A stretch of DNA of 45,850 bases, taken from contig KE561091.1 in NCBI GenBank assembly GCA_000442015.1, positions 1-45,850 of the forward strand, written 5' to 3'. Positions 1 through 45,850 of the stretch are shown here, in pieces. The notes under the pieces are model-generated. The model was not told the DNA's origin. It searched no databases and was given only the letters and a program-made list of their open reading frames with translations. The DNA is from Rozella allomycis CSF55 (lineage: Eukaryota). Every line of letters begins with the position of its first letter. Position 1 is the first letter of the stretch. Made by a program: the position numbers and the translations under genes.

Positions 1-39
1 TTAACCGAAAGGTTGGTGGTTCGAGTCCACCATGGAGCG
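1..39 (+). tRNA. tRNA-Asn (3' half, truncated by window edge)
   Basis: Anticodon-arm end, T arm GGTGG-TTCGAGT-CCACC and acceptor 3' strand ATGGAGC-G; identical to 196-234 except one base; T-rich Pol III terminator follows. Confidence 0.88.
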
Positions 40-160
40 TTCTCTTTCTTTTTTTATCAATTATGCAGATACAATTGTTACTACCAAAAGAGTAATTTTC
101 ATACTCTGCCTATATGGCTGAAAGTCAAGACATTATTGAATTTTGGATGGGTCGCTGTAA

Positions 161-177
161 GCTCTATTGGCGCAATT

Positions 178-217
<40 letters not shown>

Positions 218-234
218 GAGTCCACAATGGAGCG
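161..234 (+). tRNA. tRNA-Asn(GTT)
   Basis: Cloverleaf: acceptor GCTCTAT/ATGGAGC, D arm GCGC/GCGC, anticodon arm TTCGG-CTGTTAA-CCGAA, T loop TTCGAGT; poly-T at about 242-247. One T-stem mismatch at 226. Confidence 0.93.
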
Positions 235-353
235 AACATAATTTTTTCTAAAATAAAGAAAACTTCAATTTTTGTTGTATTTACGAAATGGGTTAAAAAC
301 GCCCTTCATGAGAAATCGGGGTTTTAGCCAATTGAATTTCAACACAAGGATCC

Positions 354-1265
354 TTAAATTTGTGATTTATTTAGCATCTCAATTGTTATATACTGTAAAA
401 AATGGTCACTCAAAATTGGTTCCTGTAGAACATCAATAGACACCTTTTCAATTTGCAGGGGAATTTTAATCTCTTTCCAGGCGTTTATAGCAATTAAATA
501 ATCGATACGACCTTCATTTTCAGGAAAAGTTACCAGAGGGTTTATAGGGTCATATGTTTTCGTTAACGAAGAGCCAAGGTCTACAGCTAACCCTCCATAA
601 CTATTGAATGCCGAAAATAGCATTTCATATTCATCTCCTTATTTATAAATTAAGAATGATACCTTTGATATGTGCGCGTAAGTTGAAGTCACCACAAATA
701 AGAACTCCGAACTCCTTTGGTTTAACCTGATCGCTTCGTAGCACATTGTTGATAAACTCCATGAACTCTGCCAATTGCAATCGTTTAAATTCATTTGAAA
801 AGGCATCCAAGTGGGTATTAAATACGACAAGAGTTTTGCAATCTCTTTCTAAAATTAGAGCACAGCCCCTTTCCCTGAATTAGTTTCTGAATTTCTAAAA
901 ACAAATTCAAATGTCTTTATAACCCTAAAGTTGGAATCTTTTTTAAGATATATCGATAAACCACCAGACTTCTTTAGAAAGGTTGTAATTGTAGCAATTG
1001 TATCACAAATAATATGTACAAGCTGATTACGAAGATATACAGATGGTTGGAATGAACCCGTTCCTATTACTTTTCTATAATTGCGGTGACTATTTAGAAC
1101 TGAATTTCCTGGACCCCAAGTTTCTTGAAATATAGCAATGTCTGGCATTAATTTTTCAAATATTTCATGTTTAATTTTGTGAGAACGTCCATATATGTCC
1201 GTAAATAAGGTGTTCTTATTGAAAAATAAAGGAACCAAATAGCAGTTCAAGGTCACAATTTTCAT
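354..1265 (-). CDS. Endonuclease/exonuclease/phosphatase (EEP, DNase I-like) family protein, sphingomyelinase/ISC1-like; spliced
   Basis: Motifs across exons: TLNC, IFQETW, KGAVL, NTHLDA, ICGDFN, RIDYL, LSDH, the canonical EEP catalytic set. Confidence 0.8.
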
Positions 1266-1369
1266 AGTTTAATTTTAGGATTTCTAGTTTAATTTTAAGA
1301 AGGACAAAAGGTAGAAGAATACATTCATAATACTTACATACTTTTTTTAACTTCATAAGTTTTTTTTAA

Positions 1370-2175
1370 ACGATGTGGATTCCATCGTTTAGTGCTTTGC
1401 TTCGCACAACCTTCTTGCGATTTCTTGCAGCATTTTCTTCTTTTTCACCGGACGAATCAGTAGCTTCGATGAAACTTTCAAATTAAATAATGATTGGATT
1501 CAGCAGGTGATGGAAATGTATAATCAAGTAGTGGAAGAATACAGCAAAATTTCTTTACTGGGAGTCCAAATCCAAATGCTGTCACAACGCGAACTTGTCA
1601 ACAACATGTACAAAAATCTTTCAAAGCTATGGAAAAAAGACGCAAGCGAAAGTAGGTATTGCTATCCTAAATTCTCCATGTATGAATAACAGGCAGCGGT
1701 GATTGGCTTAATGTGGTACCTGTTAGTGGCCTCGGTTTGACAAGACTTGGGCTAAATTCTTTAATCATCATGGCCCATGTCTTGAATGTGCAAAAGGTCA
1801 ATCAGACTGTTATGGTGATTACGCTACAGGAAAACATGATTTGGCTAACAATTTTCCTTGTGGCATCTCAGGTGGGTTGGCACCACAAAAAGAAGTTCAG
1901 GACAATGAATCACTTAAACCAGCATTTTATTCCTAGAAAATAGCGTTAATGTTTGTGTAGACGTGACCACAGACCATTGGTTCTCCTTATGTTGAACACG
2001 TCTTCAATAAAACATTGGAAGAAGGTGCGGCGCTCATGAAATCTCGGGATCAAAATATTAAGAAATATTTGGACAAGTGTGAGACCAAAGATTTGATATT
2101 TTTCCCTTTTCACTGGAGGAATGGACGTAGATTCTTTGTCTTTCCTTTCAATGATTCTGAGAAGACTGGCATAAA
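1370..2175 (+). mobile_element. Degenerate CRE/R2-type non-LTR retrotransposon relic (zinc knuckle + restriction-like endonuclease region)
   Basis: Frameshifted translation gives GSGDWLNVVPVSGLGL (1692-1739), CLECAKGQSDCYGDYA, VCVDVT (1951-1968), KKYLDKCETKDLIFFPF..GG (about 2060-2120), in the order expected for RLE-encoding elements; many stops and frameshifts. Confidence 0.75.
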
Positions 2176-2652
2176 CATTTAAATAAAAAATGTGTGGTGG
2201 GTGAGACCCATAATCCATTACATTATGAAATAATCATAAAAAATGATGAATGAACAATGTCGACAAATTTAATGACTGTTAACTTTAATTAAGTAATTGG
2301 AAAGGGCGCTGGCTTTTTAAAGACTTTATCTTATAATCCCGTGTTCAATTCCAACAGATGCGGGCTTTATAGCTTGATTTATTTGAAATTTTCAGGAGGG
2401 CTTGGTTGATCCCAAGGGCCAAGGTGATTTTGACGAATGGTTTCCCCTTTCTTTACTTTAAATGAATATTTAAAATATAAAAATATTTTGAGACTTTGAG
2501 TCTTTGACATAAATATTTTATGGTATTGGTGACAATATCTTTAAGGTAAATCAGCGACGGCAATCGCAGCTCACTAACATCGGGAAACCATTAACCAGAC
2601 TACCAGTTGAAACTAAAAGTCATATAATTTTCGAAGTGAAACAACACTTTAT

Positions 2653-3031
2653 TTATGAATTTTGTTTCATGTAGGCAATTAAATCTAAAATAGTCATTAT
2701 AATATAATACCTGCACGCTCTTGAGCTTTTTTCAAGCCAGCGAATATCATTTTGGTTCCGGGGATGTACTTCTTTGGATTTTCAAGATATTCAAATAAAG
2801 CTTCTTCGGTCCATGTTACTCCTTTGTTTTTATTAGCATCAGAGTAAGCAAATCCCGGAACCGTCCCGGAGACCCTTCCTATGATACCATGCAAGGTAGG
2901 GCCTTGTTTAGAAGGCCCATTCTATTTCACAACAAAAATGTTATTACAGGCTCAAGTGTATGGCATTGAGAACATCTTGACATGAAGAGTTTCGCTCCTT
3001 TTTCAGCATTACCTTCGGGTACTTTCCCCAT
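2653..3031 (-). CDS. CYC1: Cytochrome c (two 26-nt introns)
   Basis: Spliced: [40 protein letters not shown]...[36 protein letters not shown]; CxxCH heme motif. Confidence 0.97.
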
Positions 3032-3383
3032 TGTTATTGACCAAATTGGTTACCAGGGTCTACAATACGTAATTTTTATTTGGCGAATTTGGATATTTCA
3101 GTAATGCGTCATCTTTAATTCAGTGAAAATCAGTTGAATTATATATTTTTTTATTATCTTAAATGTAGTCTCACACGATTGTTTTTCGCCACGATGAAGG
3201 TATCATAAAAAATATTACTGAAATTATAGGAAGAGGAAGAAGGTACAATTATAATTTATGTTAGAACTTAGAAGAATCTAAAATTTAATTTTAGGATTAC
3301 GATAAACAATATTTTTTCATTGTTGTCATCGTACGAAGAACATAAAACTATAAACTGAGACATTAACAAAAGATTTTATATAC

Positions 3384-5334
3384 TTAATGAATTTTTGGCA
3401 ATCCACACATTTCACATGTTTCCGGATTCGATTCGTTAATGAAAGTGCAATGAGGACAAGACCAGTGAACACCTATTTTAACTTCTGATGAGATAACAAC
3501 AAAAAGTTTACCGGAACATTTCTCCACTAAATCCCTCCATGACTGCGATTCTGTGAGGAACCAACAAAGTTTGGATTGATCTTTTTTCTTTAATATATCG
3601 ATAATTGTTTCTACATCAGCCTAGAAAATTTAAATTGTTAATTTTTTACTTTGGAAAACCTTTCAATGGATGTTAGATACAACAAGAAGCCAAAGTCACT
3701 TATGTCATTCATAGTAGATATTTTCGCCAAGTCAAATAATTTTGGTTCAGGATATCCTAGCGGGACCCTATTCATTTTGGGAAAAGAATTCGATAGAAAG
3801 AAGGGCGTTTCGTTTTCTGGAAAGCCATGGGTCAGATTTACCACTAAATATTCCACAGGGAATACTGGTTTAGCTGATTGCTGAACTTCAATATTGTATT
3901 CATTCTTTTGCTTAAAAAACACTTCAGGGACATATTTTGTCTTTGTTGGTTCTTGTACTCGTAACAACGACGGGATCGTACAACCTTCAATCAGGTCGTT
4001 TTCCACCAAGCTCATCGCAACATTTGACATTTGATATTCTTTCAGAGAAACATTTCCATCTTCATCGCCTGTAAATAGCAATAAGCACTTTTCTTTACCT
4101 GAAATAACAATCGTGACGAATCTTGAACCGAATTTTCCAATTTTGGCGTATTTAGTCAAAAAGGGGTATTTTGATTGAAATCGTGCAATGAAGATAGCCT
4201 CAAGACCGGAAATAAAGAAAGATTTTGCATGTCTTTTACAAAGTACTTTTCCGTCACCGCTGCCGGCGTCAACTAGATCAGTGTAAACCATACCAACCTA
4301 AATCAGTGTTTTGAATATTTTATACAATTTGTAATCCAACGCAATCCAATAAGTCTTTTAAATTACCCTCCATGGGATCGTGTAGAAGCTCGATTCCATC
4401 AACTGAACCATCTTGAGGTGGTTCATAAATTGCTGAAACGATTGCTTTTATTCCAAGTGGAACCTCATCATAAGCAGCGTAGCGGCCTATTAAAAGTCCA
4501 AATCTTTGTAGACCTGAACTACGCCAAGTTGATAAGAAATCGTCAATAACAAATGAAGAGTCAAATTCAACATGATCTACCATTCTAAATGCCTTTCAAA
4601 ACTGAAATATCATTTTACTTGCGGTTGCAAACTTATTGCAGAAGGTTGACAATAGGAACAAATTCCAGTGGGAAACGGCGCGTGTCTGTCGCATTTCTTG
4701 ACAGAAAAGTCAGGCTCATCAAGTAAAGGAACGTTCGCCATATTGGGATTTTTTATTTTAGTTTTCTTGAGATATGAGTAAAAGGATAAATGCTTTATCT
4801 TGTGTTCCTCGAGATATTTTTCATCAAACGGCTGCAATTTTTAATACGTATCGGTATTACTTCTAAAGGACAACAATAATCACACATTCCGTTATTATTA
4901 TGACGGCAGAATTGTGGATCTTTTGCTCGTAAAATTAGACCGGATTCCTTTTCTCGGTTTCCATCCACATCATCAAATCCAAAATATGAAACAGTCTTAT
5001 TCTCATTTCTGTTTTGCTCGATTTCAAACATATCAACGCGACACTTCAGCAACACAATTTCTCCATGCCTGTTAGACGTAACTGATCTAAATACCTAAGA
5101 CCAACATCTCTAAAAGTATTAATTCCGTCAAAATCACAAATTTTCGTCCCGTTTTCTCTGCATAAAAAGTAATCTTTAAAGTCATATGAATCAACACCAA
5201 TAATTTGCATCAGCGATGCTAAAATTTTTGCATCAATATTGTTTTCAGGATTTACTGTTAGACGATGTAGTATTCCGCTTGGTAACCTCACTCTGACAAT
5301 CTTTTATCAAGGCTATAGCTCGAAAACTTACCAT
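3384..5334 (-). CDS. NPL4: Nuclear protein localization protein 4 (Cdc48 cofactor) with C-terminal NZF/RanBP2 zinc finger; multi-exon
   Basis: CRHNNNGMCDYCCPLE, KIKHLSFYSY, CDRHAPFPTGICSYCQPSAI, AIYEPPQ, FPVEYLVV; last exon WSCPHCTFIN...CEMCGLP; ATG immediately followed by an intron. Confidence 0.95.
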
Positions 5335-5364
5335 TGAAAATGACGAAATTTCATAATTAAGCCT

Positions 5365-6910
5365 ATGATACCAACATACACACAGGATAAAAGTACCAGC
5401 AAAACATTTGATAAGAAAAGAAATAGCAGAAATAATCAAGCAACATATTGAAGATGGATCGGAAACCATCAATTTGTCTGATATGAAATTGCTAACGTTT
5501 CCTGAAGAATTGATGACTTTGAAAAGTGAATTAGTAAGGCTTGGGTTGGCGTACAACTGTTTACATTCTATTCCTTCTGAAATAGTGTCTTTTGACAGGT
5601 TGAAGTATTTAAACCTGAAAAAAAATTCATTCACCGAAATACCTGAACAAGTAGATTAACAATATTCTGATTATAGGTTTGTTTCTTAAGGAACCTGGAA
5701 ATATTAGATATGAGCAAGAACAAAATTTGTACTATTCCTAAAGACATTGAGAATTTGCGCCACTTGAAGGTTCCAATGCTTTTAAATCATTAAAGGTTCT
5801 TATATTGAGTAGAAATAAAATAAAAGTTATACCGCCAGTCTTATGTAGACTTGGAGAACTCCGAATATTTAACATTGAAAAGAACCCAATAATGTTCCCT
5901 CCTCCTGATATAATGAGTGGCTTTAATGGGGAAAGTTCCAGCTCTATAAGAGATTTATTTGATTATCTGGAAGAAAATAGTAAAAAAATAATATACGATA
6001 AAAAATAGATGCTTCTTTAATGTTAACTAACCAGTAATTTTACACTATTATTTTAATCAATTGGAACATTTCAGACGACAATTGGATTTTATTTTTCACC
6101 AAGAACTTAGATTCGTTTGATTTATTTCTTCAAAGAATGTTGGCCTTTTTGCACCATAACGAAAAGAGTCTTCTTGAAGCAACTCAAGTTCAACACCTGA
6201 TTAAAGACATGGAAGAAACCATAAGAGGATTAAAGAAAATGAGAGATTCCATGCCTGCTTTAACATACAATACTTTGAAAGGACTCATTCAGCAACAGCA
6301 AAAACTTGTTGAATATTCAGCTATTGCAACAAATCACACTCTTCGTTGGTTTGAACAAGGCTACCAAAGCGATGGTTCATACCTATTTTTTATATCTTCG
6401 TTTTCTGGGTATTGTTCTCTCTTAAAATATTCTTGTTTTTATCTGTCAAAATTTATGACTGACGTCTTTTTGCCTTTGGCGTCTGAAAAGACAAACAACA
6501 ATCAAGAAGAAATTTCGAACGCACAGAAATTAACATATTTTAAATCAATTGTTTTTCGCATTCAAGATAAAGTCAATTCAATATTTGACGATGCTGCACT
6601 TGCAGTGTATGCTGAATCGTCACAATCAGAATTACTTAACTACATGAATAATATAAGAAATAAAATGGATTCATTATTCAACAATGTTAACGTGACAGTA
6701 CCAGTACCAGAAACCTTTCAAATTGATTCATTCTTCAAAGCAGTTGGCGAATTTGCTACAGTCTTCATGGAGTTTGTGTTGTTTATAAAGGAAAGGACTA
6801 AACGTAGTTCCAAAATCGTTGATAACCTCTTTATGCAAAAAATTCAGCATGCGACCGCCTTGACCAAAGAACTGACTGAAATCCTTCCGTTTAAAACAGT
6901 AAAAAAATAA
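5365..6910 (+). CDS. SOG2: N-terminal leucine-rich repeat protein, RAM-network Sog2-like; spliced, start approximate
   Basis: TINLSDMKLLTFPEEL...LVRLGLAYNCLHSIP...LKYLNLKKNSF, further LRRs, NPIMFPP cap, helical C-terminal region. Using ATG 5365 needs a 1-nt correction near 5415. Confidence 0.65.
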
Positions 6911-6918
6911 AGTTTATT

Positions 6919-7686
6919 TCACATATTTTCAAGGCTTAGTATCATTTTTTCTCTTTTGGTTAGTGGAATCAGGCCTCTGAGGTATTTTAATGGGCATTTT
7001 TCATTCCCTGAATGCGCGTTTTTTACACTATCCATTTTAGTTTTAGATATTGTGTTTTGTGCGGATCTTTTTTTGCGGGGCTGTGGAAACACGGTCGAAA
7101 GGCTGTTTGTACAATCGCTGCATAGCGCTAATGACGAAGTGCTCTTCTTGTATCGAAACATTTTGCCACATTGAGCACACTCGTATGCCTAACATGATGT
7201 TTTCGAATATTTACTTTTCTCTTTTTATTCATAGCTTCCGTATTGACAAAGGGGCCAGTGGGGTGCGTGGAAGAGTGTAACCAAACAAAACTTTCTGGAA
7301 TGATGCCCTGTTCTATCATCAGTTTTGCCTTTTTAACAGCCTCGTCATTCAAAAATTCAGTTATATTTTCATATCTCCTGATGAGGTCGCTGTTTATGGT
7401 CCACTCTACAACTTCTGATTTCATAACTATAGAACTACGTTTAATGTGATAAATGATTAGTACAATGAGGCGTCTTCAAAGTAACAAACCAAATGCTCAC
7501 TGCTTTCGTCAACGCTTGGAAGGGCCTCTTCACTCATTAATTTGACAAAAATATCATATTCTTCTTTCAAGACTATCTAAGAACTATTTGTCAAATGTTT
7601 ACTAACGCTGGCCACCAAAATTTGGCATCCTTGTCCTGTGGATCTACAAAAACTACTCTTCCCTCGAAAGGAGAGGCAGTCATCAT
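6919..7686 (-). CDS. PWWP-like domain protein with C-terminal CxxC..CxxC zinc motif; spliced
   Basis: Exon 1 MMTASPFEGRVVFVDPQDKDAKFWWPA; later LVCYFED; after a 26-nt intron AYECAQCGKMF...LCSDC. Confidence 0.6.
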
Positions 7687-7818
7687 GGAAATTTCATAAA
7701 CACGCGAGCGAAAAATATTTCCACCTTTAAGAGGATCAAGACTATAATATGCTACAATTTGCCTTTTCTATTAAGTAATTTCAAATTGTTATGGTTCACT
7801 GCGCCTCGATTTGGTTTG

Positions 7819-10800
7819 ATGACACGAGATCGGCAGCTACCGAATCCACCTATAGGAAAAAGAAAAGATAGCAAAGATAGCTTGAGTGAATTGCATTCAT
7901 TGGTTAAAGAAGATTCTGAAAAGTTTCTCTCATGGAAACCTCCCGCTCCGACGGGTAATTGACATTAATCAAAATGATAGAACCACCAAGTCTCAAGATC
8001 GAGGCAAAGTCGTCTCAAAATAATTCATCGTCAAGCGTTAGTCAACAGCCTATACCAGTGCCATCAACTGCTGGTAGGAGGAAATCTTCTTTTAGCACCA
8101 ATTTCGTCAATAAAATCATTAGATTGTCTAAATTGCCCGGTATTTTTGTAGATAATAAGAAGGTAAGAATGTTGAATAATGTTGAAAAGGACACCAAATC
8201 GGATGCCTTTACAATTGTCAAATGTTTTAATTGTAATGGCGATGTTATTTTTCCAGAGGGAATTTCTCTTAAAAGATGCAAAGAATGTGGAAGTGAGGTT
8301 GGACCGACAATTGGATCATTGGTTCTGGGTGTATTGAATGGCCACAATTTAGCTGAACCTGGACAATGTAAAGCCATATTTTGTTTATAACATAGATCCA
8401 TATTTTCGAATTTTACTGGGGAATCAAGGAGCAAGAACAAAATTGGGTAAAGAATCCAAGTCACCGAGATGGGAAGAGGAATTTACATTGTAACAAATAT
8501 AAACGCAATAAATTTAGCCGGGTGACAGATCATGACCAAAAATTAGTTATAATTCTGTTTAGCTGTGCTAATGGAAAGCCTGGGCCAGGGGATGCCTCAT
8601 TAGGAAAGATAGAAATTCCATTGGCAAGCATTAAGCCGAGGGAGAAGACGAAAGTTTTATTTGGATTTAAACTTAATGAAGAAACAAAAAAGTTTGAAGG
8701 GTTTGTGGAATCACAAAAAAATCTGAATGTTCATTTGCAAAAGCGACGATCGATGAATCAAAATATAGCATCGCCAGAGTTTGGACTTGGTAATAACCCT
8801 GTTATTCTTTTGGAGTTTTCCTTGATTCCCAATCAGAATTATAATGAAATATTCCAAAATGCGTTTGTAAAGCACAAGGAAGCATTAATTTCACATTCTA
8901 CCCCGCATGGATGTATACCAGTGAAGATCATGGTACTTCCAAAGCAAGAACCGTATTACTTGAACATGGTCTATGTCAGTTTAAAACATAAAGCTACCAT
9001 TTCGGAAACCATATCAATTTTGTATGAAAAATTAACAGAGCAAGAGAAGGCTGTTGTTAATGGGATCCAAAATCTGCGAATATCCGAAGTAATTGAAGGT
9101 GCGGGTAAAATATAATACATTTTAAAGACAAGAAAGACTTGCCGATCCCAAAGAGCAACCACTTGTTCAATATGATCATTTGAGAATGGATAACGAAGAT
9201 TTAGAGATTCATTTTTGTTTGAGAACAATAGATACATGCATTAGAGATAAATTAGATATTAAGAAAGATAATTATGCAATTGATGGATTGCATTATGGTG
9301 GCGGTGTAGTTTCCGAAAAGAGAAAATCGTTGAACCAAATCAAGAGAAGATCATCGCAATTTGCGAATATATCAGATACAGAAAAGAAAGAATTTTCAAA
9401 GCTATCCATTGAAAAAGAATTTGAAGAATTGAAGGATGTAATGGATCAGCCAAAGCAAGAAGAGAATGTTACAAGGAGCCATGAGAGTGATAATAAAAGA
9501 TTTTCATTGAATGAAATGTTTGAAATTCCAATTTCTCCACCGCCGAGGTTGAATTCTCCATTTGTGGAAAACAATGAGATTAAGAAGGAGCTTGGGAGTG
9601 TTGAAGAAAAGGTTAGAAATTCCTTTTTAGAATATCAAAATGATTCATCAGACAAAGCTTTGAATGTCCTTGAAGTAAAGTTGGAGGAGGCAATGAAAGA
9701 ACTAGGGTTGAAAGCTAACCAAGTTGAAAAATTGGAATCTGAATTTGAAACATTGAAGTATTTGAATTCAAGTTTAGAAACGGCGCTTGAGAAAGAAAAA
9801 GAAGAAAAGAATAATTTAACACAAGAATTGGAATCTACACAGAGACAATTAAATGAAACTAAAAGTATTTTGGCTGAAAGGGAAGAAGGCCTCTCTCAGT
9901 TCAAAGAAGCAATTCTAAATTCAAATAAACAAATCTCATTAAAATCTTTACAAATTGAAGAATACGAAAAGATAATTGAAATCCTAAAATTAGAAAACGC
10001 TGAATTGAAACAAAAAATAGACCAGACTGAAATAAATGTGAAAGAATCAATAGATGAGAATGAAGATAATGAAAATGATGTAAATGAAAATGGCGAAAAG
10101 GAAGAAGATCAAGAAACGTTAATCACCAATAGTGTTGCTGCAGAAATGAACACAATAGCTAATAGAGAAGACAAAGAAATTCAAACAGATTTCCACAGCG
10201 CCAATTCTTTCAGTTCAATTGCCACTTCCCCAATCTACTTTAAGGATTTCAACACAATTGAATCACAAACTGAAATGATTAATAAATTAGATCAATCAAC
10301 TCACACTGATGTTTCTCATTTTCAAAATCAATTGACTTTAAGTGAAAACATTATCAACACAGATTTAACAGAGTCTAAAGATTTAATAGCGTCTAAAGGT
10401 TTAATAGCGCCTAAAGGTTTAATAGAGTCTAAAATTGATTGCATAGAGAATGTTCAAACAAACAGCGACAATAAACCTATTTCAATTGTTACAGACTCTC
10501 CAATAAATGCTGACAATGTTTTTGAAATGAAATCTTCGCCTTCTGGAAATTCTGGTTTTGATTTTCAAGAAGAAAGAAGCAAAAAGAATGTCAATTTCGC
10601 TCCAATAGTTGTCTTGATAGACGCTGCCCTCGAAGGAAACATTGAAGACGTTCGTTCATTGTTGGAAAAGGGGGTTGATCCCAATTCAGTTAATGAAGAT
10701 GGGATAACTGCGCTGCATTGTGCTGCATGCAATGGTCACGTGGAATTGGTAGATATTCTATTACAGAAAGGTGCTAACGTTAATGCTACAGATGCCGATG

Positions 10801-11187
10801 GATGGACTCCGCTTCATGGTGCCGCTTGTAGAGGCGATTTGGATGTCATAAAGATGCTTCTAGCTAAAGGCGCAAACATCGAAGCGAAAACAGCTGATAA
10901 AGAAACCGCTCTTGATTTAGCAGAAAATGTAGATGTTTTCACTTTATTACAAGGTTATTTCAATAAAATATTTTAAATTAGACTGCAAAGAAAGAAAATA
11001 CAATGGTTCATGTTTAACTGTTCTTTATGACTTTGATCCTTCAAGCGAAATAGAAATGTCTGGTGATGAATTAGCTATTAAGAAAGGTCAAGTCCTGAAT
11101 GTTTTAAATAGAGAAGATTCAGATTGGTGGTTTGTAGAAAATGAGCATGGACTTAGAGGCTATATTCCTTTTTCATTTGTGCAATAA
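7819..11187 (+). CDS. ASPP/PPP1R13-like multidomain protein: Zn ribbon, C2, Ras-association domain, coiled coil, RVxF, ankyrin repeats, SH3; spliced
   Basis: CFNC..CKECG; C2 (DPYFRILLG..RTK..SPRWEEEFTF..LGKIEIPL); RA (ERLADPKEQPL..IHFCLR after a 28-nt intron); KNVNF-APIVVLIDAALEG; GITALH, GWTPLH; SH3 VLYDF..ELAIKKG..DWW..GYIP. Confidence 0.85.
10362..10433 (+). repeat. Coding minisatellite, 4 x 18 bp
   Basis: gatttaacagagtctaaa / gatttaatagcgtctaaa / ggtttaatagcgcctaaa / ggtttaatagagtctaaa encode DLTESK-DLIASK-GLIAPK-GLIESK. Confidence 0.9.
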
Positions 11188-11326
11188 ATACAATTTATAA
11201 AGTTATGCGTAGATTCAATTTGCATTTTCTTTAATAAGAATCATTTGATAACTTTTTTACGTACCTTATGTAGAATCGCTTTTAATGTCTACTCTCTGCC
11301 AGTAAATTACTAAATTTCCTTATTCA

Positions 11327-11672
11327 ATGGTCCAGTCCGTCTTTTCGCCTCGTAAAAATCTCAAAGATAAGGAGGATATGGATACATTTCTAAATGTAAG
11401 ATTTCCACATCATCCTTATACAGAACAGAAATAGACAGACAATACTTGATTCTGATTCACCCGCGAGACATTTTCCCTTGCCGTTTCAAAAAAGGGATAT
11501 GATACCTAGGACACCGTCCAGAAATATTACAGAAAGTCAAAAGGATCTTTTACGTGCCAAAAATGATCTTTATTATAGATCGCCAGCAGGAATCGGTGGC
11601 ATATCGATCACTATCGCTTTAATTATTTGTGCATTCACTGTTTTTATGGTTTATTATCTCATATTTTCATAG
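11327..11672 (+). CDS. Small hypothetical tail-anchored membrane protein (one intron)
   Basis: MVQSVFSPRKN...FLN, GT-AG intron, NRNRQT...; C-terminal hydrophobic segment ISITIALIICAFTVFMVYYLIFS. Confidence 0.55.
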
Positions 11673-11755
11673 CATTCATCCATCGCAAGGTAACATCATC
11701 AAATCAAGTAACAAACATCAAAAATAGAATAAATTGTGAGCACAGTTTTTATTTC

Positions 11756-12359
11756 TTACACGCTACTATTTTCCTCAATAAATTTTTTCAGTTTCTGGTA
11801 GCTACGTTCTAAGTCGTCATTGATGATGATCAAATCAAACACACCTGCCGTTTTACTAAATTCAATTTCTTTCCTTGCAGCTATAAGCCTCTTCTTAATA
11901 CTTTCATCTGTCTCTGTACCCCTTCCTTTAAGTCTATTTTCAAGAATTTCTATACTCGGGGGTTGTATGGAAACATAGAAGGGATTCAACGATGATCTTT
12001 TCAGTGATAATACCCCTTGCATGTCTATGTCTAAAATACATTGTTTGCCTGATTTAGAAACCTCTAAAACAGCATCTATTGATGTGCCGTAATGATTTCC
12101 AGAAAACTCTGCGTGCTCTATAAACTTTCCTGAATTTACATCCTCTTCAAATTTTTCTCTACTGATGAAGAAATAATCTTTGCCATGCGTTTCACCAGGT
12201 CTAGGACCTCTTGTAGTGTCTAAATTTTATGTTCAGGTAGAAATTTTTACGAGATACTGAAAATCCAAAGCGATTAGGAAAGTCGACAAAAAGTTTCTTA
12301 ATTAATGTGCTCTTCCCGGCACCAGATGGACCGCTTAACACTATCGGACGTTTCGTCAT
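11756..12359 (-). CDS. GUK1: Guanylate kinase
   Basis: [19 protein letters not shown]-loop; [33 protein letters not shown]. Confidence 0.96.
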
Positions 12360-12789
12360 CTGCTATCCAAAATTGTGGCTGATGTAGTACCTTAAATGAA
12401 AAAGATGTTGTTGTCTGACCGGTTGGCATTAAATTTCCGTAACTAGCTCCGGAGAGTATAAATATCGACATCGTTATTTATTAATAAACCCAAATAATTG
12501 GGAACTTTTGAAAATTAACAAGTTTAATATTCTCTTTATTACAACATATATTGTAAAATATATTTAAATATTGGACTGCTGTCTGCTAGTGCTTTTTCGA
12601 AAATGTCTTGAAGAGTTAGATTTTTGAAAGATTATTTGAAAATGATTAGATGATCATGATATAACTGTCTGTGTCAATGATAAATGAGTCGATGGAATGG
12701 TTGTGGATAAACAATAGAAAATTGATTTGAAAATCAGAAAATTGTTTTCCGATTGAGGGTCATTGCCAAGCGTTGTTTATATTTTGATC

Positions 12790-13700
12790 ATGGATATAAA
12801 CGATTTAGGAAACTTGGCTAACGTAGGTTTTACGTTAACTCCTGAGGAATTAACAGCCGTAAGTTCATCTTTGACATTATTGCAAACATCTCAGGGGTAT
12901 TCCGGAGTGAGATTATGGGGAAAAGTGTTAGGCATTCAAAGAGACTATTACGTCGCATTTTGTAATGGGAAAGACATAGTTTCAGATAAGAACTTCTTCA
13001 TATCGTAAAACCTTACATAGTCTTTTTCTTAGTTTTGACTTAGTGCAGTGGATGCAGTTACCAAACGTAACTGCTGAAGAAAAAAAGCTTACTAGTCGTA
13101 TTCATCAAAGGTTTTTAGGAGATCCGTCCTATGAATATGTCATTCGTAATTAATTTAAATTCTAAAAATTAGAAAACACTAAACAACCCGAAGTCCAAGA
13201 AAGCACCACCATTACAGAAGAGAAAAGATTAATTGCCATGATTGAGCGAATCCATGATGAAACATTTATCATGCCAAGAGGTTCTGTTTACAGAGACTTT
13301 AGTACTAATAGCATTGTCTTAAACCCCACTTTCAAAGGTAATTGTCTTCATTTGCGTTTACAAACAGGGTTGTCATATGACGAAGCAACACAAATGAACT
13401 TTTATTATCACTCCAAGCCCTCTGATGGCTTCATAAGAAGATCAAAAATGGATCCCGATGATATTATCGACGAATTTGACTTATTTGACGCCTTAACAGA
13501 TCAAAATCCCAATTGTAACTTAAATAATAAAATTAAGAGTAGTCTGGCATCTAGGCAGTGCTGAAAATGGGATGCTTGTATGTCTAAAGAATGCGAAATG
13601 GCCTGGATCAGTGTCTTTTCACCGCTCTCAAAATAGATCTTTCGGATCATTTTATTTTGGCCTTGGTGTGGAAAACAGAGAAATCGGGTATGGATTTTAG
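12790..13700 (+). CDS. RSPH9: Flagellar radial spoke head protein 9 homolog; spliced
   Basis: SLTLLQ...VRLWGKVLGIQRDYYVA, RFLGDPSYEY, ITEEKRLIAMI, PRGS, NPTFKG, KWPG, YFGLG: RSP9 family motifs. Confidence 0.9.
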
Positions 13701-13730
13701 TAAAGTGTTAAATCGGCATGTCAGTTCGGT

Positions 13731-14396
13731 TTATTTTTTTTGCTTTCTTTTTCTCAATTCAATTTCTTTTTCCTCTTCTTCAATTAATGCAAGTGCATTT
13801 TTTTCCGCCTCAAAGTTTAGTCTTTCTAGTTCCTTAGCTTTCCTTTGTTTTTCAATTTCCATTCTTTTCATTTCTTTGTTTTTTCTTTCCATCTCTTGTT
13901 CCTTTCTTATTTGATAACTTGCGACATTTTTAGCCTCAGATACAATCGTTTGCCCCCATTTCGGCTGATGAAGTTCAGCCTCTGACCTAATATCTAAAAG
14001 CTCCAATTGAATTTCTCTAATGGCCCTAGATGCACCCTGATTACTAGCAAATAAGTGTTTTTACAAGCACCATTTCTTCAGGAATTACTCCTTCGGTTTG
14101 AAGCCTCTTGAGAACAGGTATTTCATCTTCTAACTTTTCAGCTCGAGTAATAGCATTAATAGCCCTAAGAAAAAGTGCTTTTTTAATATCTTTTGGATCG
14201 GCTTTCGGTTTACTATTCAAAAGCTCGTAGTATTTGTCCTTTTCAACATTGTGAGTAAACCAAACATATTCATCGTCTAAGCTTAAAGGAGCTATTCTAA
14301 TTTACCTGATACATTTTTTCTTTTGTAATATAATATTGTGAGGACAATAATAATACACCAGAAGCCTAAATAACCAGCAGTCAAAGGTATGGACAT
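13731..14396 (-). CDS. SEC66: Sec62/63 translocon subunit Sec66 (Sec71); spliced
   Basis: N-terminal TM (GYLGFWCIIIVLTIIYY), WFTHNVEKDKYYEL, IKKALFLRA, SEAELHQPKWGQTI. Confidence 0.8.
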
Positions 14397-14438
14397 CTTA
14401 CAGTGCAAAGTAGAAAATTACAAAATGCAAGTGACAAT

Positions 14439-17391
14439 TTATTTTGGATCAAACAAAGATTCATATATATGGTACAGCTCTTCCTTGTGCAGCTTTGAAA
14501 ATCCTGCAGCAGGTGAACTAGATGCCGGACGCCCTACATATTTAATAGTCTCTAAGAGTATAGCTTGCAATCTAGGATAAACGTACGTATAAGCGCCCAT
14601 ATTTTGATGCTCCTCCTGGCACCAAAGGAATTTCTTAATATTTTTAAATTTAAGTTGATTCCTCAGGGTAATTAAATCGTTCCAAGGAAATGGACACAAT
14701 TCCTAATATATATACACAATACTTTTACTTCAATCCGGACAAGCATGAAATTTTTCATGTTCCTTTTCCTTATTTCTTTAGCTATTTCATAGTAGAATTT
14801 GCCGCTTAGGAAGATCACAGTATCGATCCTAGTACATAAATACGAATCTATTACTCTGATTTAAGATCTTCTTGATCGAATATAAGTGTTTTAAACTCAC
14901 CGTCAGATAACTCATCCAATGTACTCCTTGCCTCAGGAAGACGCAATAGCATTTTCGGAGAAAATATTATCAATGGCTTTCGAAGTCTTGATTTCATCTA
15001 CATTACTTATAGTGTTATAAGTTACTTGCCTTCGCAATAAATGAAAATATTGGGCTGGTGTTGAGGGATTAGCAATGTACATATTGAAATATTCTCCTTC
15101 AGAAGGAATAAAACGTTCATTAGAAAGTTGCAAAAAGCGCTCTATTCTGGCGCTACTATGTTCCGGTCCCGCGCCATCGTAGCCGTGTGGTAAAAGGAGT
15201 ACCATTGCAGATTGAACCATCCATTTTGATTCCCCTCCTGAAATAAATGCGTCGATTATGATTTGAGCCCCATTTAAGAAGTCTCCGAACTGTGCTTCCC
15301 AAATTACAAGCCTATTTCTTGACTCCAAGCTGACTCCGTAGTCAAACCCCATAACAGCGAATTCGCTTAAAAAACTATTTGCAAACTAGATTAATTAAAC
15401 AGAATATCTTTACTTCTATTTTTCCTTGATCTCTAGACATGATATTTAGAGGAATAATGACGGAATCGTTAGTTTGGTCAACAAGAATGCCGTGTCTCTG
15501 TGAGAATGTACCGCGCCCAACATCCTGCCCACTAAGACGTACATGATAACCTTAAAAATTAAGTTCTTATTTTATAAATACCCTCTAAAAGAAGAGAACC
15601 GAAAGCAAGAGACTCTGCAGTAGCCCAATCAATTCTCTCATCATTCAAATCCTTAAGTCTCTCGGAAATAAAGAATTTTATTAGCCTTGGATGAATTTGC
15701 TAATATAATTTGTTAGTAAATATACCATAGCTGATGGAATTTCGACCGATTTGACGCCAATCTCCTTTAGTGTATTCTTGGCCACTTTTGTGTTTACGAA
15801 ATTGGAATCATTGTCCTTGTCCTTTTGATTTGGCTTTCAGTTTTTTAATTATATATTACTCTTAGTTGTATTGTATCCACCTTTTTCAGACAATCATCTA
15901 AATATTGAAAAAACGCAGTGCGAATGTCTGTAATAGACTTTTCCTCGATCACACTTGTTTTAAGCAATAATTTCGAGTATTTGTCAGCTATTGATACCCC
16001 CTCTCTTATTTTCGTGTACATCAACGGTTGAGTAAAGGATGGTTCATCGAGTTCATTGTGTCCCCACCTTCTGAAAACTTGAAGATCTATAACGACGTCT
16101 TTTCTCATAGCCTGACGATAATCTATTGCAAGTCTGGTGGCATGATAAACAGCCTTTTTACATATATATCAATGAAATACTTCTGGATTTAACCCGTTTA
16201 CATGTATCACGGGTGCGTCGACTATCTTGGCAATGTCAGATGCATATTTGGAAGACCTTGAATTATCCTTTTCACAAGTATAGCCTATTTGATTATTAAC
16301 AATTATGTGAACGCTCCCTCCACATGAATAGTGAGGTAAATTTGACATAGCAATACACCCTGACCATAAAATGCTGCGTCACCGTGTATTTGTAAGCATA
16401 AGACTTTATCTCCCAATTTTTGTGATTTTCCTTGCTCTATAAATGCATGCTCTTTGGCCCGGGACTTACCCATCGCTACAGGATTAATAGCCTTAAAAAA
16501 TGTAATATAGTTGTCATTGTACTTCTAAATGAGATGGATTTGGTAACAGTGATATATGTATTTTCCTTCCGTCTATGTCCAAGTCTTTGAATATGGCTAA
16601 AACATTCTAATGGTAACCTTACATAAATGGCTCAAGACATCTCCAGATATCCCTGCTAGTTGTCCGAATTCACTATTTCCTTTTAGCTTGTAGAATGTTC
16701 TTCGTGGATCATCTTTTAGCAAAACTTGTAACAAATTCAATCGTCCCCTGTGAGGCATTCCTATGACAACGTTTTCAATACCGTCAAATATATTGATATT
16801 TATGTTATTACGATTGACGCAACCAAGTATCAAGGACTGGACGCTTGTTAACATCGTTTCGCCACCTTCTAATCCATATCGTTTGACTTGACCGAATCTT
16901 TTTGACATAAACTGGTCCCAAACCTATAAAAGAAATAGACTAGTGATTACTTCAGATTGCAAAAGATACTTTAATATATCGCGTCTTACATCACTACTAA
17001 TTTCTTTTGTGCCTGATTCAATTCGATTGATGAACCATTCTCTTTCGTAATGCGACTATTTGTATATAGCTATACAATGACTTACGCTAACATGTCGAAA
17101 TTCATAGCCAATATCACCGCAATAAATTTCCTTCATATTTGAATCAACACAATAATCGAATGGGTAACCGACAAAATCTTGATTTTCTTGTACTTCAAGA
17201 GGGTTTATTGTAGCGTATTGATATCCGTAGAACCTGTATAAGTTTTTGATGTCTGATTTCGCATGAATAAAATTTGAATGCGCTTGTTTGTACGGCGTTA
17301 TTGGAAAGTATCCATATGATGTTTCAGGTGTTTCTTTGTACAGGCGGGTGTTTTTGAATAGCAATGGTAGCCATCTTCTTTTCAACAACAT
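14439..17391 (-). CDS. DHTKD1: 2-oxoacid dehydrogenase E1, DHTKD1/2-oxoadipate-type; multi-exon, frameshift near 16350
   Basis: [87 protein letters not shown]; mitochondrial-type N-terminus. Confidence 0.85.
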
Positions 17392-17525
17392 GAACGATTG
17401 TTTATACTTTGAATTTGCAAATCAAAAATACGGTAAAGATTAAATGAAAATTTTATGATATTTAAAAGCTAGTGTACATGAGGCCACTTTAACGGTGTAA
17501 TTGTGGCTTTTTTGCTTTTTTGTTG

Positions 17526-18145
17526 ATGACAAGATATGCGAGACATCAAAAATCTCACGTCGAGGCGAGTGGATTCAAGCCAAGAAGGTTAGATCCTTAC
17601 GATAAAAGAAAGGAGAAACAGAATTTACCAGAAAGACAAGATATAGCTAAGAGGGTAAAAACTGAATCTAGTGAAAATAGGTCTGTTTTAAATGTCGGGA
17701 ACCTGGACATAGTGTGAAGAATTGCCCTAAAAAAGACGAAAGCGATGTAAATATATGTTTTGTTTGCGGTGAAAATGATCACTCTGCGAAAACATGCCCT
17801 GAAGCTAGAGGGAAAAAGAAGATTGAATATAGATTTGCCAGTTGCTTTATATGCAATGAAATTGGTCATTTGTCTGGACAATGTCCTAAGAATGACAAAG
17901 GCGTTTATGTCAATGGTGGATGTTGCAGGTTTTGTGGTTCCAAGAGCCATTTAGCTAAAGACTGCAAGCCCATGTCAAGTAGAATTTATGATAATATATA
18001 AACAGATGATGAATATTCTATTGGACTAGTTGATGCTGCTCAAGGTGGTGATGACGATGATGCACATTTGGCGCTTCGTAAAATGGGTGAAGAAAAGAAG
18101 CAAGTAAAAGAAAACAAAAAGACTAAAAAAATTGTAAAGTTTTAA
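17526..18145 (+). CDS. CCHC zinc-knuckle protein (ZCCHC9-like); spliced
   Basis: MTRYAR...; four CX2CX4HX4C knuckles (CFKCREPGHSVKNC, CFVCGENDHSAKTC, CFICNEIGHLSGQC, CRFCGSKSHLAKDC); ends KIVKF. Confidence 0.85.
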
Positions 18146-18192
18146 AAATATTTTTTGTATTAATAAAGCATCAATTTTAAATAGAGAAATAT

Positions 18193-21145
18193 TTATTTCT
18201 TTTTAGGTTTCGCCTTTGATTTTTTTTGCTGGAACATTTTGTCTTTGGACACATCTTCATTTTCGGAAATGCTTTCATCTTCAATTTCATCGACATCCTC
18301 ATTTTCAGCTTCGTCATCAATTAACGATTTCTTTTCGACTGGTAAGGCTTTTTTAGACGTTGTGTATAACGAGTAAGGTGTTTTATGAATAGATTTGTTG
18401 TAAGTTCTCGTTAATGAGGATTTCATTTGAGTAGATAGAGTTGGTGTGGGTCGTAGTAAGAATTCGGGTAAAACATCAAAATCTTCTTTGGTGAGATAAT
18501 AATCATCCAGAATTTTAATAGTTTCTTCCACATTGTTCTAATGTTAAAATGATTAATAAGTTACAAATTTTAGCAGTTGGGAATAAAGTTTAGAAGAAAG
18601 AGCTTGAAAGTAGACCAAGCGGAGTTGAGATGAATCAGCAGAAACATTCAAAGAAAGATGTAAAGCCAAATCTTTCAAAATTCGTTGATATTTTAATGAT
18701 TTGGAGTTCATTCCAAGCCAAGAACTAAAATCCAAGCGACCCTGGAGGCGCCCCTTGATGTGATGACATGGCTTGACAGATGAAAGAATACCATGCAAAG
18801 GAGCTAAAGACCAATTTTGGGTAGTTCTAGATTTATTGTAGCGTCAATATTATACCCGTGAATCATTCCATCAACAATGTCAGCATCCGCTATTGAATCA
18901 GCAGCCTTTAAGGTATTCTCCAATGGATCTGAAGAAGTAAAACTTTTTATGTAATTTTCTTGAATCATTAATGGCACAAAAGAATAATCATAAAAATATA
19001 ATTCAAGTCTATCAGATATTGATTTTGATTGATGACTAAATAATTGACCGGTTAAATCAAAAAGTGAAAATTCAACATTTTTCTTATTTTCAGTGGTTCT
19101 GTTTAAGATAATAATGTTTAGTTACAATTTTTTAGCTTGATCATAACCCATGCTGGACTGTGTTGTTTTCCAGGTTGAAATCGTATTGATTATTTGACGA
19201 ATATCAGATTGAGTCCCAGCCACCAGTTGATCTACTGAAGCGGAATCTATTTTCAACCCTTCACGAAAACTAATCATCATAATTCTAGATCTGATTTGAT
19301 TAGCATCTGGCCTATAGCATACAAAACAAATAAATAAATTACCTTTTAAAACGGAGATCAAGGCAATAATTGGCAAGTGAGCGAACTTTTTGACTGCTTC
19401 TATCATTGCAAATACAAATTATAGGCGTCTTTGTCTTTTTAATTATTTGAATAAGTTCTTGCATTCCACCACGATCGCCTGATGACATCCCATCAACTTC
19501 ATCCATCAAAATTAGTTTCTCTAAAACAATAAATGTCCATTTTACCTTTTCTTTCGTCTGCTGAGTGGTTTCACCTTTGAAAAATTGATTCAAAGATTTA
19601 TTATCAATTAAATGCTTCACAGTAGCTTCCAACGATTTCTTACTGCGAGTATCAGATGCGTTAAACTCAATAATAGAATAATTTAGCTCTGATGCAACCA
19701 CAAACACAGAACTGGTCTAAAATATTCAATAAGAATATAAAACTTACCTTTCCTATACCTGGAGGCCCTGAAATTAAAACTGCCTTTTGAGGTGTTGAAC
19801 TAGTCCACCCTTTCAACCAATTAACCAGTTTGTCAACATTGGATTTGTTGCCTACAAGATCTTTTATTTTTTTGGGTTTGTATTTGTCAGTCAAAAGTTG
19901 AAAGTCATTGCCATCCACTACACTCATTTGCGAATCGATTTGGCTGGAATTTTGCGTGTTGCCATTCAAGACCGTTGCACTTTGAGACGCTATCATATTC
20001 TGTGAATTCAATTGGCTTGAATTGGGAATCCTTTCTATTGTATTCGCTTGAGAACTCTCCTGCATCTTTGATTCCCATTCATTTAGTTGCCTCTCTTTGC
20101 CAGGAAGTGATTTTATCAAATTAAAAAATTCTTCTTCGTTTATACACTTTAGATTTAAAGCTTGGGCTTTAGCTAACTTTGTCTGCCCTGGTTCACTACC
20201 AACCACAAGGTAGCTCGTCTTCCTGCTAGGGGCACTTGTGACACGCCTACAACTTAACTTTAGTCTATTTACCCGCCATAACGTTTAATCAAATCTTCAG
20301 CTTCTTCTCGAGTTAAACTACAGTAATTTCCAGTCAAAACAAAGGTCATGCCAGACATACAATTATCAGCACATTCTGGAATTTCCATTGCTATGCCTTC
20401 TACTTTAGGGGCTTCAAGTTTTTTCTTATACTCATAATAACTCGTCTCAAAGCTATGCAACTCTTATTTGAATTTCTTTTTCGGCTCATCTATCACTTTT
20501 TCTTCACTTTTTTCATTCATTCTTTCTTTCAAAATCAAAGCAAAATTTTCATCATTCATAACCTTTATCTCTAGCTGATCCAATTTTTCCTTTCTTGCAA
20601 TAGAAACTGGCTTATTTGTAAGGTAAAAGTCGGCCGTTTTCCCTACATTTGCCAATACGCGCCTATGAATACTAAATCATAGTAATACCCTCCATTGTTG
20701 GTTATAATTTGCTTAATTTCATCTTTACTCCTTCCCATAAATTCTTCATCGTGTACAACAAAAACCAACGATTTCAAAATGCTGGATTTGGAAGACACCA
20801 AGGTTTCTAAAACATCATNAAGATACCAAGGTTTCTAAAACATCATCAGTTTCAGCCAACTCCAACTTTGGCTTTTCCTTTCCTTCAGGATTTACTTCGA
20901 CATTGTTCTCGTCATCAGATTCTAACCTAAAAATAAATATACAAGTAGGCTTACATGCTAATTCTCGCCTTCTTTCTTGGAACCACACGAATTTCATCAT
21001 CGCTTTCTTCAATTTTTACATAAACTTTTGGACAAGTGTTTTCCTTATCAACTACAGGTTTCACTATATCCACGGGATTTGATTTTCTATAATATTTGTA
21101 TCATAAAATTTACTTTGTTTGAAAGTAGTTTCTTAAATCTTTCAT
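18193..21145 (-). CDS. RFC1: Replication factor C large subunit; multi-exon
   Basis: BRCT (GMTFVLTG..REEAEDLIKRYGG..TKLAKA), Walker A SGPPGIGK, EFNASDTRSK, LIMDEVDGMSSGDRGG, KSSLTRTYNK. Confidence 0.95.
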
Positions 21146-21232
21146 AGGAATTTCTAAATTTTGGGAAAATGCGAGCTTAACTTCAATCTTATTGGACACA
21201 TTTAATAATATATATTAAAAATTTAAATTCAT

Positions 21233-22077
21233 TTATTTGGTAATTGGTAGCAAATCTTTCACTAGAAGCAGTTTTTCTCTTGAAATATCCTCCAGAAAGT
21301 CCTCTAAAAATGCATTTTCCAACATTCTTTTGATTATTCTTACATCTTGTTGTGTTCTAGTAAGATACCCTGCAATTTCTATTAAAACGTCAAAAACCCG
21401 TCTCGGAAGCCCTATTCCTTGGAATTTTATGTTATCCAAAACTTGCAAACCACCATTGTCTAAAAGATATTTAATACCATCATCCCAATCCCTTATTAAA
21501 TTTAATAGAGGATATAATAGTCGATTTAACATTCTTTGATCAGCTTCAGTTCTCACAACTTCTAATAGAGCATCAATGATTTCGTATCCATGGCATGCTA
21601 GCTTTGCATCAAGGTTATTCTTGTTAAAAGTGGGATAAAAAATTACTTGAACTAATGAGCCGAGGATAATTGCCGCCTTTTCTTTTCTTTCAGTATTACT
21701 GGCTTTCAAAACATCAAGTAAAAGTGAGTGTCCTCCTCTCTTGCAAAAAACAATACCTTGGTTGGAATTTGAAAACAAATATTACTTTGATCAACGTCTC
21801 CCGCAAAATCTTCAATATTGTTTAATACCAAATCAACATCCTTTCCGACTTCATCATTTTCTAACCACTCGTTTATCTCGCTTTCAAGTATAATATTATT
21901 CAAGGTTTTCTCATAATAGCGAGCTGTTCTTTTCAATGAAATTTCTTCATTTTGCTGTTTTTGGAAGTGATTTTGAAGGAGAGCATCAAGATCTAAAGAT
22001 TCCTTTGGAGTTGACATAACATCTAAACATTCGCGGAATGGTGACAAGAAAAGTAAAGCTACAAAACTTGACAACAT
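21233..22077 (-). CDS. Hsp70 nucleotide exchange factor, Sil1/Fes1-like, with signal peptide; spliced
   Basis: Hydrophobic N-terminus MLSSFVALLFL; LNNIEDFAGDVDQ-GIVF..GG; KAAIILGSLVQ-NN ARM motifs; no clear ER-retention tail. Confidence 0.65.
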
Positions 22078-22133
22078 TGTGGCTGAGTTTACACGTAATT
22101 CAACAAAAAAATGCAATTATTTTATAAAATATT

Positions 22134-22635
22134 TTATTCTTGCGTATCCATTTCCATTTCTGATGTTTCTTTTATCTTTTGTTTTGCAGCAAGGGGTGAA
22201 ATAATGAGGTCAATTCCTCTTTCAACTTCGAGATGCATTTCCTTTCTCTCCTGTTCTTTCTTGTGTTTCATACGATTAACAAAAAATTGTCTTGCTCTGT
22301 TGCTCTTAATCTCTTGAATTCTTTTAATTGCTTTGACGGTTGTTTCCATCAAGTTTCTGTCGTATCGAACTGGAACGTTTCTTCTCTTCTCAAACTCAAA
22401 TGTTGAGTCCACAGTCATTTCTTTTCCAGCGCTTCGTCTAAATGCCTTTGTCCATTTGGTTTTTCTTGGATTTCTCTTCATTTTAAAGTTCTTGTGACAT
22501 TTACTTCTGCAAAAACGAAAAATCTAGAAATCTTTTATAGAAACATTTGTTTACCTTGGCATCATTTCTTACAAACATTATACCATGACCGGGATAAACT
22601 GTTGAAGAGCAAAAGAAACACTTTTCTAAACGCAT
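22134..22635 (-). CDS. RLP24: Ribosome biogenesis protein Rlp24 (L24e family); one intron
   Basis: [56 protein letters not shown]. Confidence 0.96.
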
Positions 22636-22687
22636 TTTTCAATACGTGGCTTGGACCTTCCAGTCACCCAGGGGCTAGTTGTGAATT

Positions 22688-23020
22688 ATGACCAAAAGAG
22701 ATTATCAAGAATATATATGCGATGTTACATCAATAGATAATGTACAAAAGAAGCTTAGAACAATCAATTTAGAAGTTCCTGTTAGGCCACTGCAACTAGG
22801 ATTTCTTTTACCCGATAATTCTAGGATATTGACCAAAGTTTTTAATACTCATACTAAAGCTGTAGATCTTTATTTTTGGATGTCCAAAGACATTTTGAAT
22901 AAAGACCCCAGTGAGTTTGAAATTAAGTGGTACCCTTTGAACTCTCTTCCGGCAACAAATGATAAGCTTATAGACATTGGAGTTAAGGTGAACACATTTT
23001 TCTTTGTAAATATTTTGTAG
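22688..23020 (+). CDS. Small protein with probable UBX/ubiquitin-like fold
   Basis: LQLGFLLPDNSRILTKVFN...DLYFW...YP...KLIDIGV pattern typical of UBX domains. Confidence 0.5.
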   Translation: MTKRDYQEYICDVTSIDNVQKKLRTINLEVPVRPLQLGFLLPDNSRILTKVFNTHTKAVDLYFWMSKDILNKDPSEFEIKWYPLNSLPATNDKLIDIGVKVNTFFFVNIL

Positions 23021-23345
23021 ATACGATTTTGATTACTAAGGTCTCAAAATAAATGCATATTTGTACTTATCCGCATGTAACTTCTGAGATTAATCTANTT
23101 TATTTAAAAGTTTACGCCAGTTCCTTTTTGCTAATGGCATGCGCGATACTGCCAAAGGATCACGCCCATTCATTTAGAGTTGATTCCATACAGAAAGGGG
23201 AAAATATAAAACCTTGTCCTCACACNCATTAAATCGGTTACTATTTTCAAAAACAATTCAGGAATCCATTTTACCGCATTCTTCTATCGCTCGGGACCTT
23301 CATTTACCGTTTTCCTTATTCGAATCCCGTGTGAAATGTAGACTC

Positions 23346-23450
23346 TGTCGCCCCATGTGCTTATAGTATTATAGTATCTTAATCCTCATAAATTGGATAG
23401 TAATTTAAAAGATAAATGAGTAAAACGAATGTCGATGATGAATTATCCCA
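23346..23450 (-). mobile_element. Fragment (3' end) of the LTR seen at 43597-44260
   Basis: Reverse complement shares ttactatccaatttatgaggattaagatactata...gca.atgg.gcgaca with 44210-44260; homology stops exactly at the GACA terminus. Confidence 0.75.
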
Positions 23451-23759
23451 GCATGTTGTTCTACGATTGCGGAGTTGCAGAATCCATACATTAATGATCT
23501 CACTTCGAGAATAGTTTACTATTAATACGTTGTACTAAAAAAGGCGCCATTATATATAAAATAAAAACGTTTTCGTGAACTTTCGCGAGGATATATCATG
23601 ATGTAGACAAATAATTATTCTTGGCAAATCACCATTAAAGTTCGATTTAAATTTTTAATTCAGAAGATGCTTAATTGCTTATGCCAATGAACACCAATAA
23701 GTTATGCGAATTGTTTTATACATAGGTCCGGGAATTATCATTTATTTCTTATAAACTAA

Positions 23760-25328
23760 TTAGCAATCACCAAGCAGAAATTTGTAGACAAGCAAGCCGA
23801 CATCTCGATATTTTAAAAGATTACGCGTGCCTAGATTCAAGAAAAATGCTTTGATATCTGGACCGATGCCTGTCTCTTTGAAAATTATTCTAAAGTAACA
23901 ACCATTTCTTGGGATTTTAGGTGTTATATGTAAGTTGAACGATTCTACTTCGAATTCAACATGAGATAGAGGCTTCGGTTGGCGATTTGTTACAAGGGTA
24001 TCGATGAGATTTGAAAATGGAAAATAGTTAAAAACGTATAGCAGACACTTTAATAAATCGTGAACTATTTTGTAAAATGCTTGATTTAAAGTGAATAACA
24101 AATAGTAAACAAAAACTGTTGGAAAAAGGAAAGTCAATACCGTAAACATAATTGTACCTAAAAGTAATTGATTAGAAGAAAAATCGGATGGTTCAAATCT
24201 ATTTCTCAAAACGTTATATTTTTTCCCTTGGAATAAATGAAACAACGAAATTAGTAGCCCGATGTGCCAATGGTATATTCTTGACGTCATTGAATAAAAC
24301 AATGTGAAGTGAAAGTATGAAAATGAGAAAATATCAATTATGAGAGACAAACCTAAACTTAATCCAATAATTGACACGAAAGCTATGATTACGAGGATAA
24401 ATGGAAGAGCCCATTTCAGTGGAAGAATAGCGCTAGTCCAAATCTTTAATATCCAAAGAAATAGTTCCCCCAAAAATTTATCCAAGTTGTTGTTCAACTT
24501 CAAGCCAGCAGGCCAACCCATCAACCAATGTATCATTTCTTCCAGTTTGTACAGCGCACTATTAGTATACACGTCAACAATTTTTTGTGATAAGCATTTG
24601 TGATGATACAAAATGAAGAAACAAAATAGTGATCCAACTAGAGTGTCAACAATTAACTGAACACATTCTGATCGACTTTTCCATTTCTTATTCCTTTTTA
24701 GCTGAGTTAAGAAAAACGAAGTATTAAAAATTCTGTTGCTATTTTCAGACTTTTCATTATGCTTGTTGTGATGAATTGCGCGCGGGTTTTCGATACCCGC
24801 GTCGTCGATTTTATTTTGGACCGCATTATTTAAAAATGGAGTTTCGCTTATGCATCTTATCATCCTCGTAAAATCACTCTCGTAGTTAAATTTTTCATCA
24901 ACGAGTTGTTTTACAAATATGGCCCTCTTTATTGACAACATGGAATAAAAGAATATCTGAAAGTCCTTTATGGCAAATGCATAATTGTAGCAGTGTAATT
25001 GTCTTAAAATAGGTATTTTATGTTCCACTATCTCAATTTCAATCCATAAATTTGCATTTTCCCTGTATTTAGCAAATTCTTGTTCTCTATCTGCTGGTTT
25101 TTCCAAGTAACAATAACCGATTATTAAAGCTGGTGAAAACTGTGATTCTCTATTATCATAGTGTCGAACTTTGTTATCCACATTTTGTAATGAATCATCA
25201 AAGACAATTGACGAAATACATGCTGTAAGACTATCAACATTCCAACCAACAAGATAGCCTATACTAAATTCAATTGGAATAAAATGATCCTTTGGCCATA
25301 CAATTTTGCTAATTTCTGCTTCCACCAT
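23760..25328 (-). CDS. GPI1: GPI-GlcNAc transferase subunit Gpi1/PIG-Q
   Basis: GYLVGWN, WLMGWPAGLKLNNNLDKFLGELFLW, SLFHLFQGKKYNVLRNR, QLLLGTIMFTVLTFLFPTVFVYY; probable start MVEAEISK. Confidence 0.93.
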   Translation of the reverse strand: MVEAEISKIVWPKDHFIPIEFSIGYLVGWNVDSLTACISSIVFDDSLQNVDNKVRHYDNRESQFSPALIIGYCYLEKPADREQEFAKYRENANLWIEIEIVEHKIPILRQLHCYNYAFAIKDFQIFFYSMLSIKRAIFVKQLVDEKFNYESDFTRMIRCISETPFLNNAVQNKIDDAGIENPRAIHHNKHNEKSENSNRIFNTSFFLTQLKRNKKWKSRSECVQLIVDTLVGSLFCFFILYHHKCLSQKIVDVYTNSALYKLEEMIHWLMGWPAGLKLNNNLDKFLGELFLWILKIWTSAILPLKWALPFILVIIAFVSIIGLSLGLSLIIDIFSFSYFHFTLFYSMTSRIYHWHIGLLISLFHLFQGKKYNVLRNRFEPSDFSSNQLLLGTIMFTVLTFLFPTVFVYYLLFTLNQAFYKIVHDLLKCLLYVFNYFPFSNLIDTLVTNRQPKPLSHVEFEVESFNLHITPKIPRNGCYFRIIFKETGIGPDIKAFFLNLGTRNLLKYRDVGLLVYKFLLGDC

Positions 25329-25380
25329 TTGGAAATATAGAGAATACTTTAGGAAAGTATCAAAAATATGAAATAGTGCT

Positions 25381-28245
25381 TTATTTTGATTCATATCGAT
25401 TAAACCATGTGTGGTTACACGCTATTTCAGCGGTTATTCTTTTATCGACATCGGGTTCCAGTAGTGATCGCAATAAACTTAGGGATTCTAATCTGTAATG
25501 GTATAATTCATTACGGTTTGAAAGTACAAAGGGTATTCGAAGCCTGAATTTTAGAATTTCTTCAACATTGTAGAATGGATTTTCTTTGTATATTAATGTG
25601 TACAGAAGAACGCCAAGTGCCCAAACATCTTGAGGCGGGCCAGTATAAAATTTTCCCGACATGATTTCTGGAGCCTAAAATACTACATTTATATTGATGT
25701 TACAGCATAATCAAGTGTTCCACAAAATGACTTGAAAGGTTTTCCGGGCTTCACATAGCTGCTAGACCCGAAATCAATTAATTTGATATTACAATATTGA
25801 TCAAGAATAATATTCTCATCCTATTTAAATATACTCTGTCTAAAATACCTTGATGTCCCTATGTACTATGCCATGTTTATGCAAATGACAAATGGCCTGT
25901 AGAACCTGATAAAAAATATGTTTCAACTCCATTTCAGACATGCCTGTATGAATTTCTATGTAATCAAATAAGTCCATTCCATATCCATGCAGCTTCATTT
26001 CAACGTAATAATAGTCTCTGTCTTCGAAAAACCGTGTCATATCCACCAAATTAGGATGTGAATTGTAATGAAGAAAATTAAGTATTTTGATTTCACTTGG
26101 GACTAGGCCAAGTTTGGAATCTTTCTGCCATGATTCTATTAAGATTTTGTTCTTAAAAATTGATTTTAATACATATTTGGTCTATGAAATATAACTGGGC
26201 ATATTACTCTATCTGAATCACCTTTTCTTCTCACTAACTTGACATGCCCATAAGCACCTTCCCCCAAATCGTCTACAACTTCGTAGTCGGACATTTTAAC
26301 ATTCTTGTTGGGAAATTCATCATCTGAATAATCTAAATTCTCTTTATGTATTGGGGACTCTAGCAAACCAAAAATGTCATAAGATGAACTAGATTCTGTC
26401 ACCTGAATATCACTTTCTATCGATTGTCCCTTTCTCGGAAGTGAAAATGAAATCCAGCACATGTATTGAATAATATCCTTCTCTCTCAGTAATTTTATTT
26501 GCACCAGAACACCAAATTTTGTTCCGTCACGGTGATATGCAATACAAGGAATTCGTTTCGAAATGTTAGTAGTTGGACCGTCTTTTGGTAACGATTCTGG
26601 CAGTAAATTGGAATCTTTCAAAACTTGATTAAAATCAGGCAATAATGAATGTATAAACCATTTGTTTTCTAGTTCTTTGGCCGATATACCAAACAAATAT
26701 TTCGTAAAAAGTGAATTCGTCGATATGATTAATCCATTTCTATCGGTAAATATTACACCCGACAATTCAGGGACAGTTATTACATCAAGCTGAGAAAGAT
26801 TGTATTCTATTTCCCTTATTTGTAGCACCGCAGGTATAGATATCTGATTCCCACTAATGCCATAATACTTTCCTTCTGTAATCATGGCTCTAAATCTTGG
26901 ATGAACTGCAAAGCCATTTTTATGCTCTTTAATTTCAACTAAAGGCGCATCGTTTGGTGTAGGTCTGCTAGCAAAGCCGTCAAGGCTCAATGCAGGTACT
27001 AGTCTAGCTAAATTCAAGTTTGTCAGAGTGCCCTCTGTATATTCAAGTAAATCCAGAAGCATCGGTGTAGCTTCAATCAACTCTTTTATGTTACCCTTTC
27101 GAATTTACCAGTCAATCTTACTTCTGTCGTAATGACAATTTTCAGCACTTGTTCATCCACCTTTTGTAGAATCCATAAAAATATATCCTTTCCTTCATTA
27201 TCCTTGTGTACTCGTAAATAGACTGAAGCAGATACTGTTTTTTGGGAGTCATTCTGATTTATTAAACGGGCCTATATAGAAAAATTGAACTTCATATTTT
27301 ACTATTTTTCCTTTAATTATGGCTTGATCAATCATTCCTTGATGCTTACTTATTATCGTGCGATATTTTTCAGCATAGAATGGCGTGAAAAACGTCCAAA
27401 CTGACTTGCCGTGAGTTTCCTCGACATTGACACCCAAAAGATATTCCAGAGATTTATTAGTCATTAATATTAAAAAATCTTTGTTTGTAACGATTATAGC
27501 ATCATCTGGTATCATGTCAAATCTGTAAGACCAATGTGCTACAGGTATGTGTGTGGGTGTTCTAACAATTGACGCTGGTATCAAATCAAGATCTTTGGTT
27601 TCAATTTTTATAGCGTTTTCAACGTTGTCGTTGCCTTTGCCCTTGTCCTCCTTTACTTTCTTTTCTAATTTTGCGGAGGATGTTTTCCACAATTTATCTT
27701 TCAGGCTCATAAATTCCAATGCTCTTTGCCAAGCGGACACTCTGTATTTTGCACCGGACTTTTTATCAGCAAATGATATACCAAGCGGGGAGGAGAGTAT
27801 CTGGTTGATGTCTTCTTCTTTTGCAAGACCATTGACTCGCATCCTGCTAAGAGCAAAATTGCTTTCATTTAAATCTTTCAGCTTTACGGATCTGTTTGAA
27901 TATTGTTCACCATTTTACGAAGTAGGCATTGGTGGAGAAATAAAATCTGACAAAACCTTAATTGATGAAACAATTAGGGCATGATCATTTAAGTTTAATT
28001 CATATCTATGCATCCAATCTTCAAGAGAAATAAGATCTAGCTGTAGTATGGATAACTTCAAAGTTTCTGTAACTTCTTCACTCCTGAATCTTCAAACAAG
28101 AGCAGATTTACCTTTTCCGTAACGTCAAAAGCTCATCATGGCTTAGATTCTGCGATTGTTTAATTTTTTCAATTATTGAAGGGAGCTCTAAATGCACTAG
28201 AGATGAGATCTCCTCTCTCATGGCATTTGTTGTCGGAGAAAGCAT
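25381..28245 (-). CDS. PAS-domain serine/threonine kinase (PASK/Psk-like); multi-exon, 5' end approximate
   Basis: PAS-like segments (DAIIVTN.., GVIFTDRNGLI..), LGEGAYGHV, GMDLFDYIE, HRDIK-DENII, IDFGS, FCGTLDY, PQDVWALGVLLYTL. Confidence 0.88.
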
Positions 28246-28359
28246 AGGTGTCAAAAATAAATAAAAACAAAAATAAATAATGACAGGTATAGTAGTTTGA
28301 AAAAATTATCTATTTTATGTTGTTGTATTGTAAATTGCAAGCCACAGATAACGCCAGGT

Positions 28360-28991
28360 ATGAAAGAAGAGACTGAAGAGCCTCTATACACAGTGGAAAA
28401 GATTTTGAAGAAACGCACACAAAAAGTAAAAACATTTTTAGGCTAACACAGGGTCGACTTCAATACCTTATAAAGTGGGAAGGGTATCCTGAGGACGAAA
28501 GCACATGGGAATATGCGTGTGGCATACATGCATACGACTTGATCGATGAATTCGAAAATAAGTTAAAGGCTCAAAGGGGAAAGAGAAAATCGACTGCCGA
28601 GAACACCCAGGAGGAAGAAGAATCGGAGGTTTCATCAAGTGAAAAGCCTAAAGTTAAAGAAGAAGAGAGACAACCGGAAGAAGAGAGACAGCCAGAAGAA
28701 GAAAAACGCCCAGAAGGAGAGAGAAGGTCTAAAAAGAAAAAGGCGGCCGTTAAGGAAGAAGAAGCAGGTGTTCTTGATGATCCTTCAAAGTATGATTTTG
28801 ACTGGGAAGAGAATGTGAGCAAAATAGTAAACTTAGAGAAGACTTCCCAGAAAGGAGAATACTTAGCTACTATATCCTGGAAACACATTAAAGGTCTTTC
28901 TATCTTTCCTATGAGCGTTTGCAGAGAAAAATGCCCACAAAAGTTGATTGATTTTTTCTGTAAATTTATTCACTTTTCGAAACATTTATAA
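28360..28991 (+). CDS. HP1/Swi6-like chromo + chromo-shadow protein; spliced
   Basis: YTVEKILKKR..-GRLQYLIKWEGYPEDESTWE chromodomain; acidic/basic hinge; shadow domain CREKCPQKLIDFF..IHF. Confidence 0.88.
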
Positions 28992-28994
28992 ATC

Positions 28995-29598
28995 TTATGA
29001 CATTTTTACGTTTGAAAACTAATTTTGCTTTCTAATATTTTGTTACGTCCATTTCAGGGTGTTGAGCTTGGAACTTTTTTAGCATTTCCATTTTCTTTAA
29101 ATCATCACTCGTTGGCTTCCCCATGGCTTTTTGATTTTGGTCAAACATCATCTTTTCTACCATCGCTCTTGTTTCACCATCCAAGTCTGATAATTTAGAG
29201 TTCTCTGGCTGTATTTTAGTTGTATCTACCTTTGGATGACCTTCGATAACGCATGCCCACCACTCCATTTGATTTTTCTTTTCTAAATGCACTTGAATTT
29301 CTTTTTGGCTATCTGAGAAATAGCTAAGCTTTAACATTACCAAGAGTCCATGTAGAATCATCAACAATTATATCTTTATGAAGTTCACCACTTATGATGG
29401 GTGCTTCATTGTTTAATGCGACAACCAACTTTTTTCGAGAAATTTCTACACGGATTTGCTTGCTTTTGGTACCAGCTGGTACTGGAATAACTAAATCAAC
29501 ATCTTGTAATGTTTGTTTCCAAGAATATGGCAGTTCTATAAATGTATAATGTTCAAGTTACTTGATTGTTCGTCAAGCTCTTTCGATTCGAGTGTCAT
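28995..29598 (-). CDS. nudC: Nuclear movement protein NudC; spliced
   Basis: [57 protein letters not shown]. Confidence 0.94.
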
Positions 29599-29725
29599 GA
29601 AATGTGGCGTTGCATTTTGGATGATAGGAAAAGGAGATCTGCTAATTCGAGAGCGATTGATAAGATTTGTTATTATTTGGAAATTAAATGTTTATTTATA
29701 CTAACAAAACAAACTTCATCTTGAA

Positions 29726-31708
29726 ATGAGCCTAACAAGCAAAAGAAGGGACAAAAAGTATCTTGATACGTTACTAGAAATATATTCAAAAAAAGAATAT
29801 CACAAAGGAATTGTAAAATTGCGACAAAATTTGGGGAGTGGAAGATTTTACCAATGGAAAATTTGCTACGTGGAGCTGTTAGGTGACAAACTTTACGTGT
29901 GGGGCCCTGTGAATATAAATTCCATAAATCTAAATGACGAAGTAGTAGAAAAAATAAAGAAAATGACAACGTATGTAGCGATTCACCTGAAGTGTTCGAT
30001 TATAAAATTCTCAAAGTCGAATGATTTTGTAATTGAAGTAAATTGCACGAACAATGAAGACTTTTCTATCATGTGTCAAAATTCTGTGACGCAGGAAAGG
30101 TGGATTAAAGCGTTGCACCATTCTAGATTTGAAAAAATGCTTTTGGGCATTTGCATCACAAGAAAAATGATTCTTTTAAAGGAAAATGCCATTTTCTATG
30201 ATACTGTTACACTTATTCATGATAATCATAACAATATAGTCATATCTGAGGTCATTGATGTTCAGCTTCCAGGAGCTACAATATTTTCGTCATGTAAATG
30301 TGAATTGGAGTATTGCTTTAAGCTCTATCAATTGAAGACTGATCAAGAAACAAAATTCAAGTTGGCATTACATTCCAGTAAATTAAAGATTCAATCTACC
30401 AATGATTCAAAATTATTTTGTGAATTTAAGCAAATTCATCGTAGTTATGTTCTAATTGATAGTGTTCGCGATACAATTCGTGTCGATGGTGTGGCTTTGA
30501 CATCCAAGGAACCAACTTTTGCTTTGTTTCGAGTAAGGCAAGAAGATAGTTTTATAAAATGGTTAACGCATTTGCAATATTGTAATACTGGTGTATCATT
30601 GTGTACGTCAGCCATTTCTCTTCCTGTTGATGTGCTTGATAACCATTTGAATATTAAAGGGAAAGATCTATTTCTTTCAACTAATAGCATGCAATTAAGA
30701 TTAGAAAATCATTTAAATAACTATTTTGTGGATGCTATGTTTCTTAAAGAATTGTTTAAGAATGGAAAGGGAAGTGAAGAAAACATAATGGTATACAATG
30801 GTGATTCAACTCATTCTGACAGTGAAAATTCTTTATCTGATTCTGAATCAGAAAATTTATCATCTTTTGAGGAAACGAAAATGAAAGTTAGACCAATGAG
30901 GCCTTTGAAAGTGTTTTCAAACAGTTCATCCTTTTCATCTCTAAAAGAAAGCGCGTCAACAACATCTCTAGTTTCAAATACAACTCCTTTACGGTTAAAT
31001 CAAATGAAAAAGTCTAAAGTCAGACAACAACAAAATAACTTTAATGTGAATCAAAGTAAATCATTAACGAGGGCCAAAAGTGAAAATGACATTCAACAAA
31101 ACTCAAAAAAGCCCGTCTCCAAGAATACACCATTTAGATTTGCTGAAACACCAACTTCCGCGCGTAGATTTTATTGCCCACCAACACCATTATTCTACAA
31201 CAATCAACATCAGTTTTTGCCAAATTTTCCTGTTTATCCTTTTTCTCCGTTTGGTTACCATCCTCCTACATTGCCTCTTTATCCACATCCATTAACACCA
31301 AATCACTTTGGCCATTCCCAACAATCAAATTTTCAACCTCCTCAGACAAGTTACGATGAAATTAATGTTCTCTTGAAATCATATGAGAATGAAGATGAAA
31401 GTTATCAAAAAATGTCAACACCAAAGCTACCAAAATCAAAAGAATCCAAAACTCCAATTCCAATGGTGTTACTATCTTTCATTGACAGAGTCGTAGATGC
31501 TAAACCTTACCATGATGTTTCTGTCAAAGAATTATTCCTGGCCTACGAAATTTGGTCAAAGATGTATTCAATTATAGTTCACGTTGATGAATATACCCTG
31601 GTTAAGGCTATGAAGGCAAAGGAATATCAACTTGAATTAATCAACGATCATCAAAATCATTATTCCTCAAGAATGGGCTGGAAAAATGTAGCTTTAAATA
31701 AAGTATAG
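29726..31708 (+). CDS. PH-domain protein, Skg3/Caf120-like
   Basis: 660-aa ORF; WKICYVELLGDKLYVW, WIKALHHSRFEKMLL..IT; low-complexity S/P/Q C-terminal half. Confidence 0.6.
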   Translation: MSLTSKRRDKKYLDTLLEIYSKKEYHKGIVKLRQNLGSGRFYQWKICYVELLGDKLYVWGPVNINSINLNDEVVEKIKKMTTYVAIHLKCSIIKFSKSNDFVIEVNCTNNEDFSIMCQNSVTQERWIKALHHSRFEKMLLGICITRKMILLKENAIFYDTVTLIHDNHNNIVISEVIDVQLPGATIFSSCKCELEYCFKLYQLKTDQETKFKLALHSSKLKIQSTNDSKLFCEFKQIHRSYVLIDSVRDTIRVDGVALTSKEPTFALFRVRQEDSFIKWLTHLQYCNTGVSLCTSAISLPVDVLDNHLNIKGKDLFLSTNSMQLRLENHLNNYFVDAMFLKELFKNGKGSEENIMVYNGDSTHSDSENSLSDSESENLSSFEETKMKVRPMRPLKVFSNSSSFSSLKESASTTSLVSNTTPLRLNQMKKSKVRQQQNNFNVNQSKSLTRAKSENDIQQNSKKPVSKNTPFRFAETPTSARRFYCPPTPLFYNNQHQFLPNFPVYPFSPFGYHPPTLPLYPHPLTPNHFGHSQQSNFQPPQTSYDEINVLLKSYENEDESYQKMSTPKLPKSKESKTPIPMVLLSFIDRVVDAKPYHDVSVKELFLAYEIWSKMYSIIVHVDEYTLVKAMKAKEYQLELINDHQNHYSSRMGWKNVALNKV

Positions 31709-31743
31709 TTTTGAACATTAAAAGAAATGGCACAAGTGGACCT

Positions 31744-32235
31744 TTATTTTGGACATGTTTTCCCTCTCTCTTCAAAGTCTTTACTTTCCCAATTAGGTCT
31801 TTCTTTACAACAAAGTCTCTTAGCTCCACTCCACTGGCACTCGGCCTTAAGGGGGGGATTCATTTCAAGTTTATATTCCTCATTTTCTGAGCATGGATCT
31901 GGAGAACAACTAGGGCGAGATCCGAACCATTTGCACATATATTTTCGAGGTCTCTTGCATTCATAGTTACTTTTATAAATCGTATTTTTGATTCCTGTTC
32001 CTATCTGCGTAAAATCTTGCTGCGATGTAACTCGTAGGAAGGAAGGAATTGAGACGTCATTCCCATCGGGGTCCTTGGTGTCGGCCGTGTCACAAATTTC
32101 TTCAACATTATAATTGCTAGTAGCTTCCATTGTAACACAATCCATACGGCCAAAAGTAAATGGGTCAAAAAGTTCTGCAAGTCCTACACCTAGAAGAGAG
32201 GTCAATACACCAAGTCTCACGAGTTTCATGTACAT
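31744..32235 (-). CDS. Small secreted cysteine-rich protein
   Basis: Signal peptide MYMKLVRLGVLTSLLGVGLA; 10 Cys including CKWFGSRPSC..C....CQWSGAKRLCC; intronless. Confidence 0.75.
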   Translation of the reverse strand: MYMKLVRLGVLTSLLGVGLAELFDPFTFGRMDCVTMEATSNYNVEEICDTADTKDPDGNDVSIPSFLRVTSQQDFTQIGTGIKNTIYKSNYECKRPRKYMCKWFGSRPSCSPDPCSENEEYKLEMNPPLKAECQWSGAKRLCCKERPNWESKDFEERGKTCPK

Positions 32236-32370
32236 GCCCCGTAAAAGACTGCTATTTATATTTGCTATTTCGCCCCTGTTTTATCTAAAATTACACAGGT
32301 ATTTTTGGACATTCGGGCTTTAAATAGACTACCAAATAGGAGCAAGATATAAAATGCATAATTTTATAAT

Positions 32371-33366
32371 TTATTCATCAAATTTAATCTTTGTTCCTTC
32401 ATATGCCGGCTTTTTTGAAAAATTTGATCTTCCTCTAAAATTGTTAGTTTTCTCGGTCATGACTTTAGCAAACTCTAATCTTACGCTTCTTCCGTCTATT
32501 TCAATCTCTTTGGCGCTGTCAATCAATTTTTGTGCTTCTTCAACGCTATCACAATCTACAAATCCGAATCCCTTGCAACGGCCGGAATCAGAATATGTCT
32601 TCAATCTGACGTTATAAGATCCAAATTGTTGCAATGCATGTTCAACAGACTCCTTGGTGCTTTCATAAGAAAGATTGTTCAGCAACACACTTTTGGAAGG
32701 GGCAGGTTGTTCCTTTGCGAAAGTCTTTTGGTTATTCTTTGGTTCAGCTTTATTAAAGGGCTTTGCATTTGGATTATTAGGCCTAGATTCAGCATGATTG
32801 ACTCTTAATGTTCTACCCTTCAATGTGGACTCGTGTAACTTTATAGCCTCATCAACAGCAGCCATAGAATCGAATTCTACATAAGCAAAACCTTTCTTGT
32901 TTCCATTATCTGGATGAGTGGGAATAGACACTCTAGTAATATTTCCACAGTTATGAAAGTGATTCTTTAAATCTCTTACTTCAGCTGTGAAAGGAAGGTT
33001 GCCAACAAAAACAACAAACTTCTTTTCTGGGGTAGCATTTTCATTCTGATTTGGTGCTTGGATAGCTACCGGTTCTTCGGCAATTTCAGACTCGGCGGGC
33101 GCATCATTTTTTGATTTCTTTGGAGAGGGCTTTTCTTCTTGAGCAAGATCTTCTGCTTCTCTCTTTTTTTCTTTTTTCTCCTTCTTTTCTTTGTCTTTAG
33201 ATTCTTTCTTTTCCTTCTTTTCCTTCTTTTCCTTCTTCTCTTTCTTTTCCTTTTTCTCTTTTTTTTCCTTTTTTTCTTTCTTCTCTTTTTTATCTTTCTT
33301 TTCCTTCTTCACAACTTTCTCTTCGACACGTTGTTCGCCTTCGGATGAAACAATTTCTTCTGACAT
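32371..33366 (-). CDS. Nucleolin/Nsr1-like nucleolar protein with two RRMs and KKE repeats
   Basis: RNP2/RNP1 VFVGNLPF..KGFAYVEF and LLNNLSY..KGFGFVD; C-terminal EGTKIKFDE; N-terminal (KKE)n. Confidence 0.8.
   Translation of the reverse strand: MSEEIVSSEGEQRVEEKVVKKEKKDKKEKKEKKEKKEKKEKKEKKEKKEKKEKKESKDKEKKEKKEKKREAEDLAQEEKPSPKKSKNDAPAESEIAEEPVAIQAPNQNENATPEKKFVVFVGNLPFTAEVRDLKNHFHNCGNITRVSIPTHPDNGNKKGFAYVEFDSMAAVDEAIKLHESTLKGRTLRVNHAESRPNNPNAKPFNKAEPKNNQKTFAKEQPAPSKSVLLNNLSYESTKESVEHALQQFGSYNVRLKTYSDSGRCKGFGFVDCDSVEEAQKLIDSAKEIEIDGRSVRLEFAKVMTEKTNNFRGRSNFSKKPAYEGTKIKFDE
33160..33310 (-). repeat. Coding low-complexity repeat (KKE)n
   Basis: Imperfect 9-bp repeat encoding KKEKKEKKE... Confidence 0.85.
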
Positions 33367-33541
33367 GAAATATTTTTTCGTGGCTAGGTTTCAAATTATT
33401 GAGTTTTAGAATAAACATTCCATTATTTTTATTAATTTTCAATCCATTTTTGTTTTTTAATATTGTCATAATTTGTCATGTTTTTTGAGCTCGTTCTTTT
33501 ATTCGAGTTAATCTGAAATTTACGTCCGTTAGAAATTTAAC

Positions 33542-35285
33542 ATGAGGGGAAGAAGAGGTTCTTATCGCGGACAAAGTCGTTTTGTACAAAGGTCAAGAGA
33601 CGATGAAAAGGAATACAATGTCTATATATCAGGTTTTACACAAGGACTGCCAGATCTTTTACACCTTGAAAATTTTTTGCTTCAAAAAGCGCCAACAAAG
33701 ATAAATGTAACTTGCACAGTAAATTTTTTTGATATATTTTATATAGACTCATGTTGGTCAAGGTGTTCAAGCTAGGGCTGCCGACTACAACTCTTACAAC
33801 GCACTTTTGGGGATGTCTGGAATAAGATACAAAGGATCTCAAGGAATAAATGACAAATTAATTATACAACCAAATGAAGAGAAACAGTCTGATGTTGATT
33901 TTGAGCAGATTGTACGTCAATCATTTGATATGTCCTCTAACAGTCTATTTTTTAGAAATATTTCTGAAATTGATTTGGGAATACGAAAGAATGCCCTTGG
34001 ATTATTTTCGTCGATACAAAAGTTTTGTTCTACGGTTAAAACGATCGATTTTAGTTCAAACAATATTTCAACGTTAAAATATTTTTATCAATTACGAGAA
34101 GCTTGCCCTCAAATTGAAAGAATATCTTTTGAAAACAATCGTATTAAAAATTGGAGTGACATTGAAGCTTTAGAGGATTTGAAAAATTCGCTTGTTGAAC
34201 TTGTTTTTATTGGGAATCCCATATGTCCAAGCGAGGTGCAAAAGAAATTAATTTATAGACAAGAAATGAAGAAGAGATTTCCTAAATTGCAGATTTTGGA
34301 TAGAGAGCAACTATTGGAAGAGCAAAATGACTGGAATCCACCCTGCATTGATTCATTTATTGACAATGAACAAACAAGAGCAGTTGTCACTCAATTTATG
34401 TCATTGTATTGAAACCTTTCGCTATTAAGTTTAGGTACTTTGAAAAGTATGATTCTCAGCGAGCTTTATTGGAAGAATTTTATCATCCCAACGCTATATT
34501 TTCTGTTTCAGTTTTACAAGCAATTGATACACAAGTTTTTAGGGATGTTTCAAAAGAAAGAGGAGGTCTTTCACCATTTCAATTGAACTGTTTTCATTCG
34601 CGACCACCAAAAGGAAAAGTCCATATTCCATTCCGTTATAAACCATCCAATGATCTGTTAAAACTAAAATCATTTATTAACATTGATTCCAATCTGGTAA
34701 ACTCAAGAAAGAAGTCCTCATCGATTTCTTTTTCTGCTAAAGAAATTGTGAAAACTTTATCAAGTCTTCCAGAATCTACACATCTCCAAAATACTTTTAT
34801 ATGCGACTCTTGGCAACTTCCTTCTAACCCGCCTTCTATTTACGTTTATTTAAACGGCGAATTTTTTGAGAGCAAAACTGGAATGGTTAGATGTTTTTCA
34901 AGAACTTTTGTGCTCATTCCAAGGTAAAAAAGATACTTTGTAGTTAATAGTGGCAATGAACGAATTCCTGTTGTTATTGTTAATGACTCTCTTTCTATAA
35001 TAGCTCAAGTAAATGAGCCAAGTGCTAGCAAATATCCTTGCGTTATTCACGAACTTTCAAATAATGAAAAGGCTCAACTGCAAAATAATCAGCATAGAGA
35101 GAAAATAGAAAAGATATCGTTAGAGTCAGGCGTTAATCTCGCATATGCAAGCCAGGCTCTAGAAAACAATAAATATGATGAATTCAAGGCATTGGAAGCG
35201 CTAAAAATATTAAAGGTAAATTAAAATCATTGAGGTTACTCAGTCAAACATGCAATTACCGCCTGAAGCCTTTATACGACAATAA
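33542..35285 (+). CDS. MEX67: mRNA export factor Mex67/NXF1; spliced
   Basis: RG-rich N-terminus, LRR (IDFSSNNI, ISFENNRI, LVFIGNP, KRFPKLQILD), NTF2-like (FSRTFVLIP..IVND), TAP-C UBA ending LPPEAF. Confidence 0.9.
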
Positions 35286-35347
35286 AATGATTTTTTCAAC
35301 AAACTCTTGACTTTTTTATAAAAAATAAGAATAAGAATAATATGATT

Positions 35348-37032
35348 TTATTCGTTTATGCTAGTGGACATTTGCTCTGTCAAATCGAGGAAGGAATTAG
35401 AACCAGAAGATTCGTAAGCCTTAATGAAAATACTTTTACGATGATCATCTAATGAAATTATAGCATCGAATATCTTTTCCTTTATGCTACTGTCTTCGGG
35501 GAAAGACGCTAAAAACATTGTCAACATTCCCGGAGAAAATGTCACGAGTTGTTGTACAGACAAGTTTTTAACAAATTCATGCAACATCAGCAAATTTAGA
35601 TAATTATGTGCGAGATACTTTCGGAGAAAATTATTCTTGTTATAACTAGTCACAATGTGTTGTCGTTCACCTTCGAGATACAGATAGTTTAAAAATATTT
35701 CGTCTCTAATGTATTTATGTTTTATGTTATAATCAATCAATGTCTTTCTCAATCCCATCAGACATAAATTATGAGTTTGGGATATTGAGTTTGAAAAGAA
35801 CTCCCCAATTTTGGCTTCCTCTTTCTTCGCCATCAACAATTGACCTGGAAGCGGACTACAATTTTTTTCTTTAAGATATTCATTCTCAAATTCTTGCAAG
35901 AGTTTTTCAGGGATTCGAAATTTGGTTTTAATCAAAACGGACAATAATAAAGAACTGTAGTCAGGATTATGGTTAATAAGCATGGCCAGAATCAATTTTT
36001 CATTCTTAGTATCAATAATCATTCTAATTAATCTCTCGCTATAGAATGGGATGGCCTTTACAAGCGTCACCAATTTCGAATATTCAGTTAATGCCAACTT
36101 GTTGAATATTTCCTTGATTATAAGCCAAGACTCTAGACCTAGTTGAGCTTCCGATTTTTCTATGCTTAACAGATACGGTATCCATTTCTCAATACTCGCT
36201 GTTTGTGTTAACAAAAACACGATTTTATTGTGCATAGAAGAGTTACCGTTCCACATGGTTGCAGGTGACGAAGAATTGTAACTAATTACGTTTCCCTCGT
36301 TTAAATGATAATCACTCCCATATTTATTGGCAAAAACCCCAAACCAAAACATGGGATCTTTAAATGCCAGCGGGTTGTTGTTTAAATTAACAGTGAATGT
36401 ATTGAAATTAAAGGAATCTTGATTCTCAAACTCGAATATACAATATGCAAAAAGATCTTGTTTCTTCGTCACCAGGTTTGAATTACAGTCATCCAATTGA
36501 AACGCTGGTAATTTAAAAGAAGGTGAAATATTATAACATGCAGCCGACATTAAATAGTAGTTAATCATTCTAGAAGTGATCCATTTGCTCTTGAAAGATT
36601 TAATAGACAGATTCGCTAGCGAATTTAAGAAGGATTCGTCATATATTGCGTGCCTCTTCAAAATCATTGCTAACAGCCTCTTAACATTTAGTTTTGTATA
36701 ATGTTCACCCCTAGGTTATGATGTATTGTTCTATGTTACTTTCTTACAGATTGCGCTATTGTATTTGAGATGTCCTTTACAGTGGAATAAGTAAGTTTCT
36801 TTGGAAAAGATCTTTTGAGATTTAACCTAGGACTTTCGTTGAATAAAGTTTGAACAAGATTATGGTATGGGTGTGATTTTAGAAGCAGGGCTCTTTGGAT
36901 GAGACCACCTTGGTAAACAGCACAACCTTCCAAGAGACCGTCTTGATCTTGTAGGCTATGATAATGTATTGGCTGGGCCAACGAGATCACAATTTTGATA
37001 AAGGAAAAAAACAGGGCAATCTGAACGAGCAT
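35348..37032 (-). CDS. Hypothetical protein (helical); 5' exons uncertain
   Basis: 439-aa ORF 35348-36667 plus upstream open segments; no family recognised. Confidence 0.55.
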
Positions 37033-37169
37033 GCTTTCAGTGGCTAAGTTTGCCTAAGATGGTATACCAGGTACAAAAGATCAGCCACAAAAAAAGATTT
37101 ATCAAGTTTTAGTTGTCCATTCCAATTTTATGCGAGGTTTTTTGTTTAGTAAAATTCCTGAATATTGTT

Positions 37170-38358
37170 ATGAAAAACCGACTGGTTTTTTCGTTCTTCA
37201 TTACAGCAATTTGTTCTCAAAGTAAAAACATTAAATTAAACATTATCAGAATGCTGTTTCTCAGAATCTCAGAACGCCAATAGTGCGAACCTTCTCGCGA
37301 TAAAAGGATATCATTCAAATGCGGTGAATAATAAATATGCCTATACAACAACAATAGTGTTCCCTGCTGCTTATCATATAAAAAGCCTATCAGGGAATAA
37401 AGCAACATGCTCTCAAACTAACAATAATGAAATTGACAATGTGTTCCAATGCACACAGGAAGCGAATTCGGATAACAATTTGTCACTTCTCGTAGATTGG
37501 GAATCCTCGTCTAATACTATTCCCATACCTTCCTTATCAATATATGGCACTAATTGTATTATGTCAACAACTTGTAACTTTGAAACCACGGGTGTAGCTG
37601 ATGGCTATATTCTTGTTCCTTATGTTGGAATTTTGAAGCTGGAGATTTTTGTGGGAGTTACTGTAGGGGGAGGTGTATTCATATTGGCGCTATTGTATTT
37701 TTGTGTTCGTCGTTTTACATCGCGTAGAACAGGAAACGATGTTGAGGGCGGTACCAAAAAAGAAAAGCCATCATTCACAGGAATTCTAGCTCAAGAGGCT
37801 GGAACAGAAAAAGATAAAGAAGAACCATTTAGAAGAGGACTCTTTGCCAAGGAAAAGGGCAATGAAGCAAATATGTCGTCTTCTGCACTTATTGCCGATT
37901 CAAAAACTAGGGAAACTACCAAACTTACACCAGCTGGGCATAGGCTCTCAAGGATGAATCCGAATATAACAATGGAGCCACTAGTTCAAATACATGGTCA
38001 TGAAAAGAAGATCAGGGATGCCAAATTCGACGTTAGTAAGCGTTCCACTGTTGCGGACATTGACGACATTGTTCCTCTAGCTGTTCTCAAGGAGACCCAA
38101 ATTAAGGAGCAAGTGGACGAAGAAGAATTACCTTTAGGTATCGTTAAAGCTATGAAGAAAAGGCAAGAAGAAGATGAAGATAATACTACTCTCGCAAATC
38201 TTGTCCCTTCTAGCAATAGAGACTTTAATTTAAACCATCGATACACCCATGATGACGATAATGTGGCCCTTGGAATTTTATACCGACCTCCAACAGAAAA
38301 ATCTGACGATTGGGAAACATTTCACGAGGATGGAATTGATCGGATGGAACGCAAATAA
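37170..38358 (+). CDS. Type I single-pass membrane protein (signal peptide, Cys-containing ectodomain, TM, long tail)
   Basis: MKNRLVFSFFITAICSQ, 28-nt intron, ectodomain; TM IFVGVTVGGGVFILALLYFCV followed by RR. Confidence 0.7.
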
Positions 38359-38459
38359 TAAACAAAAATCTATCCATGTCCGATATTTTTAACATAATAT
38401 AGAAGTATCTTGACAACTGATAAATCATTTACTTATATAAGAAAGTAAAAAGTTCAATC

Positions 38460-38880
38460 ACCTGAATAAACGCATCAAGACTTTCTTAGTTGATGCTTGA
38501 ATACACTGCCTTAAAAAATGCCGCGTTTTTGGAACCTCTGACAAAACATCATAGTCAATAGGTTCTCCACCTTCAGGCTTCAGCAACAATAGCTAACAAT
38601 CTCTCTTTCGAGCACGTTGTGATAAGCTGTTAAAAGTAGTCAGATACAGCGATTTCTTTTACGTTCATGACTAGGTCTACCAAAAATCTCTTACTTCATG
38701 GACACAGAATCCTTTAACTGTCCTTTCATTAAGACACACTTTGGAAATTGTTTTGTCAGACAGCAGAGCTTGGTTGTAACCAATTAAAGAAGGCGGTCTG
38801 GGCATTTCTTCTGCAGTAACCTGTACCATTCTAGCTTTTAAGCTTTATTGCCTCAAATGTTCAAACTGCAAAGCTTCACA
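38460..38880 (+). mobile_element. Degenerate CRE/R2-type non-LTR retrotransposon relic (RT thumb region)
   Basis: Translations IGSP, LLRS*LGLPKISYF (from 38656), PIKEGGLGISSA..LAF..IAS (from 38780), matching the LLRxCxxxPKxxYxxR and LPxxxGGLGI..A..AFxAS motifs; stops and frameshifts. Confidence 0.75.
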
Positions 38881-39049
38881 GTAGACCAAGACATGAACGT
38901 GGGTAAAAATTGCATGTCTATCTTTTTTAATATATCAACCGAAGTTGATTATTTAGTCCATATCTGTTTTATCATCGACAAAGCAATTCCAAAATTTCCA
39001 AATTCAATTCTTTGTTTTAGAGTAAATGAGAGCTTTCTTTTCTCATAGA

Positions 39050-40687
39050 ATGGAAAATATTGATATTTACGATCAAATAGAATTTTTGAGATCTAAAATG
39101 TCTTTGTTTCGACTATTGTTACACGATGACAGCAAAGAGAGACAGCAGGGTTTACAAAAGCTACTTGAAGAATTAGACTCCCGGAAAGAAAAAGAAACGA
39201 ATATTCCAGAGTTATATCTATTGACATTCGCAAGACATTTTTATCAATCGTTTGATGAAAATATCAAAGAAAAGTTACTCGAAGTTATAAAGGTTTGCTG
39301 TCTCCTCGTGGTTAATATAGATGTATAATATTAAGAGATTGCATAACTCATGTTCATTTTTCTTTTGTGAAAGTTACAACAACACTGATATCCATCCTTG
39401 TAAGGGAATACAAGGCAAGTGGGAGGATACTGAATTTTATGCAAATATTAGCACCATTTCCTCAATTCCTTGAAAAATATCTAAGATGCTTTCACAGAAC
39501 GTTCGAGCAACAAGGGCCTATTCCCGTAATTTGGAGGTATTTCATCGCAATGATGGTAATTAAATGCGCAATATATAGAATAGGCTGCTTCTAGATTCCA
39601 ATGTAGTTATTTGTTTGATTTATTTAAATTTGATTTCTTGCTTCACGGTGGAAATCCTGAATGGATCAAATACCCATACCGATCAGAAAAACTATTTTCG
39701 CTTGACTATGTGAATTCAACCCTTGCCTATCAGCCATGGAGGCTGAAGTCTGAAGATTTGGAGGTAATAGATATCAATATAACGGAAGTGAGATATTGTT
39801 AAAGAAGAAAGGTTGGTCAAAGGCTGAACTTGTACAAGCGATCACGATTATTTGCCAGGTGCACTCAATGTGTGGCATTGCATTTGGTTGTGGCGTTACT
39901 CCCGAGATTGAACTGCCAAGTGGTTCCATTATTGGCGACCGAAGAGAACCCTCGATCGAGAGTAAACCTGTGCAATCTAATTCGCACTTGGATTTTGTTG
40001 AAAACACCTCACTATTGATTGATAAGCTTAAAAATAACAATAATAATACGAATAACATCCAATTACCAGAGAATAGAGTAAATTTTGAGAAATGTGACGT
40101 TATCGATATGGTGGAGGTTGGCGCGGCGCAAAACAATGAAAATTCCGACTTTAAAGGGTTTTCAAATGTGGAGATGAAACATCAAGATTTTGATGTTCAT
40201 TCTTCTGAATATTCGATATTTAGACTACTGGATTATTCATGGGATGATCATGGGATGATTTTACTGTCGAAGTACTTACCAGACTTGGGAGATTTGTTTA
40301 GTATTGAATTTTACGAAATAAAAAACATGACTGACAAAAGGTATAATCTTTATCATCTTTTTGTAAAGTGTTTATGAGAAAAAGGAAGGGGAAGAAGAAA
40401 TTGATACAGGGCCTTTTAGACAAGCTATTTGGTATTATGTGCTACGTATTAGTGGAATGTGTCATGATGATTATGATTATCAATGCGTGAATAGATACTT
40501 ACCCAGAGATATCAAGTCGTACATAAAGAAGTGTGTTTTCTATCCAAATAATGTTAAAAGAGAAGATTTTGATAATTTGGGTATAAATTTGCGCAGTGAA
40601 GAAAAAGTACATGTAAATCTACTTGCTGTGGAAGCAAGAAAGCAAGCGTGTTTGCTGTATTCATTGTTTGCATTGATGCATAGTTGA
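39050..40687 (+). CDS. SESN: Sestrin; multi-exon
   Basis: SGRILNF..GPIPVIWRYFIAMM-AASRFQCSYL..FLLHGGNPEW; LAYQPW; WSKAELVQAI; DYSWDDHG; DTGPFRQAIWYY; HDDYDY; EKVHVNLLAVEARKQACLLYSL. Confidence 0.93.
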
Positions 40688-40780
40688 TAATTAAATAATG
40701 ATGTAATTTAATAATTTAAATAAAGTTTAATTTTGTTTATTAAATTGATTAGTTGAGTGTGACTGTGTTTAGTCATGCAA

Positions 40781-42385
40781 TTATAGGATGCAACATGTAT
40801 TGGTACTATTCGGATCTCTTATAACATTTAACCTTGTAAAATAATTAACATAAGAGATGCGATTTTGATTCACGTTAAGAATTGTATCAATTTCATCGAG
40901 TTGACGAGCCAAGTCCAGAATCACTGCATTACCAGGGTAGTCTTGAACTTCAACTGTTTCCATTTCTCTGATTATAGTCTCAATTTCTCTCATTTTAGCA
41001 TCAAGATTTTCTTCAAACTCTTTCAAGAGATTAAAATGATGAAGATAATCCGCATATGTAGGCTTTAGTGCAGTCAATTCTGGAATGACCAGTGCATTTT
41101 CCAATAGTTCCAATTTTCCCTTGAAATGGCTTTTAAAGAATTGAAGAGCCTTTGAAAATTCAAACTCAAGCTTTTTGTATTTTGAGTCTCTTACAAAGAA
41201 TTCAACTGTTTTCAATCCTGATTCTTCATATCGATTATCAAAATAAAAATTTTGTAATTTTATTGATTCAATTTTGTTTATGCGATTTCTTAGTTTTTCT
41301 AATGCGTTATTAAAAGTTACAATAGATTTTCCAATATCGAGTCTAAAATTGGTAACCTTCTTTTCCAGAGTTTGTAATTGATTCTTTAAATGCTCAAACT
41401 GGGTAATCTCATCTTTTAATGTTATAGTTTCACTATCAAATACTTTTTCAAGTCTTAAAGTTTCCTCCGAAGATTTATCATTTGCAATTTCAAAAGAAGA
41501 TGGTCTTAAAGCTTTGATTTTCTTTGATCTTTTAATTAAATCAATAGAAAATTCTATGATATTCTTTTGTGTAGCTTCATATCTCGCTAATAATTCTTGC
41601 CGCTGCTGTTTAAGCGTTTCAATTTCAACAGTTTTCTTCTTATAAAGTTCTAATGCTTCTTTAAATTCATTGGCATCATATTTTTTCCCGTTATTTGATA
41701 AACATCTTTTGTAGATTTCTTCATATGCCATCGCTACAAATCTTTTTCTTGATTCCGTAAAAGTCATCACATTGTTCCCTTCAAATGTTGCATAATGACG
41801 GTAAAACAGGAACCCGGAAGAATTTATGAATTTTGATGAATGAGGAGCGAATTCTAACATCTTAGACTTGAATTCCTTTATATATTCTTCTTCAACGCCA
41901 TCATTTCTTAAAATACTGTCCGCGAATGTAAAAATAAACACTATGTGCTCGAATACATCCTTGGATATTAATAAATTAACGTTATTAAACACGCTCTTGA
42001 TATTTTCTTGCAATGCCCAAACAGGAACCAAATACAATATCGTGTCAACCCCATCAGGATAATTTTCAATCAAAGCTCCTGATATTTTAATAGCTGTTTC
42101 AACGCCTTGTTCGCTAGATCCGTCCTTTAATCCTAAAGTACCAGCAACTCTTAATTTTAAGTCTCCAAATGAACACTCTTGAATGCTCATTTTGTTCTCT
42201 TTTATTTCTCTATTGCTAGGTTTCAAGTCACATTTGTTATCTAATACATCGACCAGACTTGATTTCCCAGATCCAGGTGAGCCCAGAATCACTACATTCA
42301 ATGGTTTATGGCAAATACTATCAACTGGAATCGCTATATTTACGCCGACCAAAAGGATAAAAATAAAAGGAAAAAAGATCCACAT
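40781..42385 (-). CDS. AIG1/GIMAP-like P-loop GTPase with signal peptide, coiled coil and C-terminal CaaX; intronless
   Basis: MWIFFPFIFILLVGVNIA; G1 GSPGSGKS; G3-like VAGTLG; YPDGVDTILYLV; G4 IFTFAD; heptad-rich C-terminal half; ends TCCIL-stop. Confidence 0.78.
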   Translation of the reverse strand: MWIFFPFIFILLVGVNIAIPVDSICHKPLNVVILGSPGSGKSSLVDVLDNKCDLKPSNREIKENKMSIQECSFGDLKLRVAGTLGLKDGSSEQGVETAIKISGALIENYPDGVDTILYLVPVWALQENIKSVFNNVNLLISKDVFEHIVFIFTFADSILRNDGVEEEYIKEFKSKMLEFAPHSSKFINSSGFLFYRHYATFEGNNVMTFTESRKRFVAMAYEEIYKRCLSNNGKKYDANEFKEALELYKKKTVEIETLKQQRQELLARYEATQKNIIEFSIDLIKRSKKIKALRPSSFEIANDKSSEETLRLEKVFDSETITLKDEITQFEHLKNQLQTLEKKVTNFRLDIGKSIVTFNNALEKLRNRINKIESIKLQNFYFDNRYEESGLKTVEFFVRDSKYKKLEFEFSKALQFFKSHFKGKLELLENALVIPELTALKPTYADYLHHFNLLKEFEENLDAKMREIETIIREMETVEVQDYPGNAVILDLARQLDEIDTILNVNQNRISYVNYFTRLNVIRDPNSTNTCCIL

Positions 42386-42542
42386 CCCCTGTAATCTGAG
42401 AAGATTCAATTTTCTTAACAAATAAAGATCATGATTAATGTACTTAGAGCCAAATCAAAAATTAGGAAAATGTTTTCGTCATAAGATTAACGTCATATTT
42501 GCCCGTTGTCGNAACCTCGCCACTAGTACTACAACTTTACTA

Positions 42543-43581
42543 ATGGGAGACGACGATTACCTTGACCCTGTAAAAATACATTGTTAAATATACTAGGAAT
42601 CTGAATATGAACCTTTAGAAGATGAAGAACTCGAAGGTAAAAGGAAAAGAGGTCGACCCAGGAAAGTTCTTCCTCAGCCCACCCCTATCCAAGAAACAGT
42701 AAAAGAAACACGTTTGCCTACGCTGGAAGAAATTCAAGAACGTTCATTACTAGAAAAAGGGGAGATTATTATGAATGATGATCCAAACGGGGCGCGAAAA
42801 TTGCTTGAAAAAATGGGATATCCCATTCCAGAGGAGGTTACCGGTCCATTGGGATTTCATGTTTTCCAACTGGCTAGCAGATTAAATGAAAAGAATTTAA
42901 AAATGTTCTACGCGAATTCTCTTGAAGTCGGAAGGCATTTGGGCTTTAGGGATAGTTACACATTTTATTTAAAACATGATCATTTTGTGAAAATACCAGT
43001 GAGTGAAATTGAGAGAAATTGGCTGATAGAGAAACGCTTGGTGGCACCAACATCCAGGTCCAGGACAATGTCATTTTTAAGGCTTGATTTGCTGCTAAAT
43101 TTTTTCACTTTTACTCCTCTGTTAGCGGAAAATGCTGTAAAACCTCCTTCTACTGTACGAGTCGGTAAGCCATTCAGTTATTTTATAAAAAGGCACTGAA
43201 GTTTTCATTGAAGTAGAATCCGATGAAGAAGCTAAATACCTATCTGATGATGAAGCTATGTATGCCACAAGATATCGCAAAAAGCTTGCGAAACCTCCTA
43301 ATGAAGACGGTGACCAACAAGACAAAGCTTTTGCTGATGCTTGTAAAAAATCAGCGTCTTACAATTCTCACCTCGCCATGATGAGATCAAACAGATCTTC
43401 TCTGTCACAATTCAATTTACATACAGAGGAAACTTTAGTACCCTTTAAATATGTCTCTCCGTTTAATCAATGGTGCCAACCACAAAATGATGTCAGCGCT
43501 TTCAGGGTAGTTCTATACGATCGCCCAGAAAGGACCTATACAAAGCCTGCTTTATTAAAACACCAGAATAAATTTCATTGA
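42543..43581 (+). CDS. Chromatin-remodelling subunit Rsc7/Swp82 (Npl6)-like with AT-hook; spliced, 3' end approximate
   Basis: KRGRPRK AT-hook; DDPNGARK; EVGRHLGFRDSYTFY..ERNWLIE..SRSR; KSASYNSHL...LHTEETLVP. Confidence 0.78.
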
Positions 43582-43596
43582 CGTGATAGATATCTC

Positions 43597-44260
43597 TGTC
43601 ACGGGGATGTCAACGATTAATTTAGCTTTCATTATTATCAGATTTAATTTTTACCAATGCAAAACTTTCTCTCTGTCATTCCTGACCCAAAGAGGGTCTA
43701 TGACGATAGCATGGGTACTAACTCCCTGACATATATCTTGAGGTACTATCAGTAGTACTGAATACAAGGATAACATCCATCCATTGAGGATCTGAATCTC
43801 ATGTTACGCTAGACAATGCCCTGCCAAGGTCATTGACGATAGCATAGAGTTCACAACCTTAATAGAGCTATTAAGGTTTCTCTATTGATAACTAACATAG
43901 ATTTCATACTCATTCATGAAGACCCAATATGGATAAGTTATGCTAGACAATGCCCTGCCAAGGTCATTGACGATAGCATAGAGTTCACAACCTTAACAAA
44001 GCTATTAAGGTTCTTCTAGTGATAAATAACACATATTCAATACTCATTGATGAGGACTCAATATGGATCTCTTAATATGATAGATCTATAAATAGGATAC
44101 TATTTATAGAAAGAATCAACCATATAAAACTCCAAGGAGATATCAATAAATAGAACGGAGGATAATCCATTCTCAATCGACATCAGTTTTTACTCTTTTT
44201 ATCTTACGATTTACTATCCAATTTATGAGGATTAAGATACTATAAGCGCATGGAGCGACA
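43597..44260 (+). mobile_element. Probable solo LTR (664 bp) of an LTR retrotransposon
   Basis: Starts TGTCACGG and ends GCGACA (TGTC...GACA inverted termini); flanks atctc/ctctc (5-bp TSD, 1 mismatch); TATAAATAG at about 44087 and AATAAA at about 44145; its 3' end recurs at 23346. Confidence 0.72.
43670..44070 (+). repeat. Tandem repeat of about 134-bp period (2 close copies plus 1 diverged) inside the LTR
   Basis: gtta.gctagacaatgccctgccaaggtcattgacgatagcatagagttcacaaccttaa at 43803 and 43937; core tgacgatagcat also at 43701. Confidence 0.9.
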
Positions 44261-44265
44261 CTCTC

Positions 44266-45003
44266 TGCAGCTTTAGAATCGCCTATTACATTCGAACGAC
44301 CATTGCCTGCCGATCTTGAAAAGAGTATCACTAATCCAGGTTTTCCGAGATTAAACGTTGCATTGTCTCGCGAAAACCCTAATGTCGAGAGTTCAAATCC
44401 TAATATGACTGTGTTACAGCAACATATTTCATTCTTTGATAGAAACAAGGATGGAATAATATACCCTTGGGAAACTTGGGAAGGTATTTTTGTAAGGCAT
44501 GATATTATTAAGGTTTCAGAGTGATGGGCTTTAACTTGTTAATGTCATTGATTGGAACTTTCCTGATTCACTTGACCATGGCGATCCCTAGCTGGGATAG
44601 TATTTTCTATTTTGACCCGTTTATGGGCGTACTTGTCAAAAACATTCATTCGTGCAAACATGGATCCGACAGTGAAGTGTATGATACGGAAGGTAATTTG
44701 ATATCTCTATTCTAAAATCACAGGACGGTTTGTACCACAAAAATTTGAGGAAATCTTTTCAAAATATGCGAAATCTAATCCCGAATATCTGACTTTGGGA
44801 GAACTTTTTTGTTTTACTGAAGGAAATAGGAACGTCAATGATTTTTTTGGCGGGTAATGAATCGAAGTACGTTTAAATAATAGTCTTGCCGCCAAGCTAG
44901 AATGNATGAAAAAGGTAGGATTAAAAAAGAAGATATACGCAGTCAATTCGATGGCACATTATTTCAAAAGATGGAAGAATTGTTTAATCAAAAAAATAAA
45001 TAA
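44266..45003 (+). CDS. Caleosin/peroxygenase (5' end interrupted by the LTR; N base at about 44905); possibly a pseudogene
   Basis: [31 protein letters not shown] (His + EF-hand), hydrophobic/proline-knot segment, [44 protein letters not shown]; no in-frame ATG before the conserved N-terminus. Confidence 0.85.
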
Positions 45004-45017
45004 CATGCAGTTTATGG

Positions 45018-45765
45018 TTAATCATCGATTACTATTATGTCTTCTTCCTTTTCTTCCTTTTTCTTTTTCTCGTCTTGCACTATAATAACCTCGCAATCAT
45101 TTTCCATTTTTCTTTTCTTGTCTTTTGCTTTAGTAGAAGAAGATGATTCATCAGAAGAGACATCCACAGTTAATTTCGAATCTACCAGGTCTTGCAATAG
45201 TACTAATTTCAGTTGCAAGGAGCCTGTTACATTTAAAGGTCTCGTTGCTTCTATTGAATGATCTAGATTCCGCAGCAAACGCTTTTTTTGACTTTCATTT
45301 GAATTTACACACCCAGCGGCATAATTGTTTTCCACCTTGGACTGATATAATTGACACTTCTTACCATGAAAGAAACAAGACCAATTAGAATGGTTAGAAT
45401 ATTCCATCCAGGATTCCATGATTCGGCTGATTATTTGGAAGTTATAAGCATACGATGATAGTCACTGATAGTCAAACAGATTCTAGCGTTTGGCTGAAAT
45501 CTCCCATTTGGTGTGATCATTCTAATGCTAGGCGGTTTAAAAGGATATTCTTTTGGGAATATAACTGTACCGTGATATTCACCGCCCTCATATGGAGTGT
45601 CTTTGGGTCCTTTAATAACATAATGCCTTTCTAAAGCCATCAGGGATTTTACCATTCCAGAATATTATTTTCCAGAGGCCTTGCTGTAACAAAATCGGGA
45701 CTTTCGTTTATCATCATTTTCAGTTCATTTTGTAGCCTTTTGGTTGCTTTTTCAGGTATAGACAT
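45018..45765 (-). CDS. UBC6: Ubiquitin-conjugating enzyme E2, Ubc6/UBE2J-like; spliced
   Basis: [75 protein letters not shown] is the Ubc6 signature. Confidence 0.88.
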
Positions 45766-45850
45766 TTGAGTGGCTAAGTTGAAGGTACAATATGTCGATA
45801 TAAGTTTCATATATGGCAATATCTACGACCTCAGTATTGACAATTTATAT

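Follow-up and report, generated by a model that had tools for sequence, protein, structure and literature searches.

A six-exon gene model in Rozella allomycis for a candidate PP1-targeting protein with an ASPP-like ankyrin-SH3 C-terminus

A preliminary description of the locus at positions 7819-11187 of Rozella allomycis contig KE561091.1, the whole of which (45,850 nucleotides) is the window analysed here, raised the question of whether an opisthokont that is neither an animal nor a yeast encodes a PP1-targeting protein built like the animal ASPPs. To this is joined the question of how much of the gene is covered by the public annotation. We rate it as slightly better than an even bet that there is one six-exon gene here, encoding a PP1-targeting multi-domain subunit with an ASPP-like C-terminal clamp. 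The gene model has the following features:

7819-11187, plus strand: proposed gene as a whole, with six exons that hold 3,231 coding bases (stop included) for 1,076 amino acids
7819-7954, plus strand: exon 1 (amino acids 1-45 and one further base); N-terminus basic and rich in Ser, outside the public model
7955-7980, plus strand: intron 1, 26 nt, GTAATT..ATAG; the frame is closed unless it is spliced
7981-8367, plus strand: exon 2, zinc-ribbon-like motif plus the first C2 strands, outside the public model; codon score +0.146
8163-8189, plus strand: possible additional intron, 27 nt, GTAAGA..AAAG, in frame and stop-free
8368-8395 and 8490-8517, plus strand: introns of the C2 region, 28 nt each
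8753-8755, plus strand: start ATG of the public model, first ATG in the open frame 8396-9115, inside exon 4
9105-9132, plus strand: intron 4/5, 28 nt, GTAAAA..CAAG, joining two long open frames
10954-10981, plus strand: last intron, 28 nt, GTTATT..TTAG

The joined frame is open from the ATG at 7819 through the TAA at 11185-11187, and five GT..AG introns of 26-28 nt each join its six open pieces. Between the ATG at 7819 and the first ATG (7686) of a minus-strand frame at 7591-7767 lie 132 nt, as counted by hand, and the ATG at 7974 may be an alternative start. Other genes on the contig likewise contain GTA-donor introns 25-31 nt long, at 18 places picked by hand from 149 candidates, and the intron at 9105-9132 resembles these 18 in its 28-nt GTA form. 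The public model splices 9099-9132 instead (34 nt, GTGCGG donor), and its last intron spans 10954-10990 (37 nt). If 8163-8189 were spliced as well, an alternative model of 1,067 amino acids would result; since this stretch is in frame and contains no stop, the sequence does not decide between the two forms. In codon scoring, all seven exon pieces were best in the proposed frame among the six frames, with scores of 0.146-0.348 as compared to 0.109-0.350 for 15 training ORFs, a reference that itself lies within the training set. Exon 1 scored +0.171 in frame and was negative in the other five frames. One run against RNA data gave a single 34-base match of 90-95% likeness, in which no splice joints were seen.

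The public protein of this locus, O9G_003701 (P0121 in the residue numbering used below), has 787 amino acids and starts at an internal Met, its residues 1-115 being residues 79-193 of exon 4. It appears to miss 284 N-terminal residues, including the C2-like domain, and restoring them would alter the predicted function of the protein. The uninterrupted frame 8396-9115 holds both the public start codon and the latter half of the C2-like region (8518-8752), so that the C2 domain, if real, would not be part of a separate upstream gene. Between the N-terminus and the docking motif we distinguish the following features:

8223-8288, plus strand: CxxC-x14-CxxC zinc-ribbon-like motif, Cys 127, 130, 145 and 148 of the model
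8313-8690, plus strand: C2-like domain, about amino acids 157-258, spread over three exons
8909-9236, plus strand: ubiquitin-like/RA-like region, model amino acids 337-432, split by the intron 9105-9132
9650-10060, plus strand: coiled-coil-like region, P0121 about 288-424, from a crude heptad scan
10361-10433, plus strand: 18-nt tandem repeat, present in 4.1 copies (score of 104 in Tandem Repeats Finder)

The C2-like domain and the full N-terminus were judged exon by exon and not as a joined sequence. Exon 3 (30 amino acids) matched the Pfam C2 profile (PF00168) over positions 24-55 of 104 with an E value of 0.016 and 15.8 bits, the cut-off being 22. At E <= 10 it had five PDB matches, three of them to C2 of Extended synaptotagmin-2 (best E 0.0013) and the others to a 'C2 domain-containing protein-like' entry and to an 'XYPPX repeat family protein', the fold of which was unchecked. 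The exon 4 portion of the C2-like region alone gave 0 PDB matches and 0 Pfam families. The cysteine motif is present, but its zinc-ribbon matches in Pfam are faint (Ribosomal_S27e, E 0.032; ZnF_RZ-type, E 0.14; A2L_zn_ribbon, E 0.35). We hold with moderate confidence that a predicted C2 domain and a CxxC-x14-CxxC zinc-ribbon-like motif are encoded here. Many calcium-binding C2 domains carry Asp-Pro-Tyr. At this position the joined model has Tyr-Pro-Tyr, a replacement which suggests that binding by the C2-like domain is likely calcium-independent.

Splicing of the intron at 9105-9132 had been proposed to restore an RA-domain signature. This intron does join the two frames, and the public model splices here too, but the signature lacks profile support, since Pfam on P0121 returned no RA, RA_2 or ASPP2-like_RA (PF21801) match even at E <= 10. 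In the ESM Atlas, the region resembled the RA domains of RIN2, afadin, Ste50, RASSF4 and RASSF7 in structure (TM 0.54-0.67), with a feature score of only 0.86, and its AlphaFold2 single-sequence model had a pLDDT of 34 and was unusable. These language-model look-alikes, the one line of evidence for it, point weakly to an RA/ubiquitin-like domain. In the linker preceding the RVxF motif, the tandem repeat encodes a six-residue unit (SKDLIA / SKGLIA / PKGLIE). A proline-rich region is absent from P0121, which contains 25 Pro among its 787 residues and one PxxP. The remaining features make up the C-terminus:

10584-10598, plus strand: KNVNF, P0121 600-604, matching the loose RVxF consensus [RK]-x(0,1)-[VI]-{P}-[FW]
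10599-10952, plus strand: ankyrin repeats, three full ones and then a degenerate C-terminal fourth
11014-11184, plus strand: SH3 domain, Pfam SH3_1 E 1.1e-12, SH3_9 E 7.1e-11

Three to four ankyrin repeats and a C-terminal SH3 domain are firmly predicted. The ankyrin part matched Ank_4 (E 1.1e-25), Ank (E 1.3e-24) and Ank_2 (E 7.5e-24) in Pfam, and in the predicted structure helix pairs occupy module residues 20-129, with pLDDT values of 77-89 across repeats 1-3. The final SH3 strand is the C-terminal end of the protein. In the single-sequence model the SH3 domain was poorly placed (pLDDT 35-60), and a complex prediction of the ankyrin piece with the SH3 exon scored 0.02, the mark being 0.34. 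When searched by itself against the PDB, the SH3 domain had p47phox, GRB2 and further generic SH3 domains as its closest matches, and the best 60 of 299 included no ASPP. The joined frames give the domain order that had been described, namely zinc-ribbon-like, C2-like, Ubl/RA-like (weak), coiled coil, RVxF, ankyrin and SH3.

Ankyrin repeat 1 starts at P0121 605, directly after KNVNF, and the sequence continues with APIVVLIDAALEG..., DGITALH and DADGWTPLH. A PP1-docking motif, RVxF or RARL, immediately upstream of ankyrin repeat 1, which is an ASPP-family trait, is found here in the loose consensus only, as KNVNF does not match the strict form [RK][RK][VI]x[FW]. The docking motif of ASPP2, residues 921-924, has the same place before the repeats (PMC6377682). 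The loose consensus is matched once in the 787 residues of P0121 and 0.85 times on average in shuffled versions; a match beginning within 11 residues upstream of ankyrin repeat 1, a window that was chosen post hoc, occurred in 1.1% of 20,000 shuffles.

A parallel between this C-terminus and that of ASPP2 had been drawn in the preliminary description. Its elements are in place, and a structure search favours ASPP, but a sequence search ranks MYPT1 higher. With Foldseek against the PDB, the 12 matches listed for ranks 1-13 were all ANK-SH3 chains of ASPP2 (4a63, 6ghm_D, 1ycs_B) or iASPP (6dcx, 9gfo, 2vge), ranking above designed ankyrin proteins. Their alignments are colinear, covering 204-228 columns with the 202-residue query, at 29-32% identity and E values of 1.2e-10 to 9.7e-9. 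Owing to the poorly placed SH3 domain of the single-sequence model, the TM scores were only 0.40-0.48, with an rmsd of about 10 A, and an ASPP-like ANK-SH3 geometry is not demonstrated by these model-based matches. VIA-align returned only ankyrin-repeat entries, nearly all of them designed, and ranked no ASPP chain. In the ESM Atlas, the nearest feature cluster was 'Apoptosis-stimulating of p53 protein 1-like' (0.97, 176 shared features), and the structural neighbours included ASPP2-like, PPP1R16A and PPP1R12A; OSTF1 (0.97) and caskin-2 (0.96), which have only the ANK+SH3 composition in common, scored as well.

Single residues of ASPP2 were compared by their spacing counted from the RVxF Phe and not by alignment. 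In ASPP2, D932 and E938 of ankyrin repeat 1 bind R261 of PP1 (PMC6377682). D932 lies at +8, as does D612 in P0121, and the counterpart of E938 is Asn 618. Ligand residues of the ASPP2 SH3 domain are W1066, D1074/E1075, E1094, W1097 and P1110 (PMC6377682). Their counterparts in P0121 are Y735, D748/E749, D765, W768 and P782. SH3 ligand residues of such type are shared by most SH3 domains. From the RVxF Phe to the Pro-x-Asn of the SH3 domain there are 188 residues in ASPP2, 180 in P0121 and 183 in the proposed splice form. If the RARL motif of iASPP ends at residue 625, as we take it to do, iASPP N657 and H665 fall on P0121 N636 and H644. Both iASPP residues are required for PP1 clustering (PMC12543280).

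The searches for homologues agree with the earlier impression of an unfamiliar architecture. Exon 4 matched only P0121 itself among 1.84 billion representatives, exon 2 matched none of 16 candidate public proteins of 72-230 amino acids at E <= 10, and residues 690-787 of P0121 matched only P0121 among 60 candidates; no homologue of the non-ankyrin parts was found in these searches. Exon 5 matched 206 proteins significantly, each of the 120 listed being an ankyrin protein with multiple repeats. A metagenome scan gave three loci with ankyrin-only matches, the one inspected being an ordinary ankyrin protein without SH3. For the RVxF motif with repeat 1, designed ankyrin proteins made up nearly all of the best 60 PDB matches, alongside a few natural multi-repeat ones. 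A literature survey covering fungi, evolution, Monosiga, Capsaspora, holozoa, chytrid, Rozella, Amoebozoa, early animals and the family entries KOG0515, PTHR24131 and IPR047163, with subscription journals and supplementary files outside its scope, found no claim of ASPP beyond animals.

Grouping with MYPT or generic ankyrin proteins had been named as an outcome that would speak against an ASPP relative, and on this point the two kinds of search part: PDB sequence scores favour MYPT1, while Foldseek favours ASPP. In a phmmer search of P0121 against the PDB, MYPT1 (1s70_B) reached 135 bits, and its one colinear stretch, residues 596-723 to 30-157, passes 1e-20 unaided and begins 4 residues upstream of KNVNF; no ASPP chain was in the best 60 of 267 matches (down to 125.6 bits), and MYPT1 was not in the best 50 Foldseek rows. 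The protein could accordingly be a member of the wider class of RVxF-ankyrin PP1 subunits (as MYPT/PPP1R12 and PPP1R16) that gained its SH3 domain independently and works like an ASPP without being an orthologue. In favour of this reading, MYPT1 is the best natural few-repeat match in these 60, the SH3 domain alone shows no ASPP affinity, relatives of the N-terminal domains were not detected, and the combination of ankyrin repeats with SH3 has arisen repeatedly, to judge from the OSTF1 and caskin rows. However, MYPT1 lacks an SH3 domain and is richer in repeats, its MyPhoNE motif (RxxQ[VIL][KR]x[YW]) had no match in the Rozella protein, and its higher score may merely reflect that both are near the ankyrin consensus. 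A colinear arrangement in which RVxF precedes four repeats and an SH3 domain adjoins them at the C-terminus, within 5-8 residues of the ASPP2/iASPP length, is moreover unlikely to have arisen twice, and we consider the independent gain unlikely, if worth keeping in view. A generic ankyrin-SH3 adaptor unconnected with PP1, in which KNVNF is a chance match, seems to us the least probable of the alternatives. The shuffling average, the unmatched strict form, the generic SH3 domain and ankyrin repeats near consensus (DARPins, 40-50% identity) would fit with it. Nevertheless, a match before the repeats is rare in shuffles, even though the window was post hoc, the spacing of Asp 612 is that of ASPP2 D932, and the place before the repeats is that of the docking motif in ASPP2 (921-924, PMC6377682) and in MYPT1 (alignment from chain residue 30).

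For the N-terminal half, the alternative is that the public annotation is correct, with the start at ATG 8753 and the upstream zinc-ribbon and C2 frames untranslated or on another transcript. P0121, the sole public protein, begins there, the C2 match lies below the Pfam cut-off, and conservation of exons 1-4a is unsupported, as no relatives were found. Yet the open frame extends 357 bases upstream of this ATG (8396-8752), with a full coding score (+0.231) from 8518 on, and exon 3 matches C2 domains specifically, a domain which requires the flanking exons. Three canonical introns of 26-28 nt restore a single frame, without a stop between the C2 part and the remainder. We regard the shorter protein as rather improbable, and prefer the six-exon gene with the ASPP-like C-terminus.

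Read in this way, the protein is probably a PP1-targeting scaffold working like ASPP, as judged from its sequence. The ASPP-like clamp would be formed by the C-terminal ~190 residues: KNVNF would occupy a hydrophobic groove on the PP1 catalytic subunit, and ankyrin repeat 1 would contact PP1 through an acidic face. For the C2-like domain with the zinc-ribbon-like motif, the Ubl/RA-like domain and the coiled coil of ~135 residues, a site of action at a membrane is probable, perhaps under the control of a small GTPase, to which they may target the protein. As for its descent, the host, Rozella allomycis, is indeed a non-animal, non-yeast opisthokont, but kinship with the ASPPs is unproven. The likeness hints at a pre-animal age for this docking module, and the Rozella protein is an ASPP-like candidate. 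It is a tentative proposal, which we think has something less than an even chance, that an ASPP-type PP1 clamp (RVxF, four ankyrin repeats and an SH3 domain reading the PP1 C-terminal tail) is older than animals and p53, that the opisthokont ancestor had it within a C2 membrane-targeted Ubl/RA scaffold, and that it was kept by Rozella and lost by yeasts and other Dikarya, PP1 targeting and not p53 control being ancestral. Rozella is not known to possess p53. Should the protein be truly related to the ASPPs, the family's origin would shift from animals back to the animal-fungal common ancestor, and a p53-independent, PP1-centred role would be ancestral in a family of medically important PP1 regulators. 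Since the word 'ankyrin' is absent from a review of 2019 on the Ser/Thr phosphatases of fungi (PMC6506691), a fungal-lineage PP1 subunit of ankyrin type would be new to this field.

Among known systems, the ASPP family (PPP1R13B, TP53BP2, PPP1R13L; Drosophila ASPP, C. elegans APE-1) has the same succession of docking motif, four ankyrin repeats and terminal SH3 domain. With ASPP2 the Rozella protein shares the spacing of the PP1-contact residues, kept within 5-8 residues, and with the family an upstream helical or coiled-coil region and possibly, as in ASPP1/2, a Ubl/RA domain. Unlike the ASPPs, it has no proline-rich region, it carries a C2-like domain and a zinc-ribbon-like motif upstream of the Ubl/RA-like domain, its SH3 sequence is not specifically ASPP-like, its RA domain is undetected by Pfam, and its host is not an animal. 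MYPT1/PPP1R12A resembles it in an RVxF motif followed immediately by PP1-contacting ankyrin repeats and is the natural PDB sequence that aligns most strongly in one colinear stretch, but differs in having more repeats, no SH3 and a MyPhoNE motif, where the Rozella protein has three to four repeats and an SH3 domain. Both C2 domains of E-Syt2 can be aligned with exon 3, although its score against the C2 profile stays under the Pfam threshold. Two further PP1 regulators with RVxF and SH3 are fungal, namely Bud14 (S. cerevisiae) and Tea4/Wsh3 (S. pombe). They are set apart from the Rozella protein by having no ankyrin repeats and another order of motif and SH3. Bud14 is listed among the RVxF-dependent Glc7 subunits (PMC6506691).

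The window has a G+C content of 30-39% and is crowded with eukaryotic genes split by very short introns, and it comes from Rozella, an early-branching fungus-related parasite whose host is the water mould Allomyces. On the forward strand, from 7819 to 11187, six open pieces follow one another in shifting frames. When five GT..AG introns of 26, 28, 28, 28 and 28 nt are spliced out, a single frame of 3,231 bases is obtained, coding for 1,076 amino acids. One of them, 9105-9132, is the 28-nt intron by which the preliminary description had joined open frames at this locus, as it indeed does. With a codon log-odds score trained on 15 long ORFs from the same window, the proposed frame was the highest for seven of seven exon pieces (0.146-0.348), while the other five frames were lower, and below zero for five of the pieces; scores of 0.109-0.350 were obtained for the 15 ORFs used in training, a range that comes from the training set itself.

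A window scan on both strands for GT..AG candidates of 18-69 nt, required to join two frames of at least 60 codons, yielded 149 candidates, many of them alternative acceptors sharing one donor. From these, 18 places outside the locus were picked by eye, all with GTA donors and 25-31 nt long, most commonly 28 nt; the criteria (GTA donor, 24-32 nt) bias the choice toward such introns, and the result is not a length distribution. Short GTA-donor introns are common in this contig. Gene callers untuned to such very short, uniform introns may miss exons elsewhere in the Rozella genome, and exons at the locus seem to have been missed in the same way.

For this locus, the protein search yielded a single public protein, P0121, the 787-residue 'hypothetical protein O9G_003701 [Rozella allomycis CSF55]'. 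It was also the sole match of exon 4 (195 aa) among 1.84 billion cluster representatives, with exon 4 residues 79-193 being 100% identical to P0121 residues 1-115. Since P0121 starts at ATG 8753, the earliest ATG in a frame that stays open upstream as far as 8396, and exon 2 is absent from public proteins of 72-230 aa, the 284 N-terminal residues of the joined model are new with respect to the annotation. The introns of P0121, 9099-9132 (34 nt) and 10954-10990 (37 nt), differ slightly from ours; the 28-nt alternatives 9105-9132 and 10954-10981 are closer to the introns picked in other genes, and the choice changes the protein by two residues at the 9099/9105 site and by three at the 10981/10990 site.

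Several ordinary neighbouring genes were recognised by Pfam:
3638-4297, minus strand: Npl4
11756-12362, minus strand: guanylate kinase
19667-20284, minus strand: BRCT/Rad17 piece
23760-25421, minus strand: Gpi1
28377-28991, plus strand: HP1-like protein with chromo and chromo-shadow domains
A clear match to sestrin, a gene mostly discussed for animals, lies at 39754-40377 (+) (Pfam PA26, 'p53-induced protein (sestrin)', E 2.3e-27), and its frame carries on over a 28-nt intron candidate at 40341-40368. The 557-aa frame at 40781-42454 (-) has a sub-threshold match to AIG1-type GTPases (E 2.8e-5, 24 bits, cut-off 27). Divergent from the locus is the neighbour at 7591-7767 (-), and just 132 nt separate its first ATG from the start proposed here (7819); its first exon contains 'FWWPALV', which resembles a PWWP-domain pattern, and it had no match in Pfam. 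No PP1 catalytic subunit was found within the window.

The preliminary description had listed C2, zinc-ribbon and RA domains besides the ankyrin repeats. The 30-aa exon 3 alone aligns with positions 24-55 of the 104 of Pfam C2, below threshold (E 0.016, 15.8 bits, cut-off 22), and three of its five PDB matches at E <= 10 are to Extended synaptotagmin-2, involving both C2 domains (E 0.0013-0.0042); the other two are a 'C2 domain-containing protein-like' entry and an 'XYPPX repeat family protein'. The exon 4 part of this region gave no matches of its own in Pfam or PDB. We consider a C2 domain moderately well indicated by these similarities, seemingly one that lacks the usual calcium-binding aspartates; if real, it belongs to the same protein, because its last strands and the public start ATG lie in one uninterrupted frame. 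For the zinc ribbon there is a CxxC-x14-CxxC motif with only faint Pfam matches, and its assignment as zinc-ribbon-like is likewise of moderate strength. The RA signature did not hold up in Pfam, where no RA profile matched at E <= 10, PF21801 (ASPP2-like_RA) included. What the region has are look-alikes in ESM Atlas, by features (0.86, a mere lead according to the Atlas's own notes) and by structure (RA domains from RIN2, afadin, Ste50, RASSF4 and RASSF7, at TM 0.54-0.67). These look-alikes hint only weakly at an RA domain; the AlphaFold2 model made without alignment was unusable, at a pLDDT of 34. Residues 288-424 of P0121 are coiled-coil-like in a crude heptad scan. P0121 contains no proline-rich region, which counts against an ASPP. 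The disordered linker ahead of the RVxF motif contains a repeated six-residue unit, encoded by an 18-nt tandem repeat at 10361-10433 (+) that is present in 4.1 copies.

In the C-terminal module, the ankyrin repeats (Ank_4, E 1.1e-25; Ank_2, E 7.5e-24) and the SH3 domain (SH3_1, E 1.1e-12) are firm in Pfam. The parallel with ASPP drawn earlier was recovered by structure: when an AlphaFold2 single-sequence model of residues 586-787 (pLDDT 63; repeats 1-3, 77-89; SH3, 35-60) was compared with PDB by Foldseek, the 12 rows listed for ranks 1-13 were all ASPP2 or iASPP chains (E 1.2e-10 to 9.7e-9, 204-228 aligned columns, 29-32% identity), followed from rank 14 by designed ankyrin proteins over about 110 columns. 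The TM of these ASPP matches is 0.40-0.48 with an rmsd of about 10 A, so that the ankyrin-SH3 geometry is not established by the single-sequence model, and VIA-align picked up only the repeats. By features, the nearest ESM Atlas cluster is ASPP1-like (0.97), with OSTF1 (0.97) and caskin-2 (0.96), which share composition alone with the module, scoring similarly; by structure, the neighbours in the Atlas are, among others, ASPP2-like, PPP1R16A and PPP1R12A. The parallel was not recovered by phmmer against PDB, where the best 60 of 267 matches (cut at 125.6 bits) contained MYPT1 and no ASPP chain. MYPT1 (135 bits) aligns in one colinear stretch from four residues ahead of KNVNF through all four repeats, and is the only natural protein among the few of these 60 passing 1e-20 with a single stretch unaided. 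For the SH3 alone, the nearest sequences were p47phox, GRB2, Pex13, spectrin, Src and Crk, with no ASPP in the best 60 of 299 matches, a further point against. The best metagenome 'relative' (L001 5704-6657) was rejected as an orthologue: it is an ordinary ankyrin protein without SH3, whose contig looks eukaryotic and whose neighbour is a WD40 splicing-factor-like gene.

As for the RVxF motif announced before the repeats, P0121 has a single match to the loose consensus, KNVNF 600-604, one residue ahead of repeat 1, but none to the strict form; MyPhoNE and SILK motifs are absent from P0121. Shuffled proteins contain 0.85 loose matches each, and 1.1% of 20,000 shuffles had one at the pre-repeat place, a window picked post hoc. 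The ASPP2:PP1 structure report describes three contact surfaces: RVKF 921-924, the repeat 1 acidic residues D932 and E938 binding PP1 R261, and the SH3, which grips PxxPxR of the PP1 tail via W1066, D1074/E1075, E1094, W1097, P1110, N1112 and L1113 (PMC6377682). Counting from the motif Phe, D932 corresponds to D612 in P0121 and E938 to N618, and the P0121 SH3, with an RT loop three residues longer, carries Y735, D748/E749, D765, W768, P782, S784 and F785 at the ligand places. Most SH3 domains share these residues, which indicate competence, not kinship. Provided that residue 625 is the last of the iASPP RARL motif, an assumption that would fit an equal spacing in the two ASPP proteins, iASPP N657 and H665 map to P0121 N636 and H644. 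Both iASPP residues are required for PP1 clustering (PMC12543280).

The product is probably a PP1-targeting scaffold, in which the catalytic subunit would be held by KNVNF, repeat 1 and SH3 by analogy with ASPP2. The coiled coil might oligomerise or bring in partners; the fly ASPP coiled coil brings in RASSF8 and Ccdc85 (PMC6377682), and worm APE-1 is localised by an N-terminal helix (PMC12543280). The C2 and Ubl/RA-like domains could set the complex at the membrane.

The literature searched yielded no published ASPP from a non-animal; in orthology databases, this protein may already be classed among the ASPPs. A wide-ranging review on Ser/Thr phosphatases of fungi never uses the word 'ankyrin' (PMC6506691). 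In our rating, the protein combines a C-terminal clamp like that of ASPP with an N-terminus unlike that of the described ASPPs, none of which has the N-terminal zinc-ribbon-like motif and putative C2 domain of the Rozella protein.

Follow-up and report, generated by a model that had tools for sequence, protein, structure and literature searches.

A probable GIMAP-type pseudo-GTPase with a predicted secretion signal and a CaaX-type end: a candidate host-directed protein of Rozella allomycis

The window analysed here, 45,850 nucleotides of the Rozella allomycis CSF55 genome, has a GC content of 0.31–0.38; that of R. allomycis is reported as 34.5% (PMC5701793 Table 1). On the minus strand it carries a gene whose product we call P0001 (Table 1). 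The open reading frame (40781–42385) runs through 534 residues and a stop without interruption, and because it is colinear from end to end with its paralogues no intron is required, in agreement with the first-pass annotation, which had called the gene intronless. Upstream of Met1 the frame remains open to position 42454 and holds no ATG, Met1 aligns with the first methionine of the paralogues in the family alignment (A1), and only ~157 bp separate the gene from its divergently transcribed neighbour. As the presequence is also common to the family, these observations indicate that Met1 is the true start. A T-T-A-C-A-G directly before Met1 resembles a splice acceptor and could have marked an upstream exon, which we rejected because Met1 matches the paralogues' own and the intergenic space is so short. 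No second copy of the family was found in the window by blastp or tblastn.

Table 1. Features of the P0001 gene, with positions in the window, strand and supporting evidence
Feature	Positions	Strand	Evidence or remark
P0001 CDS, complete, intronless	40781..42385	-	534 codons plus TAA stop at 40781-40783; full-length colinearity with paralogues
Presequence, residues 1-24, signal sequence or possible signal anchor	42314..42385	-	hydrophobic; no basic n-region
AIG1/GIMAP-type G domain, residues ~27-235	41681..42307	-	Pfam AIG1 on 29-177; VIA; Foldseek 3.3e-9
G1/P-loop GSPGSGKS, residues 35-42, intact	42260..42283	-	Gly38, Lys41 and Ser42 invariant in A1
Switch I remnant, residues 64-71	42173..42196	-	~9 residues shorter than in paralogues, without G2 Thr (A1)
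Degenerate G3, residues 80-86	42128..42148	-	Gly82 for Walker-B Asp, Leu84 for Pro; Thr83 and Gly85 kept
G4-like T-F-A-D, residues 153-156	41918..41929	-	alignment A1; family profile against GIMAP7 G4 strand
Helical stalk, residues 238-503, ~260 residues	40877..41674	-	AlphaFold2: long antiparallel helices; pLDDT 82.6 folded alone
Lost stalk sequon, residues 342-347, K-K-V-T	41345..41362	-	N-x-S/T in other paralogues, Asn gone in P0001
Disordered C-terminal tail, residues 504-534	40784..40876	-	pLDDT <50 in two models; N-S-T sequon at 526-528
CaaX-type tetrapeptide CCIL, residues 531-534	40784..40795	-	translation, then TAA; unique in family

A homologue search with P0001 returned 27 matches at E ≤ 1e-3. 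All 14 non-self matches with E ≤ 1e-10, together with P0017, come from R. allomycis CSF55, and a search with the G domain of a typical family member recovered Rozella proteins only (3 of 3). The earlier suggestion that the protein belongs to an endoparasite is thus very probably right, since R. allomycis is an obligate one. Word-indexed searches with P0001 and with A1 returned the query alone, probably because low-complexity words from the stalk swamped them. Judged by sequence, P0001 appears to have diverged furthest within a lineage-specific AIG1/GIMAP-type family that is apparently confined to Rozella and that, by the same evidence, comprises at least a dozen paralogues, all in R. allomycis. 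Presequence, GIMAP-like G domain and helical stalk are homologous throughout the family. In the tree, P0001 is sister to every other paralogue (SH-aLRT 93) and sits on a branch of 1.14 substitutions per site. Peculiar to it within the family are the losses of the G3 aspartate, the switch-I threonine, the basic n-region and the stalk sequon, and the gain of a good CaaX end. The literature searched yielded no paper on the Rozella AIG1-like family and no characterised Rozella effector; a secretome table with the genome paper might list the genes.

The top Pfam family for P0001 is AIG1 (PF04548), with 24.1 bits (E = 2.5e-5), under the gathering score of 27; at E ≤ 0.01 it is matched by 12 of the 12 family members, at best with 4.3e-14. 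The family profile matches GIMAP7 at 1e-10, GIMAP4 at 2.5e-10 and Toc34/Toc33 at 2.8e-7. Furthermore, the closest structural matches of an AlphaFold2 model of P0001 (pLDDT 81.8, pTM 0.66) are GIMAP7, 2, 1 and 5 and Toc34. In VIA, residues 27–253 of the model align with GIMAP7 at Z 17.6 and rmsd 3.4 over 202 residues, followed by GIMAP2 (17.5), GIMAP1 and GIMAP5 (both 17.1) and Toc34 (16.5), with Arf/Arl proteins at ~15 or lower; Foldseek likewise places GIMAP structures first. The AIG1-type G domain proposed in the first-pass annotation is therefore supported by the family profile, the Pfam matches of the family as a whole and the structure. A PDB sequence search with P0001 alone returned nothing but a 25-residue coiled-coil match, which was rejected at E = 0.44.

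Within this domain P0001 keeps the P-loop and a G4-like motif and lacks both the switch-I threonine and the G3 aspartate. Its G3 reads V-A-G-T-L-G-L, as against V-V-D-T-P-G-F in the paralogues, and does not follow the DxxG pattern; the aspartate column is at least 90% conserved in A1, with Gly82 of P0001 as the exception. In switch I, a gap of ~9 residues takes out the V-T stretch of the paralogues and GIMAP7, and the family consensus V-T-K-x-C aligns with this stretch of GIMAP7. The G4 specificity motif in the AIG1/GIMAP clade is of the T-x-x-D type; T-F-A-D of P0001 lines up with F-T-x-A-D of the family and with GIMAP7's G4 strand, its guanine specificity being only putative. The replacement of the G3 aspartate had been noticed before, and the loss of the G2 threonine now joins it; both fit a pseudo-GTPase. 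Going by these motifs, we infer that P0001 would bind nucleotide at best, without GTPase cycling.

In other organisms, AIG1/GIMAP proteins act in the cytosol as immune or membrane scaffolds. With human GIMAP7, 2, 1 and 5, P0001 shares the G-domain fold (VIA Z 17.1–17.6, rmsd ~3.3 over ~200 residues), a helical extension after the G domain and a membrane-anchoring element, putative in P0001, at the C-terminus. It differs from them in its predicted N-terminal secretion signal, in a CaaX end that replaces the hydrophobic tail, in the absence of the G2 threonine and G3 aspartate, in a stalk of ~260 residues that matches no fold, and in an individual Pfam AIG1 score under the gathering threshold. 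A signal peptide is encoded by none of the AIG genes of Biomphalaria, 91 of them complete, as far as the passages cited from PMC7053062 go. Toc34/Toc33 belong to the same structural G-domain clade (Z 15.6–16.5, profile match 2.8e-7) and are also membrane-anchored, but they serve another organelle, in chloroplast import, and have no signal peptide, long stalk or CaaX. Farnesylated hGBP1 has the same general plan of G domain, elongated helical domain and C-terminal prenylation signal, and is found by Foldseek over the whole length (6k1z, E = 1.6e-5). However, its TM is 0.22–0.26 with an rmsd above 40, and the G domain of P0001 resembles GIMAP more closely than it does the dynamin/GBP class. Membership of the GBP/bacterial-dynamin group was rejected because GBP1 and LeoA, despite 570–620 aligned columns in Foldseek, reach TM values of only 0.22–0.28.

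Folded alone, the stalk found no match in Foldseek at E ≤ 0.001 (best 0.16), and in a wide VIA search the highest Z was 9.8 (BAR/F-BAR ~8), below a noise bar of ~13 for helical proteins; as modelled, it is without a specific known fold. The putative coiled coil noted earlier appears in the model as long helices in a predicted antiparallel bundle (residues 238–503). An N-x-S/T sequon occurs in the stalk of 9 of the 9 other rows (8 distinct paralogues), amid otherwise variable sequence, and fits passage of these paralogues through the ER.

At the other end of the protein, residues 1–19 form a hydrophobic segment, after which come Pro20 and Cys25; these two and Met1 are nearly invariant in A1; pLDDT is below 50 over residues 1–18. 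In all 10 distinct paralogues whose N-terminus is available, MK(K) opens the sequence and a hydrophobic run follows, 22–26 residues ahead of the conserved cysteine, which suggests that a secretion signal is a family trait and speaks against an untranslated N-terminus. P0001 itself begins with an uncharged M-W in place of the M-K of these 10 paralogues, and its uncharged hydrophobic run is the longest in the family. Scored on a membrane-insertion scale, its best 19-residue window reaches -0.67 kcal/mol, the sole negative value in the family. Most of the other N-termini, 9 of 11 (from 8 of 10 distinct paralogues), have a top-scoring window of +2.6 to +8 kcal/mol, much too polar to span a membrane, which argues that these presequences are signal peptides and not anchors; the remaining two paralogues lie near zero (+0.11 and +0.38). 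Putative cleavage sites in P0001 fall between V-D-S and I (residue 23) and between S-I-C and H (residue 25), by the (-3,-1) rule of thumb and not by a trained predictor; under a strict form of this rule, three paralogues have no canonical site. The first-pass description of a strong signal peptide thus holds for the hydrophobic N-terminus and the family-wide presequence; its strength and cleavage are no more than putative.

The translation does end in CCIL followed by TAA, as had been read from the start. The tetrapeptide has cysteine at -4, isoleucine at a2 and leucine as X, and the models predict a flexible, accessible C-terminus (residues 504–534, pLDDT <50). By established CaaX rules, leucine as X points to GGTase-I. 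The motif is not conserved, an outcome that the first-pass annotation had named as counting against its proposal: judged by the 3' ends of the gene models, none of the eight other complete C-termini has a strict C-aliphatic-aliphatic-X end, and only one, CLKA, has a cysteine at -4. For a protein of P0001 composition, chance alone would give a CaaX-like end at a rate of 0.0012–0.0022, which amounts to several such ends in a proteome and to about one among its proteins with a signal peptide. Cysteines occur within the last five residues in 3 of 9 complete family C-termini, P0001 included, and four of the six cysteines of P0001 stand at conserved family positions. Outside the family, an LRR-AIG1 protein of Rhizophagus irregularis (P0021) combines an AIG1-like G domain (E = 4.1e-5) with a strict CaaX end, which indicates that CaaX anchoring occurs among fungal AIG1 relatives; unlike P0001 it lacks a signal peptide and carries LRRs at its N-terminus, and the relation is only distant.

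We consider it somewhat probable that P0001 is a secretory-pathway, effector-like pseudo-GTPase of GIMAP type, from a Rozella family with ER signal sequences. Like its paralogues, it would enter the secretory pathway of the parasite and arrive where parasite meets host, on the outside of an intracellular plasmodium that has no wall; there it might serve as a scaffold or decoy associated with membranes in the manner of GIMAPs. The CCIL on its 30-residue disordered tail is a good predicted substrate of geranylgeranyltransferase-I, and could be modified only where the tail meets cytosol. As a precedent for an effector role, GIMAP-like GTPase domains are described as effectors in the intracellular symbiont Amoebophilus, where, in the passages of PMC3417536 cited here, a remodelling of host membranes is proposed. 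In both cases an intracellular resident would deploy a GIMAP/AIG1-type G domain. The likeness is one of description and not of sequence, and the Amoebophilus proteins are bacterial and use bacterial export, in contrast to the predicted ER signal peptide in Rozella. Several observations weigh against the secreted pseudo-GTPase. P0001 departs from its family in the very features that decide topology, namely the uncharged n-region and the window score of -0.67, and could be an uncleaved anchor; the sequon kept by the other paralogues is lost; three paralogues have no canonical (-3,-1) site; the parasite is enclosed by a host-derived membrane, and passage through it is only hypothetical; and a nucleotide-binding domain away from any cytosol is hard to explain. 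P0001 is an unproven candidate for a host-directed protein.

As a more specific version of the secreted pseudo-GTPase, the signal peptide might be cleaved, P0001 delivered into the Allomyces cytosol and Cys531 modified by the host GGTase-I, leaving the protein anchored on host membranes as a decoy or scaffold, with palmitoylation of the neighbouring cysteine also possible. Most paralogues keep G1, G3 and G4 despite their signal peptides, which argues for a compartment that contains nucleotides, such as the host cytosol. CCIL, of the GGTase-I type and placed last in a tail with pLDDT <50, points in the same direction, as do the C-terminal anchors that are frequent in cytosolic relatives (the strict CaaX of the Rhizophagus LRR-AIG1 protein, and a cysteine at -4 in another match). 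Moreover, intracellular bacteria provide established cases of CaaX effectors that the host prenylates, going by the parts of PMC2916131 and PMC13423502 drawn on here: like P0001, the Legionella F-box effector and Salmonella GtgE carry a CaaX end that can be modified only in eukaryotic cytosol. However, these proteins are injected by type III/IV systems and their prenylation is shown, whereas delivery of P0001 by the secretory pathway and across a host membrane is hypothetical. The parasite sits in a compartment bounded by host membrane, and any translocation route is conjectural; strict CaaX ends are absent from the other eight complete C-termini, with a cysteine at -4 in one alone; chance would supply the motif at the rate of 0.0012–0.0022; and the N-S-T sequon five residues upstream of CCIL could be glycosylated in the ER. 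We regard this full route as doubtful. Host prenylation itself, taken in absolute terms, we hold to be rather unlikely, but it would be near-automatic once the host cytosol was reached. The null version of the secreted pseudo-GTPase, that P0001 is secreted or lumenal, never meets a prenyltransferase, and bears a terminal cysteine pair that is inert or forms disulfides, is a serious possibility, though short of probable. The random rate of 0.12–0.22% per protein and the lack of conservation of the motif are consistent with it, and the cysteines in the last five residues of 3 of 9 family C-termini, along with the four of six P0001 cysteines at conserved positions, hint at a role other than prenylation. 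Against this stand the quality of the motif (isoleucine at a2, leucine as X, a cysteine just upstream and a polar, disordered tail) and the fact that C-terminal membrane anchors are common among AIG1 relatives.

An inverted topology would offer another explanation. If the N-terminus were an uncleaved anchor and lay outside, the rest of P0001 would remain in the Rozella cytosol, where CCIL could be prenylated by the parasite's own GGTase-I, giving a doubly anchored intracellular GIMAP-like scaffold. The orientation of a signal anchor depends, in the textbook view, on its charge and on the length of its hydrophobic stretch. P0001 alone lacks the lysine that follows Met1 in all 10 paralogues; its uncharged hydrophobic run is the longest and its window score the sole negative one (-0.67), it has lost the stalk sequon of the 9 other rows, and it bears the only good CaaX of the family; its position as sister to all other paralogues (SH-aLRT 93) is also in keeping with this. 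Rozellids retain a prenyltransferase alpha subunit as well as CaaX-bearing Rho and Rap proteins, according to the sections of PMC13393502 consulted. However, the segment also resembles an ordinary signal peptide, with an h-region of 14 residues, then Asn, Pro and the site after V-D-S; its C-terminal flank (Asp22, His26, Lys27) is not basic, whereas that of typical N-terminus-out anchors is; two paralogues also lie near zero (+0.11, +0.38); and Pro20 and Cys25 are common to P0001 and the secreted paralogues. We think such an inverted topology distinctly unlikely. With this arrangement, P0001 would either have reverted from a secreted state or preserve the state of the family before it became effector-like. 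Finally, the long branch of 1.14 substitutions per site and the missing catalytic motifs could be those of a decaying or unexpressed paralogue without function, but 534 codons have stayed open at 31–38% GC, the gene is colinear with its paralogues over the full length with structural positions conserved, and the model is confident (pLDDT 81.8), making decay very improbable.

Rozella, a relative of Microsporidia, comes from one of the fungal lineages that diverged earliest. The family is lineage-specific, expanded and fast-diverging, and its members are GIMAP-like GTPases with a predicted signal peptide. It offers clonable candidates for the handling of host membranes by an unwalled intracellular parasite. 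It is conceivable, although we rate it as unlikely, that P0001 is a host-lipidated effector acting between two eukaryotes, a Rozella pseudo-GTPase released by ordinary secretion and geranylgeranylated by the GGTase-I of Allomyces. The wider family would then count as the first candidate effectors of Rozellomycota and would mimic immune-type GTPases. In the boldest form of this idea, the hydrophobic N-terminus would be kept in the parasite plasma membrane and the prenylated tail inserted in the apposed host membrane, so that host cisternae or organelles might be held to the surface of the parasite by the helical stalk. The combination of a secretion signal with a high-quality CaaX in P0001 lends itself to a sharp yes-or-no experiment. 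Were the CaaX used, this would be, to our knowledge and within the literature searched, the first eukaryotic parasite known to borrow host prenylation, as Legionella and Salmonella do. Were it unused, the contrast between P0001 and its paralogues would show that few changes in the presequence may be enough to switch between a secreted and an anchored state.

P0001, the 534-residue AIG1/GIMAP-like protein, carries a G domain that in fold and profile belongs to the AIG1/GIMAP clade, although it departs from that clade in G2 and G3, and we file it as a divergent, probable pseudo-GTPase member. The AIG1-type domain reported in the first-pass annotation is upheld: AIG1 is the top Pfam family even though its score (24.1 bits) lies below the gathering score of 27, and GIMAPs are the best matches of the AlphaFold2 model (21-row alignment, pLDDT 81.8, pTM 0.66) both by VIA and by Foldseek, where they rank top (3.3e-9). 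By VIA, GIMAP7, GIMAP2, GIMAP1 and GIMAP5 reach Z 17.1–17.6 with an rmsd of ~3.3 over ~200 residues, compared with Z ~16 for Toc34/33 and ~15 or less for generic Arf/Arl GTPases; the language-model atlas returns AIG1/MMR_HSR1 clusters only. The proposed coiled coil survives in part, as long helices are predicted, but with the look of an antiparallel helical bundle rather than of one long parallel coiled coil. Modelled alone (pLDDT 82.6), the stalk has no significant structural neighbour in Foldseek (best E 0.16), and its best Z against VIA wide, 9.8, lies beneath the noise bar for helical proteins.

The relatives of P0001 are concentrated in one organism. When 1.84 billion representatives were searched exhaustively with phmmer, 27 proteins (counting the query) passed E<=1e-3 and 15 passed E<=1e-10. 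Every one of the 14 non-self matches at the stricter threshold comes from Rozella allomycis CSF55, several under the UniRef name 'AIG1-type G domain-containing protein'. The six examined among the 12 weaker matches include a further Rozella protein and single proteins from Rhizophagus irregularis and Athelia, while an extra search with the G domain of a typical member gave three matches, all from Rozella. In the 12-row alignment of P0001 with its paralogues (A1), homology extends over the entire length, from the presequence through the G domain and stalk to a distal segment that is likewise conserved. Every row matches Pfam AIG1 at E<=0.01, and the family profile matches GIMAP7 (1e-10), GIMAP4 (2.5e-10), Toc34 (2.8e-7) and, more weakly, septins. 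Of the cysteines of P0001, those at positions 25 and 228 recur in 11/11 rows, that at position 71 in 10/11 and that at position 52 in 8/12. We found no literature on a Rozella AIG1-like family; a secretome list with the Rozella genome paper could already include these genes. The predicted protein P0002/P0028 contains two tandem family units (a unit end, a stalk and a second complete G domain), and is either an annotation-fused tandem gene pair or a true two-domain form.

P0001 retains the P-loop and a G4-like T-F-A-D. The replacement of the G3 aspartate noted in the first pass is borne out, with G-T-L-G where other members have D-T-P-G; in addition, switch I is ~9 residues shorter and the G2 Thr is gone. 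Residues of G2 and G3 have textbook roles in the coordination of Mg2+ and the gamma-phosphate, and their loss makes P0001 a probable pseudo-GTPase, capable at most of binding nucleotide. A rapid maximum-likelihood tree was built from 17 rows, namely P0001, 11 further Rozella sequences and five outgroup G domains, after near-duplicate, short fragmentary and multi-domain matches had been set aside. P0001 branches as sister to all remaining Rozella rows; SH-aLRT is 93 for those 11 together and 99 for the clade of all Rozella rows, and the terminal branch of P0001 measures 1.14 substitutions per site. In the paralogues P0010 and P0005 the P-loop is degraded (G-A-E-K-S and G-A-S-K-S) and G3 lacks its glycine (D-T-P-E-F and D-T-P-V-F), so that catalytic decay is recurrent in the family beyond P0001.

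The N-terminal presequence noted in the first pass is a trait of the whole family, in which the version in P0001 stands apart. Once fragments and truncated models were left out, the N-terminal region was available for ten distinct paralogues (P0029/P0003, P0031/P0013, P0017/P0033, P0007, P0030, P0010, P0005, P0009, P0004 and P0032, with the start taken at an internal Met in P0010 and P0004). All ten begin with M-K(-K) and a hydrophobic run, 22–26 residues before a conserved Cys that is missing in P0032; P0001 is the sole member without a basic n-region. We scored membrane spanning over 19-residue windows by simply adding up Hessa biological hydrophobicity values. Among the 11 other N-termini, nine (from 8/10 distinct paralogues) lie at +2.6 to +8 kcal/mol, too polar to span a membrane; the other two score +0.11 and +0.38, and P0001 alone is negative (-0.67). 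None of the genes in the well-characterised AIG family of a snail encodes a signal peptide (PMC7053062), which makes the presequence the unusual trait of the Rozella family.

Conservation does not extend to the CaaX ending. Among the eight other distinct paralogues with a complete C-terminal region, as ended by predicted gene models, none has C-aliphatic-aliphatic-X (the ending of one is CLKA, where a2 is Lys), leaving P0001 alone with a good CaaX (CCIL), which weakens the first-pass proposal. Residue frequencies over the 23 window ORFs that reach 150 residues (6,879 residues in total) predict that 0.12% of proteins end in C-a-a-X by chance; allowing a permissive a1 raises this to 0.22%. Rozella has about six thousand genes; on that number, ~8–14 chance endings are expected per proteome and ~1 among signal-peptide proteins, so the combination alone is not significant. 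That the motif is a chance ending, never used, is accordingly a real if doubtful possibility, and one that overlaps the reading we prefer. Speaking for function are the quality of the motif (Ile at a2, Leu at X, a Cys just upstream; mammalian RalA has this tetrapeptide as its CaaX too), its position on a predicted 30-residue disordered polar tail, and the frequency of C-terminal anchoring in AIG1 relatives. A strict CaaX closes the Rhizophagus match (P0021, an LRR-AIG1 protein), and a second match has Cys at -4. Within the family, a Cys lies in the last five residues of 3/9 complete C-termini (P0001, P0007 and P0030; two of the three in one clade), Cys being 1.4% of residues.

We lean towards a reading in which P0001, like the rest of its family, enters the secretory pathway. 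This reading starts from the observed homology, conserved presequence and lost catalytic residues; P0001 would be translocated like its paralogues, would end up at the intracellular plasmodium's surface or further out, and may serve there as a GIMAP-like scaffold or decoy that does not cycle. Signal-anchor orientation is set by N-terminal charge and hydrophobic length, exactly the features in which P0001 differs from its paralogues. The main structural rival, an uncleaved anchor that would leave the body in Rozella's own cytosol with a self-prenylated CCIL, draws on this, and both the CaaX gain and the loss of a stalk sequon would make sense with that topology; even so, we consider it improbable. 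The sequon (N-x-S/T) is present in 9/9 other rows (8 distinct paralogues), and its Asn is Lys in P0001. At this site (A1 column 461; P0001 residues 342–347, window 41345–41362) the nine rows have a basic residue and then N-x-S/T in an otherwise variable stalk; the motif would serve either for N-glycosylation or as a structural Asn/Thr pair.

Host geranylgeranylation would be almost automatic once the tail reached host cytosol, but we judge it unlikely, since no way for the protein to cross the host-derived membrane is known and its paralogues do not share the CaaX. Host-prenylated CaaX effectors are described in Legionella and Salmonella (PMC2916131, PMC13423502), and GIMAP-like domains as effectors in Amoebophilus (PMC3417536). 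Rozellids are described as keeping the alpha subunit of prenyltransferase along with Rho and Rap that carry a CaaX (PMC13393502); host or parasite cytosol could therefore perform the chemistry.

The gene is intronless, as first annotated. Its frame is open 5' up to 42454 with no ATG upstream of the start used, and it is flanked on the opposite strand by two housekeeping genes at spacers of only ~93 bp and ~157 bp, which leave no space for an upstream exon.

Features of P0001 and of its locus (residue numbers for protein regions, window positions for genes)
Feature	Position	Strand	Remarks
P0001 hydrophobic N-terminus	residues 1-19		then Pro20 and Cys25
P0001 P-loop G domain	residues ~27-235
P0001 helical stalk	residues 238-503		long helices (predicted)
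P0001 C-terminal tail	residues 504-534		disordered (predicted), terminal CCIL
P0001 CDS	40781-42385	-	single uninterrupted ORF, 534 codons, TAA stop
Sestrin-like (PA26) gene	39367-40687	+	at least 4 ORF pieces, very short gaps between; end ~40687
Rsc7/Swp82-like gene	42543-43196	+	candidate 9-codon first exon + main ORF; probable ATG 42543
HP1-like protein, chromo + chromo-shadow	28377-28988	+	adjoins PAS-domain protein
PAS-domain protein	27252-27914	-	adjoins HP1-like protein

No P0001 paralogue was found within the window, which holds ordinary eukaryotic genes (NPL4, Gpi1, guanylate kinase, HP1-like, NXF1-like and others) at ~35% GC; R. allomycis is listed at 11.86 Mb and 34.5% GC (PMC5701793 Table 1). 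Taken with the Rozella matches, this points to R. allomycis or a very near relative as the probable source of the window. The very short gaps between the sestrin ORF pieces imply tiny introns, and the distance of ~93 bp from the 3' end of this gene to the P0001 stop makes the two a tightly convergent pair. In the Rsc7/Swp82-like gene, removal of a candidate intron of only 27 nt (42570–42596, GT...AG) would bring the 9-codon first exon into frame with the main ORF, and longer candidate introns preserve the frame as well. Five isolated single-base N calls occur in the window (20819, 23098, 23226, 42512 and 44905), that at 42512 inside the 157-bp divergent promoter region between the P0001 and Rsc7-like genes.
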